Below the pieces are notes generated by a model, which worked only from the letters and a program-made list of their open reading frames with translations, made no database searches and was not told where the DNA came from. DNA of 64,000 nt, taken from the IMG/VR virus record IMGVR_UViG_3300042430_001364. The stretch is one strand, 5' to 3'. Shown here one piece after another: positions 1-64,000 of this stretch. Position 1 is the stretch's first letter, and each line of letters begins with the position of its first letter. The stretch is from an uncultured virus (IMG/VR IMGVR_UViG_3300042430_001364). Its lineage: Duplodnaviria > Heunggongvirae > Uroviricota > Caudoviricetes. Made by a program: the position numbers and the translations under genes.

Positions 1-2
1 CA

Positions 3-794
3 ACGGCAGCATCGTTCTCTAAGATTTGGTTTACGCCAAACCATGTAAGAGCTTGGAGAAAATCGTTTTATGAAAAAATAGGTGGCTACGACAAAACTAT
101 GGACGTTTTAGACGATCAGGATATTTTATGTCGCACTTACATTCACGGTAATGTTAAATTTATAGACAAGTGCTTATACATATACTACAGACATGAAGGA
201 AATACGTGTTACGGCGATAAGAACAAATTTATACAAAAAGAAACGCTTAACATTCACGATAAATATATTTATCCGTTAGCAGAGAAATGGGCGGATCTGA
301 ACGGCTTGCTTAAAATAGATTTGTGTGGCGGTTTCAACTCACCAAAAGGCTACAAGTCGATAGACTTACAAAACTCAGATATTGTTCACAATTTAAATGA
401 TCCTTGGCCATTTAAAGATGGCGAGGTTGGGGTAATAAGATCTCATGACGCTTTAGAGCATCTTAAGGACCCAATACACATTATGAAAGAGGCATATAGA
501 TGCTTGGCTCCCCTAGGTTGGTTTTTAACGAAAACACCCTCTACCGATGGAAGAGGTGCGTTTCAAGACCCAACGCACGTATCTTTTTGGAACTCTAATA
601 GTTTCTGGTATTACACACAACAAGAGACAGCTAAATATATAGGAACGCCAGTAAGGTTTCAACTTAATAGAATAAAAAACTTTTATCCAAACGATTATTG
701 CCAAACGCACAATATTTTATACACAAAAGCAGACCTTTTAAAATTGCCCAATAAAGACTCTGATGTTAGAGTTCCTGGATTAATTGAAATCTAA
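3..794 (+). CDS. GT2 glycosyltransferase (C-terminal part) fused to class I SAM methyltransferase; 5' end lies outside the window
   Basis: Frame is open from base 3 (..WRKSFYEKIGGYDKTMDVLDDQD.., GT2-type GGYD...DD motif); then IDLCGG, SHDALEHL and AFQDPTH methyltransferase motifs. Confidence 0.75.
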   Translation, partial: TAASFSKIWFTPNHVRAWRKSFYEKIGGYDKTMDVLDDQDILCRTYIHGNVKFIDKCLYIYYRHEGNTCYGDKNKFIQKETLNIHDKYIYPLAEKWADLNGLLKIDLCGGFNSPKGYKSIDLQNSDIVHNLNDPWPFKDGEVGVIRSHDALEHLKDPIHIMKEAYRCLAPLGWFLTKTPSTDGRGAFQDPTHVSFWNSNSFWYYTQQETAKYIGTPVRFQLNRIKNFYPNDYCQTHNILYTKADLLKLPNKDSDVRVPGLIEI

Positions 795-806
795 CCATAA
801 AAAACT

Positions 807-1400
807 ATGAATAACTATATTTTTAATAAAAATTCACCGCATATTATTGTTGTCGATAACTTCTATAAAGATCCAGATGAAATTGTAAAATTGGCTTATG
901 GGCAAGAGTTTAAAGAAAACAATAATTTTTACAAAGGTAAAAGAAGCGCTAGATGTTTGTTACCTTACGTTAAAGAAGAGTTTGAAAGACTGTTGAATGT
1001 GGGAATTATTGATTGGCTCAACCAACCAATGAATGGAGTATTTCAAATAACAAATAGCGAACACCCTTTGGTCTGGCACAGTGATAGCCAGAGCTACGCT
1101 GCTGCTGTGTATCTTACGAAAGAAGCTGGAGTTGGATACGGCACATCTTTCTGGAGAGAGAAAAATTTCGACTGCCGAAGACCTCCAAATCATCCACTAG
1201 AAAATAAACCACACGTCACGGATTCCGAGGTTTATTCAAAACATAACCTAACGCATCCAGATAACTGGGAATTGGTTGACAGAGTTGGATCAGTATTTAA
1301 CAGATTAGTAATATGGGACGCTAAGTTGATTCATAGCGCAACTAAATACGGTGATTTTGAAAGATTAGTGCAGTTGTTTTTCTTTTCTATTCAAAAGTAA
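807..1400 (+). CDS. 2OG-Fe(II) oxygenase-like protein (DUF6445-like)
   Basis: IIVVDNFYKDPD start, WHSD (HxD), FNRLVIWDAKLIHS distal His, RLVQLFF. Confidence 0.7.
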   Translation: MNNYIFNKNSPHIIVVDNFYKDPDEIVKLAYGQEFKENNNFYKGKRSARCLLPYVKEEFERLLNVGIIDWLNQPMNGVFQITNSEHPLVWHSDSQSYAAAVYLTKEAGVGYGTSFWREKNFDCRRPPNHPLENKPHVTDSEVYSKHNLTHPDNWELVDRVGSVFNRLVIWDAKLIHSATKYGDFERLVQLFFFSIQK

Positions 1401-1443
1401 AGTTAAATAATAGAAAATTAATTAAACATTAATACTATTAGTT

Positions 1444-2415
1444 ATGTTAGCTAAATACGTTATTACGAACGGCGGAAGTTTACATCCGCTCGTTATCCCA
1501 GCATCAGAAACTAACGGAACAGGATTAATGAATCCTTCTGTGTACGTAGATAACGGCAAGGTGGTTATGAACTTGCGTCACTGCCAGTACACAATCTATC
1601 ACGCTGAAAAAGGTATTTTTGAACATCAGTATGGTCCATTAGTTTATCTTAATCCAGAGAACGATATCACTCTTACAACGAAAAACTTCTTCTGCGAACT
1701 AGACGAGAAGATGAATATTGTTAAGAGCACAAAGGTTGATACATCTAAGTTAGACGTAAAACCGATTTGGGAATTTATCGGACTTGAAGATGCGCGAGTT
1801 GTTCGCTGGGACGGCAAGCTTTACCTTTGCGGAGTAAGACGCGACACAACAACAAACGGAGTTGGCAGAATGGAGCTTTCTGAAATTGAAGTTTCCACTG
1901 ATTCTGTTAAAGAAATCTCTAGAGTTAGAATCGACGCTCCTGCGCCAAACACTTCTTATTGCGAAAAGAACTGGATGCCAATTTTAGATAAGCCATATCA
2001 CTTTATCAAGTGGACAAATCCAACTGAAGTTGTAAAGGCTGATCCTGTTACTGGCGCTTGTGAAACGGTAGTTCTTCAAGAACTGAATGCAGGTTACAGC
2101 GGCAATATTAGAGGTGGCTCGCAAGTTATCTCTTGGGAAGACGGCTATCTTTGCTTAAATCACATCACTTACCTTTTCAAGAGCGAGCTTCAAAGAAAGA
2201 ACGCCCGGTATCGCCATGTCTTTACTAAGCTCGATAAAGACTTTAAGATTCAAAAAGTATCTAAAGAATTCTCCTTCATGGAAGGCGAAATTGAATTCGC
2301 GTGCGGAATGGCGCAACTTAATGACGACTTATTGATTACTTTTGGATTTCAAGATAACGCATCGTTCCTTTTGAAGACGCCAAAGAAAATCGTGGAGAAC
2401 CTTTTAAATGGATAA
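1444..2415 (+). CDS. Five-bladed beta-propeller glycosidase/phosphorylase-like protein (GH130/GH43-like)
   Basis: NPSV, LEDARVV, EKNWMP, RGGSQ and IEFACG motifs. Confidence 0.65.
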   Translation: MLAKYVITNGGSLHPLVIPASETNGTGLMNPSVYVDNGKVVMNLRHCQYTIYHAEKGIFEHQYGPLVYLNPENDITLTTKNFFCELDEKMNIVKSTKVDTSKLDVKPIWEFIGLEDARVVRWDGKLYLCGVRRDTTTNGVGRMELSEIEVSTDSVKEISRVRIDAPAPNTSYCEKNWMPILDKPYHFIKWTNPTEVVKADPVTGACETVVLQELNAGYSGNIRGGSQVISWEDGYLCLNHITYLFKSELQRKNARYRHVFTKLDKDFKIQKVSKEFSFMEGEIEFACGMAQLNDDLLITFGFQDNASFLLKTPKKIVENLLNG

Positions 2416-3664
2416 TTTACTTTTTAGCCCAGTAGAAATTTACGTTCTCGACCCTGAGAACGCTCAAAAGAATTACAACTTAGCGGTATGGTATCATAAA
2501 CAAGGTCAAACCGCAGCCGCAATTTCTTTTTATTTAAGAGCCGCAGAAAGAACTGATGACAAAGACCTGTCCTACGAATGCTTGATTATGGCCGCTCTTT
2601 GCTTTGATAAGCAGGGGCATCGAACACAAACCGTTAAGAACCTTTTCCGTCATGCAATCACTTTAATTCCTGATAGACCAGAAGCTTACTTTTTATTAAG
2701 TCGATTGCACGAATACAATAAAGAATACAATGAAGGTTATCTTGTAGCTTCTATTGGTATGGGGTTTGCGAAGAATAACAAGCCAACTTTCAGCGATCTT
2801 GGTTATGTTGGTGAATATGGTCTTATTTTTGAGAAAGCTGTTTGCGCTTGGTGGTGGGGTAAAACAAAAGAATCGAGAAGATTATTTCTTCACTTGTCTG
2901 ACAATTATGCAGACGTAATGAACGACGCTCATAAAACAGCAGTTCAAAACAATATGACAACTCTTGGTTGTGGCCCAGAGTCTCAAGCTATCACAAGATA
3001 CTCAAAGAAAAAATTTAAAGACCTAAGATACAAGTTCAGTGGCGCAAACTTAATTGACGTTAACTACTCTCAAGTTTATCAAGATATGTTTGTGCTTTCT
3101 ATGCTAGATGGAAAGAAGAATGGAACTTATCTTGAAGTAGGCTCTTCTGAGCCTTACCACAACAGCAATACAGCACTCTTGGAAAAGAACTACGGCTGGA
3201 CTGGCATTGGTCTTGAATGGGGCCAAAATCATGTTAACGAACATATCAAGCATCGTTCAAACAAAGTATTGTGCGAAGATGCGACGAAAGCTAACTATTC
3301 AAAAATCTTAAAAGAAATCGCCAAAGACGGTATCGTAGATTACCTGCAATTAGACTGCGAGCCATCTAAGAGCACATTTGAAATCTTAACTTCAATTCCT
3401 TTTAGTGATTATAAGTTTGCCGTAATCACTTACGAGCATGATCACTACGTTGACATGACAAAGACTTATCGCCAAAAGTCTAGAAACTACTTGAGATCAT
3501 TAGGGTATCTAATGGCAGTTAACGACATTTCTCCAGACGGTGTTTCTACTTTTGAAGACTGGTGGTATCACCCAGACTTGATTGATCCTGTTATTGCGCA
3601 AAAAATGTCGTCTGTTAACGACGACATTAAGAAAGCGGAAGACTTTATGTTAGGTAAGATTTAA
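2408..3664 (+). CDS. TPR-repeat protein fused to FkbM-like methyltransferase
   Basis: N-terminal TPRs (PDRPEAYFLLS); C-terminal YSQVYQD..YLEVG..SNT..LE..DYLQLDCE..ITYEHD..EDWW. Confidence 0.7.
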   Translation: MDNLLFSPVEIYVLDPENAQKNYNLAVWYHKQGQTAAAISFYLRAAERTDDKDLSYECLIMAALCFDKQGHRTQTVKNLFRHAITLIPDRPEAYFLLSRLHEYNKEYNEGYLVASIGMGFAKNNKPTFSDLGYVGEYGLIFEKAVCAWWWGKTKESRRLFLHLSDNYADVMNDAHKTAVQNNMTTLGCGPESQAITRYSKKKFKDLRYKFSGANLIDVNYSQVYQDMFVLSMLDGKKNGTYLEVGSSEPYHNSNTALLEKNYGWTGIGLEWGQNHVNEHIKHRSNKVLCEDATKANYSKILKEIAKDGIVDYLQLDCEPSKSTFEILTSIPFSDYKFAVITYEHDHYVDMTKTYRQKSRNYLRSLGYLMAVNDISPDGVSTFEDWWYHPDLIDPVIAQKMSSVNDDIKKAEDFMLGKI

Positions 3665-4041
3665 TAATCTACCTTAACTTTAGAGTTTTCAAACTTCTTC
3701 ATTTGTTCAGGATGCTTTGCGCCTTTTCTCTTGGCGGAGTAATCCTTGAACACCTTCTCTTTTAAAGGGTCTGTGCCGCCTCGTTCCTGTGCCCTTTTAT
3801 CGCTTAACTCGCGGCTTTTGTCCAGCAGGTCGCCATACGTGCCTTTTTTGTTCCTGGTGGCGTCAACGAAGGCTGTTGAGCTATTAGGGTCGATCTGTGA
3901 ATCAATCGCGGCGTTAGGAACTTGAAATACCCTTTTCCACACTAATCCATCGCTGTCGGTATAAACATGACTTTCACTCATTGTTTGAAAGATTTCGATA
4001 GTCTTACCGTTCTCAGGATTCTCGTAGGTGTATAAGGGCAT
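3661..4041 (-). CDS. FmdB-like small regulatory protein (zinc-ribbon cysteines absent)
   Basis: MPLYTYENPENG..EIFQTMSE N-terminus typical of FmdB-family phage proteins. Confidence 0.55.
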   Translation of the reverse strand: MPLYTYENPENGKTIEIFQTMSESHVYTDSDGLVWKRVFQVPNAAIDSQIDPNSSTAFVDATRNKKGTYGDLLDKSRELSDKRAQERGGTDPLKEKVFKDYSAKRKGAKHPEQMKKFENSKVKVDY

Positions 4042-4054
4042 ATTTTATATTAAT

Positions 4055-4081
4055 AAAAAAGCCGCTTTTTCAAGCGGCTTT
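4055..4081 (-). terminator. Intrinsic terminator after the Hsp20 gene
   Basis: AAAGCCGCTT/AAGCGGCTTT inverted repeat followed by a T-run on the minus strand. Confidence 0.8.
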
Positions 4082-4086
4082 GGTTG

Positions 4087-4530
4087 TTAGTTGATTTTAA
4101 CTGATCTTGGTTTTGCTTCCTCAAAATAAGGAACAAACACCTTCAAAAGACCGTTCTTGATGCTACATTCAAGATTCGACAAGTCGAATTTATCAGTGTT
4201 TACCTGAATCCGACAAGGACTAGAAACGAAAACATCTTCCAGCTTTGCTTCGACTTTAAAGAACGAATCTTGTTCAAGGTAAGTTACAAAAACGTTTTCC
4301 TTAGTGCAGCCAGGAACAGAGAAGAAGAAATGCTCACCTTCTTCCGTGAATTTTGTTTTGATTAGAGTTGGAAAAGAAGACGGGTATGAATAGTAATTAC
4401 CATTAGTTAGGACACAGCCCGAAATAGCACTACTTGAATATCCATACACATATGGAGTACTAGAGCTGACGGTCAATCCACTTAAAGATGAGGCTCCGGT
4501 TACTAATGTTGTTGTGATGTCTGTTGTCAT
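4087..4530 (-). CDS. Small heat-shock protein (Hsp20/alpha-crystallin domain)
   Basis: VPGCTKENV and CSIKNGLLKVFVP motifs, C-terminal VKI (IxI-like). Confidence 0.7.
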   Translation of the reverse strand: MTTDITTTLVTGASSLSGLTVSSSTPYVYGYSSSAISGCVLTNGNYYSYPSSFPTLIKTKFTEEGEHFFFSVPGCTKENVFVTYLEQDSFFKVEAKLEDVFVSSPCRIQVNTDKFDLSNLECSIKNGLLKVFVPYFEEAKPRSVKIN

Positions 4531-4559
4531 ATATTATATATTTATGATGAAAAAATTAA

Positions 4560-5654
4560 TTATAAGGTCTTTAAGATGTCACAAATTGACGCAACCGTCT
4601 TTTCGTAAGTGAAAGTTTGACCCAGTTTGATTCCTGCGGAGTTTATCGTCTTATTCTCCGCAAGAGTTACGGCCTTTTCGATAGCGGAGAGAGCTTCTTC
4701 TTCATTGAAATCGTAGATTTCGCCTTGATTGAATTCTTGGCCTTTCTTAAAGAAAGTTCCATCGTAAGCTTCGATAAGGCCAGATGGTTGAACAAGAATA
4801 GAGTTTTCGCTAGTAGCCCAATCTAAATGGCTAGTTGCATTGAGAACAACGCTCCATTTGCCTAAACAAGTAGAGTTAAAAGCAGGAAGACCCCAACCTT
4901 CTGCGCCGCTCAATCCGCTAAGATCAATGTCAGCAGAGTTAAGAACGTCGTTAACTTCGGAATTCGTGGAAACATAAGGAAGAATATTAATGTTCCAAGC
5001 AAGAGCCTTGTAACCAGAAAGAAGCTTCTTTAAGATTTCCTTATCTAAAAATGGATTTACGATAGAGCAACTAAGTTGATATTTTGGATTGTTGCCGTAT
5101 TTCTTTGCCCAAAGCTTAATGATTTTGTCTGTATGCTTTCTGCGTTCAAACTTACCCATGATAACAAAGTGAATTTTATCTTGGAGGTAAACTTTGTCGG
5201 TCTTGAAAAAATCAAGATCAAAACCGAGCGGAACGTTTTCAACCCTCAAACCTTCTTCTGCAAAACTATTCTTTGCGTACGAGCTGGAAAAGATCGTAGC
5301 GTCTTGAAGACGAACAAGAGCCTTTTCAGTCTCTGTTGGCTGGTTAAGCTCATAGAAACTGAAAAGGGCTTGGCGAGGTGAAATTCTTTTCTCGGCTCCG
5401 TTGATATGCCAAAGCTTCAACGAGATAGCGTCTTTGCTCAAGTTCTTAAAGCGATTGTCAACAAGTGATTTGAGCCACTTCTTAAAATCGTTAGAAGCTT
5501 TATCAAACGCTCCCAAATCAGGATTTGAAATTGGGAAGTAAGAAAACTTGAACGAGCTATCAGTTTGGCTCATCTTGTAAAACTCCTTTAGGAAGTTATA
5601 CGAGACATTGCCAAATGAAACTTGGTTTACTGGAGCCTCGAAAATGATTTTCAT
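4560..5654 (-). CDS. GT4-like (GT-B) glycosyltransferase
   Basis: GKFERRKHTD and SGAEGWGLPAFNS motifs. Confidence 0.75.
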   Translation of the reverse strand: MKIIFEAPVNQVSFGNVSYNFLKEFYKMSQTDSSFKFSYFPISNPDLGAFDKASNDFKKWLKSLVDNRFKNLSKDAISLKLWHINGAEKRISPRQALFSFYELNQPTETEKALVRLQDATIFSSSYAKNSFAEEGLRVENVPLGFDLDFFKTDKVYLQDKIHFVIMGKFERRKHTDKIIKLWAKKYGNNPKYQLSCSIVNPFLDKEILKKLLSGYKALAWNINILPYVSTNSEVNDVLNSADIDLSGLSGAEGWGLPAFNSTCLGKWSVVLNATSHLDWATSENSILVQPSGLIEAYDGTFFKKGQEFNQGEIYDFNEEEALSAIEKAVTLAENKTINSAGIKLGQTFTYEKTVASICDILKTL

Positions 5655-6082
5655 TAATAAGGAATTTCGTCGTCGTCTTGTTGAACTGGAGCTTTAGCGG
5701 CTTGCTTGTAAGCTGGCTTTGGAACAGCCTTGGCTACTGTAGGTAGCGCTTCGTCATCAGAAGCGGCGGCATCCTTCTTTTTGCCGCCTACGAAATTGAC
5801 GCGATCAGCGACAACGATAACAGCGGAATTCTTGCGGCCATCCTTTTCCCAAGTTTCAAGCTTGAGACGACCAATGACAGAAACGCTGCTGCCCTTCTTG
5901 ACATAGTTGCCGACAAATTCAGCTTGCTTTTCCCAAGTATCAACCTTGATAAAAAGCGTATCTTTGTCGTTGAGAGGATTATTTACTGCGAGACGAAAAG
6001 AAGCAATCTTCTTTCCGGTTGTGGTGGACCGGATTTCTGGATCTTCTGTGGTATTACCTGCGAGGACTACATTATTAATCAT
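5654..6082 (-). CDS. ssb: Single-stranded DNA-binding protein
   Basis: NNVVLAGN..DPEIR..G OB-fold start, KKGSSVSVIGRL, acidic tail DDDEIPY. Confidence 0.95.
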   Translation of the reverse strand: MINNVVLAGNTTEDPEIRSTTTGKKIASFRLAVNNPLNDKDTLFIKVDTWEKQAEFVGNYVKKGSSVSVIGRLKLETWEKDGRKNSAVIVVADRVNFVGGKKKDAAASDDEALPTVAKAVPKPAYKQAAKAPVQQDDDEIPY

Positions 6083-6662
6083 GATTTTTTGTTATAGATT
6101 TCTTCAACGCTTTAAACGCCGAATTGTGAATATTGATACAACCTTGGATAGATAAGTCAAGCTCTTTTGCAATCTTTCTCCAAGGAGTTACTTTCTTACT
6201 GCCGTTAAAAGACTTATAACGCATTTTGAATATTTGGGTTATGCGCTTGTCTTCCATTTGATCTACTTGATCAAAGATTGTCGCAATGATGTCGTAATTG
6301 ACTTTCTCTTTAGACTCTTCTGTTTCAAACGCACAATCATATTTTTCATCTAAAGACTCGTGACGCTTTTTGTTTGAAGCGTTCAAACATAACCAACGAG
6401 TATGATTGCCTAGATAAGTTGAGAACTTGATATTCCTTGTCTCGTCAAAAGATTGAACAGCGTCGTAAATATGAGATTCTCTGCTGTCGATAAGGTCGTG
6501 TATATTGTCGATTGACGTTGTTCTTGGCGCATACGAATGAACCATTTGAAGATAAATTCCCGAATGACGATTAACAATCTCTTGAAAACAAGAGCTATCA
6601 CCAGAGCCTCTGATTTTTTCAATCAGAGATAAATCGTCCATTGATTCGGGAACTAATTTCAT
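6075..6662 (-). CDS. Phage sigma-70-family RNA polymerase sigma factor
   Basis: Region 2 motif FDETRNIKFSTY and region 4 HTH WRKIAKELDLSIQG. Confidence 0.85.
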   Translation of the reverse strand: MKLVPESMDDLSLIEKIRGSGDSSCFQEIVNRHSGIYLQMVHSYAPRTTSIDNIHDLIDSRESHIYDAVQSFDETRNIKFSTYLGNHTRWLCLNASNKKRHESLDEKYDCAFETEESKEKVNYDIIATIFDQVDQMEDKRITQIFKMRYKSFNGSKKVTPWRKIAKELDLSIQGCINIHNSAFKALKKSITKNHD

Positions 6663-7126
6663 ACTCCTGTACTTCCAAAGCCTCCTGTTCCTCTTTCTGA
6701 GGAATCTAGCGATTCTGTTTGATGCGCTACGAGGCTAATGAACGGCGAGAAAACTAACTGACCGATCTTGTCGCCCTTTTTGTAAATCAGGTCTTTGTAA
6801 GGCTGATGACCAATGCCTAACCAGCGAAAACGAAGCTTAATTGAATCTCGGTAACCAGCGTCAATCACGCCTACAGAATTGCAAAGCGATAATTGATATT
6901 TGCTCACGCTTGACCGAGGAAACAAGAGAGTGAAAAATCCTTCTGCTGGTTGAATCACGACGCCCGTATCGTACTCGATGTACAAAATTTGTTTCTTGTT
7001 TGGCTCACGAACAATTGTTGGCTCAGACGAAGCAATCAAATCCCATCCAGCATCATCTTTCGCTGGGGCAATCAGATTGTTTTCGAAGCCATTTTTTAAA
7101 ACTTTGAACGAGTATTTGTGATCCAT
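6659..7126 (-). CDS. dut: Trimeric dUTPase
   Basis: AGWDL, PRSS, GVIDAGYR, IGQL and RGTGGFGSTG motifs; ATG at 7126 preferred, with TTGACG 36 nt upstream. Confidence 0.95.
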   Translation of the reverse strand: MDHKYSFKVLKNGFENNLIAPAKDDAGWDLIASSEPTIVREPNKKQILYIEYDTGVVIQPAEGFFTLLFPRSSVSKYQLSLCNSVGVIDAGYRDSIKLRFRWLGIGHQPYKDLIYKKGDKIGQLVFSPFISLVAHQTESLDSSERGTGGFGSTGV

Positions 7127-7193
7127 GTTTTGAAAGTTGCAAGGGATTCTAGTTTTCGTCAATACTTTTTCCAAAAAAAATCGCGCAGAGCGC

Positions 7194-7216
7194 AATAAAA
7201 ACCAAAGGTTTTTATT
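7194..7216. repeat. Perfect 10-bp inverted repeat
   Basis: AATAAAAACC-aaa-GGTTTTTATT. Confidence 0.85.
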
Positions 7217-7220
7217 AAAA

Positions 7221-7323
7221 GGAAAGGGGGTTAGGGTAAAAGGGTATGGTTTGGGGGATATAAGGGGGGATAGTATGAAAGGGGGGAGAAAAGGGGGAAA
7301 GGAAAGGGATTAGGGGAAGGGGG
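7221..7323 (+). other. G-tract array with G-quadruplex-forming potential; candidate origin or regulatory element
   Basis: Ten runs of 3-6 G, no C between 7204 and 7327, located between divergent transcription units. Confidence 0.6.
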
Positions 7324-7336
7324 AAAACCAAAATAG

Positions 7337-7342
7337 GTGTAA
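7337..7342 (+). promoter_or_regulatory. GTGTAA motif (putative phage-specific promoter)
   Basis: 8 nt before GTG at 7351; recurs at similar spacing before several other genes. Confidence 0.5.
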
Positions 7343-7350
7343 AAAAATCT

Positions 7351-8031
7351 GTGCTGCATCGCATCAAAAAAAACATACCTTTCTGCCTGTTCTTGGGAGT
7401 GTTCTTGTACCTCCTTGGATTTTTCATTTTGGCCAAACAAAACGAGCTTTGCCCTAGCTACCATCCGTCCAAAGAATCGCGCCCAGACTTTTCATCACCA
7501 AAAAACCAGATCAAATTGAATTTTGTTTCAAATGGGTTTTTTGTAAAAAATCCGCCTTTTCAAGATTTTATTAGTTTAGCTTATAACTCCGATTCAGTTC
7601 TTGAATCATTAAACAAATGCGGCATTCCAAAAGAAGCTTTAGTTGTTATGCGCGACAATCAGTATTCAAATGTAAATTTACAATGGTTAGACAAATACTG
7701 TTCATGGTGGATAGATGTTATAGATCTTTATCAATTATCTTATCAAAAAGAAACATTTGATTGCGACAATTTCTCTGATTTATTTGTTGTTGTATATAGT
7801 TTTGCTTCACACAATCGCAGCAACAAAACCTCTGCTCAAGTCGCTGTGGCAACTGTTGTGGTAGAGCAGGTTAAAAACTTCGCTGATATATCATACGGCT
7901 CTGACTCTTGGCACTCGTTAAACTTAGTTTGGACAAGTAGCGGGTGGTTTATTGTAGAACCTCAAAACGGAACCTATATAAGTCTTGAATCTTACCCAAA
8001 CAAAAATACGATAAAGGCTATAATTTTTTAG
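7351..8031 (+). CDS. Membrane-anchored papain/transglutaminase-like protein (similar to lectin MOA C-terminal domain)
   Basis: N-terminal hydrophobic segment; FDCDNFS (Cys), WHSLN (His), VEPQ. Confidence 0.55.
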   Translation: MLHRIKKNIPFCLFLGVFLYLLGFFILAKQNELCPSYHPSKESRPDFSSPKNQIKLNFVSNGFFVKNPPFQDFISLAYNSDSVLESLNKCGIPKEALVVMRDNQYSNVNLQWLDKYCSWWIDVIDLYQLSYQKETFDCDNFSDLFVVVYSFASHNRSNKTSAQVAVATVVVEQVKNFADISYGSDSWHSLNLVWTSSGWFIVEPQNGTYISLESYPNKNTIKAIIF

Positions 8032-8036
8032 TGTAA
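8031..8036 (+). promoter_or_regulatory. GTGTAA motif (putative phage-specific promoter)
   Basis: 8 nt before ATG at 8045. Confidence 0.55.
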
Positions 8037-8044
8037 AATATTAT

Positions 8045-8818
8045 ATGGAACTTGACTTTTCACAAAACATCGCAGAAGCCAAAAAGAAAGGCTTATGGGA
8101 AAATATCAGAGACAAGAAAAAACGCATGGGCAAAAACTATCGCCCAGCAAAAAAAGGCTCGTCTGATTATCCAGATAAGAAAGCTTACGAAAAAGCCCAA
8201 GCTGCTATTGAACTTACTTATACAGAAGCGGAAAAGAAAACTTTAAATAAACCATTTCGTTTGCCATCTGGCTCCAATAAAAAGTTTGGCGTTTATGTAA
8301 AGAACCCAAAAGGAAATGTCGTTGTTGTTAAGTTTGGCGATCCAGATATGGAGATTAAACGTGACGATCCAGAGCGCAGAAAGAGTTTCCGCGCTCGCCA
8401 TAAGTGCGACACCAACCCCGGTCCAAAATGGAAAGCTCGTTATTGGAGCTGCCGTATGTGGGAAGGCGGCAAGTCCGTTACTCAGGTCACTAAAGGCTCC
8501 ATCGAAGATCAAATCCACGATCAAGAAGAGCTTCTTAAATTAAATACTGCTTTAGCCTCTGTTGAATCTGTTGATTCTGATATCGAAGATATGAAGTATC
8601 TTCACGAAGAGTATATGGAAATGTCTGAACAAACTTTGTTAAGCGTCGCAGATAAAGCCAAAGCTCTTATCGAAGCGATGAACAAAGATCCAGAAATTGC
8701 AATGGACTTTGCCGAGCCATTTATCGCAGCTAAACTGGCGCTTATGGATGATTACATGAACACTGTTTATAACTATATCATGTATCAGAAAGCTGGCGAA
8801 GAAAAATATACAGATTAA
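8045..8818 (+). CDS. Conserved basic phage protein of unknown function
   Basis: KKFGVYVKN..VKFGDPDM..RRKSFRARHKC..ARYWSCRMW motif typical of large phages. Confidence 0.6.
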   Translation: MELDFSQNIAEAKKKGLWENIRDKKKRMGKNYRPAKKGSSDYPDKKAYEKAQAAIELTYTEAEKKTLNKPFRLPSGSNKKFGVYVKNPKGNVVVVKFGDPDMEIKRDDPERRKSFRARHKCDTNPGPKWKARYWSCRMWEGGKSVTQVTKGSIEDQIHDQEELLKLNTALASVESVDSDIEDMKYLHEEYMEMSEQTLLSVADKAKALIEAMNKDPEIAMDFAEPFIAAKLALMDDYMNTVYNYIMYQKAGEEKYTD

Positions 8819-8850
8819 TTCTGTAGAATTTTTTTGTTCGTTTGTTATGA

Positions 8851-9510
8851 TTGTTGGTGATCTCTACTATCGCTGACACTTCATCTAAGTTTTCTCTTCT
8901 TTCGAGAGAGAGACTTCTTTTTAATATTGCAGCTATTGACTGTGTTTGCCAGAAGAACGTTCTGGGAGATGTCGTTGAGATTGGCGTATGGAAAGGCGGC
9001 AGTATGTTAGCTATGCTTTTAGCTTTAGAGAAGAACAACTGTCTTGATCGCACAATTCATTTGTATGACACGTTTGAAGGAATGACTCCATGCACTGATG
9101 CAGATAAAGATTATAAAGGAAGAGACGCAAAAGACCTTATAAAGCAAGATTCTTTTTGGTCTTGTATTTCTGGCCTTGAAGAAGTTCGGAGAAACATATC
9201 CCAAAACAGCAAGTATCCATCTGATTTAATTAAATATCATAAAGGCGATATTTGTAAAACAGAATTTATTCCAGATACCATCTCAGTATTACGGTTAGAT
9301 ACCGATTGGTACGAAAGTACGAAATTTGAATTAGATTATTTTTATGATAAAGTTTCTTCTGGAGGCATAATTATAATTGATGATTATGGATGGTGGAAAG
9401 GATGCAAGAAGGCTGTCGATGAGTTTCTGGATTCTAGAAACGCAAATCAGGATAAAAAAATCAACATACAACCTATAGATATGGAAGGGGTTTATATCGT
9501 TAAGCCATGA
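8851..9510 (+). CDS. TylF/MycF/NovP-family O-methyltransferase
   Basis: GDVVEIGVWKGGS, YDTFEG, LRLDTDWYEST, IIDDY. Confidence 0.9.
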   Translation: MLVISTIADTSSKFSLLSRERLLFNIAAIDCVCQKNVLGDVVEIGVWKGGSMLAMLLALEKNNCLDRTIHLYDTFEGMTPCTDADKDYKGRDAKDLIKQDSFWSCISGLEEVRRNISQNSKYPSDLIKYHKGDICKTEFIPDTISVLRLDTDWYESTKFELDYFYDKVSSGGIIIIDDYGWWKGCKKAVDEFLDSRNANQDKKINIQPIDMEGVYIVKP

Positions 9511-10136
9511 AGATTGATTATTTCTGTATTCATCATCCTCCAGCAAAAGCTAGAAAAGAATACATCACTCCGTTCTTTGAGACGCTAGATTCAAAGGTTA
9601 CTTGGGTAGAATACTTTTGGCCGCAAGATAAAGCTATCGAATGCCATCCTGTCGTAAATTCTCCGCACTCTGCTAATGGGGTCTTTTTAAATCCAGCGGA
9701 GCTTTCGTGCTTCTTTAAACACCGATACGCCGCAAAAATGATCTCGGAATCAACGGCTGACTTTGGCGTTGTATTTGAAGATGATATTGAGCCGCCTTCT
9801 TTTAATTGGGAAGATTGCATTCAATTATTCGCTAGCGAAACCATTCGCCAGAACTGCGACATCTTATTTATTGGTTCTTTTGGAGGAAGCGACATTAACC
9901 CTAGTTTTCAATCAGGCGTTTATACCCACAAGAACTTAAAGAGCAGGTGCGCTCATTGCTACATGATCTCTCCAAAAATAGCTAAAATGATTGGATATAA
10001 ACTTCTGTCAGTTAAAGAGCCTTTTGATTGGCAGCTTAACTCTATCATTTCTGATTTAAATTTAAACGTTGGCTGGAGTTTGCCTCACATTAACCAGCGA
10101 ACCGAAAAAGGCAGTATTCCTTCTTTACTTAGATGA
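9507..10136 (+). CDS. GT25-like glycosyltransferase
   Basis: ELSCFFKH, VVFEDD, AHCYMIS, PFD motifs. Confidence 0.75.
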   Translation: MKIDYFCIHHPPAKARKEYITPFFETLDSKVTWVEYFWPQDKAIECHPVVNSPHSANGVFLNPAELSCFFKHRYAAKMISESTADFGVVFEDDIEPPSFNWEDCIQLFASETIRQNCDILFIGSFGGSDINPSFQSGVYTHKNLKSRCAHCYMISPKIAKMIGYKLLSVKEPFDWQLNSIISDLNLNVGWSLPHINQRTEKGSIPSLLR

Positions 10137-10858
10137 AAATTTTAGTTTACACGGTAACCGATTTTAAACACTACGCTGACAACTGTATTGAAATGCTTTT
10201 CGAGAATATCGAAAAAAAAGATAACGTAGATTTCTGCGTCATTTCCAGCATCCCACCTCCAGAAAAATTTAAATACAAAACTATCGTAGATGACAAGAAG
10301 TATAGTTACGTTGGCTTTCTTAAATACTCCGATAAAGTTCCGTCTGGATACGACGCTTATGTTTACTTGGATTCTGACATTATTTATTTTGGCGACGTTA
10401 ACGACTTGGTTAAAGACAAGTTCGACTTATCAATAGTCTTTGAAAATCTTAGAATGAATGAGGACTGGTTTCGATACAAAGGAGTCACTGACGAAAAAGA
10501 AATTCGCTTTTTTAAAGATAATAACGGACTGAATGCTGGCACGTTTTGTTTCAAAAATCTTAACTTCTTGAGTTTAGTTCGTTCTTTGTATGAGCCTTTT
10601 ATAAGCGGAGAACCTCACGCCGATGCAAGGCTAGAACAATCTTCTTACAACTATGCTGTTTGCAAGTACGTGGCTTTTGACTTTAGCTTATGTTTTAATT
10701 TATCTAGCGTTGTTAAATTATTCGCGTCCGATTGTTGGTTTACTCCTGAAAAAAAGCTCTATCATTTCTGTGGATTTTCCAACGAAATGTTTTCTAAGTT
10801 CATTAAAATGAGCAACTTCCTAAATGAAAAACAGAGAAGACATAACAAGCCTGCTTGA
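10133..10858 (+). CDS. GT8-like (GT-A) glycosyltransferase
   Basis: YLDSD (DxD), LNAGTF, EQSSYN, HFCG. Confidence 0.7.
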   Translation: MKILVYTVTDFKHYADNCIEMLFENIEKKDNVDFCVISSIPPPEKFKYKTIVDDKKYSYVGFLKYSDKVPSGYDAYVYLDSDIIYFGDVNDLVKDKFDLSIVFENLRMNEDWFRYKGVTDEKEIRFFKDNNGLNAGTFCFKNLNFLSLVRSLYEPFISGEPHADARLEQSSYNYAVCKYVAFDFSLCFNLSSVVKLFASDCWFTPEKKLYHFCGFSNEMFSKFIKMSNFLNEKQRRHNKPA

Positions 10859-11360
10859 TTCTCGTAGCATTGGATGCGAGTTGGGCGTTTTCAAAGGAGA
10901 TTTCTCAAAAGTTCTTTTGGACTCTGGAAAATTTGATCAGCTTTATCTTGTTGATCCTTTTAGCGGCTCAATTCAATCTGGCGATAAGAACGGAAACAAC
11001 GCTGAAATCCATGATGGCGAAAGTCTTTTCTATTCTGTTTCAAAAAGATTTGAGCACGTTAACAACGTCTTCGTGACAAGACAACGCTCTGATGAATTTC
11101 TTTCTATTTTCCGTGATAACTTTTTTGACTTTATCTACATAGACACAACTCATCAATATGATCAAACAATTCTTGAGTTAGAATTGGCGTATAAAAAGAT
11201 TAAAAATAATGGAATCGTTGCTGGTCACGATTATCATCCTCAAATGTTCGGAGAGGTGGTTAATGCTGTTCAGTTCTTTTCTAATAAATACAACTTACCG
11301 TTTACCCTCACAACCGACGACGTATTAAATACTTATATTTTCTTAATTCAAAAACCATGA
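10824..11360 (+). CDS. Class I SAM methyltransferase (Methyltransf_24-like)
   Basis: CELGVFKG, VDPF, DFIYIDTTHQY, AGHDY. Confidence 0.85.
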   Translation: MKNREDITSLLDSRSIGCELGVFKGDFSKVLLDSGKFDQLYLVDPFSGSIQSGDKNGNNAEIHDGESLFYSVSKRFEHVNNVFVTRQRSDEFLSIFRDNFFDFIYIDTTHQYDQTILELELAYKKIKNNGIVAGHDYHPQMFGEVVNAVQFFSNKYNLPFTLTTDDVLNTYIFLIQKP

Positions 11361-12397
11361 AAACAGTTATTATCACAGGCGTAACAGGTCAAGACGGAAG
11401 TCTCATGGCCGACTATTTGCTTAAAAACACAGACTACAATATTCTTGGCGCAGTTCGCAGACTCAGTGTTTCTAACCATCAGAACATTAGTCATATCTAT
11501 GACCCACGTTTTAAACTGATAGACCTCGACATCAGCGACCCTCAAAGCACTAATCATGTTATAGATACTTACAGGCCAGATTACTTTATTAATTTTGCCG
11601 CCAATTCTTTCGTTGGAACTAGCTGGGAAATGCCACTTAACCATATGCAGAATAACTGCTTGGCAGTCATGTTCCAGCTTGAAGCTATTAGAAAGTTTGC
11701 TCCAAAATGCCGTTACTACAACGCAGGTTCTTCCGAAGAGTTTGGCGATGTTGTCACCGTTCCCCAAGACGAAACGCACCCGTTGCGCCCGCGCAGCCCA
11801 TACGGAGCCTCAAAAGCTGCCGCCCGCCATATCGTCAAAGTGTGGAGAGATTCCTACAACCTTTATGCCGTGCAAGGCTGGCTGTTCAACCATGAAGGAG
11901 TTCGCCGTGGTAAAGACTTTGTTACCAGAAAGATTACCTGTGGAGTAGCTAGAATCGCTAATGATTTAAAAAATGGGAAAACTCCAGCTCCATTAGAGCT
12001 TGGCAACTTATCATCTAAAAGAGATTGGAGCGATGCAGAAGACTTTGTCGATGGAGTGTGGAAAATGTTAAATCAATCTATACAACCTCCACTCGACTAT
12101 GTTTTGTCTAGTAACGAAACCCATACAGTTAGAGAGTTTGTCCAATTAGCTTTTGCAGCGGCAAAAATAGAAGGCGATTGGTTTGGCAAAGAAGGCACTA
12201 TTGGAGAAGCGCTTTATCATAGAGAATTGAAAATTCCACTTGTGATTGTTAATCCAAAGTTTTTTAGACCAGCAGAAGTTGAGCTTTTGCTAGGAGATTC
12301 GACAAAAGCTAGAAGCCATTTAAACTGGATGCCGAAAACGACTTTTTTCCAATTAACTAAAAAAATGGTTGACAGCGACATTAAATCATGTTCTTAG
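11357..12397 (+). CDS. gmd: GDP-mannose 4,6-dehydratase
   Basis: ITGVTGQDGS, SSEEFG, PRSPYGASK, FNHE, FVTRKIT, RPAEV. Confidence 0.95.
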   Translation: MKTVIITGVTGQDGSLMADYLLKNTDYNILGAVRRLSVSNHQNISHIYDPRFKLIDLDISDPQSTNHVIDTYRPDYFINFAANSFVGTSWEMPLNHMQNNCLAVMFQLEAIRKFAPKCRYYNAGSSEEFGDVVTVPQDETHPLRPRSPYGASKAAARHIVKVWRDSYNLYAVQGWLFNHEGVRRGKDFVTRKITCGVARIANDLKNGKTPAPLELGNLSSKRDWSDAEDFVDGVWKMLNQSIQPPLDYVLSSNETHTVREFVQLAFAAAKIEGDWFGKEGTIGEALYHRELKIPLVIVNPKFFRPAEVELLLGDSTKARSHLNWMPKTTFFQLTKKMVDSDIKSCS

Positions 12398-12403
12398 TTA
12401 GTT

Positions 12404-13336
12404 ATGCCAGTACAATACTGTATCGACAACGAGCTTAATCCTAGCAGATTAAAGATCTTCAAAGACTTTAGCGGAATCAAGTTAGCTAGAAACGAAGCTT
12501 CTTTTAGAATCAAGGACTGTCAACTTACCGCTCTTGACAAGAGTAGAGATTATTTAGATCCTTTTAGATATAAGTTTTTTGAGCTTTTCACGACTCAAGT
12601 ATTAAATTACTATAATCTTAAAGATTTAAACTTTGACTTTATGGTCAATTTTAATGACGAGACAAGCAACGAATACTTAGATGATCCAAGTAAGTTTGTT
12701 TTCGCTCGTTCAAAAAGTTCTCCGCATATTTGTGTCCCTGATTCTCATATAGGGCGAACGATTGATACCTGCTCTCGATTACCTGACTTAGATATTGAAT
12801 GGGACGCAAAACAAGATAAGGCTTGTTTCTTTGGTTCGGATACTGGTTTACCCCTTACGGAAGAGTTAACTCAAAGAGTGAGTATTTGCCAAAGATACTT
12901 TAACAGTAAAGTCGTTGACGCAAAAATAACTAATTTCACAAAGACGCCGCCAAACTCAGCTTATTCTAGTGATTTCGTAAGCATTGCTGATCAGCTCAAA
13001 TATAAATTCATTTTAAATGTAAACGGCAACACAACGTCTTGGGAGCGTTTGATTTGGACTATGGCGTCTAACTCCTTGTGCATTTACGTTCGCCCTCCAG
13101 TAGATCAAAACGACATATCTTGGTACTACCATATGTTTGATTTCGATCAAGCATTCGTTTATGTCGATGAAAACAATATAGAGTCGTGCGTAAAATTCTT
13201 GTTAGAGAATAAAGAAACTACTGCATATTTAAAACAAAGACAAAAAGTTACCGCTGAAATTCTTAGTGGCGCAGAATTCCACGCCCAATATTACGCAGGA
13301 ATCTTACAGCAATATAACAAACTTTACAATGAATAA
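12404..13336 (+). CDS. GT90 (CAP10/LpsA-like) glycosyltransferase
   Basis: W..KQDKACFFGSDTG and DQLKYKFILNVNGNTTSWERL motifs. Confidence 0.7.
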   Translation: MPVQYCIDNELNPSRLKIFKDFSGIKLARNEASFRIKDCQLTALDKSRDYLDPFRYKFFELFTTQVLNYYNLKDLNFDFMVNFNDETSNEYLDDPSKFVFARSKSSPHICVPDSHIGRTIDTCSRLPDLDIEWDAKQDKACFFGSDTGLPLTEELTQRVSICQRYFNSKVVDAKITNFTKTPPNSAYSSDFVSIADQLKYKFILNVNGNTTSWERLIWTMASNSLCIYVRPPVDQNDISWYYHMFDFDQAFVYVDENNIESCVKFLLENKETTAYLKQRQKVTAEILSGAEFHAQYYAGILQQYNKLYNE

Positions 13337-13955
13337 AGAAAATAGCGTTCAACTTATTGGTATTTATGGCGACGATCAAGTTCACGCTTGCTCGGCTTGG
13401 ACTTCTACGTCCAGAGATATTAACGAGGACAAGAAGCAGAGAATTGGGCCGCTGCTAAAAATGCTTGCCGAAAATGGGCATCATACGCCTTTTGAAAAGT
13501 CGTCGCTTCATTTCTTGGTTACTACTGACGTAGCTAGTCATATTCATTTATTGAAGCACAGAATTGGCGTTTCAATCAACGGCGAGTCTGCCAGATACAA
13601 AGAGATGAAAGAAGATAACTTCTGCGTACCTTCTGATTGGCCTGAGCATTGGAAAGAGATTCTTGAGAACTATACCAATAATGGTCTTAGACTCTATCAT
13701 AACTGCTTAGAAGATTTGGTCAAAAATCATGGCTTTGACCGTAAGCGAGCAAAAGAGTCCGCTAGATTCTTTAGAACTTACAATACGCAAGTTACTGCTG
13801 ATGTGATGTTTAATTGGAGATCGTTCTACCATTTTCTTAATCTTCGCAATAAGCCAGACGCCCAAAAGGAAATCCGAGACATTGCTTCGGAAATGCTTTC
13901 TTTGGTAAGAGTTGACGGTAAGTTCCCTTTGACGATAGAAGCTTTTGGCCTTTAA
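13329..13955 (+). CDS. thyX: Flavin-dependent thymidylate synthase
   Basis: GHHTPFE, KHRIGVSINGESARY (ThyX motif), NWRSFYHFLNLR..AQKEIR. Confidence 0.92.
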   Translation: MNKENSVQLIGIYGDDQVHACSAWTSTSRDINEDKKQRIGPLLKMLAENGHHTPFEKSSLHFLVTTDVASHIHLLKHRIGVSINGESARYKEMKEDNFCVPSDWPEHWKEILENYTNNGLRLYHNCLEDLVKNHGFDRKRAKESARFFRTYNTQVTADVMFNWRSFYHFLNLRNKPDAQKEIRDIASEMLSLVRVDGKFPLTIEAFGL

Positions 13956-13956
13956 G

Positions 13957-13962
13957 GTGTAA
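13957..13962 (+). promoter_or_regulatory. GTGTAA motif (putative phage-specific promoter)
   Basis: 9 nt before GTG at 13972. Confidence 0.55.
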
Positions 13963-13971
13963 ATATCCTAT

Positions 13972-14403
13972 GTGCCGTCTGAACTAATCAGTCTATTAGG
14001 TGGGTCTGTTGTTGGATTCATTTTTCGCTTTATGGCTGCAAAAGCCGAAGAGCAAAAGCTACGCTTTGATCGAATGATGAAAGCGATAGATAAAGCTGAT
14101 GAATCTGCCGACAAAGCCGCTAAAAGAGATGGCGACGTAGGCAAGATGGTTAGACAGTTCATTGTTGTTTCTGTTATCTTCTCTATTGTTATATCTCCTT
14201 TTCTTATGGCCCTTTTGGGCATTCCTACTTATCTTCAAGTAGATTATCAAGACGGAGGAGACATCTTAGGTTTCGTTGCAGAGAAGACTAAAACGGCTTT
14301 CGTTGAGATTTCAGGCAATTTGATCACTACTGAGATACGCCAATGCTTAATCGCAATTACAGGCTTTTACTTTGGTTCTGCTGCGGCTTCAAATAAATCT
14401 TAA
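13972..14403 (+). CDS. Membrane protein, holin-like
   Basis: Three hydrophobic segments, C-terminal ITGFYFGS motif. Confidence 0.5.
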   Translation: MPSELISLLGGSVVGFIFRFMAAKAEEQKLRFDRMMKAIDKADESADKAAKRDGDVGKMVRQFIVVSVIFSIVISPFLMALLGIPTYLQVDYQDGGDILGFVAEKTKTAFVEISGNLITTEIRQCLIAITGFYFGSAAASNKS

Positions 14404-14410
14404 AAAAGTA

Positions 14411-14416
14411 TTGACA
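14411..14416 (+). promoter_or_regulatory. Sigma70-type -35 box for the replication operon
   Basis: TTGACA starting 35 nt before ATG 14446. Confidence 0.65.
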
Positions 14417-14445
14417 GTTGGTGATAACTGCTTTCTTGTGGCCGC

Positions 14446-14898
14446 ATGGAAGAGCCATTTCAACTAGAGATTCAGTCTCCAGAGGTAGTCAAGGTTCGTA
14501 AACCTAGAAAACCAAGGAAGCCTCGCGCCGAAAGAGCACCTCGTAAACCTAGAGTCAAGAAGCCAAAACCAGCAAAGAAAGCGTCTCGTCGTGTTATCGT
14601 TGCTAGATTTGTGAGTATGCCAAAGCGCACCACCGCTGAGTTTTGGAAGAAAGAGTTTACTATTCTCAGGCAGCTTGAGGAAAGATACGGCTTTAAATTC
14701 TTGTCGGAATATGTTCCTATCAAGAAGGTTGAGAGTCTCGCTTTTTATTATGCTGATTGGAAAGCGGCGGAACTTGAAATCAAGCGCAATGAGTTTTACT
14801 ATCAGCCACAACCAACCCAAACAATCGTCTTGACAGACAAGGTTGGAGAAGATTTTAACATTAAACCTAAACCAACACTAAAGGAATTTTTATCATGA
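14446..14898 (+). CDS. Hypothetical protein with K/R/P-rich N-terminus
   Basis: KPRKPRKPRAERAPRKPRVKKPKPAKK repeat; overlaps recA start (ATGA). Confidence 0.6.
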   Translation: MEEPFQLEIQSPEVVKVRKPRKPRKPRAERAPRKPRVKKPKPAKKASRRVIVARFVSMPKRTTAEFWKKEFTILRQLEERYGFKFLSEYVPIKKVESLAFYYADWKAAELEIKRNEFYYQPQPTQTIVLTDKVGEDFNIKPKPTLKEFLS

Positions 14899-16067
14899 GC
14901 AAGAAAGAAAAAGTAAAAGAAGAAAAAGCAGAAGCAAACGTTTCGTCTAATTCTGTCCTCAAATCATTTTTGAACGACAAGAAGGAAGATCATTACAACT
15001 TTGAAGAGACTTGTAATTATAAAGTTTCTACTGGTTCTCTAAATTTAGATATGCAGACCAGCGGAGGCATTGGACCGGGCCTTCATCGGTTCGTTGGCTT
15101 TACCGAAGGCGGTAAAACATCCGCCGCTCTTGAAGTTATGCGTAACTTCTTAAATACAGTTCCAAATTCAAAAGGCTTTTTCATCAAAGCAGAAGGTCGC
15201 CTTTCTGATGAAATGCAAAAACGTTCTGGTGTTAAGTTTGTTTTTGACGCTGAATCTTGGGATGTTGGAACCTGTTTCGTATTTGAGTGCAATATTTACG
15301 AGACAGCTGTAGATGCAATGCGCCAGTTGGTTCAGTTCAACGAAGACAAGGCTAAGTATATGTTTGTTCTGGACTCTGTTGACGGATTAATTTCCAAAGG
15401 AGATTTGAACAAAAACTTTGAAGACTCTAAGAAAGTCGCTGGCGGTGCTGTAATTGCGTCGGACTTTATGAAGCGTATGTCTATTGGTCTGACCAAACGC
15501 GGTCACATGGCAATCTTTATCTCTCAAGTTAGAAGTGATATTCAACTCGACCCATATAGCAAAGCTCCTATTCGCCAAACATCCGCTACTGGTGGTAATG
15601 CTCTGCTGCACTTCGCCAATTTCATTTTCGAGTTTGAGCCTCGTTTTGAAGGCGACGTTATTCTGAAAGACCCATCAATCAAGAAATCTGATCCAATAAA
15701 GAATCCTATCATTGGTCATTACTGCAAAATCTATATCAAGAAGAGTCCAAACGAAAAAAGCAAGAATCGTATCACTTATCCGATTAAGTACGGACGCACT
15801 AATGGGCGTTCTGTTTGGCTTGAAAAAGAAATCGTAGATATGCTCTTATCTTGGGAAATGGTAGAACGCTCTGGAGCTTGGTATTATATTTCCGAAGACT
15901 TAAAGGAGATTTGTTCTTCTAACAATATCGAGATTCCAGAAAAGTTCCAAGGCGAAAACGCACTGTTCTCTTTCATTGAAGGTAATGAAAAATTAACTAA
16001 AATCCTCCACAAGCTTTTTGTGGGTATGATTTCTAGTGATCCTTCTAATGAAATTCAAAACGCTTAA
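14895..16067 (+). CDS. recA: RecA/UvsX recombinase
   Basis: STGSLNLD, GFTEGGKTS Walker A, VLDSV, ISQVR, GGNALLHFA, SGAWY. Confidence 0.9.
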   Translation: MSKKEKVKEEKAEANVSSNSVLKSFLNDKKEDHYNFEETCNYKVSTGSLNLDMQTSGGIGPGLHRFVGFTEGGKTSAALEVMRNFLNTVPNSKGFFIKAEGRLSDEMQKRSGVKFVFDAESWDVGTCFVFECNIYETAVDAMRQLVQFNEDKAKYMFVLDSVDGLISKGDLNKNFEDSKKVAGGAVIASDFMKRMSIGLTKRGHMAIFISQVRSDIQLDPYSKAPIRQTSATGGNALLHFANFIFEFEPRFEGDVILKDPSIKKSDPIKNPIIGHYCKIYIKKSPNEKSKNRITYPIKYGRTNGRSVWLEKEIVDMLLSWEMVERSGAWYYISEDLKEICSSNNIEIPEKFQGENALFSFIEGNEKLTKILHKLFVGMISSDPSNEIQNA

Positions 16068-16458
16068 TGGCAAAGAAAAATTAATTAAAAACTCTAAAAA
16101 TTTCTTAATTAATTGGAAAGCCAAATCCAGAAGCAAAGTTCAATGGAGAGTAAAACAATTTTTATTCTCTTACTGGAAACACGATATTGTCTTTGAAGAG
16201 CTTCGTGTTGCTGGAACACGTTTGTCTTTGGACTTCTACAACGCGAATAAAAAAATCGCAGTAGAAGTTCAAGGTAAACAGCACCAGCAATTTAACAAGT
16301 TTTTCCACAATAACAATCGACTCAACTGGCTCGCGCAGTTGAAGAGAGACGATTTAAAGATGAAGTTTTGCTTGACAAACGGAATCTTGCTCGTAGAGAT
16401 TTACGAAGACGAGGAAATCAACCATGAGATTTTCTCAAAACAAGGAGTAGAACTATGA
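16048..16458 (+). CDS. PD-(D/E)xK endonuclease (DUF559/Vsr-like)
   Basis: LDFYN..IAVEVQGKQH..RDDLK. Confidence 0.75.
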   Translation: MKFKTLNGKEKLIKNSKNFLINWKAKSRSKVQWRVKQFLFSYWKHDIVFEELRVAGTRLSLDFYNANKKIAVEVQGKQHQQFNKFFHNNNRLNWLAQLKRDDLKMKFCLTNGILLVEIYEDEEINHEIFSKQGVEL

Positions 16459-16709
16459 AGAAACCTAAAGACAAAAAAGATAACGAAAATAAAGAATTCA
16501 AATTTCCAGTCGAAATGGTCGCGCAGATTTATGAAATGTCTGGCGGCGCGGATTCGTACAAAGGCGTTGTTCTTTGTATCTGCTCTGAGAACGGCACTCC
16601 TCAAATCTACACTCGCTTCGATTCAGTTTTAACTTCTCTTGGTCTTAAAAAAGCTATGGAAGAATGGCTTAACGAAGACTCCACAGAAATTTCGGACGAT
16701 AACGAATAA
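16455..16709 (+). CDS. Hypothetical protein
   Basis: Translationally coupled to both neighbours. Confidence 0.6.
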   Translation: MKKPKDKKDNENKEFKFPVEMVAQIYEMSGGADSYKGVVLCICSENGTPQIYTRFDSVLTSLGLKKAMEEWLNEDSTEISDDNE

Positions 16710-18229
16710 TGCTTTATTCACTAGAAGTAGAACAGCAGTTTTTAGCTGGACTGATTCAGCATCCAGATACTTACGCAGAAGTCTGCGACTTTGTATCTGA
16801 ATCTGATTTCTATTCAGAGTCCACCGTTGTTCACAAAACGATTTATCATATCATTCGTAAATGCCTTGAGGCCAACGAGAAGATAGATGAAGTAATTATA
16901 GCTCAACGCATTAAAGAAATTGGCGTCTCTTTTCAAGACAACATCAATGTCTTTGATTATTGTCGTTCCTTAGCTGTCAGAAAGACTAATCCAACAACAG
17001 CAGTTGCCGCAGCGAAAGAGATTAAGAAATATTCTATTCGCCGCACGATTCACAAGTCGGCTTTGGATGTTGCGGATAAGATGAAAAGAATAGCTCCTGA
17101 TGCTTCTTATCAAAAGATCATTGAAGAAGCTGATTCATCCTTTAATAAAACAATTAATTTATATGAAAATAATGACGAAAAGCCTGTTAACATTTTTGAA
17201 GAAATGGAGTCTATCATTGAAGATCGCGGTAACAATCCGATTACTGAGTTTGGCCTTATGGGTCCATTCCCGACAGTTAACAAGATTTACGGGTCCCTTT
17301 TAAGACCCGGTAATATCACTGTTATCGTTGCCCGCTCTGGCGTAGGTAAAACTCTTTTGTCTTTGAATTTCTGCACAAAAGTTTCGGCAGAGTACGATGT
17401 TCCAGTTCTCCACTTTGATAACGGCGAAATGAGCAAAGAAGAAGTTATCATGCGTCAGTGCGCCGCTCTGAGTCACGTTCCTGTTCATCTTCTTGAAAGC
17501 GGTCTTTGGCGTAAGGCTGGATCTGAAATTGTTGATCGTGTTCGCGCTACTTGGACTAAAGTGAAGAATCTTAAATTCTATTACTACAATGTAGGAGGAA
17601 TGACTACTGATCAAATGGTTAATACCTTGAAGAGATTTTACTACTCAAAGATTGGTCGCGGCAACAAGATGATCTTTAGCTTCGATTACATTAAGCCTTC
17701 TGCTGATTCTGATAAGGACAAATCTGAATGGCAAGTAATCGGTAATATGTTGGATAAGTTTAAGAAAACTATTCAACGTGATTTAGTTCAAGATCATAAA
17801 CCTTTGGTGGCGATGTTCACTTCTGTGCAGTCAAATAGAAGTGGCGTAACGACTAACCGTAACGCTAGCGATATTAACGATGATGAAAGTATCGTGTCTA
17901 TGTCTGACCGTATCGTTCACTATTGTTCTCATATGGCAATTCTCCGCAACAAGACAGTTGACGAAAGAATGGAGGACGGAAATGATTTCGGCACTCATAA
18001 ACTGATCTTTATCAAGAATCGTTTCTTGGGTTCTGACATTGCTGGCGCAGTTGAGCCTGTGCGTATGCCAGACGGAAATTTGCGCCGTAACTTTATCAAT
18101 CTTCGCTTTAATAATTTCGACGTTACCGAGCATGGAGATTTGCGCGATATTGTTCGTTCAATGGATACAGGAATAACAAGACCAGAAGCCTCTAATGAAC
18201 AAGACGATGTCCCAAACTTTAACCCTTGA
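16709..18229 (+). CDS. dnaB: Replicative DNA helicase
   Basis: EQQFLAGLI N-domain, ARSGVGKT, GEMS, FDYI, VQSNR, IKNR. Confidence 0.93.
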   Translation: MLYSLEVEQQFLAGLIQHPDTYAEVCDFVSESDFYSESTVVHKTIYHIIRKCLEANEKIDEVIIAQRIKEIGVSFQDNINVFDYCRSLAVRKTNPTTAVAAAKEIKKYSIRRTIHKSALDVADKMKRIAPDASYQKIIEEADSSFNKTINLYENNDEKPVNIFEEMESIIEDRGNNPITEFGLMGPFPTVNKIYGSLLRPGNITVIVARSGVGKTLLSLNFCTKVSAEYDVPVLHFDNGEMSKEEVIMRQCAALSHVPVHLLESGLWRKAGSEIVDRVRATWTKVKNLKFYYYNVGGMTTDQMVNTLKRFYYSKIGRGNKMIFSFDYIKPSADSDKDKSEWQVIGNMLDKFKKTIQRDLVQDHKPLVAMFTSVQSNRSGVTTNRNASDINDDESIVSMSDRIVHYCSHMAILRNKTVDERMEDGNDFGTHKLIFIKNRFLGSDIAGAVEPVRMPDGNLRRNFINLRFNNFDVTEHGDLRDIVRSMDTGITRPEASNEQDDVPNFNP

Positions 18230-19286
18230 TCCTACGCAGCTTAAAAGCTCGCTAGAATCTTTAGGTTATAATCTAAGAGATTGCGGCAGCTATTGGCGCT
18301 CTTCTGCGATTTATCGTGGAGGTGATAACGCTACAGCTTTAAAGATTTATAAGAACAGCGGCGTATGGACAGACTTTGCTAGCGGAGACAAAAGCTTCCC
18401 GATCAAGAGGCTAATTTCTCTTACCCTAAATACAAAAGATGATTCAGTGATAGATAAGTATGTAAAATTTGATCTTCAAGATATCATATCTAACGAAGTT
18501 AAAGAGAAAATCGAAATGGAAAAAATCTATCCAGAATCAATACTAGAGAACCTTCTTCCTCATTTAGATTTCTATTCTAAGAAGATGATTTCTCCGGATA
18601 CTTTAAATTTCTATAAATGCGGCTACGCTACTGCTGGGCAGCTTTTCAGAAGAATCGTTTTTCCTATTTATAATTCTCAAGGAGATATTCATGGGTTTTC
18701 CGCTAGAGCTACAGTTTGGGATAAGGATTCTACCTTTCCAAAGTGGAAGCACATGGGTAAAAAAACAAATTGGGTTTATCCTCTTCACATTAAACGAGGC
18801 GGCGTTGAGATTGTTAGGGAAAAAATTGCTGAAACTGGAACTGTTATTATCGTAGAAAGCATTGGTGACAGTATGGCTCTTTATGAAAACGGCTATTCAA
18901 ATAACTTGGTTACATTCGGTTTGGGAATCTCCTCTAAACTCTGTTCAACTCTTGTTGAACTTAATCCCGACAAGATCGTTATTGCCTACAACAACGATTC
19001 AAAGAGCGATTTTAATCACGGATTAGTTTCATCTTGCAAGTCGTACTTGCAGCTTTGTTCTGTTTTTGACCATACCAAACTGTCTATTAAGCTTCCTTTG
19101 GCTAATGATTTTAGCGATATGAACTTACTAAAACACGAAGGGCAAGATGATATATTTGATAAATGGAATGATAAAATGATAAATAAAGAAGCTCAAATTA
19201 AAAAAATATACGAAATAGCTTGCCAGAATGATTTTAATCGCCTGTTAATTAAAAAAGCAGAAGAACTAAAGGACTCACTTGTCTAA
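18195..19286 (+). CDS. DNA primase (DnaG-like, TOPRIM) with degenerate zinc finger
   Basis: RIVFPIYN..GFSAR, KWKH, IIVESIGD, YNND, NDFSD; follows the helicase. Confidence 0.8.
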   Translation: MNKTMSQTLTLDPTQLKSSLESLGYNLRDCGSYWRSSAIYRGGDNATALKIYKNSGVWTDFASGDKSFPIKRLISLTLNTKDDSVIDKYVKFDLQDIISNEVKEKIEMEKIYPESILENLLPHLDFYSKKMISPDTLNFYKCGYATAGQLFRRIVFPIYNSQGDIHGFSARATVWDKDSTFPKWKHMGKKTNWVYPLHIKRGGVEIVREKIAETGTVIIVESIGDSMALYENGYSNNLVTFGLGISSKLCSTLVELNPDKIVIAYNNDSKSDFNHGLVSSCKSYLQLCSVFDHTKLSIKLPLANDFSDMNLLKHEGQDDIFDKWNDKMINKEAQIKKIYEIACQNDFNRLLIKKAEELKDSLV

Positions 19287-20301
19287 ACCATTAACAGCTT
19301 TATCCGCCAGTAGAATTAAGACGCTAGACAAATGCAGCTGGTCTTACTGGTGCAATTACGTTTTAAAGCTTCCTGACTCGTCTAACGATGGCGCAAATCG
19401 TGGGGACGTTGTTCACTTGATTCTCGAAATGCTTTCTAAGCCCAGCAGAAAGAAATATGTCAACAAGATAATCAAAGAAGGAGACCCTTTCGCTATTCCT
19501 TCGATCAAGTCGCTTACGCTAAAGCGCGCCCGTAGAAACCGAGTTTCTGACCCTGAAAACATGAAGCTGATTAGAGAGATGACTCTCGTAGGCTTGAAGT
19601 ATGATTTCTTTGGGGATAAGAAGCAGAAGCCTATTCAAGATTTTAACGAAAGATCGTTTGATCTTACAGTAGATAAAAATGATAAAAAATACCGCATCAA
19701 AGGTTTTATTGATCGCCAGTTCGTTTACTCTGATAATTCTTCTACTGTAAGAGATTACAAAACTAGCAAAGCGGTTTTTGCTGGTAAAGATGCCGAAGAT
19801 AATTTGCAGCACTTGATGTACACTCTTGCTTCAAAACAACTTAACCCAGATCACAAAGTTAAGATGGAGTTTCTGTTCTTGAAGTTTGACGTTTCTCGCG
19901 GTGGCGATGGGCTTTTGACAATGCCAGCTTTATCAGATCAAGAGCTTTCTGATTTTGAAGATCAGCTTTGCGAGATTCAAAAAGTTATCGACGGTTTTTC
20001 TGAAAGTGACGCTCACTCAAATTTCGCAGCGGATAAACCTATTCCGTCAGACGGCTCTTTTAGCGGTAAGCTTTCCTGCGGTTTTGCAAAGTTTAAGGGC
20101 CAGCTAAAGAAAGACGGCAACCCGATGTGGCATTGTCCGTATAAATTCGCCTACAACTATTACGCTCTCCGCGACAAAAACAACACCATCATAAAAACTT
20201 TCTCTGAGGAGAATATGGACGAAGCTTTTAAGACTGCGAAAGAAACCGACAAAGTTACAAAAGAGCATTACTCTGGATGCCCAAGACACAATAAGTCTTG
20301 A
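19279..20301 (+). CDS. PD-(D/E)xK exonuclease (Cas4/RecB-like)
   Basis: LSASRIKT..C, GDVVHLILE, GFIDR..DYKT, QHLMY, C-terminal Cys cluster. Confidence 0.8.
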   Translation: MSKPLTALSASRIKTLDKCSWSYWCNYVLKLPDSSNDGANRGDVVHLILEMLSKPSRKKYVNKIIKEGDPFAIPSIKSLTLKRARRNRVSDPENMKLIREMTLVGLKYDFFGDKKQKPIQDFNERSFDLTVDKNDKKYRIKGFIDRQFVYSDNSSTVRDYKTSKAVFAGKDAEDNLQHLMYTLASKQLNPDHKVKMEFLFLKFDVSRGGDGLLTMPALSDQELSDFEDQLCEIQKVIDGFSESDAHSNFAADKPIPSDGSFSGKLSCGFAKFKGQLKKDGNPMWHCPYKFAYNYYALRDKNNTIIKTFSEENMDEAFKTAKETDKVTKEHYSGCPRHNKS

Positions 20302-20303
20302 CA
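20298..20303 (+). promoter_or_regulatory. Sigma70-type -35 box for the polymerase genes
   Basis: TTGACA starting 35 nt before ATG 20333. Confidence 0.65.
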
Positions 20304-20332
20304 GCTTTGAAATTGTCTGAATTATTGGATTA

Positions 20333-21073
20333 ATGATACCGCTATTCAAGTCTCACTTTTCCGTTGGAAAAAGCATCCTTACTTTAGCCGAGCCAGAAAA
20401 GCAGAAAGAAGATGGGCCAGACAGCATCATTTCTATTGCTCTCGAAAATGGTCTTAAAGAAGTTTTCTTGGTCGAGGATTCTTTCACTGGTTTTTTGTCG
20501 GCATTTAAAGCCTGCCGAGCAAACCAGCTTTCTCTCAAGTTCGGTATTCGTTTAACTGTTTGCAACAGCTACGACACAGTTGAATCATCGAAACATAAAG
20601 TCGTCTTGTTCGCTTTGAATGACGAAGGCTTTAGACAATTAAATAAAATTTATACTTTCACCAACGCAGTGAAAGACGGAGTTATAGCAAGCGAAGATTT
20701 AAGTAACCTAATCACCAAAGATGTTCATCTTGTTATACCTTTCTATGATTCGTATGTATGGAACAACAATTATACTTTCTCAAATTGCATACCTGATTTT
20801 ATTGATAAACATCATCACACATACTTCGTAGAGAACAACAAACTTCCTTTCGATAAGCATATCGCTGATTTTGTTTCGTGTTACGCTAAGAAAGGTAACA
20901 TCATTGAAACCAAGTCTATCTACTACAAGAACAGAAGTGATTATGATGCTTGGGTAACTTATAAGATAGCTTGTAATCGGCGCATGGGCAAGTTTCAAAC
21001 CTTATCGGCTCCAGAACTTAATGGTTGCGCCAGTAAAGAATTCTGCTTTCAATCTTGGAAAGAGTCAAAATGA
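20333..21073 (+). CDS. Stand-alone PHP domain of DNA polymerase III alpha (degenerate metal ligands)
   Basis: PLFKSHFS.., VLFALNDEGFRQLNKI resemble the DnaE N-terminus. Confidence 0.75.
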   Translation: MIPLFKSHFSVGKSILTLAEPEKQKEDGPDSIISIALENGLKEVFLVEDSFTGFLSAFKACRANQLSLKFGIRLTVCNSYDTVESSKHKVVLFALNDEGFRQLNKIYTFTNAVKDGVIASEDLSNLITKDVHLVIPFYDSYVWNNNYTFSNCIPDFIDKHHHTYFVENNKLPFDKHIADFVSCYAKKGNIIETKSIYYKNRSDYDAWVTYKIACNRRMGKFQTLSAPELNGCASKEFCFQSWKESK

Positions 21074-21699
21074 AAACGCTTTTAAGAAATAACAAACATC
21101 AGAAGTTCGCCGTATTTGACACAGAGACGGAAGGCTTGTCGTTAACGTCGTCACGCCCTTGGCAACTATCTTGGATTATCTGCCAAGGAGAAGAGATCAT
21201 TGAAGAGCATGACGAGTTTATCTTGTTTGAAGATTTGAATATGTCGGAAGGTGCCGCCAAGATCACGAACTTCAATAAAGAAGCTTATTTAAGAAAAGCG
21301 CAACAACCTATGGAGGTTTGGAAGAAATTCGCCAAAACTCTTTATGACAAGGACGTTATTCTTGTTGGCCAGAACATCTTAAATTACGATATTTACATTT
21401 TGAACACTCTTATGAATGGCTTGGGTATTCAAAATGACTGGAGTTTCTTGAGCAGAATGATTGACACAAGAGCGTTAGCTATGTCTATCTTTAAACAAGT
21501 TAAACCTAACGACGGAGATTTTCTTTGTTGGCAGATGAAACTCATGAACCACTTTGAAAAAGGAATCAAAACAAGTCAGGCTTTTCTGTTGAAGCATTAT
21601 GCAATTGAGCATGATCCAGCAATGCTGCATAACGCGATGTACGATATTAAAATGAATTATAAAATCTTTCGTCGTCAAATCTCGGAGGTTGAAATCTAA
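21070..21699 (+). CDS. DEDDh 3'-5' exonuclease (DnaQ/epsilon-like)
   Basis: FDTETEG, QNILNYD, IDT, HNAMYD. Confidence 0.85.
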   Translation: MKTLLRNNKHQKFAVFDTETEGLSLTSSRPWQLSWIICQGEEIIEEHDEFILFEDLNMSEGAAKITNFNKEAYLRKAQQPMEVWKKFAKTLYDKDVILVGQNILNYDIYILNTLMNGLGIQNDWSFLSRMIDTRALAMSIFKQVKPNDGDFLCWQMKLMNHFEKGIKTSQAFLLKHYAIEHDPAMLHNAMYDIKMNYKIFRRQISEVEI

Positions 21700-24254
21700 T
21701 GCTTGACAAATTCACAGACTACAAAAACCCGATTCCACCGGGCGTTCGGCTTCCAAAGATCGAGATCGACAGTCGCCATTACAAAAATCTTGGCATCCAA
21801 GAAAATTGCTCTAATCTTGAATTCCTTCGTCAGCTCTCGCTAAAGGCGGTCAAGGTAAAAGGCATCGACAAGAAAGAGAACAAACAGGCTTATTACGATA
21901 GAGCTAAAATGGAGCTTAGCGTTTTTGATGAGCTTGGCTTCGTTGATTACATTTTGCTCAATTGGGATATTATGAACTTTGCCCATGAGAACGGTATTCC
22001 TACTGGTTACGGTCGTGGTTCTGCCGCAGGTTCTTTGATCTTGTTCTTGGTCGGAGTCACGAATGTTGACCCAATCGAACACGGCTTGCTATTTGAAAGA
22101 TTCGTTTCTAAGAGCAGAGCGAAGAAGATCGTAGTTGATGGAGTAACTTATCTTGATGGTTCTTTGATGCCTGACGTAGATAATGACATTGAGTTCTCAA
22201 AACGCCAAGCAGTTATTGATTATATCAAAGCCAAATACTCTGGCAAAACTTGTAAGATTCTTACCATGAACACTCTTACTGGTAAACTCTGCGTTAAAGA
22301 GTGCGGTAAGATTGTAGGAGAAATGAATGAAGACGCAGTGAACGCCGTTAGCGATGTTATCCCCAAACAATTCGGAAAGGTGTTTGCTCTTAAAGACGCA
22401 TATAAACAAAGCGAACAGTTCAAAGCTTTCTGCGACTCTCATCCAAAGGTATTTAAAATTGCTAAAAAATTAGAAGGCTTAAATAAGAACTGTGGCGTTC
22501 ATCCTTCTGGCATTTCGATTTCTTACTTCAACAACGAGGACATTATGCCTCTTCAAAAGACAGGAGAAGGCGAGCTTGTTAGTGCTTATGAAATGAACAA
22601 CATTTCTGAAATCACCGTTAAGTTCGATATTCTTGGTCTTAGAACCTTGTCCGTAGTTTATGAAACCTGTCAGAAACTAGGTTTAGACTTTAAAACTCTC
22701 GATTACGACTCCTCATCTACCTACAAATACTTTCAAGACTTATCTAACCCCAAAGGACTGTTCCAAATTGAGGCCAATACCAACTTTCATGTATGCAAGA
22801 AGGTCAAGCCTCGCAATCTCTTTGAATTGGCCTGTGTGTTGGCTCTAGCACGGCCAGGCGCGTTGGATTTCATGAATCAATACGCCGAGTATGTTGAAAC
22901 TGGCAACTTCCAGTCTGTTCATCCATTCTTTGATGATATTTTGGGCGTAACAGGTGGTATTCCAATCTTCCAAGAACAGTTAATGAAGATGGTAGTTAAA
23001 GTAGGCTTTACTCTTGATGAAGCTGAAACTGTTCGCCGCATCATTGGCAAAAAGAAGGTTAGTGAAATGCCAGCTTGGAAGGAAAAGATTTCTAACAAGA
23101 TCAAAGAGAATAACTTAGACCCTGTTATCTCTGACGTTCTTTGGAAGGTCGCAGAAGATAGTGCTAATTATTCGTTCAACGCTTCTCACGCTGTATCATA
23201 TGCAACATTAAGCGCAATAACGACTTATCTTAAATTCAATTATCCTCAAGAGTTCTTTTTGGCTTTGCTAAAATCATCTAAGCACGAGCCTAGCCCTCAC
23301 GAAGAAATCGAAGCTATATCGCAAGAGCTGCCTTTCTTTGATATTAAGCTTCTTTCTCCTGATTTGGTTAAATCGAAATCAGACTTTGAGATTGAAGAAA
23401 AGAACATCCGATTTGGCTTAAACGCTATCAAAGGTGTTTCTGATAAAGTTCTTCAAAATCTTTTAGCTTTTAGACAAAAAGAGTTTTCAGATAAAGTTGA
23501 TTGTTTTGACGCTGCAAAAGAAGCTGGTCTTAATATCGGCGTCTTGTCTTCTCTTATTCAAGCTGGAACACTTTCTAGCTTTGGAGATAGGCGTTGCCGA
23601 CTAGTTCTTGAAGCTCAGTCTTACAACATTCTTAGCGATAGAGAAAAGAGAAACATTAAACTTGTTGCTGCAAAATATAATTTTGACGTTCTCAAAGCTA
23701 TAGCTGATCTAGTTAATAACAAACTTGCTGGTGACGACGCTAAACCTTTCATGACTGAAAAGCGTTTCACTACGTTCAGAGCTAAGTACGACTCGTATAA
23801 GAAGATTTACGAGATGAACAAAACTCACGAGAAGTTTGCGAACTGGTTTTTCGAGAAGAAGTTGCTCGGTTATAGCTACACTCACAAACTAAGAGAGGTC
23901 TTTTCAGAAGAAGATGAGCAAAGACTATTGACAACCTATGAGATTTCGCAGTTAGATGCTCGCCAGCCAGTGAAGATCGTTGGCGTAGTCAAAGAAGCTA
24001 AAAAGAAAACAAGTAAAAATGGAAACAAATATCTATTCATCCAAATCTCTGACGAATACGGGCAAATGTCTTGCCGCCTCATGGACGGCAGGGAAGACAA
24101 GCTCACTCGCTACTACGAAGGTGGCGGTAAAACACCGCAAGAAGACGACATTGTCATTCTCTACGGAAATAAATCCGACGACTCTATCTTTTTGGACTCG
24201 TTAAGTATTTTAAACGAAAAAATATATACTAAATTATCTGACTTACAATCATAA
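21699..24254 (+). CDS. dnaE: DNA polymerase III alpha, catalytic part lacking PHP
   Basis: GRGSAAGS, LLFERF, PDVDND, HPSG, KFDILGL, FQEQ, YSFNASHA, IRFGLNAIKGV, C-terminal OB fold. Confidence 0.93.
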   Translation: MLDKFTDYKNPIPPGVRLPKIEIDSRHYKNLGIQENCSNLEFLRQLSLKAVKVKGIDKKENKQAYYDRAKMELSVFDELGFVDYILLNWDIMNFAHENGIPTGYGRGSAAGSLILFLVGVTNVDPIEHGLLFERFVSKSRAKKIVVDGVTYLDGSLMPDVDNDIEFSKRQAVIDYIKAKYSGKTCKILTMNTLTGKLCVKECGKIVGEMNEDAVNAVSDVIPKQFGKVFALKDAYKQSEQFKAFCDSHPKVFKIAKKLEGLNKNCGVHPSGISISYFNNEDIMPLQKTGEGELVSAYEMNNISEITVKFDILGLRTLSVVYETCQKLGLDFKTLDYDSSSTYKYFQDLSNPKGLFQIEANTNFHVCKKVKPRNLFELACVLALARPGALDFMNQYAEYVETGNFQSVHPFFDDILGVTGGIPIFQEQLMKMVVKVGFTLDEAETVRRIIGKKKVSEMPAWKEKISNKIKENNLDPVISDVLWKVAEDSANYSFNASHAVSYATLSAITTYLKFNYPQEFFLALLKSSKHEPSPHEEIEAISQELPFFDIKLLSPDLVKSKSDFEIEEKNIRFGLNAIKGVSDKVLQNLLAFRQKEFSDKVDCFDAAKEAGLNIGVLSSLIQAGTLSSFGDRRCRLVLEAQSYNILSDREKRNIKLVAAKYNFDVLKAIADLVNNKLAGDDAKPFMTEKRFTTFRAKYDSYKKIYEMNKTHEKFANWFFEKKLLGYSYTHKLREVFSEEDEQRLLTTYEISQLDARQPVKIVGVVKEAKKKTSKNGNKYLFIQISDEYGQMSCRLMDGREDKLTRYYEGGGKTPQEDDIVILYGNKSDDSIFLDSLSILNEKIYTKLSDLQS

Positions 24255-24256
24255 AA

Positions 24257-24262
24257 GTGTAA
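24257..24262 (+). promoter_or_regulatory. GTGTAA motif (putative phage-specific promoter)
   Basis: Directly before ATG 24264 and 10 nt before in-frame GTG 24273. Confidence 0.45.
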
Positions 24263-24263
24263 A

Positions 24264-26702
24264 ATGAATAAAGTGGAAGACGTTAACTTCACTCCAAAAG
24301 TAAAAAGACTCTTAGACATCGCTAAGCAAAAATGTCTAAGCTATAATTACGTCGAAATTGACGAGTCTTTTATGCTTTATGCCTTGCTTTCGTCACAATC
24401 CATGATTGTTGATAACGCATTTAAGCAGATAAAAGTGCTTCCGTCTGAACTGGTTAGCCGACTAGAAAAGGAACTTCCAGAAAGAAAGCGCAAAAAGTCT
24501 AACGTAGATTATACCGATTCGGTTATAAAGGTAATAAAAGAATCATATAAGATTTCTCGTTTTTACAATCAAAATTATACTGGTGTAGAGCATTTGTTTC
24601 TTTCTATGCTTCGCCATTCTTCTTGGGCTAAGAAGTTTTTCAAATCTCAAGGCGTTGACGTTATCTTTTTGACTAGCGAGATTGAATCTGGTTGCAAAAC
24701 TGTTTCTAATCCAACAAAAAAGTTGTCCACTCAAACCGCAACTTCTACGTCCAGCAGCGTTCTAAAAGATTTTTGCATAAATTTTACAGAGAAAGCCGAG
24801 AACGGTGATTTTGACAATGCTTGTTTTCGTGATGCCGAAGTTGCTCAAGTATCAGAAGTACTTTGCCGTAAGCAAAAGCGCAATCCGATTCTTGTTGGCG
24901 AAGCTGGTGTTGGCAAAAGCACAATTGTTGGACTACTCGCCAAGAAGATTATTAGCGGCGAATCTACTGAATTCCTTTTAGGTAAAACAATCATGCAGTT
25001 AGATATGACGGCAATGATTGCTGGCACTAATCTTAGAGGTCAGTTTGAAGAGCGCCTTCATAAAGTATTAAAGGAAGTTAAAGAAGCTAAATCAATTATT
25101 TTGTTTATTGATGAAATTCATACAGTGATTGGTCTTGGCGGCGACGAAGGTTCTTTAGATACAGCTAACATCCTAAAGCCTTATCTTGCTACTGATGAGA
25201 TTAGCTGCATTGGCGCAACCACCCAAAAAGAATACGAGCAGTTCTTCCAAAAGGATTCCGCAATGAATCGCAGGTTTGAGACTGTATTTGTCAAAGAGCC
25301 GAGCAAAGAAGAAACCCTTAATATCTTAAAGAACATTAAGCCATACTACGAGGAGTTCCATAAGATTCAGTTCCCTGATAAAACTCTCAGCGACATAATC
25401 GAACTATGCGCTAAGTACATTCCTAATAGAAGATTCCCAGATAAAGCTATTGATATTCTAGATCAAGTTGGAGCTAAAGTCAAAATCAAGACTTACGCTA
25501 GGTCAGAAGAGATCAAAAAGATCGAAGCTATGATTTATGAATTAGAGCAGTCCGAAGGTTTGTTTGAGTCTGAGGAATCTAAAAGTATTCAGATTAACAG
25601 TATTGTTAAAGAATACAAAGTAAAATTTGAATCTTGGATGAAGCTGCAAGAAAACAAAAAAGTGACAGCTACTCGCAAAGACGTTTATCAAGTCCTCTGC
25701 GAAAAAGTTGGGTCTATAATCGACACCAACGCTCAAGATTCTAATTTCAGAAATATACATAATGAATTAAAGAAATACGTCTTTGGACAAGATGCCGCCC
25801 TAAAGAAGATTTCCGACTGTATTTTACGCTCTTCTTTTGGATTGTCATCTACCAGCAAACCTCTTGGCAGTTTTATGTTTGTTGGTCCAACTGGTTCTGG
25901 CAAAACTCACTTAGCTAAAGCATTGTCTAGACAAGCTTTTGGCGGTGAAGAAAGTCTCGTAAGAATTGATATGTCAGAGTTTATGGAGCCTCATTCTATC
26001 TCTAAGCTTATCGGCTCACCGCCCGGTTATGTTGGATACGGCCAGTCAAACATCTTCTCCAAGCAACTAGAGAAGCGTCCATCTTCTATCTTCCTGTTCG
26101 ATGAAATTGAAAAAGCTCATCCAGATGTTGTTAATATACTTCTTCAAGTAATGGACAACGGAGAACTCAGTGATTCGCACGGTAGAAAGCTCAATTTTAA
26201 GAACTGCATTTTGATCATGACTGGCAACGTTGGCTTTCAGTTCGGCGACAACAAACAAATTGGTTTTTGCGCTCCAGCAGAAGAGGTCATCTCTAAAGAC
26301 AGTGTTCAAGAGAAATTAAAAAGATTTTTTAGACCAGAGTTCTTAGCTCGTTTAAACGACGTAATCATTTTTGATCATTTGAAAGATGAGTCTTTGGTTA
26401 AGATCGCTGAAACAGAACTTGAATCAATCAAGGCTTCATTAAAGACCAATGGCACAACAGTATCTTTTTCTAAAGATGTTGTTAGCTTTATCTTGTCTAA
26501 GGCTAAGGATTCAAAGAATGGAGCAAGAGGGGTTATCTTCTTCATCGAAAACGAACTTAAAACAAAGATAGTTGACAGTTTGGCGTGTAGCTCGTATAAT
26601 GAGATTAAAGTAAAGATTAAAGATAACGAGATACAAGTCAATGGAACAAAAGAAAAACTTCTTGCAGCACACAGTTCAAGACAACACTCTGTTGCCAATT
26701 GA
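24264..26702 (+). CDS. ClpA/ClpC-type AAA+ unfoldase
   Basis: Clp N-domain; GEAGVGKS and GPTGSGKT Walker A; FIDEIH; GSPPGYVGY; IGF loop; FRPEFLAR. Confidence 0.9.
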   Translation: MNKVEDVNFTPKVKRLLDIAKQKCLSYNYVEIDESFMLYALLSSQSMIVDNAFKQIKVLPSELVSRLEKELPERKRKKSNVDYTDSVIKVIKESYKISRFYNQNYTGVEHLFLSMLRHSSWAKKFFKSQGVDVIFLTSEIESGCKTVSNPTKKLSTQTATSTSSSVLKDFCINFTEKAENGDFDNACFRDAEVAQVSEVLCRKQKRNPILVGEAGVGKSTIVGLLAKKIISGESTEFLLGKTIMQLDMTAMIAGTNLRGQFEERLHKVLKEVKEAKSIILFIDEIHTVIGLGGDEGSLDTANILKPYLATDEISCIGATTQKEYEQFFQKDSAMNRRFETVFVKEPSKEETLNILKNIKPYYEEFHKIQFPDKTLSDIIELCAKYIPNRRFPDKAIDILDQVGAKVKIKTYARSEEIKKIEAMIYELEQSEGLFESEESKSIQINSIVKEYKVKFESWMKLQENKKVTATRKDVYQVLCEKVGSIIDTNAQDSNFRNIHNELKKYVFGQDAALKKISDCILRSSFGLSSTSKPLGSFMFVGPTGSGKTHLAKALSRQAFGGEESLVRIDMSEFMEPHSISKLIGSPPGYVGYGQSNIFSKQLEKRPSSIFLFDEIEKAHPDVVNILLQVMDNGELSDSHGRKLNFKNCILIMTGNVGFQFGDNKQIGFCAPAEEVISKDSVQEKLKRFFRPEFLARLNDVIIFDHLKDESLVKIAETELESIKASLKTNGTTVSFSKDVVSFILSKAKDSKNGARGVIFFIENELKTKIVDSLACSSYNEIKVKIKDNEIQVNGTKEKLLAAHSSRQHSVAN

Positions 26703-27627
26703 GCTTGAAATGCTTGCTTCTATAAAGCAGAAGGTTTCTTCTGATCTTGGGTTTGACGTAACTAATTGCCAAAAGTATTCTACAAATGTTTTGTATGATC
26801 TTTATGTCATCGCCGCCAATGGTAAGCCTTATTTTTTAAAGGTTAGCGTTTCCCCTTTTATTCCTAATTTTTGGGATAAGCTCTGTGAAAATAACTTTTC
26901 GTTTCATCCGAAAATAGTTTCTTTTAGCTTGGGACAAGATTTTAATTATATTTGTTACGAAATGCCTTCTGGTATATTTTTGTCGGATATATCCAAATAC
27001 CCATTAAGCTCTAAATTGAAACTCGAAAATGTTTTCTCAAACGTGTTGAGAAGTATGCACGCAGTTTCTTGTGGGACTAAAGACCAAACGATAGAAGCTA
27101 TCACTTCATTTTTACCAAGAGAGTCTATGATGATACATCATACTTTTCCAGTCGCTCAAGTATTTGGCGCTACAAAGTTGGCGTTCAAATCTCTTTACGT
27201 CGAATCTCTTGATGATTGTTGTCTCTGTCATTTGGATTTAGATTCGTCCAACATCATTTTGTCTAATAAAGAATTTAAACTGTTAAATTTTGAATACGCT
27301 TGTCACGCAAATAAATATCTTGAACTTTGGTTAACAAAAGAACTTTTGAATTGTTCCGATAGTGTTTTTAATAATTTCCTTTCTTACTATCAAGTCGATA
27401 ACGATAAGCTAATAGCCACAAAAGAAGCGTCTGAATTGTTTATTTTTTCTTACTTAAATTCCAAAATCATTTCCGAATACATGACTTTCGGAGTTTCAAA
27501 TCACGTTAAATTAAGAGGTTACATTAATAAGTCAGAACAGTATTTTAACAAAATAAAAAGTAAACTTTTTCTCGAAGAAACTCTTGACAAAACGATACAA
27601 GGCTTCTATCTTCTCTGGCGTAGTTAA
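26641..27627 (+). CDS. APH/choline-kinase-like phosphotransferase, possibly inactive
   Basis: YFLKV, CHLDLDSSNI Brenner-type motif, LLNFEYA where DFE is expected. Confidence 0.6.
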   Translation: MEQKKNFLQHTVQDNTLLPIELEMLASIKQKVSSDLGFDVTNCQKYSTNVLYDLYVIAANGKPYFLKVSVSPFIPNFWDKLCENNFSFHPKIVSFSLGQDFNYICYEMPSGIFLSDISKYPLSSKLKLENVFSNVLRSMHAVSCGTKDQTIEAITSFLPRESMMIHHTFPVAQVFGATKLAFKSLYVESLDDCCLCHLDLDSSNIILSNKEFKLLNFEYACHANKYLELWLTKELLNCSDSVFNNFLSYYQVDNDKLIATKEASELFIFSYLNSKIISEYMTFGVSNHVKLRGYINKSEQYFNKIKSKLFLEETLDKTIQGFYLLWRS

Positions 27628-27632
27628 AATCT

Positions 27633-27851
27633 ATGAAAACCACAAACACAAATCGCGTTATCAACGCCATCACAAATACAGCAGGTCGTTTCTTCGGCCT
27701 TGTCACCACCAACGAAGTTCTGAATGCTCGTTTCGTCAGCGAGACTCCACAAATGATCATCGTGCATGACCGCAATGCCGATGAAGTTCGTAAGTTCGCT
27801 AAGACAAGCGTTGTCGCAGTATCCTTCAGAGGTCAAACGATTACACGCTAA
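27633..27851 (+). CDS. Hypothetical protein
   Basis: TTGACA at 27584 upstream and terminator downstream. Confidence 0.6.
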   Translation: MKTTNTNRVINAITNTAGRFFGLVTTNEVLNARFVSETPQMIIVHDRNADEVRKFAKTSVVAVSFRGQTITR

Positions 27852-27873
27852 TAACTAATTAGCGGAAATCCTC

Positions 27874-27903
27874 AAGCCTACGCCTAAAAACGTAGGCTTT
27901 TTT
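27874..27903 (+). terminator. Intrinsic terminator
   Basis: AAGCCTACG/CGTAGGCTT stem followed by T-run. Confidence 0.85.
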
Positions 27904-27963
27904 ATTTTAAAATTAGTTTAAAAAGTCTATTAGCGCATTATTATCTTGAAACACAAACGATAT

Positions 27964-28413
27964 ATGCGCCTTAATTTTTACAAACCCAATAAGTCCTGCA
28001 CAGGAACAGCCGCGTCTTTTAATGTAAGCAAAGACGAAAAAGGCTTAACGCTTTATACCAGCTTCGTAAAGCAAGCTGGATGGGATGAGGCTTCTAGAAA
28101 AGGCTCGTTCACTCAAAACGCCAAGAACCCTGAAAAGACAGCAGCTTTGAAGCTCAACCAAACAGAAGCGGCGTCGATCATCCGCTCTGTTCGCAAAGAA
28201 ACTAAATTTAGCACAGTTCACGTTTACCAAGGCTCTTCAACTTCAATTATGTTTGGGCCTTACGAGAAGAAGAGCGGCGGTTCGGCATTTTCTTTTAGCA
28301 TTAAACGCGGCGAGCAACAATTCTCTATTAGTTTTGAGTTAGGAGAGTCCGAATTACTTGCTCAATTTCTTGAAAGCTATCTAGCTGAATCTTTTCGTGT
28401 TGAGGCTCAATGA
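27964..28413 (+). CDS. Hypothetical protein, possibly Whirly/PC4-like ssDNA-binding fold
   Basis: FYKPN..AASF start and ALKLNQTEAASII / ISFELGESELL duplicated beta-alpha pattern. Confidence 0.4.
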   Translation: MRLNFYKPNKSCTGTAASFNVSKDEKGLTLYTSFVKQAGWDEASRKGSFTQNAKNPEKTAALKLNQTEAASIIRSVRKETKFSTVHVYQGSSTSIMFGPYEKKSGGSAFSFSIKRGEQQFSISFELGESELLAQFLESYLAESFRVEAQ

Positions 28414-30326
28414 AAAAAACAGTAGTATTTCATAGCAACAGCAGCCGTATCTTTACTGGTTTCGGCAAGAACATGAAGAATGTTCTTCGTTACTTGTATA
28501 AAACTGGTAAGTATAACCTTGTCGAATTTGCTAATACTAAGTATAAAGATTCCGACGAATTAAAAACTCTTCCTTGGAAGGGCGTTGGCACTATGCCTGA
28601 ACCAGCGGTTGTTCAAGCTTTAGCTTCCGACCAAACAAAACTTCGGGCAGTTAGTTATGGCCATCATGAGATTGATAATCTTATGAAAGAAATTAAGCCC
28701 GACTTTTATATCGGCATTGAAGATATTTGGGCGTTGGCTCCGCTTACAGAAAAGAAATGGTGGAATAACAACTGTATGGTATGGACAACTCTTGATTCGC
28801 TTCCTCTTTATCAAGACGCTATCAAAATCATTCCAAAGGTTAAGCATTATTATGCTTGGGCTTCGTTCGCTGGCAAAGAAGCTGAACGTCTTGGTCATCC
28901 TAAAGGCTCAATCAAAACTCTTAGAGGCTCCACTGAAACATCTTCGTTCTTTCGCTTGAAAGAAGAAGACAGAACTGCTTTGAGAAAAGAGTTTGGACTC
29001 ACTGATGAATTTATTATTGGTTTCGTATTTAGAAATCAACTTCGCAAAAGCGTTCCTAACTTAATTCAAGGATTCAAGAAGTTTAAACAGGACAATCCTA
29101 AGTCAAAAGCTAAACTGCTGCTTCACACTCACTGGGGCGAAGGCTGGGATATTGCTAAACTGATCAAAGATAATGAAATAAGCAACGATGATGTATTGAC
29201 CACTTACTTCTGCAAGAAATGTAAGCAGTACGAGATCAAAAAGTTTTCTGGTCAAAAGATCGCGTGCAAATACTGCGACGGTAAAGACACTGTTGAAACG
29301 ACGAATATCACAAATGGCGTAAGCGAAGAGCAGTTAAATGAGATTTACAACTTAATGGATGTTTACTGCCATCCGTTTACTAGTGGCGGTCAAGAAATTC
29401 CTGTTACCGAAGCCAAGTTAACTGGTTTGATTACTTTAGTTACTAATTATTCGTGCGGCGAAGACTTTTCGACCGAAGAAAGTGGCGGTATGCCGCTTAG
29501 TTGGAAGCCGTACTACGAACCGGGCACTAATTTCATCAAAGCGACCACACTTCCTGAGTCTATCGCTGAGAAAATTGAACGAGTTTACAAGATGCCGCTC
29601 GAAAAGCGTCTTGTGATGGGTAAGAAAGCTAGAAAGTTTGTTATCGAGAATCTTTCTGCCGAAGTTATCGGTAAGCAGATAGAAGAAATCATAGACAACT
29701 CCTCAACCGTCGAATGGAATTTTGAAAGCGACTTTGTTCCGCGCAATCCAAATCATATTCCTCTCGACACAGAAGATAACGTAGCTTGGGTTATTGACTT
29801 GTACAAAAACATTCTCAGAATGACGGTTGACGAGAATGATGACGGTCTTAAAACTTGGATTTCCCAATTGAACAAAGGAGTAACCAGAGATCAAATCTTG
29901 TCTTATTTCAGAAATGTTGGAGCTAAAGAGAATCAACAAAACAATAAAATTGAATTGTCCGATTTACTTGATAAGGATGATCTTGGTCGCCGAATCTTAT
30001 TTGTGATGCCGCAAAGTGCTGGCGATGTTTTCATGAGCACTTCTCTGCTTCCTTCGATTAAAGAAGTGTATCCTGAATACAACATTTACTTTGCCACAAA
30101 ACCAGAATTTAACGAGCTGCTCAACGGCAATCCCCATATCCATAAAGTTTTACATTTTACTCCCGCAATGGAGAACCTCTTGACTATGGAAGGTCACGCT
30201 AAAGGCGAAGGTTATTTCGACATTACATTCTTGCCTCATTTCGGGACTCAAAAAAATTACGATTACCAGCATAACGGTATAGACAAAATTCAATTCAATC
30301 TTCTTTCTAGCCATGCACTTACTTAA
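28410..30326 (+). CDS. Multidomain glycosyltransferase (GT4 with CxxC insert, helical linker, GT9-like N-terminal domain)
   Basis: TGFG, RNQLRKSVP, CKKC/CKYC, GGQEIPVTEA; C-terminal SAGDVFMSTSLL..NPHI. Confidence 0.75.
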   Translation: MKKTVVFHSNSSRIFTGFGKNMKNVLRYLYKTGKYNLVEFANTKYKDSDELKTLPWKGVGTMPEPAVVQALASDQTKLRAVSYGHHEIDNLMKEIKPDFYIGIEDIWALAPLTEKKWWNNNCMVWTTLDSLPLYQDAIKIIPKVKHYYAWASFAGKEAERLGHPKGSIKTLRGSTETSSFFRLKEEDRTALRKEFGLTDEFIIGFVFRNQLRKSVPNLIQGFKKFKQDNPKSKAKLLLHTHWGEGWDIAKLIKDNEISNDDVLTTYFCKKCKQYEIKKFSGQKIACKYCDGKDTVETTNITNGVSEEQLNEIYNLMDVYCHPFTSGGQEIPVTEAKLTGLITLVTNYSCGEDFSTEESGGMPLSWKPYYEPGTNFIKATTLPESIAEKIERVYKMPLEKRLVMGKKARKFVIENLSAEVIGKQIEEIIDNSSTVEWNFESDFVPRNPNHIPLDTEDNVAWVIDLYKNILRMTVDENDDGLKTWISQLNKGVTRDQILSYFRNVGAKENQQNNKIELSDLLDKDDLGRRILFVMPQSAGDVFMSTSLLPSIKEVYPEYNIYFATKPEFNELLNGNPHIHKVLHFTPAMENLLTMEGHAKGEGYFDITFLPHFGTQKNYDYQHNGIDKIQFNLLSSHALT

Positions 30327-31515
30327 TCGTTACGCATTATCTTGCGGCGTTTTAATCGACAAGCCCACTGTTAACGAAGCTTATTATCCTTTAGCCATTG
30401 ATAAGTATATCGTTTTCCAAACGAGCGGCAAAGGCAACTCTCGCCAGTACGATTACTGGACAAAGGTATTTTCTCACATTAAAGAATATACAACTGATTA
30501 TAAAATCATTCACGTTGGAATTGAATCAGATCAATCAGTAAGTGCGGTCGATATGGACCTGAGAGGTAAAACATCTTTGCCTCAACTAGCTTACCTTATT
30601 AAGAATGCTTCTCTTTATCTTGGTATTGATAGCTTGTCAGCTCACTTTGCGGGTCATTTCAATACAAAGATCGTAGCGATGTATCCTTATTGCTACGCTC
30701 AAAACTGCAAACCGTTTTGGGGCGACCCAGCAAACCAAACCTTGCTTGAAGTTGACTGGAAGACTCAAGGTAAGCCATCCTTTTCGCTTACAGAGGAAAA
30801 GAAGAAGATTAACACGTTCATGCCAGAGGTGGTCGCTAGAGCGGCTTTAAACCAACTTGGCATTGAAAACGACTTGGATAAAGTAAAGACTTTGCACATT
30901 GGTGACTTGTATCATAAGCCTACGATTGAGATTGTTCCCGATTCTTTGATGGCTCCAGCGGTAATTAAAGATAAAATCTGCAACATCAGAATGGACTACT
31001 ATTATTCTGAAGCTAATCTTGTTCGCTTGGCTTCGGTAAGCTTTCTTAACATCATTACCGATAAAGAAATTCCTATTAAAGTTATCGACGCTATCAAATC
31101 TAAGGTTCACGGTATCACAGTTATCGCTAACGAATCTATTACTCTTGAATACCTCAAGGACGTAAAATCTCTTGGAATTAAAATTGATTTAATTGCCAAG
31201 TATAACGATAACTGGGGAGCTTTAGCTGAAAAGTTTTTTGATTTTGGTTTAGAAAAAGATGAAGTATTTGATAAAAATACAGTCAAAACACTTGACATGA
31301 TAGATGAAACGTGTCTTTTTTCCTCTGAAAAGATAATCCTTTCAGAAGAGAAAGTTTTCGCCAGTAAGTTAGCTTGGAAAAATAACCAACCAAAGCTTGA
31401 CAGATTGGCGAAAGTCGTAGATGACCCTATCTTCTGGGAGGAATTAGATCACTTCCATATTATAAAAGATGAACGACTCAAACACAAAACCATTCGACAA
31501 GCCGACCAATCGTGA
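30313..31515 (+). CDS. GT9 (heptosyltransferase-like) domain protein
   Basis: DLRGKTSLPQLAYLIKNASLYLGIDSLSAHFA. Confidence 0.75.
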   Translation: MHLLNRYALSCGVLIDKPTVNEAYYPLAIDKYIVFQTSGKGNSRQYDYWTKVFSHIKEYTTDYKIIHVGIESDQSVSAVDMDLRGKTSLPQLAYLIKNASLYLGIDSLSAHFAGHFNTKIVAMYPYCYAQNCKPFWGDPANQTLLEVDWKTQGKPSFSLTEEKKKINTFMPEVVARAALNQLGIENDLDKVKTLHIGDLYHKPTIEIVPDSLMAPAVIKDKICNIRMDYYYSEANLVRLASVSFLNIITDKEIPIKVIDAIKSKVHGITVIANESITLEYLKDVKSLGIKIDLIAKYNDNWGALAEKFFDFGLEKDEVFDKNTVKTLDMIDETCLFSSEKIILSEEKVFASKLAWKNNQPKLDRLAKVVDDPIFWEELDHFHIIKDERLKHKTIRQADQS

Positions 31516-32248
31516 CGAACGAGGGTTGTTAAAAAACGTTAATTATATCTTCAATCAAGATGGCTCCGTCAACTGGCGAGCTATGGTGAAACCAGCGCAC
31601 CTTTATCCAAATAAAGGCGCGTTTGAACGTTTTGGTAAACCAGTTCCAGATTCTATCGAAGGGTTGGAAGATAATAAGCTTCTGATCAAGCTTTCGGGAA
31701 TTAAAGAAGTCGCTAAACTTCGCGGTTATAGCAGGGTTTCATATACTTTTCCTAAACTTGAAAAAGATTATGTAGTTGCTGTATGCTCCGTAGATTGGAT
31801 TTCTAATTTTGAAAGCACCAATCAAATTGCTGGTGAAGATAGCTGGGAAGCTTGTTCTTCTATGGATGTCGCTAACGCTACTTTTGAAAATACTGATGGT
31901 TTTGGTCAAAAGTTCCTAGAAACTATTGCAGCCAACCGAGCTTTTGTTCGCTCTGTCCGCAATTATCTTGGTATCCATATCGTCGGCGAAGACGAAATCG
32001 ACAAGAAAGGCTCTAGCAAATTAATCGCCGCAAGCGATCATTCAAGCGACATTACTCCTCAAGGAGTTTTAAAGAATAAGTTCAGAGACTCTGAGCACAA
32101 TTCTGGTGGAGACGAGTTTGAGAACTTTAAAAATTTTCTACGCGGTCTTTGGAAATCTGAAACATATCGCAACGAAGAAGCTTCTAAATGGAAGACTTGG
32201 ACTGATATTCCAGTTAAAGAAGCTCGCGCCTTAATTAAGTTTGTCTAA
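31469..32248 (+). CDS. Hypothetical protein, possibly Rad52/Sak-like ssDNA annealing protein
   Basis: LETIAANRAFVRSVRNYLGI..EDEI resembles the AETRA..RA helix of phage annealases. Confidence 0.4.
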   Translation: MNDSNTKPFDKPTNRDERGLLKNVNYIFNQDGSVNWRAMVKPAHLYPNKGAFERFGKPVPDSIEGLEDNKLLIKLSGIKEVAKLRGYSRVSYTFPKLEKDYVVAVCSVDWISNFESTNQIAGEDSWEACSSMDVANATFENTDGFGQKFLETIAANRAFVRSVRNYLGIHIVGEDEIDKKGSSKLIAASDHSSDITPQGVLKNKFRDSEHNSGGDEFENFKNFLRGLWKSETYRNEEASKWKTWTDIPVKEARALIKFV

Positions 32249-32249
32249 T

Positions 32250-32720
32250 ATGGTCAAGAGGATCGTTAAGGCTTCTGAGCTTAAAGCTATTCTTGATGAA
32301 ATGTCTTTGACCGAGCGGATACAAAACATCTGCAAAATTCAAAAACATTGGGGAGCAGAGTGGGATTTAAACTACCTAAAAGATAGGTTAGTTACCGCTC
32401 TGCTCACTCTCAAAGATGACGCTGTTTTCTTCGTTTATTTTAGAGACGGAAAACCTAACTCTATCTTTGCTGGATTCGTTTCTTCTGATTGGGTCAGCGG
32501 CAGAAGAGGTGTGCAAGAAATCATTTGGGTTACTTGCGGAAAGTCTTATCTTGACGGTATTAAGGTAATTTCTGCTGTCGAAGAATTTATTCAGCAAAGA
32601 AGCCTTGACTTCTTAAACTGCTCCTACATTAGTCATGGCGGCGACCCTAGAGTCCAGATGTTTTACATGAACAATGGATTCAATGTGGATACACTCAATT
32701 TCGTTAAGAACTACAAATAG
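32250..32720 (+). CDS. GNAT-like protein
   Basis: Size and C-terminal FYMNNGF motif. Confidence 0.4.
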   Translation: MVKRIVKASELKAILDEMSLTERIQNICKIQKHWGAEWDLNYLKDRLVTALLTLKDDAVFFVYFRDGKPNSIFAGFVSSDWVSGRRGVQEIIWVTCGKSYLDGIKVISAVEEFIQQRSLDFLNCSYISHGGDPRVQMFYMNNGFNVDTLNFVKNYK

Positions 32721-32792
32721 TTTCTTAAAGAAGTTTGTTTAACATTAACGTCTGTTTAACCTGTAAATTATCTTACCTATTTTGGTTTCAAT

Positions 32793-35081
32793 ATGAAAAA
32801 ATTCATGAACGTAAAGAAAAGAAGCGGCGAAGTTGAAAAATTCGATGCTGACAAAATTAATAAAGTTTTAGCTTGGGCCTGTGAAGGTATTAGCGATACT
32901 TCTCTTGAAGAAGTGGGAATTAATGCTAACCTATCTTTCTTTGATGGAATATCTTCCAAAGATGTTCACAACACTTTGATTGAGTCTGCCGCTAATTTGA
33001 TCTCTGAGGAAAAGCCTCAGTATCAATATGTTGCTTCTCGTTTGCAGAACTATCAGCTGCGTAAAGAGGTTTGGGGTGGCAGAAATGCTCCAAAGCTTAT
33101 CGACTTCGTTAAAGAAAACATTTCTTCTGGCATTTATGATGCCGACATTCTTAAATGGTACGATGAGAGAGAGTTCCATAAGATTGACGAGTATTTAAAA
33201 CATGACCGTGATTTTTCGTTCACTTATGCTGGCATTAAACAGTTGTGCGAGAAATACTTAGTTCAGAACCGTACTACAAAGAAAATCTACGAAACGCCGC
33301 AATTTGCTTATATGCTTATTGCTATGACTTTGTTTAGGAACTATACGTCAAATAGACTTCAATACGTTAAGCGAGCCTATAATTACTTTAGCCAACACAA
33401 GATCAATCTTCCTACGCCAATTATGGCGGGCGTTCGCACGACTTTGAAGTCTTATGCTTCATGCGCCCTGTTCACTGTTGACGACACTTTAGATTCGATT
33501 TTCGGCAATAATACCGCTGTTGGCCTAGCAACTGCCAACCGATACGGTATCGGCATGAATATCAGCCGCATTCGCGCTGTAAACAGCCCAGTTAAAGGCG
33601 GCATGGTCAGTCATACTGGCCCAATTCCGTTCTTGAAGATGTTTGAATCTACCGTTAAGTCTTGCCATCAAAACGGTATTCGCGGTGGCTCGGCAACAGT
33701 TAACGTTGCTTGGTTCCATCACGACATTGAAGACATTATGGTTCTCAAGAACAATGCTGGCACTGATGACAATCGTGTTCGCAAACTTGATTACTGCATT
33801 GGCTTTGATCGTTTGTTCTATGATCGCGCTATGTCTAACAAGACTGTAACTCTTTTCTCTTACCATGAAGTTCCTGAACTTTGGAATAACTTTGGCATGG
33901 AAGGTTTCAAGGAGCTTTACGAAGCTGCCGAAAAGAACAATAAAATTAAATTTAAAAAGGTCGTTAACGCCAGAGAACTTCTTTTCTTATTCTCTAAAGA
34001 ACGTGTAGAGACTGGTCGTATTTATTTGATGAATGTTGACCATGCTAATTCTCATGGTTCTTGGACTGAACAAGTTGATACCGCTAACCTTTGCTTGGAA
34101 GTTAATCATCCATTAACTGCAATCAAAGATGTTAACGATAAAGATGGTGAAATCGGCGTCTGCATTCTTTCTGCTGTTAATCTTTTGGAAATTTCAGAAG
34201 ATGAAATGGAATCAGTGTGCGATGTTATTGTTCGGATGCTTGAAGAACTGATTGACCATCAAAATTATTTCGTTCCAGCGGCGGAGAACTTCGCTAAGAA
34301 GCGTCGTAGTCTTGGCGTTGGCGTTACCAACTTAGCTGCTTGGCTTGCTAAACGAGAAATCAAATACTTCGATAAGCAAGCTCCTAACAAGGTTGCTGCG
34401 CTTATGGAGTCTATCAGCTATAATCTTATCAAAGCTTCTGTTGAGATTGCCAAGGAAAAAGGTAAGTGCGAAAAGTTCCATCTTACTAAATTTTCTCAAG
34501 GAATTCTTCCAATTGACACTTACTGCAAGAACGTTGATGAGTTCGTTACCGAGAAGCTCCATTTTGATTGGGAAGCTCTTCGTAAAGAAATCGCTCAACA
34601 CGGTATGCGTCACAGCACTTTAACAGCTATCATGCCTGTTGAATCTAGCTCCGTAATTCAATCTTCCACAAATGGGATTGAGCCTCCTCGCTCGCTTATT
34701 TCGTTTAAGCGTTCAAAAGCTGGAGTTATATCTGTTGTTGTTCCAAACATTAAAGAGCATAAGAGACACTATACTATCGCTTCCGAAATGCCAAACAACG
34801 ACGGCTATCTTAAAGTAGCCGCCGCTATTCAAAAATTCGTAGATATGAGTATGTCAACGAACTTGTATTACAATACAGCCAATTACCCAAGCAAAGTTCC
34901 GCCACAAACCGATCTTGTTCGTGATATCCTGTTGGCTTATAAGTATGGTATCAAAAATCTTTACTATACAAACACATTTGACGGCGATACACAAACCGTA
35001 CTTGGTTCAGCAACAGAAGTTAAAAAAGTAGAACCAGAAGTAGAAGCAGATAATTGCTCCAGTGGAGCTTGCACCCTATAA
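32793..35081 (+). CDS. nrdA: Ribonucleotide reductase class Ia alpha subunit with ATP cone
   Basis: VKKRSG ATP cone, PTP, SCAL, QNGIRGG, NLCLE, MPVESSS, LYY, C-terminal CSSGAC. Confidence 0.97.
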   Translation: MKKFMNVKKRSGEVEKFDADKINKVLAWACEGISDTSLEEVGINANLSFFDGISSKDVHNTLIESAANLISEEKPQYQYVASRLQNYQLRKEVWGGRNAPKLIDFVKENISSGIYDADILKWYDEREFHKIDEYLKHDRDFSFTYAGIKQLCEKYLVQNRTTKKIYETPQFAYMLIAMTLFRNYTSNRLQYVKRAYNYFSQHKINLPTPIMAGVRTTLKSYASCALFTVDDTLDSIFGNNTAVGLATANRYGIGMNISRIRAVNSPVKGGMVSHTGPIPFLKMFESTVKSCHQNGIRGGSATVNVAWFHHDIEDIMVLKNNAGTDDNRVRKLDYCIGFDRLFYDRAMSNKTVTLFSYHEVPELWNNFGMEGFKELYEAAEKNNKIKFKKVVNARELLFLFSKERVETGRIYLMNVDHANSHGSWTEQVDTANLCLEVNHPLTAIKDVNDKDGEIGVCILSAVNLLEISEDEMESVCDVIVRMLEELIDHQNYFVPAAENFAKKRRSLGVGVTNLAAWLAKREIKYFDKQAPNKVAALMESISYNLIKASVEIAKEKGKCEKFHLTKFSQGILPIDTYCKNVDEFVTEKLHFDWEALRKEIAQHGMRHSTLTAIMPVESSSVIQSSTNGIEPPRSLISFKRSKAGVISVVVPNIKEHKRHYTIASEMPNNDGYLKVAAAIQKFVDMSMSTNLYYNTANYPSKVPPQTDLVRDILLAYKYGIKNLYYTNTFDGDTQTVLGSATEVKKVEPEVEADNCSSGACTL

Positions 35082-35084
35082 AAA

Positions 35085-36140
35085 ATGAAAACAGTATTAA
35101 ATACCATTAACACAGACTCTCTTAAACAGCCGATCTTTCTTGGCGAAGATTTAGCTATTCAGCGTTATGACCGTTTGAAGTATCCAAAGTTCTATGATCT
35201 TTACGATCAACAGATGAACTTCTTTTGGCGACCACAAGAGGTTAATCTTACTAAAGATTCCGCTGATTACAAGAACTTGTCTCCAGAAGAACGTTTCGTT
35301 TTTGATAGCAATCTTCGCTTTCAGACGATGACTGATTCTATGCTTTCACGCAGTATCAATTCTCTTGCTGATTACGTTAGCAATCCAGAGCTTGAAATTT
35401 GCATGAATGTATGGTCTTTCTTTGAAACTATTCACAGCAATAGCTATACTTACATTCTCCAAAACGTACATCCTGATGCTACTAAGTTCTTTGATTCCAT
35501 CTTAGAAGATAAAGAGATTGTTAAACGCGCAGAAGCTATTTCTAGCCGATATGACGCGCTCTTGAATACTAAGAGCAGCGATCCTAAACAGCAAATCTTT
35601 GATGCTTTGTTGGCTACCCAAATCACCGAAGGTCTTACCTTCTACGTCTCGTTCGCTTGCTCGTTCTATTTCGGCTATCGCGGCAAGATGGAAGGGAACG
35701 CAAAGATCATCAACTTGATTTCCAGAGACGAGAATCTCCATGTTGCTATCACGCAAAACATCTTTAAAATTCTCCGAGATAATCCAAAAGAAGGCTTTCA
35801 AGAAATAATCAAGAACAATGAAGACCGTGTTTATGAAGCTTATCGTATGGCAGTGGACGCTGAAAAAGAATGGGCCGATTACCTTTTCTCTCGCGGCAGC
35901 TTGATTGGCTTGACCCCTGATTCTCTCAAGAACTACGTTGAATGGCTTGCTGATAACCGTTTAACTTCTATGGGTTATAAGAAAATCTATAATGTTAAAG
36001 CTAATCCTCTTTCTGGATGGTTGAACAGCTTCTACGATAGCAAAAAGATTCAAGTTGCGCCTCAAGAAACAGAAATCTCGTCCTACGTTAAAGGCGTAGA
36101 TAACAAGATGGATGAATCTGTTTTCGATATTAAGCTTTAA
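35085..36140 (+). CDS. nrdB: Ribonucleotide reductase class Ia beta subunit
   Basis: FFWRPQEV, ETIHSNSY, EGLTFYVSF, RDENLH, APQETEISSY. Confidence 0.97.
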   Translation: MKTVLNTINTDSLKQPIFLGEDLAIQRYDRLKYPKFYDLYDQQMNFFWRPQEVNLTKDSADYKNLSPEERFVFDSNLRFQTMTDSMLSRSINSLADYVSNPELEICMNVWSFFETIHSNSYTYILQNVHPDATKFFDSILEDKEIVKRAEAISSRYDALLNTKSSDPKQQIFDALLATQITEGLTFYVSFACSFYFGYRGKMEGNAKIINLISRDENLHVAITQNIFKILRDNPKEGFQEIIKNNEDRVYEAYRMAVDAEKEWADYLFSRGSLIGLTPDSLKNYVEWLADNRLTSMGYKKIYNVKANPLSGWLNSFYDSKKIQVAPQETEISSYVKGVDNKMDESVFDIKL

Positions 36141-39100
36141 TCCAAGTAAAGATTATCGCCTCTTGAATCAATCCATTCATCTCCTATTCTAATAATCTCG
36201 GTTCTTTCACCGGGTTTAAGAATAGTTATTGTTTTGCCACCAGCAGAACCAGCAGCAGAGGATGTTTTTATATAAATATCCTCTTTTCCGTTGTTCATCA
36301 TGTTGTATGATGAGCCTTCTTCTATGTCTTCTGGTACTGTTACAGTAGATTTTGTTTCCGCTTTCATATTTAAAAGAGCCTCGGTTTCTTTTTCTGTTAA
36401 AGCTACAACTTCTTCCACTCTTTTTACGGTTCCGCCTGTTCCACTATAAGCTGTTCCAGAGTATTTAAATTCTGATCCAATAAGTACTGTAGTAGCTCCT
36501 AACGCAGTCCAATTAACATCAGTTCCAAAGCTCACAATTTTAAATTTTAAATTTTTATTGCTGGCTTGAGCCATTTGACTTGCTAAAATCTCATCGTTTT
36601 GATCAGCGCCTCCATTTAAACGGAAATCAACAGGTTTTGAAATTGGAGCTTTATCAACTTTGTCTTCTAGGTAGCCGCTAACGACAGTGGACATTACCCC
36701 TTTGCCGAAATCATCATAAGGTTGAAATTTAAAGTAGTACCATTTATTTCTTTCGATAGTTGAACTTGAAAGCCTGATAGTATTTACATAAGCTCTAGTT
36801 TCATTAAGTCCTTGTTCTTTATGAAGGTTTGTAAAATCAGTTGTATCTGGTGTGAAAGCAGCAGAATCGCCGCTATATATATCAACTTTATATACGTCTT
36901 TGTTTGATGTTGGAGAATGACAGTTAAATACAAGTTCGTTATACGACACAGCTTCTGGAAACACCGTAATACTTAATCCAGAGAATCCTACCTTATCGGA
37001 AGGTACTAGATTTAAGTCAGCATCGCCGAATGTTCCATCGTTTAGCTTAAATAATTCGCGGCCTTCGTTAAGTCCGTATTGGCTGTAATGTTCTTGACCC
37101 CAAACTTCCTTTGAAGTTGATTTATTAACGTTGTTGTCGTAATATTTAGCCAAATCTTCGTAGTAATTGACGTAGGCAGTATAATCAGGATCAGAACCTC
37201 TATAATTGATCGTAATGCCATCTCCTGCTGGCCTTGCTAGGACAGTTCTGACAGAGCCTTCTCCTACTCCGTCAAATCCATCAGCAGATTTAAACGCTTC
37301 TACAATATTTTCGTATGTTATTTCTCCTGTTTCGCTTCTGATTAATAGTGAATCAGCGCCTCTAATTCCAGAACCAGTAACTACGTTATCCTGACCGCTA
37401 TTCCATACAGCCAATTTAACTCCTTGGGTGTTTCCGAAGAATCCAGACAATACGTAATAAGGAGAGTCTTGGAAAGAATCAATCACTTGAATATTATCAT
37501 ATTCTGGCAAAACATTAAAAGAATTATATCTGCCGTAACTGTCTAAGTCATTTACTCCTTTAACTGTTACTCTTAAAGAAAGATTTCTAGTTGGAAGGAC
37601 GTTTTTATAATCAACCGTTTCTCTGCTCGTTAATCTTTTATTAGCGTCTTGGTCGATTCTGTAAGATAATCCTTGATAATTTTCTACGCTTTCTAAAACG
37701 TTACCGCCTATATCTAATACTTCAATTTTTACGTTCGGCGGGAACGACATGAAAGGATTGTTCCGCATTTTCTCTACAGTGGAAATAACTCCTCCTGTTG
37801 GATCTATATATCTCCATCTGAAAGTGACATCGGAAGAGGTAAAATTACCTTGTCCGTATCCGACCAATGTAGTTTGTCTAGTTGCTACAGGTTGATCTTC
37901 TCTTGGATACCAAATCACATTATATCCTAAACTCTTTACGTCAGCCGTATCGACTCTCATTCCAGTCACTAGTACCCTATCCACTGAACGGTTAGCTCCA
38001 TCAGAATAAACTGTTAACGTCGATGCTGGAAGAACATGGAATGTTTTAGAAGCCGCAGAACGAGACAAGAATTTATACGGCGCTTTTCCTTGCGTGTAAA
38101 CATCAATGTCGTATTGACCATAAATGTCGTTGATTGGAATGCCAGTGCTCAACGCTGTTTTAGGAACGAAATAAAATTCAGTCAAAGCTGAATCATGAGT
38201 AGTAGAGTAATCTGGTCTGCTAACATATATTTTATATCCAGTAAAATCAGCAACATCAGTTGTTGAAGCAGTCCAAGATAAAGAAATTCCCGTTCCTCCG
38301 TAGATACCATTGTAAAGCAGGTTCGTTGGCTCTTCTGGTTTCAGAATAATATCGTAAGGTGATTTTACATAGATAGTAGATGAAGTATCATCAATTTCTC
38401 TTTCTACATAATCTTCTTTGTTTGGATGATATTCTAGTCCAACAATCCCATAAAGATTCGCCTCTTCTTCTTTGGTCGCTATTGTTTTGTAAAACTTAGG
38501 TTCAACACCAGATCCACTTAATACATAAAGACCACCGGGTTCTAATGAATTTAAGTTTTGCGGACTTGTGCTCAAGTCTAAATTATAGAATCCAATTGGA
38601 TAACCAGTTCCATAAATTAATCCGCTGTAACCAATTCCATCTATTTCCGCTAGATTCCGAAGATCAGTTTGACCCAAAGGACCCGGTCCTTCGTACATTT
38701 CAATTCCGATAGAATTAAATGCGTCAACAACATGAGCTGTTGTTAAAGATCCCGAAACCAAAACTTTGTTTTTACCAAAGAAGTCTTTAGGAAATCCTAC
38801 TGTAGAGTAACCTAAATTACTTCCAAGCGACCATTTTGAAAAAGTGGGCGTGGCTGATAAATAATCATCAGTAAAACTAGCAGACGAAACATGATCTACT
38901 TTTGCATAATATGGTTTTGAATCTACCTGAACGTAAACGCCTCTTTTGTAATTGATGTTAGGCTTCCAAGCAGAAAAGCTAGACTGTTGTTGATTACCAA
39001 TATCTGCTTGAACTATTGTATAGTATGGTTGGAGCTTGCTCATTGCTAGCAAGTCTCTGTATATAAATTTAATGCTTCCAATATCATTTAGAGTCTTGGA

Positions 39101-41818
39101 TGCTCTTTCTAAGATTCTGGTTCCGCCTTTGATCAATGCCGCACAATATCCAAACGCAGAAGAAGAACCATTATGCGATCTTCCAATTTTAAATACTTCT
39201 GTTGCTGCGTAAGTATTCCAAGTGGAGCTTGGAGTAAACGAATTACTGATTTGTGATCCATTTGAAAGAACAATAATAACGTCTCCGTTAGAAGCTCCTG
39301 TAAATACTGCGTGGCTCCATAAATCATTCAATGAAGATATTGCAGATCCAGTAATTAAAGCTCCAGCAGAACTTAATCTTACCGCTCTAATTTCTGAAGT
39401 GGCAGTAGCTACTGAAGAATTATTAACCGTCACTTCGCTTGTTGTGCCAATTCCATAAGAAACAACTCCAGTCCAAGTTCCTACTGAGTCAATAATTTGA
39501 CCATATGTTGCTGCTCCAACTGTATCTATATCAACCTCTAAATCAGAAAAGACTCCAGAGATATTGCTAAATGTTAGAGAATCCCATCTTGGATTACCAG
39601 AAGCTACAGTATTTGCTGGAAATTGATAAGGAATTCCGCTCAAAACCGTTTGCCCCTGCGTTGGCGATCCCGATATTCTTTCTTCGATTGCGTGTACGTC
39701 AACGATTGCAGACTTCAATAAGAATTCTCCTGTAACAGTGATTACAGAGCCATATCCAGCATTATTATAGCCAGATATATTAAGCTTCTTCACTTGAGTT
39801 TGCCGTCTCGCTCTAATTTGTTCAAGCGTACCTGTGAATCCTCCGTCTTCACCAGTTAAAGCGTTTAAGTCTGAAACTGCATAATTTCCAGATGGAATAT
39901 GAACGAAAATCCCAGAATCTAAACCATCTTTAAATTCTCCGTCGATTTTAATCGTTGAAGCGTTAGCATCGACTTCTAATATGCGCCCGAATGTTCTTGC
40001 GACGTTTCTAATCTCGTCACTTACGGTGAACAAGTCGCCGGGTTGAAGATAAGCCGCTTCCAAGCCTCCAACGAAGCTAACGGTATCAACCTCAAATATA
40101 GAAGTGCTAATGACGTATCTGCCAATTCTCTTTGCTTCTGATCTAGAAGTGCAACCAGCAGCGTTAATTTTAAATGGATTTAAACCATATTTTCTGATAC
40201 CATCGGTATCTTCAATGTATTCGATTTTTGTTTTATAAGAATCGTATCTATCGTTGTAAGTCACTTCAACAGAAGTGTAACGCATATTTCTTGCTGTTTC
40301 CGTATAGTTAAATACTCCGTCCTTAACAGAAGAGTTGCTGAAATTCATTAACTGCTCTTTTGGTCTATCAACAAAGAAAGAGAATCCTTCTGTGTTCCAA
40401 AACACAATGCCTTTAAAGATTGCGGCAATATCTTTTAAGATATTATAAGCTTGATCTTTGTTATAGAAGATAATGTTGCAGGTGTATCTTGGCTCAAGTC
40501 CTCCTTGACCATCTGGCACGCCTTTAAATCTTCCATCATCATCAACGCCATCGCAGTAACGGCCAATATCATAAAGATTCCACTTATCAACAGAAGACGA
40601 ATCAATATAATTACCTAAACCATAATTAGGATCAGTGATAATGTCGTATAAAATCCAAGCAGGATTATCTGTCCAGCCAATTTTAAATGTTCCGTCCCAA
40701 TTACCATAGTAAATTTTATTGCTATCGTAAAAATTAGAATCGCAAAACTGACTTAACTTAGAGTCAGCGTCGTTAATCATGCAGAATTTTCCGCCACCAG
40801 TGTCTTCTGACAATTCTCTTAACGTTCTCGTTCCACTGAAATTTTGATCGCTATGTAAATAATAAAAGTTAATGCAGTTTTCTCTTGCGTGAGATAGTAA
40901 AGTATCGTATGTTTCAGGAGACATTACTTCTGGAACTGTTCCAGAGAAATAAACTACTTTTCTTACTGTGTTTATCCAAAGACGCTTAGTTACATTAGAT
41001 TCTGAAGTTTTTCCTACTTGATCACTGATACTGAACTGACTCTTTCTTAAAAAGAAATTTGCGATAACTGTTTCTGCGATGTTTTCGCTAGCAACTGTAA
41101 TTTTTTTAGAAAAATCCAAAGCATCGTAAAGCTTCTTGTATAAATTGGTTTGATTCGCTCCTGTAGAATCTGGTGTTTCAAGTTCTGTAAATGTTTCGTC
41201 TCCAAGGTAAGCTCCAAAATATGATACTGAATCCTTTGTCGATTCGTTTATTACATAAGAACCACTTGCTTTTGTTTCCCAAATAGAAAATCTGACATAC
41301 TTGTATCCAGAAATGATTTTCGTAATCATGTCTTTCAAGTTTCTACTTAAAAGAGAACGTGTAGCAAAATCCATGTTTTGATCTACCATGAAGATAACAT
41401 CCAAATCATTTGGATTTCCATCATAATCTGGATTAGCGTAAACATAACGACGATCCAAACCGTTGCCGCCCAAAGGATAGTAATTAGAAGGAATCTTTAC
41501 CTTCTTCATCTTTACGTCGTATTCTCTTTTAGGAGGACTGGAGAACGTTCTTGAATCAAATTTTAATCCAGCATGAGCTGTCATTGGATACGAGAAGCTT
41601 CTATCAACAATCTCGATGACTGACTCTACGCTAAGATCTCTTTTGACTAACGGAGAAATAGTTTCTGGCGTAAGTTTCTCAATAGTCAAATATCTATCTC
41701 TGCCATTAAACGAATCTGGCAATATAATTTCTTCGTTATCGGTAGAAATAGATACTGATACTGGATTAATAACTCCATTTCCTCCGTGATCAGTTTGATC
41801 GTCTGGTTCGTGTGACAT
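36137..41818 (-). CDS. Tail tip / host-specificity protein J, central and C-terminal part, with inserted domains
   Basis: SYP..AGLKFDSRTF..VKIPSNY, WDGTFK..WTDNPAWILYD..YGLG, EPRYTCN, GCTSRSEA.R.GR, PGDLF; FN3-like repeat. Confidence 0.9.
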   Translation of the reverse strand: MSHEPDDQTDHGGNGVINPVSVSISTDNEEIILPDSFNGRDRYLTIEKLTPETISPLVKRDLSVESVIEIVDRSFSYPMTAHAGLKFDSRTFSSPPKREYDVKMKKVKIPSNYYPLGGNGLDRRYVYANPDYDGNPNDLDVIFMVDQNMDFATRSLLSRNLKDMITKIISGYKYVRFSIWETKASGSYVINESTKDSVSYFGAYLGDETFTELETPDSTGANQTNLYKKLYDALDFSKKITVASENIAETVIANFFLRKSQFSISDQVGKTSESNVTKRLWINTVRKVVYFSGTVPEVMSPETYDTLLSHARENCINFYYLHSDQNFSGTRTLRELSEDTGGGKFCMINDADSKLSQFCDSNFYDSNKIYYGNWDGTFKIGWTDNPAWILYDIITDPNYGLGNYIDSSSVDKWNLYDIGRYCDGVDDDGRFKGVPDGQGGLEPRYTCNIIFYNKDQAYNILKDIAAIFKGIVFWNTEGFSFFVDRPKEQLMNFSNSSVKDGVFNYTETARNMRYTSVEVTYNDRYDSYKTKIEYIEDTDGIRKYGLNPFKINAAGCTSRSEAKRIGRYVISTSIFEVDTVSFVGGLEAAYLQPGDLFTVSDEIRNVARTFGRILEVDANASTIKIDGEFKDGLDSGIFVHIPSGNYAVSDLNALTGEDGGFTGTLEQIRARRQTQVKKLNISGYNNAGYGSVITVTGEFLLKSAIVDVHAIEERISGSPTQGQTVLSGIPYQFPANTVASGNPRWDSLTFSNISGVFSDLEVDIDTVGAATYGQIIDSVGTWTGVVSYGIGTTSEVTVNNSSVATATSEIRAVRLSSAGALITGSAISSLNDLWSHAVFTGASNGDVIIVLSNGSQISNSFTPSSTWNTYAATEVFKIGRSHNGSSSAFGYCAALIKGGTRILERASKTLNDIGSIKFIYRDLLAMSKLQPYYTIVQADIGNQQQSSFSAWKPNINYKRGVYVQVDSKPYYAKVDHVSSASFTDDYLSATPTFSKWSLGSNLGYSTVGFPKDFFGKNKVLVSGSLTTAHVVDAFNSIGIEMYEGPGPLGQTDLRNLAEIDGIGYSGLIYGTGYPIGFYNLDLSTSPQNLNSLEPGGLYVLSGSGVEPKFYKTIATKEEEANLYGIVGLEYHPNKEDYVEREIDDTSSTIYVKSPYDIILKPEEPTNLLYNGIYGGTGISLSWTASTTDVADFTGYKIYVSRPDYSTTHDSALTEFYFVPKTALSTGIPINDIYGQYDIDVYTQGKAPYKFLSRSAASKTFHVLPASTLTVYSDGANRSVDRVLVTGMRVDTADVKSLGYNVIWYPREDQPVATRQTTLVGYGQGNFTSSDVTFRWRYIDPTGGVISTVEKMRNNPFMSFPPNVKIEVLDIGGNVLESVENYQGLSYRIDQDANKRLTSRETVDYKNVLPTRNLSLRVTVKGVNDLDSYGRYNSFNVLPEYDNIQVIDSFQDSPYYVLSGFFGNTQGVKLAVWNSGQDNVVTGSGIRGADSLLIRSETGEITYENIVEAFKSADGFDGVGEGSVRTVLARPAGDGITINYRGSDPDYTAYVNYYEDLAKYYDNNVNKSTSKEVWGQEHYSQYGLNEGRELFKLNDGTFGDADLNLVPSDKVGFSGLSITVFPEAVSYNELVFNCHSPTSNKDVYKVDIYSGDSAAFTPDTTDFTNLHKEQGLNETRAYVNTIRLSSSTIERNKWYYFKFQPYDDFGKGVMSTVVSGYLEDKVDKAPISKPVDFRLNGGADQNDEILASQMAQASNKNLKFKIVSFGTDVNWTALGATTVLIGSEFKYSGTAYSGTGGTVKRVEEVVALTEKETEALLNMKAETKSTVTVPEDIEEGSSYNMMNNGKEDIYIKTSSAAGSAGGKTITILKPGERTEIIRIGDEWIDSRGDNLYLD

Positions 41819-41831
41819 AAATTATTATAGT

Positions 41832-42386
41832 TTATTGCGCTGTTATTGCAAATGTTCTAATGTTATTGGTTGCATTTCCGCCAGTGGCGGTTAAAACTAT
41901 CATAGCATTGTCTGGCGAAGCTGCATTTACATAAACAGAATGACTTCCAACTGCCAGTTTAGATGTAATTTCCGCTGGAATTGTGAAACTGAAGTTGCCG
42001 TTCGTTTCTATTTGAGTCGCTGCTGCTTCTACTTGGTAAGCTGGATAAGTAGAGGTTGTTCTAGATACATCTATTTGAGCTACTATTTTAGTAGCTGGCA
42101 TTAGCGTGGTGTTAGCTCCTTGCGATAATAAATATGTCGCAGTGCCGCTAATTGTTATTGGTGTACCTTTTACGTAGCTTGTGGGAGAAAACTCGTTAAA
42201 TATTTTAGATGCTCCAGCTCCAGTTCCAATTGAACTAGCGGTATAATTTAATCTGACTACTGCTTTGGGAGTATAATCGACCATCTTGCGTTTAGTTAAA
42301 AAATTTATCAACGACAATACGCTAGAATAATTTCTAGGTTTAATTTTTAACGCTTTATCTTCTTGAACTGTTCTTATAATAGGCAT
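41832..42386 (-). CDS. Ig-like beta-sandwich protein lying between the two J fragments
   Basis: Thr/Ala/Ser-rich; PITISGTA..NGNFSFTIP..LAVGSHSVYVNA. Confidence 0.6.
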   Translation of the reverse strand: MPIIRTVQEDKALKIKPRNYSSVLSLINFLTKRKMVDYTPKAVVRLNYTASSIGTGAGASKIFNEFSPTSYVKGTPITISGTATYLLSQGANTTLMPATKIVAQIDVSRTTSTYPAYQVEAAATQIETNGNFSFTIPAEITSKLAVGSHSVYVNAASPDNAMIVLTATGGNATNNIRTFAITAQ

Positions 42387-42389
42387 TGG

Positions 42390-43292
42390 TTAAGTTTGGA
42401 ATTCATTAGATATGATTACATCAGCGGCACTATGCACTCTAATTTCGGGGAATGAATTAGATGAATAATTTACTGATATAGTTGCTCCGTTACCTCCGTT
42501 TGCAAAAGGATTAGAAGAACTTGCTCCAGCGCTGTAAGTTGAAGGCGCTTGAGTATAGCTTGTGCTTCCATTTCCAATCATATAAGCCCAAGGACTTTGA
42601 ACTAATCCTGAAATTGGAATTCGTTTTGAAGAATAAACAGAACTTCCTTCTACTCCCCATTTAAATATCAAATCTAAACTTGATGATTTACTCATACCCA
42701 TTTCTCCAGCTATGCCCGCCCCTTTGCCTTGGTCAACCGTATCCATCAAAGCTTCTACAATTAAACTCACTTTTAATTTTTTGACATCTCTGTTTTTAAT
42801 TTTATGGACAAATAAATAAGGATCTTGTGCTTTATCTGGCCATCCTTCTGAGTTGATAGCCCATTTTGTAAAGTTTCTTGCTTCTCCTCCGTTTGGATTC
42901 GCTCTTACATCTTGTTCAGTAGTTATTGGACCAAGTAACTTAAAATTAGCTGGTTTTGCGATATGAACATTTTTAAAATTAACTAATGGTTTTTGATTTT
43001 CGGTGCCAAAATTAATCTCCATCATGACGTTTCTATAATTATACTCGCCTTTATAGTTCATTACGGCATTTCCGTTAAGATATATACCTTTCAACATATC
43101 TAAACCATAAACCTTTTTACCATATTGATCTACTAGTCCATAGATTGGTCCTTCACAAATCAAATCTACACACTCGTATATAGATATTGATTTCTTTAAA
43201 TTTTGTTTATCAGGAGGCGGAACAAGAGCTGGCACAGGTGGTTTGCTTCCACCAGCTCCTTTTATAAATCTTAATGGATTTAATATTTTCAT
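42390..43292 (-). CDS. Tail tip protein J, N-terminal part
   Basis: GAGG.., DLICEGPIYGLVD, GIYLNG..YNY..GTENQ. Confidence 0.85.
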   Translation of the reverse strand: MKILNPLRFIKGAGGSKPPVPALVPPPDKQNLKKSISIYECVDLICEGPIYGLVDQYGKKVYGLDMLKGIYLNGNAVMNYKGEYNYRNVMMEINFGTENQKPLVNFKNVHIAKPANFKLLGPITTEQDVRANPNGGEARNFTKWAINSEGWPDKAQDPYLFVHKIKNRDVKKLKVSLIVEALMDTVDQGKGAGIAGEMGMSKSSSLDLIFKWGVEGSSVYSSKRIPISGLVQSPWAYMIGNGSTSYTQAPSTYSAGASSSNPFANGGNGATISVNYSSNSFPEIRVHSAADVIISNEFQT

Positions 43293-43293
43293 C

Positions 43294-46200
43294 TTATTTC
43301 TCTTGTTTTATAGCTGGATCATTATAAGATAACGCGGGATCTATTACTGCTCTTGCAGATGTATTAGCAAGTGTCGCATTAAATGTTATTGAAATTTTTA
43401 CTGGTGCAGATTTTAATTCCAAAGCGCCTATTTTTGCAGAGCATTGCCATTGAGCGTTATAAACAGAAAGCCCTGATTTTGAAGAAGCTGGTCTTTGCGA
43501 CACAAACCGAACCAACCGATTAGAAGTAGCGGAAGTTTGTTGCGCGTAACTTAACAAATCTTCAAAAACAAAACCGCCGCTACCAGTTGGTGATCCTGCT
43601 GTTTTAAAGAATACTGTTCCAACGGAAGAAGATGGAGCGCCAATAGCTGTCCAATTTGTTGTGCCAGAAGTAATAATCTTGTATTTTCTTCCGACTTTCA
43701 TAGCTGACGCCGCAATGGGCAGCGCCTTACTTCTAAACTTTGCTGATTTAGAAACATTCAAATCATTTAAAACTGAATAAAATAATTTGTCTTTTGCGAT
43801 TAATGCGTAAGAAGAATAAGAGCCGCCATCTAATTTTGATTTGCTGTATAAACTAATACCATCGGAACCAATGCCATCTTGAAATCTTGCATACAAACGG
43901 TGATAGCCAAGAGTGAGAGTGATTTCTTCAGTTGTTGAACTTAAATCAGCTATTTCAGGAGCTTGAGCTAAATTCATATCAAATCCATGATTTCCGTAAA
44001 AAGAGCTTGCGAGCTGACCATCAATGTAAAGATCAGCAGCGTCATCTGAGTCTATTTTAAATGAATATTTATTGACCGGATATATTTTCCCATTACCTAA
44101 AGAAGATGGAACAGTTGCATTTTTGGTGAATGTCATTCCTAATTCTGGCATTATTGCCGCTCCTTCAGCTCCAGTTAATCCTAATTCAGCCCATTGTCCA
44201 GTATCTCCTATCTTTACGATTTCGTAAGTAATTCCTTGTTGAGCGTCGTAAGAGTTGATAACTTTTGTTTTGTCTATCTCTACATACAAGTAGCCGTAAA
44301 ATTCCATTGCGTAATTATCTAAAGAATTTCTATCAAGAGTTGAACTTGTTATCGTTCTTAAGTTAGTCATGTTCAATTCTTGATCATAAACGCCTTGAAC
44401 AGTATATGCTGGGAAATTATCAATTAGCGAATCAAGGTCCGCTTTATTTGCTGGAGAAGTGGTTGGTCCTGCGACTTCTAACCAAGCAGAAGCCCAATCG
44501 CCCCCTAAAGCTGCTAAATTTGGTATAACTCCAGTATTAAGCTTTAGCGCTTTGAACGTTGACTGAAGAGTTGGCGGTGTTATTTCTGCCCAAAAAGAAG
44601 TGTTGACGGCATTGTTTACTATTGGAAACGGTTGAACTTCTATTAAAGCGTTTGCTGTTGTGGCTACTGTGTAAGTTTCTGTTGAAATTGCGCCAGTTAT
44701 TACGAATTTAAATGTATCTGTTGTCACTTCTGTAATCGTTCTTGTTCCACTTGGATAAACTGTTCCAGTTAAGCCTTCAATAATAACAACGTTACCTACG
44801 CTTAATCCGTGAGATGAGCTTGTTACTGTTACAGTAGTTAAATTTCTTGATGCGGCGGTGATTTTTTTAGGAAAATATCCTGATTGAGTCGCTACAAAAT
44901 AACGTGTTAAAATAGCTTTTGGATAATTTGCTACTGCATATGTTTCCGTAGAGGTTCCGCTGACTAAATCGTAAGTAAATGTATTTGACGTTGCCGTTGT
45001 TTTTATTGTTTTTAATCCGTTAGCGTTTGTAGTTCCAGTTAACCCAGATATATCTACAACGTTTCCAACAACAAAACCATGATCTGTTTTCGTTGTAATC
45101 GTGACGGTCAAAGTTGATCTCGCCGCCGCTGTTATATCACTGGTTTGAAGATATTTTGTAATTTCTTTTCGTACAAATTTATAAGAAGAGTCGAATGTTG
45201 GAAAATTTAAATTAGCGAATTCTGTTGGACCCCATGTTACTAAAGTGTTCGTCGGATATTGTACAAAATAATTAGCAGCAGTGTTTACTGAGTTTGTCGA
45301 TTTAGTTTTTAGTTCAAATTTATTTGGATTATATGATCTATAAGCTAAACCATTTTGAAATGAGAACGCAGTTTCTATTGCAACAGCTCCTTTCTTTGTT
45401 GCCGACAGCTCTTTCCAATCGTAAACAATATCAGGATTGTATGTAGATAAATCAGGATTAGATACAGTTTCTCCGTTTGTTGTAACCACAACTTCAACTG
45501 GATCTGTCGCAACTTTTCCTGCTGAACTTGTAATGACATTAATATAAGAATTTAATATATTAATAGTTGAGAAAATTTGGCTTTCAGAATCGTTTGCTGA
45601 TTGATTGGTAGAGAATCCGTCTGCGTTTAAGCCATAAGGAGATGGAGCCTCATCTTCTGAAACTAACTCAGTATAATCATTGATTGGCTTATCAACAGGA
45701 GTCATCAACTGTTTTATATCTGTAGCTAATGGATGATGATTTGTGGCTGCGCTAATTTGTGAAGAGCCAATTAACAATCTTCCGTATCCAACAGGAACAG
45801 CTTGTCCTTGAGATACGTTGCTAGGCTTGTTACCGAAAAGATAAGATTTGCCGCCAGCAGCTACTTCTTGATTAAAGTCTGGTTTGGGTTGTGGGAATAA
45901 AAGAGACATTGCTCCTTGAATGGCTAAACTAACGCCTACGCTGGCCACAACAGATCCTAAAGCGGTCAACGACCCAACCGCAGCTCCAGCTGTAGCTGCT
46001 GCACTTCCAGCTGTTACGGATAATCCCATTGCCCCAGCTAAAGCAGGAGCAGCAGCACCAGCAGTTATAGCTACAAGGGCTACGCCAGCAGCTAACATCA
46101 ATATACCTCCTGAATTACCTCCAGCTCCCCAAACAACAGGAACGATGTGCATTTCCTTTGGAGCTTTTTGAACATCTAACTCTTTAGGATTGCTCAATAC

Positions 46201-46380
46201 TTCATCGTCTATAACAATTCTATATAGCACTCCTTTGATAGCTAATTTTTTAACAGTATGAGCAAAAGTTTTTTTATTCGCGTTAATAGCCGAAAATACT
46301 TCTTTTGGAGAGCTAATGTTTAATTTAAAACATTCTCCAAATAAATTACGCAACTCTCCATGTAGATATACGTTAGTCAT
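43294..46380 (-). CDS. Tail assembly protein I (lambda gpI-like) with long C-terminal extension (tandem beta repeats, PA14)
   Basis: VYLHGELRNLFG, IVPVVWGAG, Ala/Gly hydrophobic stretch, SYLFG..N..QGQAVPVGYGRLLIGS; SDDAADLYIDG. Confidence 0.88.
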   Translation of the reverse strand: MTNVYLHGELRNLFGECFKLNISSPKEVFSAINANKKTFAHTVKKLAIKGVLYRIVIDDEVLSNPKELDVQKAPKEMHIVPVVWGAGGNSGGILMLAAGVALVAITAGAAAPALAGAMGLSVTAGSAAATAGAAVGSLTALGSVVASVGVSLAIQGAMSLLFPQPKPDFNQEVAAGGKSYLFGNKPSNVSQGQAVPVGYGRLLIGSSQISAATNHHPLATDIKQLMTPVDKPINDYTELVSEDEAPSPYGLNADGFSTNQSANDSESQIFSTINILNSYINVITSSAGKVATDPVEVVVTTNGETVSNPDLSTYNPDIVYDWKELSATKKGAVAIETAFSFQNGLAYRSYNPNKFELKTKSTNSVNTAANYFVQYPTNTLVTWGPTEFANLNFPTFDSSYKFVRKEITKYLQTSDITAAARSTLTVTITTKTDHGFVVGNVVDISGLTGTTNANGLKTIKTTATSNTFTYDLVSGTSTETYAVANYPKAILTRYFVATQSGYFPKKITAASRNLTTVTVTSSSHGLSVGNVVIIEGLTGTVYPSGTRTITEVTTDTFKFVITGAISTETYTVATTANALIEVQPFPIVNNAVNTSFWAEITPPTLQSTFKALKLNTGVIPNLAALGGDWASAWLEVAGPTTSPANKADLDSLIDNFPAYTVQGVYDQELNMTNLRTITSSTLDRNSLDNYAMEFYGYLYVEIDKTKVINSYDAQQGITYEIVKIGDTGQWAELGLTGAEGAAIMPELGMTFTKNATVPSSLGNGKIYPVNKYSFKIDSDDAADLYIDGQLASSFYGNHGFDMNLAQAPEIADLSSTTEEITLTLGYHRLYARFQDGIGSDGISLYSKSKLDGGSYSSYALIAKDKLFYSVLNDLNVSKSAKFRSKALPIAASAMKVGRKYKIITSGTTNWTAIGAPSSSVGTVFFKTAGSPTGSGGFVFEDLLSYAQQTSATSNRLVRFVSQRPASSKSGLSVYNAQWQCSAKIGALELKSAPVKISITFNATLANTSARAVIDPALSYNDPAIKQEK

Positions 46381-46735
46381 AGTATTTCTTGAGTATCTCT
46401 ATATACTCTTTGTTTACATGAGGAACCTTTGGAACGATAAGATTAAATTTTTCTGTTTGTTTGCTATAAATTAAATAAGGAATACATGAATTTTCGCAAT
46501 TAAATCGGTCAAACTTTGATTCTTCTTCTTCTGTTTTAGGGTGAGTATGGTAAATAGCGGCAAGTTTTCCGCTTTTGATTTGCTTGATAACTTCTAAAGG
46601 ATGAATCTCAAACACATCGTTTTCGTACACAGCAATGTTCTTTGCTGGTTCAGTTTTGATTTCTCCATCTTCAATACGAACAAACCCACAAACCTCAACA
46701 TTTGATGCGGCTGCGTGATCAATAATAGATTTCAT
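46373..46735 (-). CDS. Tail assembly protein K-like, JAB/MPN domain only
   Basis: EVCG..YHTHP..SKFD; no NlpC/P60 half. Confidence 0.85.
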   Translation of the reverse strand: MKSIIDHAAASNVEVCGFVRIEDGEIKTEPAKNIAVYENDVFEIHPLEVIKQIKSGKLAAIYHTHPKTEEEESKFDRFNCENSCIPYLIYSKQTEKFNLIVPKVPHVNKEYIEILKKYYD

Positions 46736-46737
46736 GG

Positions 46738-48255
46738 TTATTGTTGAGACATACCGTACTCTTCTGTGCCGGGGAAGCCGCCAAAAGGCAGTCCATCTTG
46801 ATTTCCAAATCTTAATTTACATCCTTTAATGCTTTTCGAGCACTGATCAGGAATCCAATATTCTTTATTGAAATAAGGATCTTTTGTACTGGTTGATGTA
46901 TGATTTTTTGAGCAAACAAATACTTTATGAATCGGCTCCCAATTCGGAACAGCGTTAATATCAGATTTAGTTACTTTGATATTATGATTTTCACGATACA
47001 CATAGTCGCCAACTTTATAATTGTAGTTACTAATCCATTTATCTTTATTCACTAATAGACCAAAACTTGATTCATTAATTCCAATATATTTAGAGATTGC
47101 GGAATCTGTTCCAAATCTTTGAGAGCTTGTCAAAGTCGAAGCTTCATCTACATCGTAATAGTATCTAGAAACAGGAACAGCGGCCCATGATGTAACTGCT
47201 GGCGGTTTATAGTAAATAGTTAAAGCTCCACCACCTCCTTGATTGTACCATCTAATCAAAACTCTATGATAACCTTCTTTTAAGAAAATAGTTCCATCTG
47301 CTTGTGGAGCGGTTGTGTTTTGTGGACCTTCGCCATAATCCCCAGCGATTACATCTCCATCAATAAACAATTCAGCAGCATCGTCAGGATCAACTCCAAG
47401 AGAATAACTTCCAGCTTGTCCTTTATCTACTTTAAAGTATCCGAGAAATTCGGTGAATACATACGTATCATTAGTTACGGTTACCGAACTAACTACGGAT
47501 TCGGAAGAAAATGTGGCGGCTGCAATTTTAGAAGTAAACTCAGAAGAATTTGCTGGAGAAGCTGGATTTCCAGTAGTTGTATAAACTCTTTTTAAAAGAC
47601 CAGCTCTAAAATCAGTTGCTACAGAAAGCTTTAAATCATTTTCATCAGCAACAGGCGCGCCCATGTAACGGCATCCATTTCCTCTGTAATGAAAAGAACA
47701 GTAACGAGACATTACAATTCTTTTCGGAAAATTGACGCCATCAAGTTCAAGTGGAGAAGCCAACTCAAATTCTACAACAGCTTTGCTTTCGCTAGACCGT
47801 CTTAAAATAAAGAATACTTGATCTTCTAAGCCAGCTTTTGGATCTGCGCTACCATAAGGATTAGCTCCAAGAGGTTTAGCCGCTGTTGGCGAAAAGTTTT
47901 TATCGTCTAGAAATTTAACAAAAGTACGCTTTCTGACTACTTTTGCACCAACTAAGTTGCTATATCTTCTGATCAAGTTAGATACGAAAAAATCTTGATT
48001 AGAAACTGCTAGCTTTGGTCTTGGAAGCGAACCATCGCCTTTACTCTCAAATCCAGAGCTTTGAATCGGAAACGGCGCATACTCTTCGCCTTGCCAATAA
48101 ACAGAACCTTCTATTCCATTAGTGCCGCCATGAATGTAAAGCTTTTCGTCAGGAAAGTTAACGTAATCATAGTAAATGACAAAAAACTCTAACAGCGCGG
48201 ATGGTTCCAGCGAGAATAGAGCAGTATTGACTTTATGATTAGAATCCCTTGACAT
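46738..48255 (-). CDS. Minor tail protein L (lambda gpL-like) with PA14 insertion
   Basis: YWQGEEY.PFPIQSSGFE..LPRPKL, RKRTFVKFLD, FELASPL, C..YRGNGC, DQCSKSIKGCKLRF..LPFGGFPG. Confidence 0.9.
   Translation of the reverse strand: MSRDSNHKVNTALFSLEPSALLEFFVIYYDYVNFPDEKLYIHGGTNGIEGSVYWQGEEYAPFPIQSSGFESKGDGSLPRPKLAVSNQDFFVSNLIRRYSNLVGAKVVRKRTFVKFLDDKNFSPTAAKPLGANPYGSADPKAGLEDQVFFILRRSSESKAVVEFELASPLELDGVNFPKRIVMSRYCSFHYRGNGCRYMGAPVADENDLKLSVATDFRAGLLKRVYTTTGNPASPANSSEFTSKIAAATFSSESVVSSVTVTNDTYVFTEFLGYFKVDKGQAGSYSLGVDPDDAAELFIDGDVIAGDYGEGPQNTTAPQADGTIFLKEGYHRVLIRWYNQGGGGALTIYYKPPAVTSWAAVPVSRYYYDVDEASTLTSSQRFGTDSAISKYIGINESSFGLLVNKDKWISNYNYKVGDYVYRENHNIKVTKSDINAVPNWEPIHKVFVCSKNHTSTSTKDPYFNKEYWIPDQCSKSIKGCKLRFGNQDGLPFGGFPGTEEYGMSQQ
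48249..48254 (+). promoter_or_regulatory. Sigma70-type -35 box
   Basis: TTGACA starting 37 nt before ATG 48286. Confidence 0.5.
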
Positions 48256-48277
48256 TTCCTTTTACCTTTAGATTATA

Positions 48278-48283
48278 TTACAC
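48278..48283 (-). promoter_or_regulatory. GTGTAA motif upstream of the tail-tip operon (putative late promoter)
   Basis: GGGTGTAATATAAT on the minus strand, 22 nt before L start, followed by AAGGA. Confidence 0.55.
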
Positions 48284-48285
48284 CC

Positions 48286-48768
48286 ATGAGTCAGAAAAAC
48301 CATATAAAAATAGACTCTTTCAAAATAACTAGGATGTATTTAAACGACATTCCAGAAGTTCTAAAGCTCGCTGTATCAGCGCAATCTAAATTTGGAGTTA
48401 CTTCAACAGTAGCTCCTTCTTTGTTTTTCAGGGAAATCGGCGCTATTCTTCAGAAAAATACTATCAGCTCTTTTGTTTTTAGAGACATGAAAGATAGAGT
48501 TTTCGCTGCTTTTATAATAGCACCAATAACAAGCGTATCCGCCGAAATCGCTCATGTATTCGTGGATAGCCAAGTAATGCAAACCTCAGAAATGCAACAA
48601 GGATTTAAAGACAAGATAGAAGAACTGAAATACAAAGAAATTGCAGCGAAAGTAATGAAGAGTCGTAAAAGATACGCTATCTACGTTAAATTTTTAAATA
48701 CTTACGGTTTCAACGAGATAGCGGACGACAATGACGCATATTTAAAACTTATTTATAGAAAAAGTTAA
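48286..48768 (+). CDS. Hypothetical protein, GNAT-like
   Basis: ITRMYLNDIPEVLKL start and FLNTYGF end pattern. Confidence 0.4.
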   Translation: MSQKNHIKIDSFKITRMYLNDIPEVLKLAVSAQSKFGVTSTVAPSLFFREIGAILQKNTISSFVFRDMKDRVFAAFIIAPITSVSAEIAHVFVDSQVMQTSEMQQGFKDKIEELKYKEIAAKVMKSRKRYAIYVKFLNTYGFNEIADDNDAYLKLIYRKS

Positions 48769-48787
48769 AGTTAATGTAATAATCATA

Positions 48788-49174
48788 ATGATTATGAACA
48801 AAATTAAACTATTCATCGTTTCGTTAATTCTAGCTGTTTTGGCTACCAAAGCTCACGCTGGTGTCCCATTTTATCTGGAATCCAAGAACAACACTGCCGC
48901 AATCGACTGGAATACTCAAACATATTCCCATGAAGCTCGCGTTGGCGTAGCTTATCCTTGGGTTTATGCCGAAGTTGGCAAAGGTCGTCAATACGTCAAC
49001 TCCTTTAACAAGGGCGAAAACATGGAGACTTTTGAACTTGGCTCCAAGATTTCAATTAAGAAAGTTGACGTTAAGCTCAAGTTTGAAGGTAGTCATGGAA
49101 AGCGGTTGAATTCTAAATTCCCGCAAAAATTCCTTGACACGGGCGGCGAAGTCCGCATTAGATATAACTTCTAA
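48788..49174 (+). CDS. Small outer-membrane beta-barrel protein
   Basis: Signal peptide ending AHA, alternating amphipathic strands, C-terminal beta-signal VRIRYNF. Confidence 0.65.
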   Translation: MIMNKIKLFIVSLILAVLATKAHAGVPFYLESKNNTAAIDWNTQTYSHEARVGVAYPWVYAEVGKGRQYVNSFNKGENMETFELGSKISIKKVDVKLKFEGSHGKRLNSKFPQKFLDTGGEVRIRYNF

Positions 49175-49599
49175 TGAAGTTTGACCGTCTCGTAAACCTA
49201 GCAAAAAATCTAATTATCTATGACGACACTGGAATCCGGTGTCGTCATTTTGCTTTTATACTGCACAAGAATCGTGTCGTTTCTATTGGGAGAAACTCAA
49301 AGAAGTCTCATCCAATCAATAGAAAGTACGGTTATTTTGAAGGAAGCGGCATTCATGCCGAAGCGTGCGCCGTCATTAAATCTGGCAAGGTAGATCACTC
49401 AAAAAATATTTTAGTTACATTTCGTATTGACAGAAACGAAAAAGTAGCTATGGGTAAACCTTGCAAGCACTGCCAAAAGCTTTTGGGCGATGTAATTTTC
49501 AAAGAAATTTACTACTCAAACGAAGAAGGCGAATTCACAAAATTTAATGAAAATCTTAATCATCGAAAGCACAAGCAAGAGAAAGCCGCTGTCAAATGA
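49174..49599 (+). CDS. Zinc-dependent cytidine/dCMP deaminase-like protein
   Basis: HAE and PCKHC motifs. Confidence 0.85.
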   Translation: MKFDRLVNLAKNLIIYDDTGIRCRHFAFILHKNRVVSIGRNSKKSHPINRKYGYFEGSGIHAEACAVIKSGKVDHSKNILVTFRIDRNEKVAMGKPCKHCQKLLGDVIFKEIYYSNEEGEFTKFNENLNHRKHKQEKAAVK

Positions 49600-50536
49600 G
49601 TTTGACGATACCTCAATCGTTCATTGCCGTAACAGCTTGATTCTGGCCGAGGCACTCGGCGCAGACTTATTGGATGGCGAATACAAACTACCACAAATCT
49701 TAGCCAACCAGTACGACATAATCATTTGCGCGTACGCTTCGCCGTATATGCCGCACGTTCCTTACCGCGAGATTCTGACGAAGAATCCAAACGCGAGGTA
49801 CGTTTGGCTTGTTAACGACCATGACATTGAAGACAATCAGCTTCTTCGCTATGGCGTAATCAATCATGGATTAAAGTATGACATGATCTGCAATAATCCT
49901 CGTAGCGGTTATCGCCACTGGATTCTCAACAAGAACATTGCGGGGAAAAAGCTGAACGACTTTATCGTTGAATGGCTAACCGTTAATCTCAATTCTTTGA
50001 TTATGGATACGCGCAATCCTACAAATCCTCAAGACAAAGAAGGAATCGTTTATTACGGTACATATCGTAAGCATCGCCAAATCTCTTTCGAGAAGTTCTT
50101 GACGGAAGGCGTGCATCTTTCTTGCTCGCCAAAGAACGTTAAGAAGTTTCAAGCAATCAACTGTAATTGTACTTTCGTCGATAAACTTTCGTGGAAGAAA
50201 AACGAAGAAGATTTGCGCAAATATAAATACTCAATCTACATTGAAGATTTGCATACGCACAACAACTATGCGTTCTTAGCTAATCGTTTTTACGAAGCTT
50301 TGATGAGTGATGTTGTAATGTTGTTTGACGCTGGATGCGAAAATACAATTAAGAATTGTGGATACACTTTATCCCCGAATGCTTTAATTGATGAAAAAAG
50401 ATTGTCAAAAGGCTTGACAAGTTATGTTTCTTCTCTCAATTACGAGGAAGAGCTAAAGCATCAAAAGCAATTCGTTGCTCAAGCTTTCGCCGAAAAATCT
50501 GACGCTATCCAAAAAATTAAAAATTTCTTAAAATGA
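49547..50536 (+). CDS. GT-B glycosyltransferase resembling T4 DNA beta-glucosyltransferase
   Basis: MKILII, QYDIII, YVWLVND, IVYYGTYR and NRFYEALMSDVVMLFD run colinear with the T4 BGT motifs as I recall them. Confidence 0.6.
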   Translation: MKILIIESTSKRKPLSNEFDDTSIVHCRNSLILAEALGADLLDGEYKLPQILANQYDIIICAYASPYMPHVPYREILTKNPNARYVWLVNDHDIEDNQLLRYGVINHGLKYDMICNNPRSGYRHWILNKNIAGKKLNDFIVEWLTVNLNSLIMDTRNPTNPQDKEGIVYYGTYRKHRQISFEKFLTEGVHLSCSPKNVKKFQAINCNCTFVDKLSWKKNEEDLRKYKYSIYIEDLHTHNNYAFLANRFYEALMSDVVMLFDAGCENTIKNCGYTLSPNALIDEKRLSKGLTSYVSSLNYEEELKHQKQFVAQAFAEKSDAIQKIKNFLK

Positions 50537-50847
50537 AGTACGAAATCACATTTGCTCTGACTGAAAAGTCACGCAAGCATCTTAACATTCAGGAGCTTAC
50601 TCCTTACAAAGCCTCAATCATTTCCACGAATGATCTCAACGATTCAAAGTTAATGCTTCTTATCACTCTTAATGAAGAAGGTCTTCCAATTGAAACTCCA
50701 AGAAGATTTGAAATGGAAGTTAAGAACGTTGGATTTGGGCTAGAAAAACTACGCATTCTTGGGTGGCTTGTCTCGCAAGATTATATTTGTGACTGCATGA
50801 TCACGCTTCATTCTTTTCGGCAACCTGACTCTGGATGGAAAAGCTAA
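50533..50847 (+). CDS. Hypothetical protein
   Basis: Coupled ORF in operon. Confidence 0.55.
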   Translation: MKYEITFALTEKSRKHLNIQELTPYKASIISTNDLNDSKLMLLITLNEEGLPIETPRRFEMEVKNVGFGLEKLRILGWLVSQDYICDCMITLHSFRQPDSGWKS

Positions 50848-51068
50848 TGAGCAAATATCTTGTAACGAAAACTTACCCTCTTCTCTGTTTTAATTACAAA
50901 GAGAACTCTCAAACTGTTCTCCCTCTTTTCTCTGGAGACGTTCTCAATGTTTTCTCCAAGTCAAAAGACTTGTTCGATCAGGAAGTAGAGTATTGGGACT
51001 TCACAAAAAATTGGTCTGCCAAAATTGATCAAGACGCGCTATCAGCATTAAAGGAAATACAGCCATGA
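50847..51068 (+). CDS. Hypothetical protein
   Basis: TAATG coupling to previous ORF. Confidence 0.55.
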   Translation: MSKYLVTKTYPLLCFNYKENSQTVLPLFSGDVLNVFSKSKDLFDQEVEYWDFTKNWSAKIDQDALSALKEIQP

Positions 51069-51718
51069 TGACATACAAAGAACAAAAAGATATTTTATAT
51101 TCCGAGTTCTCTAAAGTAAAAAAAGATTTTGAATCAATTTTAAACAAGAAGATTTCTCAAAAAAACTTTATAGAAGCTATTGTTGAAATGACCAAGTATG
51201 CAGTTAAAGTAGATTTCGAGCAAAACCTTGACCAAGAGGCAAGAAACCGAGTCGCTAACTTTTTTGCTGTTTGTCAACCTTATCTTGGCGAAGTTGTTTG
51301 GTCTAAACTCGACAATAAGAATTTAAAAGTTTGTATTAACTATGGAGAAAGCCCAATGGTTAGCTGGAACATTCCTGTTGAAACTTTCTTTATAGATCAA
51401 AATCAGTTTGAGCTTTCTGTTGGTATGTTAATGAATAGTTTTAGAGATTGTTTTCTTGGCTTATTCTTAGCTCCTAATTTGCGCCAAGCAGTATTAGAGG
51501 GCGACGAAGATGCAGTCAAAGCTCTTTATTCGTCGTTCTCTAGACCTTCGATGAACTCTACCGCAGTTAATCTAAAGTTGTTCAAAGAATGTTTTCCTGA
51601 TTTCTATGAACACATTACCACTAAGCTCGACATTATGAATCTGGAGGAAATGACTGATTTTATTAAAAATAAAAATACAGAAGGCAAAAAGCCAGCTAAA
51701 AAACGTAAAGTTAAGTAA
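51065..51718 (+). CDS. Hypothetical protein
   Basis: 217-aa coupled ORF. Confidence 0.6.
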   Translation: MMTYKEQKDILYSEFSKVKKDFESILNKKISQKNFIEAIVEMTKYAVKVDFEQNLDQEARNRVANFFAVCQPYLGEVVWSKLDNKNLKVCINYGESPMVSWNIPVETFFIDQNQFELSVGMLMNSFRDCFLGLFLAPNLRQAVLEGDEDAVKALYSSFSRPSMNSTAVNLKLFKECFPDFYEHITTKLDIMNLEEMTDFIKNKNTEGKKPAKKRKVK

Positions 51719-52380
51719 TGCCTTACTTAAACGCTAATATTCCTGTTTTTCATGCTTATTTAAAAAGCGACTTTCTTTATAATCACACTGAACATAAGAA
51801 AGAGTATATCTCTTGTGAAGTTTTTGGCGTAACTTCTTTAACTCGTCGTTGTCTTACGTTTCAGATAATGACAGAGTATGGCTCTAGGCATGATAGAGTG
51901 CCGATTCATTATTTAACTTTATCTCCAGAACATACTGACTATCCTTTAGATTGGTTACAGCTTTGGGACTGCTATTCAAATTCTTTATCGGTAACAAGAT
52001 ATGAATACCATAAGAACGCATCAGTAGAGGTGCAACTAAAGAATCACCAATGGGTTAAAGGCAAATACTTATTTACGATAGACTGGCACGATAATCCTGA
52101 TGCTGCGTTTGGCTATTCTGAAATGGCTGGAGGACACAAATGCGGCCATCTTATCTGGGGTCTTCAAGACTCAACAGGCAAAGATTGTAATCAATTATTC
52201 TTTCAGCCAAATAATAGAGTCGTTTGGAAAGATGGCGGCGCTTTTATAGCTAAAAAACTAGAGAAACCAGATTGGAAAGTCTTTGATAAAGAGTTCACTT
52301 GCGAAGGTAAAGGCAAGTGGGTTGCTTTAGACAACGACGATTACTTCTATCAATTCAAAGAAGCCGATAAAAAAGTGTAA
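51718..52380 (+). CDS. Conserved phage protein of unknown function
   Basis: YLNANIP..LQLWDCYS..YLFTIDW..HKCGH..QPNNRVVW pattern common in aquatic phages. Confidence 0.65.
   Translation: MPYLNANIPVFHAYLKSDFLYNHTEHKKEYISCEVFGVTSLTRRCLTFQIMTEYGSRHDRVPIHYLTLSPEHTDYPLDWLQLWDCYSNSLSVTRYEYHKNASVEVQLKNHQWVKGKYLFTIDWHDNPDAAFGYSEMAGGHKCGHLIWGLQDSTGKDCNQLFFQPNNRVVWKDGGAFIAKKLEKPDWKVFDKEFTCEGKGKWVALDNDDYFYQFKEADKKV
52375..52380 (+). promoter_or_regulatory. GTGTAA motif upstream of the csgF operon
   Basis: 11 nt before GTG 52392. Confidence 0.55.
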
Positions 52381-52391
52381 TAGTATGATAA

Positions 52392-52847
52392 GTGAAGACA
52401 CCATTTTTTCTAATTTTATTTATTTTTATTTCCAGTTTGCATGGAAGCGAGATGGTTCATGGCTTCAAGTCTCCGATTTTCAACGGAGCTAACTTTTCTG
52501 GACACGTTCTCACTGTAGAGAACTTAGCGAGAACTCGTAAGCAAGCTGTTAAGGATAACTTAAGAGCTGATCTTGAACAACAAAAGATTCAAGCTACAAA
52601 TACTCCGCTTAATACTTTCATAAACAACTTACAGGCAAGAATTTATTCTCAATTAGCCTCACAAGTTACGGATCAGATTTTCAATTCAAACGGCGAAACG
52701 TTTGGTATTATTAATTTACAAGGTGGCGCAACAGTCACTTGGCAAAAGAACGGCGATTTAGTAACGCTGTATATTAACGACCCAGCAACAGGCAGTTCGA
52801 CGCAAATTCAACTTCCTGTTGGAGTCCTCAAACCAGGAGGTGGATAA
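52392..52847 (+). CDS. csgF: Curli assembly protein CsgF-like
   Basis: Signal peptide, then SEMVHGFKSPIFNG; FINNLQARIYSQLASQ; C-terminal DPATGSSTQIQLP. Confidence 0.8.
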   Translation: MKTPFFLILFIFISSLHGSEMVHGFKSPIFNGANFSGHVLTVENLARTRKQAVKDNLRADLEQQKIQATNTPLNTFINNLQARIYSQLASQVTDQIFNSNGETFGIINLQGGATVTWQKNGDLVTLYINDPATGSSTQIQLPVGVLKPGGG

Positions 52848-52849
52848 GA

Positions 52850-53644
52850 ATGAGATGGTTAACTCCATTCTTGCTTCTTTTCCTAGTAGGTTGCTCATCT
52901 TTTCCACAAAAACCTGCTATATTAGAGAAGCCTAAGCTGCAAGCTCCACCTTTGGAGCAGCAGTTGCGTAATTTGCCGCCTCCAGAGAGCGCTAGAATCA
53001 GCATTGCCATCTATTCCTTCGTTGATAAGACTGGCCAACGCAAAACTGTAGATTCCTACGCCTCTTTCTCTTCCGCAGTCACGCAAGGCGCGGAAAGCTG
53101 GGTTATAGACGCTTTGCGCATTGCTGGCAACGGTCAATGGTTTCAGGTGCTAGAGCGCACCAGTTTGGACAATATCATTAGAGAACGGCAGCTAATCAAC
53201 CAAACAAGAGAGACCTTTCAAGGCAGAGACGCTGAAAAGCTCGCTCCTATGCTGTTTGCTGGCATTATCGCAGAAGGCGGCATCATTGGCTACGACACCA
53301 ACATAATTACTGGTGGAGCTGGCGCAAGCGTTCTTGGCATATCGTCTAGTACTCAATACCGCAAAGACGTTGTTACAGTGTCGCTTCGTTTCGTTAGTGT
53401 ACAAACAGGCGAGATATTACTTAGCGTAGCTGTAACTAAAACAATTTCTAGTGTCGCGGTTTCAGGTAATCTATTCAAGTTCTACGAACACGGCGTAACT
53501 CCTGTGGAAGCTGAACTTGGATTAACTGCCAACGAACCAAATACAATAGCTGTTAGAAGTGCTATTGAGCAAGCAGTGATAGAGATAGTAGATCAAGGGC
53601 AGAAATCGGGACTCTGGAAATACAAAACCCCTCAAAAACAATGA
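52850..53644 (+). CDS. csgG: Curli secretion channel CsgG (outer-membrane lipoprotein)
   Basis: Lipobox LVGC; AIYSFVDKTGQRK, FSSAVTQGA, WFQVLER, EGGIIGYD, QYRKDVVTVSLR, NEP. Confidence 0.92.
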   Translation: MRWLTPFLLLFLVGCSSFPQKPAILEKPKLQAPPLEQQLRNLPPPESARISIAIYSFVDKTGQRKTVDSYASFSSAVTQGAESWVIDALRIAGNGQWFQVLERTSLDNIIRERQLINQTRETFQGRDAEKLAPMLFAGIIAEGGIIGYDTNIITGGAGASVLGISSSTQYRKDVVTVSLRFVSVQTGEILLSVAVTKTISSVAVSGNLFKFYEHGVTPVEAELGLTANEPNTIAVRSAIEQAVIEIVDQGQKSGLWKYKTPQKQ

Positions 53645-54357
53645 AAATCAAAATATTAGTTTTATATGTATTTTTATCAGCCCTTTGCTTTGGGCAAAAT
53701 CAAATATACATTAACCAAATCACCACTACTGGTACAACAACTATTGTTCAAACTGGTAGCGTTAATAAAATTGGTTCGTCTGGCACTCCCAGCGAAATAA
53801 CATCCGACAATCTCTCTTTCGAGATGAGACAAGTTGGAGACAATAACGAAGCCAACTTCTCTATGATCGGTAACAACTTAACGCTTAAATCTATTACCAC
53901 TGGCAATAGCAACAACTTAAAGATGTTCACGAACGGAGCAAATAACGATATTGACTTAACCTTTACTGGTAATTCAAATACATTTTTGCTCAATAAAGAC
54001 GCTATCGCTAACAGCACCGACAAAGCGACCACTGTTAATGGCGATGTCAAATTCGTCGTTACTGGTAGCAGCAATGTAATGAAAGTTGGAATTGATGATG
54101 GCAAATATAACGAACTAGATTATACCATCACTGGTTCAAGCAACACGCTAACTACAACTCAAGCAGGTAATCCGAGCGGTAATGCTGCTGGTAGCGGTCA
54201 TAGTCAAGTTGTAACTGTTTTAGGAAGCTCTAACACAATGACTTTCCAACAAGCAGGTTTAGAAAAACAAACCTTGACCTACAATTTGACTGGCAGCTTC
54301 AATACAGTTTCTATTCAACAAGGCACAACTGCTGCTAATTTAACTCCTTTTCCATAA
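53641..54357 (+). CDS. Curlin-like (CsgA/CsgB-type) secreted beta-solenoid protein
   Basis: Signal peptide and many QxGxxN / TGxSN repeats, Asn/Thr/Gly-rich, directly after csgG. Confidence 0.75.
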   Translation: MKIKILVLYVFLSALCFGQNQIYINQITTTGTTTIVQTGSVNKIGSSGTPSEITSDNLSFEMRQVGDNNEANFSMIGNNLTLKSITTGNSNNLKMFTNGANNDIDLTFTGNSNTFLLNKDAIANSTDKATTVNGDVKFVVTGSSNVMKVGIDDGKYNELDYTITGSSNTLTTTQAGNPSGNAAGSGHSQVVTVLGSSNTMTFQQAGLEKQTLTYNLTGSFNTVSIQQGTTAANLTPFP

Positions 54358-54358
54358 C

Positions 54359-55534
54359 TTGAGAATTGCCGTTATATTTTTATTAACGGCTTTATCTCTT
54401 TTTGGTTCATCTGGTAAAATAACAGAGGCTACTGGGCCAACTCAAATTACCAGAGATAAGGATAAGATCGAGGGCAAAGCTAACGTTGGGATTGAGATGT
54501 TCGATACAATCGAAACACTTCGATCTCGCGTTGACATTTCCTTTGTGGATGACACAAGAGTTCAAATCACAGAGTTCTCTAAACTTAAGATTGATGAATT
54601 CGTTTATGATCCGTCAAGCGGCAAAGGCTCTTTGTCTATCAAAGCTGCATCAGGAACCATTAGATACACTTCTGGATTAATCGCCAAGAACAGCAAAGAA
54701 AACGTAAAGATTAAAACTCCAACCGCTGTTGTGTCAGTAAGAGGAACTGACTTTTCTATGAGCGTTGGAGAAGATGGCAAAAGTTTAATTGTTCTTTTGC
54801 CGTCGCTTCCAGCGTTAACTGGCTCGCCTCCAGTGGTAGGCTCTATCGAAGTTACAAATGCGAGCGGAACAGTAGTGTTGAATCAGGCGTATCAAGCCAC
54901 TTTCATTTCTTCCGCTTTCTCTAATCCAACGTTGCCAGTTATTCTTGATTTAACCGATGAATCAAAGATCAATAATAATCTTCTTGTAGAGAGTAATAAA
55001 TCTATTACGAAGAATAGCAAAGAAACAAAAAAAGTTTCTTCTGAAAAAGATAAAGTTGAAGACAAGAAAGACGACAAATCAAATAAGAAAGCTGGAGACA
55101 CTAAAACTCAAGTGGCGCAACAAACTGCTGCTGAATCAGTAGCAGAAGCCGCAAGCACAACAACAGATGCCCCGCCTCCAGCTAAACAAGAAACAGAAGT
55201 TGCCCAAATAAAACTAGATGCTAAAATAGAAGCTCCAACAGTTGAAGCTCCAAAAGTAGAAGTTCAAACACCAGTGGTTGTTAAAGAAGTTCCTAAAATT
55301 GAAGTTCCTTCGATCACGAATCCAATTCAGACAAATAATATAACATCAGGAACAACTACCGTTAACAACGGATTCACTACTGATGGAAAGTACGCTTCAT
55401 TATATTTATCTACTGATAAAGGTGTAATCAGATTTACCACCAAATACGACGCTAACTCTACCGTTACCGTTAACGGTCAAGCTTATGTTTTAAACTTTGG
55501 GGAAAAAAGTAAAGTTTACATTACTCAGAGATGA
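54359..55534 (+). CDS. Periplasmic FecR-domain protein with long low-complexity linker
   Basis: Signal peptide; FVDDTRVQITEFSKLKIDEFVYDP, IKTPTAVVSVRGTDF; K/E/A/P-rich tail. Confidence 0.85.
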   Translation: MRIAVIFLLTALSLFGSSGKITEATGPTQITRDKDKIEGKANVGIEMFDTIETLRSRVDISFVDDTRVQITEFSKLKIDEFVYDPSSGKGSLSIKAASGTIRYTSGLIAKNSKENVKIKTPTAVVSVRGTDFSMSVGEDGKSLIVLLPSLPALTGSPPVVGSIEVTNASGTVVLNQAYQATFISSAFSNPTLPVILDLTDESKINNNLLVESNKSITKNSKETKKVSSEKDKVEDKKDDKSNKKAGDTKTQVAQQTAAESVAEAASTTTDAPPPAKQETEVAQIKLDAKIEAPTVEAPKVEVQTPVVVKEVPKIEVPSITNPIQTNNITSGTTTVNNGFTTDGKYASLYLSTDKGVIRFTTKYDANSTVTVNGQAYVLNFGEKSKVYITQR

Positions 55535-57579
55535 AGAAATATAAAATCTATACCGCAATAGCTTCGCTGTTAGTTTTGATCTGCCTCTTAACTTTAAGAG
55601 TTAAAGACCCATTTTTCGTTGAGACTGCAAGACTAAAAACGCTAGATTACTATCAAATCACTCAAGAGAAAGTAAAAAGCGAAAGTGTTGTAGTTGTTGA
55701 GATAGATGAGAAAACTCTTGAGAAGCATGGTCAATGGCCTTTCCCAAGACAAATCTTAGCTAGCGCAATAACAAAAGCATTTGATAACGGCGCAGAGATT
55801 GTTGTGTTGCCAATTATCTTTGCTGAGAACGACAGATTCAATGGAGACTCTGCGCTAAAAGAAACTTTCGGCAAATATCCTGTAATCATTAGTCAGTCTG
55901 CGGCAAATAAAGGAAAAGGCTCGCCTGTGCCTAGAGGAGTGTCAGTAATCGGCGGCGGCATAGATGAGTGGCTATTTGATTATCCTGCGGCGATTGGGCC
56001 AACAAAAGAGCTTGGCGAAGCTGCGGCTGGCGTTGGTATGCTGCTAACAGCTCCAGAAGTTGACGGCGTAGTTAGAAGATTGCCGCTTATCGTGCAAGTG
56101 AACAAAGAACTTTATCCAACACTGCCATTAGAAATCTTGCGCGTAGCTTCTAATGATCCAAGCTATCAAGCAAAAGTTAATCAATCTGGCGTAGCTGCAA
56201 TTCGCATTCCCAAATTTAAAACAATTAAAACTGACGAGAATGGGCGAGTTTGGTTGAACTTCAAATACACTTTTGATTCTTTTTCCTTCACCAAAGAAGA
56301 TTGGTCTGAGGTTAAAGGCAAAATTGTTATGATTGCGCCAACGGCAGAAGGTCTTTCAAACACTGTTGCAACATCAGTTAACATTAAGAATGGCTACGAA
56401 ATTCCTTTGTTTGCCGCACAAATGCTTTTAGATGACTCAAGATTAGAAAGACCATCAGAGTTTAACACTTACGAGATTCTTTATGGTTTAGTCGCGGCGT
56501 TAGTTGTTATCGTCGCTTTCATTTGGCTGAACTACTTAATTTGTGCTGGGCTATCTATCGCTTTGATGATTGCGCCTGTGGCCTATGGCGTCAAAGCTTT
56601 TAGCAACGGACTTCTTTTTGATTACAGTTGGATAGTTGCCGCTCTTTTCATCTGCTTTTCTGTGTCTGCGTTTATGCGTTTCATCAATGAATTTAAACAG
56701 AAACAACAAATTAGAAAGCAGTTTGAACACTATCTTGCTCCTGCAATGGTCAAAAAGCTGCAATCTAATCCAGAGCTTTTAAAACTTGGCGGCGAAACCA
56801 AAGACTTGACGATCTTATTCTCTGATGTTCGCGGATTTACAGCACTTAGCGAGCACTTTAAAACTGACCCGCAAGGTTTAACTTCTCTAATAAACCGTTA
56901 CATGACTCCTATGCTAAAATTAGTTATGAGCAAAGATGGAACTGTTGATAAACTGATTGGAGATGCAGTAATGGCTTTTTGGAATGCTCCTGTTGATGTT
57001 GCTCGCCACAAAGAATTAGCTATCGAGTGTGCCGTTGAGATGTTCACGAAACTTGATGAGCTAAATAAACAACTTGCATTGGAAAAATTACCGCAACTTT
57101 CGATTGGCGTAGGAGTCAATTCTGGTTCAGTTGTAGTTGGAAACATGGGTTCCGAAAATCGCTTTGACTATACTTGCCTTGGAGACGCTGTTAATCTTTC
57201 GTCGCGTTTAGAAGGCCAAAGCAAGCCTTACCACGTTGAAATTGTTATCGGCGAGCAAACCGTGAAAGGCATCGAGAACTCTTTCAATTTCCTAGAGTTA
57301 GACAACATTGCCGTCAAAGGCAAAAAAGAAGGCGTCAAAATCTATACCGTAATTGCGAACGACGAGAAGGCAAATAAGATTGTTTCTCATCACAAGAAGA
57401 TGATGGAGTTCTACTACGAGATGAACTGGCAAGAAGCGGAAATCTATTTGACTAGACTAAAAACGGAAAACTCAAAGATGATGAGGTACTACGAGATGAT
57501 GGAAAGCCGAATTTCTGAACTCAAAACCGCAAACTTGCCTAAAGATTGGGATGGCGTTTATCACGCAACTAGCAAGTAA
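55531..57579 (+). CDS. CHASE2-domain class III adenylate cyclase
   Basis: VVVEIDE..GQWPFPR, DGVVRR (CHASE2); 3 TMs; LFSDVRGFT, DKLIGDAVMAFWNAP, GNMGS..DYTCLGDAVNLSSRLE, VKGK. Confidence 0.93.
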   Translation: MKKYKIYTAIASLLVLICLLTLRVKDPFFVETARLKTLDYYQITQEKVKSESVVVVEIDEKTLEKHGQWPFPRQILASAITKAFDNGAEIVVLPIIFAENDRFNGDSALKETFGKYPVIISQSAANKGKGSPVPRGVSVIGGGIDEWLFDYPAAIGPTKELGEAAAGVGMLLTAPEVDGVVRRLPLIVQVNKELYPTLPLEILRVASNDPSYQAKVNQSGVAAIRIPKFKTIKTDENGRVWLNFKYTFDSFSFTKEDWSEVKGKIVMIAPTAEGLSNTVATSVNIKNGYEIPLFAAQMLLDDSRLERPSEFNTYEILYGLVAALVVIVAFIWLNYLICAGLSIALMIAPVAYGVKAFSNGLLFDYSWIVAALFICFSVSAFMRFINEFKQKQQIRKQFEHYLAPAMVKKLQSNPELLKLGGETKDLTILFSDVRGFTALSEHFKTDPQGLTSLINRYMTPMLKLVMSKDGTVDKLIGDAVMAFWNAPVDVARHKELAIECAVEMFTKLDELNKQLALEKLPQLSIGVGVNSGSVVVGNMGSENRFDYTCLGDAVNLSSRLEGQSKPYHVEIVIGEQTVKGIENSFNFLELDNIAVKGKKEGVKIYTVIANDEKANKIVSHHKKMMEFYYEMNWQEAEIYLTRLKTENSKMMRYYEMMESRISELKTANLPKDWDGVYHATSK

Positions 57580-57831
57580 TCAAAAAATTGCACCAGCATC
57601 TTTGTGCATCTTGATGATCTTGTCAAGCACTTGCAAAGCTAAACCAAAATTCATGCTGTCAATAGCGCTAATTAAAAGCTTTTTTAAATCGTAAAGTTCG
57701 CTTTGATCTACTCCAACAGTTTCGGTTTTCTGCGGAGAAACTAAACCCACAGGCGAATTTCTAGCGTACATTGAAGCCGCATCTTTAATGTTTGGCCCAA
57801 AAGAGATAGAATTGACAGGAGAAATCTGCAT
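57580..57831 (-). CDS. Hypothetical protein
   Basis: 83-aa ORF with GTGTAA motif (57843-57848, minus strand) 11 nt upstream. Confidence 0.6.
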   Translation of the reverse strand: MQISPVNSISFGPNIKDAASMYARNSPVGLVSPQKTETVGVDQSELYDLKKLLISAIDSMNFGLALQVLDKIIKMHKDAGAIF

Positions 57832-57875
57832 TCTAATTTATTTTACACTTTTTTCAAGAAAAATCCTAAAAACGC

Positions 57876-57881
57876 TTGACA
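57876..57881 (+). promoter_or_regulatory. Sigma70-type -35 box
   Basis: TTGACA starting 39 nt before ATG 57915. Confidence 0.55.
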
Positions 57882-57914
57882 CACCTGCAAAAATCACTTT
57901 GATCTACCTTGTAA

Positions 57915-58316
57915 ATGAAATTCACTCCCGAAAATATATCTTCTCTTGAGCCTCACCAAATCTTCGTATTTGGCAGCAATTTAGCTGGAATTCATGGTGC
58001 TGGAGCTGCTGCTCTTGCCCACAAGAAATTCGGCGCAATTTGGAAAAAAGGCGTTGGGCTTTATGGCCAATCTTACGCTTTGCCAACCAAAGATCATCAA
58101 ATCATTACTTTGCCGCTTTCTGACATTGAATACCAAATCGACTTGTTTTTAGGTACAGCTAGTCTCTTTCCTCAACTTGAGTTTTTGGTAACTAAAATTG
58201 GCTGCGGTCTTGCTGGATACAGCGTTGAAGATGTTGCCGCTTTATTTAAAGGAAAAGAAATTCCTTCTAACGTTATTTTGCCAGAATGCTTTCACAAAAT
58301 TATATATGAAAATTAA
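57915..58316 (+). CDS. Macro-domain-like phage protein (A1S_2505-like)
   Basis: IFVFGSNLAGIHGAGAA, SYALPT, VTKIGCGLAG. Confidence 0.75.
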   Translation: MKFTPENISSLEPHQIFVFGSNLAGIHGAGAAALAHKKFGAIWKKGVGLYGQSYALPTKDHQIITLPLSDIEYQIDLFLGTASLFPQLEFLVTKIGCGLAGYSVEDVAALFKGKEIPSNVILPECFHKIIYEN

Positions 58317-58527
58317 AATCACCAAAGAACAGCGAGCAAAGATTGCTGAGATTAGAAAACTAATTGCAGCTCATCAACTAGAGCAAGATAAGATTGTTGA
58401 TAGCTTTATCGCATCTATGAATTTAGGAGATGAAGTTGTTAACACGGGCACTTACGTTTGTAAGAAACAAGAAGTTGTTTGGGATTACATCTACAATGAT
58501 TCAAAATGGATGGTTGAACTGGAATAA
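58306..58527 (+). CDS. Hypothetical protein
   Basis: ATG-started ORF in dense small-gene cluster. Confidence 0.55.
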   Translation: MKIKITKEQRAKIAEIRKLIAAHQLEQDKIVDSFIASMNLGDEVVNTGTYVCKKQEVVWDYIYNDSKWMVELE

Positions 58528-58531
58528 CTTT

Positions 58532-58726
58532 ATGCAGCCCGACTTTATTGATTTTTTGCTTATTTTGTGGCTTTTAATGGGACCCAGCATATACATGGAA
58601 ACACATATGTCTGTAAATCTTAGACCTCAAAGAATTATCCTGTTTATTCTTTGCGGACCCGTCATGTGGTTTCTTGCATTGTTAAAATTAATACTATCTC
58701 CATTTTACCTCTGGATGACAAAATAA
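58532..58726 (+). CDS. Small membrane protein
   Basis: Two hydrophobic segments. Confidence 0.5.
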   Translation: MQPDFIDFLLILWLLMGPSIYMETHMSVNLRPQRIILFILCGPVMWFLALLKLILSPFYLWMTK

Positions 58727-58733
58727 TAAATTT

Positions 58734-58946
58734 ATGAAAGCAACACTAGAATTTAACTTACCCGAAGATAACTATGAGCATATGCGAGCTATTCATTGCA
58801 ATCAAGCATGGCACTCATTGTATGAAATTGATGCTATGTGCCGCAATTTATTGAAGTATGGCAACAATGATTGCAAAACTGTAGAACAACTTGCTCAAGC
58901 TATCCGAGCAGAAGCAGGAAATGCTCTTCATCAGGTCGAGGAATAA
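58734..58946 (+). CDS. Conserved small phage protein
   Basis: MKATLEFNLPED start. Confidence 0.65.
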   Translation: MKATLEFNLPEDNYEHMRAIHCNQAWHSLYEIDAMCRNLLKYGNNDCKTVEQLAQAIRAEAGNALHQVEE

Positions 58947-58948
58947 TT

Positions 58949-59149
58949 ATGAAACTATTTCAACGCTCTATCGGTCATTACATTTTTTGGGTTGGCTTTA
59001 TTTACTTTTGGGTAGGCATGTACAATCTGTTCATCGACAAATTCACCGATATATTTATTATTCAAATTGTCTGGTTGTTCATAACGGCTCTTCCCCTTTG
59101 GTTTAAACCTCTTGCTAAATTTTTAAATACAACTACATTATTCCAATGA
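58949..59149 (+). CDS. Small membrane protein
   Basis: Two hydrophobic segments. Confidence 0.55.
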   Translation: MKLFQRSIGHYIFWVGFIYFWVGMYNLFIDKFTDIFIIQIVWLFITALPLWFKPLAKFLNTTTLFQ

Positions 59150-59367
59150 AAAGCAAAATCCAACAACTTGAAGAAGAAATACATGAACAATGTGTATTGA
59201 ACGGTAAGGGTGCTGAACGTGAAGCAGCTTTGCTTAGCAAAGTCGAGCGTCTTGAGAAGGACAATGCTATCTTGAAGAAAAGGTATAATATTTTATTCCA
59301 ATATACGACAGATACGGATGTTAAAATACATAAGGCAATAATGGGCGCGCTTGACGTTGGTGAGTAG
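59146..59367 (+). CDS. Hypothetical coiled-coil protein
   Basis: EQCVLNGKGAEREAAL motif; ATGA overlap. Confidence 0.55.
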   Translation: MKSKIQQLEEEIHEQCVLNGKGAEREAALLSKVERLEKDNAILKKRYNILFQYTTDTDVKIHKAIMGALDVGE

Positions 59368-59374
59368 AAACATC

Positions 59375-59380
59375 TTGACA
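59375..59380 (+). promoter_or_regulatory. Sigma70-type -35 box
   Basis: TTGACA starting 35 nt before ATG 59410. Confidence 0.65.
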
Positions 59381-59409
59381 TTATATAAAAATTATACATT
59401 ATACACACT

Positions 59410-60009
59410 ATGAAAACAGAATTAGAACAAAAACTATTTGAGAAGTATCCAAAGATTTTCGGCGACCGTACCAAGCCAAAGACCGAGAGCTGTATGTGTT
59501 GGGGTCTTGAAGTGGGCGATGGTTGGTATGATCTTATTGATATTCTTTGCGAAGCTCTTACCTACACCTACACTACTTCTATCCAAGTAGATAAAGAAGA
59601 TGGTGAGCGTCTTGGTATCACACCGTTTATTAACAAGGACGAGGAAGCTACCTATTACTTTACAGTGCGGCCACCGCAAGTTATTGCAGAGCAAGTTAAA
59701 GAGAAGTTTGGCACACTTCGTTTTTATTATCGTCTTGAGTTTGACGAGAAAAACGTTTCTCTTTTAAATACTAAAAAGTATCCTGAACTTCAAAAAATCA
59801 ATGATCGGTTTAGTAATTATCTTGATGGCACCATTCATTTTGCGGAGACCGCTTCTGGCAAAACTTGTGAAGCGACGGGTCAACTTGGTGAACTGCATTC
59901 GCGTGGCGGGTGGTTAAAGACATTGAACAAACAATTCGCAAAGACTAATGTGACAACTCAAAACTATCTTCCTTACTCGGAGATTGTTAAAAATGAAAAT
60001 TGTAATTAA
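59410..60009 (+). CDS. Conserved phage protein (KEKFG family)
   Basis: VGDGWYDLI, QVKEKFGTLRFY, TCEATG..GGWLKTL. Confidence 0.7.
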   Translation: MKTELEQKLFEKYPKIFGDRTKPKTESCMCWGLEVGDGWYDLIDILCEALTYTYTTSIQVDKEDGERLGITPFINKDEEATYYFTVRPPQVIAEQVKEKFGTLRFYYRLEFDEKNVSLLNTKKYPELQKINDRFSNYLDGTIHFAETASGKTCEATGQLGELHSRGGWLKTLNKQFAKTNVTTQNYLPYSEIVKNENCN

Positions 60010-60268
60010 CACTTGTCACGGTGGCTTTGGGCTTTCTAAAGAAGCTCTTGCCCTTTATAATGAACGCGCTGGTACTGCGATTAAATATGAGGATGACATT
60101 AAGCGTAACGATCTTATTCTAATAGAAATTGTAGAGCAGCTAGGAGAAGCTGCTAACGGGGGTTTTGCAAAACTTAAAGTTGTAAAGATTCCCGATGATG
60201 TTCAATGGCAGATTGAAGAGTATGACGGCGTCGAATGGGTCGCTGAAAAACATAGAATTTGGAATTAA
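59993..60268 (+). CDS. Conserved phage protein
   Basis: KIVINTCHGGFGLS..IEEYDGVEWVAE. Confidence 0.7.
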   Translation: MKIVINTCHGGFGLSKEALALYNERAGTAIKYEDDIKRNDLILIEIVEQLGEAANGGFAKLKVVKIPDDVQWQIEEYDGVEWVAEKHRIWN

Positions 60269-60269
60269 T

Positions 60270-60494
60270 ATGAAAAATAATAAAGACATGAAAGTAGAAA
60301 TTGATCCAGATACAGCTGACGGTATTGTTCGCGCTTCCTTAAAGCAGACTATTGAATACCTTCATGAAGACATTGCAGACCTCAAAAAGAAAAAGAAAAC
60401 CGAGTATTATCAAAAACACGAGTTGGGTGAACTCATTATAACTTTGGACGCTATGGAAAAGACTTTTGATTATTACGGAGGTAACTTAAAATGA
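60270..60494 (+). CDS. Hypothetical protein
   Basis: ATG-started coupled ORF. Confidence 0.55.
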   Translation: MKNNKDMKVEIDPDTADGIVRASLKQTIEYLHEDIADLKKKKKTEYYQKHELGELIITLDAMEKTFDYYGGNLK

Positions 60495-60781
60495 TAATCC
60501 AAGTAACACAAAAAGATATTGACAAAGGACTCAAATCAACTTGTTATGAATGTCCAGTCGCTCTTGCGTTTAAACGTAAAGTTAAAAATCAAATTCGTTA
60601 TGGATTCGCTGTTAATGCTGAATCCATAGAACATTTTACCAAAGACATGTGGTATATTTACGCTCTACCTAAAGAGGCAAAAAAATTCATTCAACGATTC
60701 GATCACGATCAACCTGTAAAACCATTCACATTTGAAACACAAAAAGACAAAGTGAAAAACCATCCACTTTCGAAGTACTAA
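60491..60781 (+). CDS. CxxCP protein, paralog 1
   Basis: VTQKDIDKG..CYECPVALAFKR..FIQRFD..VKPFTFE. Confidence 0.65.
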   Translation: MIIQVTQKDIDKGLKSTCYECPVALAFKRKVKNQIRYGFAVNAESIEHFTKDMWYIYALPKEAKKFIQRFDHDQPVKPFTFETQKDKVKNHPLSKY

Positions 60782-60788
60782 AGACAAA

Positions 60789-61055
60789 ATGAAAATTAAA
60801 GTTACTCTTAAAGATATTGAAGAAGGATATAGAGGGAGTTGTTATGATTGCCCCGTAGCTCTTGCATTTAAACGGGAAGTTAAACCGACAACCCAAATTG
60901 GGTTGAATGTTGGCGCTGAACGAATACTTCATCGCGAAGTACATGAATGGGACACATACACGCTGCCTAAAAAAGCGCAAACTTTTATTAAACGATTTGA
61001 TGATGGGAAACCGGTTAAGCCATTCACTTTTGAAATTGAAAAGGATTTAAAATGA
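60789..61055 (+). CDS. CxxCP protein, paralog 2
   Basis: VTLKDIEEG..CYDCPVALAFKR..FIKRFD..VKPFTFE. Confidence 0.65.
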   Translation: MKIKVTLKDIEEGYRGSCYDCPVALAFKREVKPTTQIGLNVGAERILHREVHEWDTYTLPKKAQTFIKRFDDGKPVKPFTFEIEKDLK

Positions 61056-61531
61056 AAAAGAATAAAGATTTAGAATACTATCAGAACGAATGCCAACGTC
61101 TTCGTTCCGAACTTAACTATAAGTTCCAGACTGATCCGGTAACTGCAAGTGCAGCCGCCAGAGAAGACCAGCGGCTTTACCGTAAGGTGGGCAAGAAGTT
61201 CATTCCTGCAAATGACCCATACGCTTATGATGGTCTCCGTGAAGGCTTTTGGCTCATTCATATTACACAAGGATGCACTTCTATTCGTCAGCAAATTTAT
61301 CCAGAGAAGTCTGCAATTACTGCGGCGGCTCGTCTTATGGAAAATAAGCTAGTTGATATTATCCGTAAAGCATGTGAGGCTCGTCCTGCCAAAATTACTC
61401 TATCTCCCGAAGAAAAGAAAGATTGGGATAAATTTGTTGCGAAACACGGTGACTCGTTTAATACTCTTTGCTATCCTTCTATTCAAGAGAATGCAGAGAA
61501 GATTGTTGCTGCTTTGGTTGATAACAAATGA
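61052..61531 (+). CDS. Hypothetical protein
   Basis: Coupled ORF, LYRKVGKKFIP motif. Confidence 0.55.
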   Translation: MKKNKDLEYYQNECQRLRSELNYKFQTDPVTASAAAREDQRLYRKVGKKFIPANDPYAYDGLREGFWLIHITQGCTSIRQQIYPEKSAITAAARLMENKLVDIIRKACEARPAKITLSPEEKKDWDKFVAKHGDSFNTLCYPSIQENAEKIVAALVDNK

Positions 61532-61821
61532 AAGCTGAACAACAAAGAATCGCCATTGCTGAAGCGACAGGATGGAAGTGTAGCGAATACTCGCACGAAT
61601 TGGGGCGACTTGTCGCGCAGTTCATCCCCGACTTCATTCACGACTTGAACGCTATGCAATCGGCGGAGAACACTCTCAGTGTTAGAGACAAACAGGGTTA
61701 TATCTCAATTTTGCGCAATATTTGCACAGTCGCAGGGTGTTGGCCGGAAACGGCCACCTCCGCCCAACGCGCAGAAGCTTTTCTCCGCACGATTGGCAAA
61801 TGGGAGGACGACAAATGTTGA
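61528..61821 (+). CDS. Hypothetical protein (NinX/ABA-sandwich-like)
   Basis: IAEATGW..PDFIHDLNAM..ATSAQRAEAFL. Confidence 0.5.
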   Translation: MKAEQQRIAIAEATGWKCSEYSHELGRLVAQFIPDFIHDLNAMQSAENTLSVRDKQGYISILRNICTVAGCWPETATSAQRAEAFLRTIGKWEDDKC

Positions 61822-62186
61822 GAGAAGCCGATAGAGTTATGGAATGGAGAAAAAAGTACGAAGAATTGGAAGAGTATCTTCGCTTTATCGGCAAACAAAT
61901 TCCTTGTAATACTGGCGGCACGTTTGAAAATGATCCGCCCGATGCTATTATGGATGCTGTTGTAAGAGCATTAAACGCAGCGAGAGTGGAACCTATATAT
62001 AATAAAGAAGTATTCGACAACACTTTAGAGTCATTGCGTTATAATGTTGAACGCACTAAAGTATTTGAAGAAATTGCTGATATGCTTTATAAAGCAGGAT
62101 ATGATCAAAGAGATGCTGTTAAAAAGATTTACGAGATCGTAAGAGAGAAATATCCAATTGGTGTATATGGTCCTTCTACTCAATAA
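61815..62186 (+). CDS. Hypothetical protein
   Basis: GGAGG upstream of ATG 61815. Confidence 0.55.
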   Translation: MLREADRVMEWRKKYEELEEYLRFIGKQIPCNTGGTFENDPPDAIMDAVVRALNAARVEPIYNKEVFDNTLESLRYNVERTKVFEEIADMLYKAGYDQRDAVKKIYEIVREKYPIGVYGPSTQ

Positions 62187-62197
62187 CAAATAAATTT

Positions 62198-62413
62198 ATG
62201 TTTCAATACATTATCAAAGGAGATTGTTTTAAAGCCGTAGCTGTTAAATCAGAAATGAATCATATGGAGATGGGGGATTATGTGCGTGAACATAGCAAGA
62301 AAATACATAACGAATCGTATGATAGGGTATTTTCTCTTGGTGCTATAGATATAGTTAACCCAAAAGTTATGTCTCCTAATGATTTTGCGAATTGTGGACC
62401 TTATATTATTTAA
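62198..62413 (+). CDS. Hypothetical protein
   Basis: ATG-started ORF in cluster. Confidence 0.5.
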   Translation: MFQYIIKGDCFKAVAVKSEMNHMEMGDYVREHSKKIHNESYDRVFSLGAIDIVNPKVMSPNDFANCGPYII

Positions 62414-62417
62414 ATTT

Positions 62418-62837
62418 ATGTACGCATCAAACTATAGTAAAAACCTCATTACAGCGGAAGAGAAAGTAGCCGAGTTAATGAAGCAACGTGACGCACGCGA
62501 GGCCGAGTATATTCGCGGCGCACGAATGGTTGCCGAGTCCGCCTCCGCGTGGCAAGTCCGCGCCGAGAAAGCCGAAGAGCGTCTTGAATGGCTTGAAAGA
62601 TTTCTTCAAGCTGGAGGCACGAGCATAAATACCGTGTCTTATTATACTGTTGAAAATCATCCTGATGACACCGATGAAACACGTTTCAATATGCCATTTA
62701 AAATCGGCATGAGTGTGGAAACTGAGAATCGTGGTTGCTACCGGTGGGTTGAGTTTAGTAACGGCGCAAAAGGTATTTGCCCAGCTATTGATGCCGCTAA
62801 AATCAAATACGATGAATGGCGGCGAGAACAATTCTAA
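62418..62837 (+). CDS. Hypothetical protein
   Basis: Coiled-coil N-terminus, RLEWLE..AIDAA pattern. Confidence 0.55.
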   Translation: MYASNYSKNLITAEEKVAELMKQRDAREAEYIRGARMVAESASAWQVRAEKAEERLEWLERFLQAGGTSINTVSYYTVENHPDDTDETRFNMPFKIGMSVETENRGCYRWVEFSNGAKGICPAIDAAKIKYDEWRREQF

Positions 62838-62856
62838 AAAAAGTCATTAGAAACAC

Positions 62857-62902
62857 TTGACATCTAATGTAAAATAAGTAGGTTCTCTTTTGTTCTTTCA
62901 CA
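62857..62902 (+). promoter_or_regulatory. -35 box plus boxA-like antitermination element heading the RNA array
   Basis: TTGACA at 62857; TGTTCTTTCACA at 62891 (two mismatches to boxA TGCTCTTTAACA). Confidence 0.55.
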
Positions 62903-62904
62903 TC

Positions 62905-63085
62905 TTCCCTTCTGTGTTTATGCAGACCGCTGTATTCGCGTTTATAAAGTAAGCTCCATGTTGCTACGAAACTGGGTGATCTCTTGAAAAGATTCACGTT
63001 TCTTTACATCGTTTAAGAATTAGCGCACACAAGTGCATTCATCTTCTGGAAATGTTCTGGAAGACTTGTGTGGCAGGGGGAACCA
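62905..63085 (+). ncRNA. Unrecognised structured RNA 1, ending in CCA
   Basis: 5' TTCCCTTCTG pairs with 3' CAGGGGGAA followed by CCA; internal hairpins CACACAAG/CTTGTGTG and TCTTCTGGAA/TTCTGGAAGA. Confidence 0.5.
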
Positions 63086-63087
63086 AT

Positions 63088-63297
63088 TTTGAATAGCAGC
63101 TCGGAATGTAGAAGGTTGTTTCCATCTTCGGTACGAGCACGGGGTCTAACCGTCAGCGGAAAAGCATGGAAGTCACGAAAAGCCTCTGGGTTCATAACAG
63201 CACGTTTATGGGGAAATGTTAAACGTGTTGGAACCTATGCGTAAATAAGAAACTCGCTGAAGTGTAGTTATATAAAGCAAAACTACATCTATTCAAA
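63088..63297 (+). ncRNA. Unrecognised structured RNA 2 (multi-branch junction)
   Basis: Closing stem TTTGAATAG/CTATTCAAA; arms GCTCG/CGAGC, ACGG/CCGT, CAGCG/CGCTG, TGTAGTT/AACTACA; long inner hairpin 63187-63237. Confidence 0.55.
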
Positions 63298-63360
63298 TAA
63301 TTTAACATACACAGTAGTCCTCTTGATTCACGTCAATGACAATAATGGCTGTGTGCAATT

Positions 63361-63427
63361 TCCCTACCTGCATTGAAAGTCGGGTTCATCCGTGAAAGCA
63401 GAAATGCTTCTAGGTGCATGGTGGGGA
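63361..63427 (+). ncRNA. Unrecognised small three-way-junction RNA
   Basis: TCCCTACC/GGTGGGGA and TGCAT/GTGCA closing stems; CGGG-ttca-TCCG and AAGCA-gaaa-TGCTT hairpins. Confidence 0.45.
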
Positions 63428-63449
63428 TTCAATTTAAAATTTAATTTTT

Positions 63450-63524
63450 GCGGACGTGGTATATTAGTAGTGCAGCAGCCTCCAAAACTGCCTTATGAGG
63501 GTGCGATTCCCTCCGTCCGTGCCA
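63450..63524 (+). tRNA. trnW: tRNA-Trp (anticodon CCA)
   Basis: Acceptor GCGGACG/CGTCCGT, D stem GTAT/GTGC, anticodon loop CTCCAAA, T stem GAGGG/CCCTC, encoded 3' CCA. Confidence 0.82.
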
Positions 63525-63599
63525 ATTTCAAACACGAACTAAAAAATCGCAAATAAGATATACATTAGAACCAAACGCGAACACTTTTAGGGCAAATAA

Positions 63600-64000
63600 A
63601 TGATAGAGATAGACTTACATCCACAGCTCGTCGCAACCGCATTAGAATTAGCGGAAGATAAGCCAAAATTAAAAAACTCCATACGAGATGGTGATGGCTG
63701 GAAAATCGCCATGATCTCTGACCTAATGGTTCAAGAAGCTCTGGGCGGCGAAATCATTTCTCACGAAGACTACAACTCTGATTGGAAGTCAAACAAAGGA
63801 AAACGCTTTGAGATCAAAGCTAAAGAAAGAACAGTTAAGCCAAAGCCCCATTACAACTGCACCGTTTATCAGTTCAATACCTTACAGAAGTGCGATTACT
63901 ATTTATTCACCAGTATTCTCAAAGACTATTCTAAAGGTTACATTCTTGGTTACATGAATAAAAAATCATTTTTAAATCAATCTTTGAACTGCAAAAAAGG
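63600..64000 (+). CDS. Putative PD-(D/E)xK-like phage nuclease, runs off the window end
   Basis: My translation: MIEIDLHPQ..DYNSD..FEIKAKERTVKPKPHYNCTV..QKCDYYLF..GYILGY; absent from the ORF track because no stop lies in the window. Confidence 0.55.
   Translation, partial: MIEIDLHPQLVATALELAEDKPKLKNSIRDGDGWKIAMISDLMVQEALGGEIISHEDYNSDWKSNKGKRFEIKAKERTVKPKPHYNCTVYQFNTLQKCDYYLFTSILKDYSKGYILGYMNKKSFLNQSLNCKK

Follow-up and report, generated by a model that had tools for sequence, protein, structure and literature searches.

A non-coding array of four folded RNAs and a tRNA-Trp gene in a large tailed phage, built of singly gained and lost cassettes

Small non-tRNA RNAs, RNAC and RNAD, come from the tRNA region of phage T4, and are described as being of unknown function (PMC3014915, PMC9697503). 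GOLLD and ROOL RNAs, for which the cited reports likewise give no known function, are encoded by phages near tRNA islands, and form cages via kissing loops (PMC12286853, PMC12990946). They are 550-830 nt long, with 7-18 intermolecular motifs (PMC12990946), and their kissing loops, at first known as predictions from covariation, turned out to connect separate molecules (PMC12286853). The manA RNA, about 215 nt long in S-CREM1 (PMC9964418), is found in T4-like phages, has a possible pseudoknot and is likely a 5' leader of metabolic genes (PMC2864571). Theta ribozymes, which are HDV-like, adjoin phage tRNA genes (PMC10879173). Finally, an automated catalogue of viral csRNAs lists 8,495 models from IMG/VR, of 29-151 nt (PMC10690425).

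In this study, we analysed a stretch of 64,000 nt (hereafter the window) from a large, tailed, uncultured phage with a GC content of 38.5%. Its genes include those for PolIII-alpha, DnaB, RecA, a class I ribonucleotide reductase, a ClpB-like ATPase and minor tail protein L; a phage-encoded CHASE2 adenylate/guanylate cyclase was also noticed at 55531-57579. An earlier note, made from the letters of the window, had described the region 62857-63524 as an array of structured RNAs co-transcribed with tRNA-Trp. We confirmed that this region codes for no protein and holds four folded RNAs unrelated to one another, named U1 to U4, together with tRNA-Trp (Table 1). As the note had it, the gap of about 760 nt holds no credible gene: the flanking open reading frames end at 62837 and start at 63600, and only overlapping frames of 54-64 aa touch it. 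The layout of the units, their AATTT-type spacers and the tRNA behind them was likewise found as described when the coordinates were checked. A protein-coding reading of U1 and U2 was rejected on account of frame-breaking net indels relative to the window, of a length not divisible by 3, in 11 of the 25 homologues of U2 and 11 of the 18 of U1.

Table 1. Features of the RNA array and of its flanks, in window coordinates.
Feature	Position	Strand	Basis
Putative host-type promoter, TTGACA-16 nt-TAGGTT	62857-62884	+	Sequence; putative function
Second promoter candidate, TAGAAA-16 nt-TAAAAT, overlapping the first	62848-62875	+	Promoter scan, chance level
Putative boxA-like antitermination element	62891-62902	+	10/12 identical to E. 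coli rrn boxA
U1, 181-nt four-way-junction RNA	62905-63085	+	19 sequences, 65-100% identical
U2, 210-nt multibranch RNA with two long arms	63088-63297	+	26 sequences, 80-100% identical
U3, ~50-nt hairpin with large conserved asymmetric internal loop	63303-63357	+	27 sequences
U4, 67-nt three-way junction	63361-63427	+	40 viral loci, 16 distinct cores
tRNA-Trp(CCA), CCA end encoded	63450-63524	+	ARAGORN; Rfam, 47.9 bits
Bipartite repeat, two copies (AAACRYGAAY, 9 nt, NCAAATAA)	63529-63599	+	Sequence; ends at next start codon

Like RNAC and RNAD, U1-U4 are small non-tRNA RNAs in a tRNA-type region of a phage: they are non-coding units within or beside phage tRNA clusters, on the same strand, with a conserved self-closed structure for U1, U2 and U4, and a weakly supported one for U3. 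Unlike in T4, there are four such RNAs for a single tRNA here; they are retained in relatives that have no tRNA, and their turnover is that of cassettes. A blastn search of U1-U4 against 50,697 phage records, T4 included, returned nothing outside the tRNA, and thus no homology to RNAC or RNAD. The genomic setting is that of GOLLD and ROOL, and U2 has a kissing loop supported by covariation; however, the units of this array have 50-210 nt, against more than 500 nt for those RNAs, and at most one supported long-range contact, and they gave no match to the Rfam GOLLD and ROOL models. U2 is similar in size to manA and is also found in T4-like phages, but it sits between tRNA genes or other RNA cassettes, and U1-U4 did not match the manA model (RF01745) at E up to 10. 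As with theta ribozymes, U1-U4 are small structured RNAs by a phage tRNA gene; unlike these, all four units lie 5' of the tRNA and no HDV-like fold was found, there being no Rfam HDV match and 0 hits for an HDV-like descriptor, run without a positive control. Concerning the csRNA catalogue (PMC10690425), the contig identifiers and motifs that we tried do not occur in its files other than the alignments and positions; the catalogue may already contain U3, U4 or portions of U1 and U2 as entries with no description attached.

Searches against other known RNAs were consistent with the earlier note, which could not place the units among tmRNA, RNase P, SRP or 6S RNAs: none of these was matched (Rfam models, ARAGORN), and no unit or homologue matched any Rfam family, even at E up to 0.5-10. 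In the gap between the flanking frames, ARAGORN and Rfam identified tRNA-Trp alone, and a permissive Rfam scan gave three additional chance-level matches, none over a unit. U1-U4 match no tRNA model (ARAGORN, Rfam). Core-motif patterns for hammerhead, twister, pistol, hatchet and hairpin ribozymes gave no match on the + strand, and one relaxed hammerhead pattern occurs on the - strand only; patterns for SRP, RNase P, Y RNA and box C/D RNAs gave no match either. For Y RNA/YrlA, the Ro-site motif is absent, the TROVE family is found in 0 of 5 virus records (only one of them complete), and weak YrlA matches in homologue loci were discarded, as they overlap tRNA genes rather than units. A possible resemblance between part of U2 and the c-di-GMP-I aptamer was also dropped, as it had no Rfam support at E up to 10. 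Likeness of U1-U4 to 16S, 23S and 5S rRNA, at the level of sequence only, reached a best p of 0.05 among 16 tests, and the additional cassettes U5 and U6 (see below) were not above shuffles either; the positive control, a cassette with a uL11 site, gave p <= 0.01. Among titles and opening abstracts of the open-access literature, we found no paper describing U1-U4, bearing in mind that word searches cannot find an unnamed RNA. The kind of locus is known; the families, their independence from tRNAs and the exchange of cassettes across lineages are the new part.

Single-sequence folding, computed on the unit boundaries set by the earlier note, gave z-scores of -2.3 (U1), -3.6 (U2), -1.1 (U3, not significant) and -3.0 (U4). 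The note had taken the many G-U pairs as a sign of selection at the RNA level. From one sequence this argument is weak, because minus-strand scores are nearly equal for U1 (-2.2), U2 (-3.5) and U4 (-2.8); the matter is settled by the comparison of homologues, in which covariation is present in U1, U2 and U4 and weak in U3. The RNA level and the + strand are fixed by the fact that one-sided pair changes pass through G-U pairs. As judged from these alignments, U1, U2 and U4 are shown to be under selection for RNA structure on the + strand, and we have very little doubt that real functional RNAs are encoded at this locus. Covariation shuffles ignore kinship, and the structures were derived from the same sequences, so that counts of events on trees were added; for U1, U2 and U3, these trees were built from the same alignment columns as the structures.

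In U1, 16 of the 49 pairs are changed on both sides among the 19 sequences and 99.8% of cells are paired, with 19 compensatory, 27 one-sided and 2 breaking events on the tree (46 pair-keeping events versus 2 breaks). The molecule is closed by an acceptor-like helix of 8 bp followed by a 3' NCCA, the same punctuation as that of the array tRNAs: 3' ends read TCCA in 10 sequences, ACCA in 8 and TTCA in 1, i.e. NCCA in 18/19. A three-way inner domain of ~80 nt (~62934-63020) is optional, and a short loop is found instead in 99-nt forms. A 3-bp pseudoknot is possible between 62921-62923 and 63035-63037, positions whose invariance leaves it without covariation support.

The U2 alignment comprised 26 distinct full-length rows, two rows cut by contig ends being excluded. 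Twelve of its 58 pairs are two-sided and 99% of cells are paired, which was reached in 0 of 500 shuffles; the tree holds 19 compensatory, 37 one-sided and 6 breaking events, hence 56 pair-keeping events versus 6 breaks. The loops of the two arms (63117-63123 and 63212-63218) pair in a predicted 7-bp kissing interaction that includes 2 compensatory pairs. In 9 of the 26 rows the outermost pair is disrupted, and a second one is broken in 2 rows, which re-pair in a shifted register. The mean energy of the loop duplex is -5.5 kcal/mol for cognate loops versus -3.6 for 30 non-cognate combinations, and neither loop is self-complementary.

U3 has a mean column identity of 94%, with 1 of 13 pairs two-sided and, on the tree, 1 compensatory, 4 one-sided and 4 breaking events. 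Its hairpin is conserved, but the fold has weak covariation support, a correction to the earlier note, which had counted U3 among the self-contained folded units. In other phages, U3 is found alone between tRNA genes, and it recurs in most arrays examined. U4 has a conserved core (63374-63413), the invariance of which was imposed by the search pattern, a possible UGAA/UUCA pseudoknot, and stems P1 and P3, which vary freely and were left unspecified by the pattern. These stems are paired in 95% (P1) and 98% (P3) of cells, versus at most 84% in 1000 row shuffles. The GC content of U4 loci is 38-61% (11 inspected), and 14 of 40 have no tRNA within 800 nt. U4 frequently comes immediately before a tRNA gene (for Thr, Gly, Trp or Glu), and sometimes just before a start codon, ending ~8 nt 5' of the ATG in one small-phage group. 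An int-alpA RNA (RF02996, above the gathering score) was noticed ~640 nt from a distant U4, at L233:1479-1544 on the - strand. U2, U3 and U4 do not end in CCA.

The protein encoded downstream of the array led to 63 viral loci, 19 at 95-100% identity and 44 more distant. Among the close relatives, 17 could be compared, the other two having no upstream DNA, and six arrangements were found. The order of the window, U1-U2-U3-U4-tRNA-Trp, is present in 2 relatives (possibly the window's own genome), and 2 others, L001 and L003, keep U1-U4 without any tRNA. The remaining ones have U1-U5-U3-U4-tRNA-Gly (5 relatives), the same with a short U1 (6 relatives), U1-U6-U2-U3-tRNA-Gly (1 relative) or U4-tRNA-Gly alone (1 relative). 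This shows that the units are independent cassettes, each gained, lost or replaced singly. The tie to tRNA-Trp made in the earlier note proved to be incidental, with tRNA-Gly in its place in 13 of the 17 relatives and no tRNA in 2. U5 (L007:3509-3657) and U6 (L018:3406-3540) are two more uncatalogued folded cassettes, not present in the window, which replace or join U2; the frame of U6 is constant, and its inner part varies widely in length.

Exact DNA patterns, which reach close relatives only and fix the letters that they contain, located U2 at 33 viral loci and at 21 metagenome loci, one of these metagenome matches being due to chance, U1 in 23 and 30 loci (one by chance), U3 in 38 loci, and U4 in 17, 18 and 40 loci, counts that overlap and include repeat samplings of one phage. 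Most viral U2 loci (28/33) lie among at least three tRNA genes, and no mixed strands were seen in the 73 loci examined. In other phages, the units directly adjoin CCA-ending tRNA genes on either side and have the same U-rich spacers. Two such long arrays hold 53 + strand tRNAs, every one of which ends in CCA, and the flanks are AU-rich (87% and 91% AT). Distant U1 or U2 paralogues were not found in long arrays past the clear members. In cellular genome contigs, the U2 exact pattern, limited to close relatives, gave 2 matches, both due to chance (9.8 and 8.1 bits, model R1), and among cultured phages no carrier of U1-U4 was found, matches being to tRNA or due to chance.

An unrelated T4-like phage, G005 (140 kb), carries all five elements in its own tRNA array, with identities of 84-95%. 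Gp23 and PolB are encoded both by this genome and by a complete one of 297 kb (G004), neither of which matches the PolIII-alpha of the window. In G005, tRNA-Trp, U1, U2 and U3 form a block (identities of 70/74, 149/177, 197/210 and 50/53, respectively), and U4 (66/70) lies ~2 kb upstream of it. The simplest reading of these identities is a recent exchange between phage lineages. The G005 array with all five elements also encodes a tmRNA and 23 tRNAs within the 11 kb examined (L217, reverse complement, 7779-8147).

Other elements of such arrays were noticed. A cassette of ~270 nt is a frequent neighbour of U2 (L081:486-761 on the - strand, L093:947-1220 on the + strand, and many other array loci). 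Both of its ends copy the uL11-binding site of 23S rRNA, the 5' end aligning to 23S positions 1054-1088, so that mimicry does occur in such arrays. This 5' end also matches an unannotated intergenic gap in the jumbo phages Serratia BF, Erwinia pEa_SNUABM and Pseudomonas Astolliot; the copy of Serratia phage BF is at L222:4981-5274, and these cultured phages offer a testable carrier. Two close relatives, L214 (G002, reverse complement, ~14500-16200) and L215 (G003, reverse complement, ~12400-15000), have more small tRNA genes behind TTGAC-type promoters, as well as non-coding regions with short tandem repeats, possibly an origin or a genome end.

The array opens, as the earlier note had it, with TTGACA (62857-62862) and a boxA-like 12-mer. 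TTGACA is retained in 8/8 leader variants compared, and a promoter is plausible there from the sequence. The promoter scan did not call this site, and its 10 calls in 4 kb are close to chance (9.4); 9 of the 31 + strand TTGACA sites of the window have an A...T hexamer 16-17 nt on. The boxA-like match is 11/12 in 2 of the 8 leader variants and 9-10/12 in the rest, the 3' part being variable. A similar GTTCTTT leader lies 5' of U4 in phage locus L073, the layout of which is alike (- strand, ~1170-1585): the leader and U4 are followed by more folded units ending in CCA, a degenerate tRNA among them. At the other end of the array, a terminator scan found no + strand terminator 3' of the tRNA and before the gene at 63600.

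In the tRNA-Trp, G takes the place of the usual U55, and one pair of the anticodon stem is a C-A mismatch. The tRNA is 95-97% identical to the tRNA-Trp of T4-like arrays, which has U-A at the mismatched pair. With this mismatch, and the gene being deleted in L001 and L003, the allele found here may be decaying. The bipartite repeat that follows, with its variable 9-nt middle, is present twice at this place, the only copies in the window, and 2-3 times in relatives, but not upstream of 8 inspected distant homologues of the downstream gene; it is probably not part of the RNA array, and perhaps consists of operator sites. The downstream gene encodes a 167-aa protein, the nearest named look-alikes of which are restriction-endonuclease domains. 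A link between the units and this nuclease-like gene was rejected, since 0 of 44 homologues at 35-55% identity carry any unit.

Part of the stretch was present in 14 sequencing runs, 13 of them recorded as RNA, none with half of the words. Four runs were inspected, all as contigs, which give no ends, strand or level. The sole contig of run X2 corresponds to 62921-63281, and therefore spans the U1-U2 spacer, with 15 differences; contigs of runs X1 and X3 hold the array plus flanking genes. These RNA contigs carry alleles of a relative. The array sequence is thus present in freshwater RNA libraries, probably from relatives. Position 63281 was rejected as an RNA end: two runs stop there, but one ends in adapter. 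In one X3 contig, the end of U2 is joined to U4 and U3 is skipped (window 63298-63357), possibly a seventh arrangement.

The best reading of the locus is a stable-RNA mini-operon, in which four small-RNA genes, independent of one another, are combined with a single tRNA gene. Precursors of tRNAs are cut by RNase E and RNase P. The earlier proposal of a stable-RNA operon processed like a tRNA array is supported by the context of the homologues: it predicts flush placement between CCA-ending tRNA genes with U-rich spacers, as seen in other phages. Co-transcription and discrete products are still inferred. One precursor would start at the sigma70-type promoter, and perhaps be antiterminated at the boxA-like site; host enzymes would cleave it within the AU-rich spacers and then trim the pieces, as in tRNA arrays and for T4 RNAC/RNAD; the products would be free RNAs whose 5' and 3' ends are paired. 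We consider tRNA-like processing of the array highly probable, and with equal confidence expect a single sigma70-type precursor to be cut and trimmed into free RNAs.

These free RNAs might act in trans, as abundant decoys or mimics occupying host RNA-binding or RNA-cutting proteins during infection. U1 would display a tRNA-like acceptor helix with NCCA, U2 a compact fold locked by the kissing loop, U3 a single conserved protein-binding loop and U4 a small conserved junction, and the changing set of cassettes would track the changing defence repertoires of hosts. This role is suggested, indirectly, by cassette turnover, exchange between lineages, the neighbouring cassette that mimics rRNA at sequence level, and the acceptor-like NCCA end of U1. 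In known conflicts, the dosage of phage tRNAs neutralises Septu, a tRNA-cutting defence (PMC13096335), and the defence nuclease Cas12a3 cuts any acceptor stem carrying a 3' CCA (PMC12851939). On the other hand, U1-U4 show no convincing sequence likeness to rRNA, U2, U3 and U4 lack a CCA end, and no + strand terminator was found 3' of the tRNA. A patchy record of gain and loss is also what weakly selected or hitch-hiking elements would show, U4 is also found away from tRNAs, and the four units need not share one role. If processing is tRNA-like, a decoy or mimic role would have slightly less than an even chance; for such a trans-acting role in phage-host conflict overall, our confidence is lower still, and the proposal is a tentative one.

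Among other readings, the larger units, U2 above all, could be small RNA-only assembling RNAs like GOLLD and ROOL, intermolecular kissing giving dimer or ring scaffolds. The covarying 7-bp loop-loop helix of U2 would fit, as would the common genomic setting and the fact that the covariation-predicted loops of GOLLD and ROOL were intermolecular (PMC12286853); but one supported long-range contact in 210 nt compares poorly with 7-18 motifs in 550-830 nt (PMC12990946), the U2 loops are not self-complementary, and covariation cannot separate intra- from intermolecular pairing, which makes this reading unlikely. We judge it improbable that the units work in cis on their transcript, whether by signalling antitermination or stability of the long non-coding operon (U3 together with the boxA-like site) or by serving as a leader of the downstream gene (U4). 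The boxA-like leader, the recurrence of U3 in most arrays, the U4 copies ending ~8 nt before an ATG and the missing terminator before 63600 would fit such a role, but unit order and neighbours vary freely, none of the 44 more distant downstream-gene homologues carries any unit, and the paired ends and NCCA of U1 point to an excised product.

At least one unit, most likely U4, might instead be a catalytic RNA of a new class, cutting or processing the precursor, as theta ribozymes located by phage tRNAs provide a precedent (PMC10879173). U4 has the size and design of a small ribozyme, a fixed junction core with freely varying stems, and its frequent position just 5' of a tRNA gene is suitable. 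Against this stand the absence of a match to Rfam ribozymes, of matches to known core motifs on the + strand and of hits for the HDV-like descriptor, the maintenance of U4 where the tRNA is deleted (L001, L003), and ends that pair mutually like those of a finished product; this reading appears quite improbable. Lastly, the units could be decayed tRNAs, or passengers of recombining tRNA blocks with little function of their own. Degenerate tRNAs do exist in the same arrays, U3 has the outline of an armless tRNA with 4 pair-breaking versus 5 pair-keeping events, and the U1-U2-U3 block order is kept in G005. However, the ratios of pair-keeping events to breaks (56:6 in U2, 46:2 in U1), the lack of match to tRNA models, and the loss of the tRNA with retention of the units in L001 and L003 largely refute this for U1, U2 and U4, and as an account of the array it is very unlikely.

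Taking the decoy reading further, phages might draw on a common, mobile pool of small-RNA cassettes, which would be inserted into stable-RNA operons and swapped across unrelated lineages like anti-defence genes. The present locus would be a nearly tRNA-free operon assembled from this pool. U1 would be a tRNA decoy that does not decode, has a CCA tail and carries an exchangeable inner domain, and U4 would represent a new class of small ribozyme or aptamer. As a whole, this picture is speculative, and we would rather bet against it than for it.

To the phage tRNA-region RNAs known since T4 RNAC and RNAD, this locus adds four families without Rfam match and with supported folds. Such RNAs are selected without tRNAs, and turn over singly among near-identical phages; RNA cassettes appear to cross between a PolIII-type tailed phage and T4-like phages. 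U1-U4 are short enough for in vitro synthesis, so that oligomer, cleavage and binding tests are direct. One-by-one turnover is the pattern expected of conflict genes.
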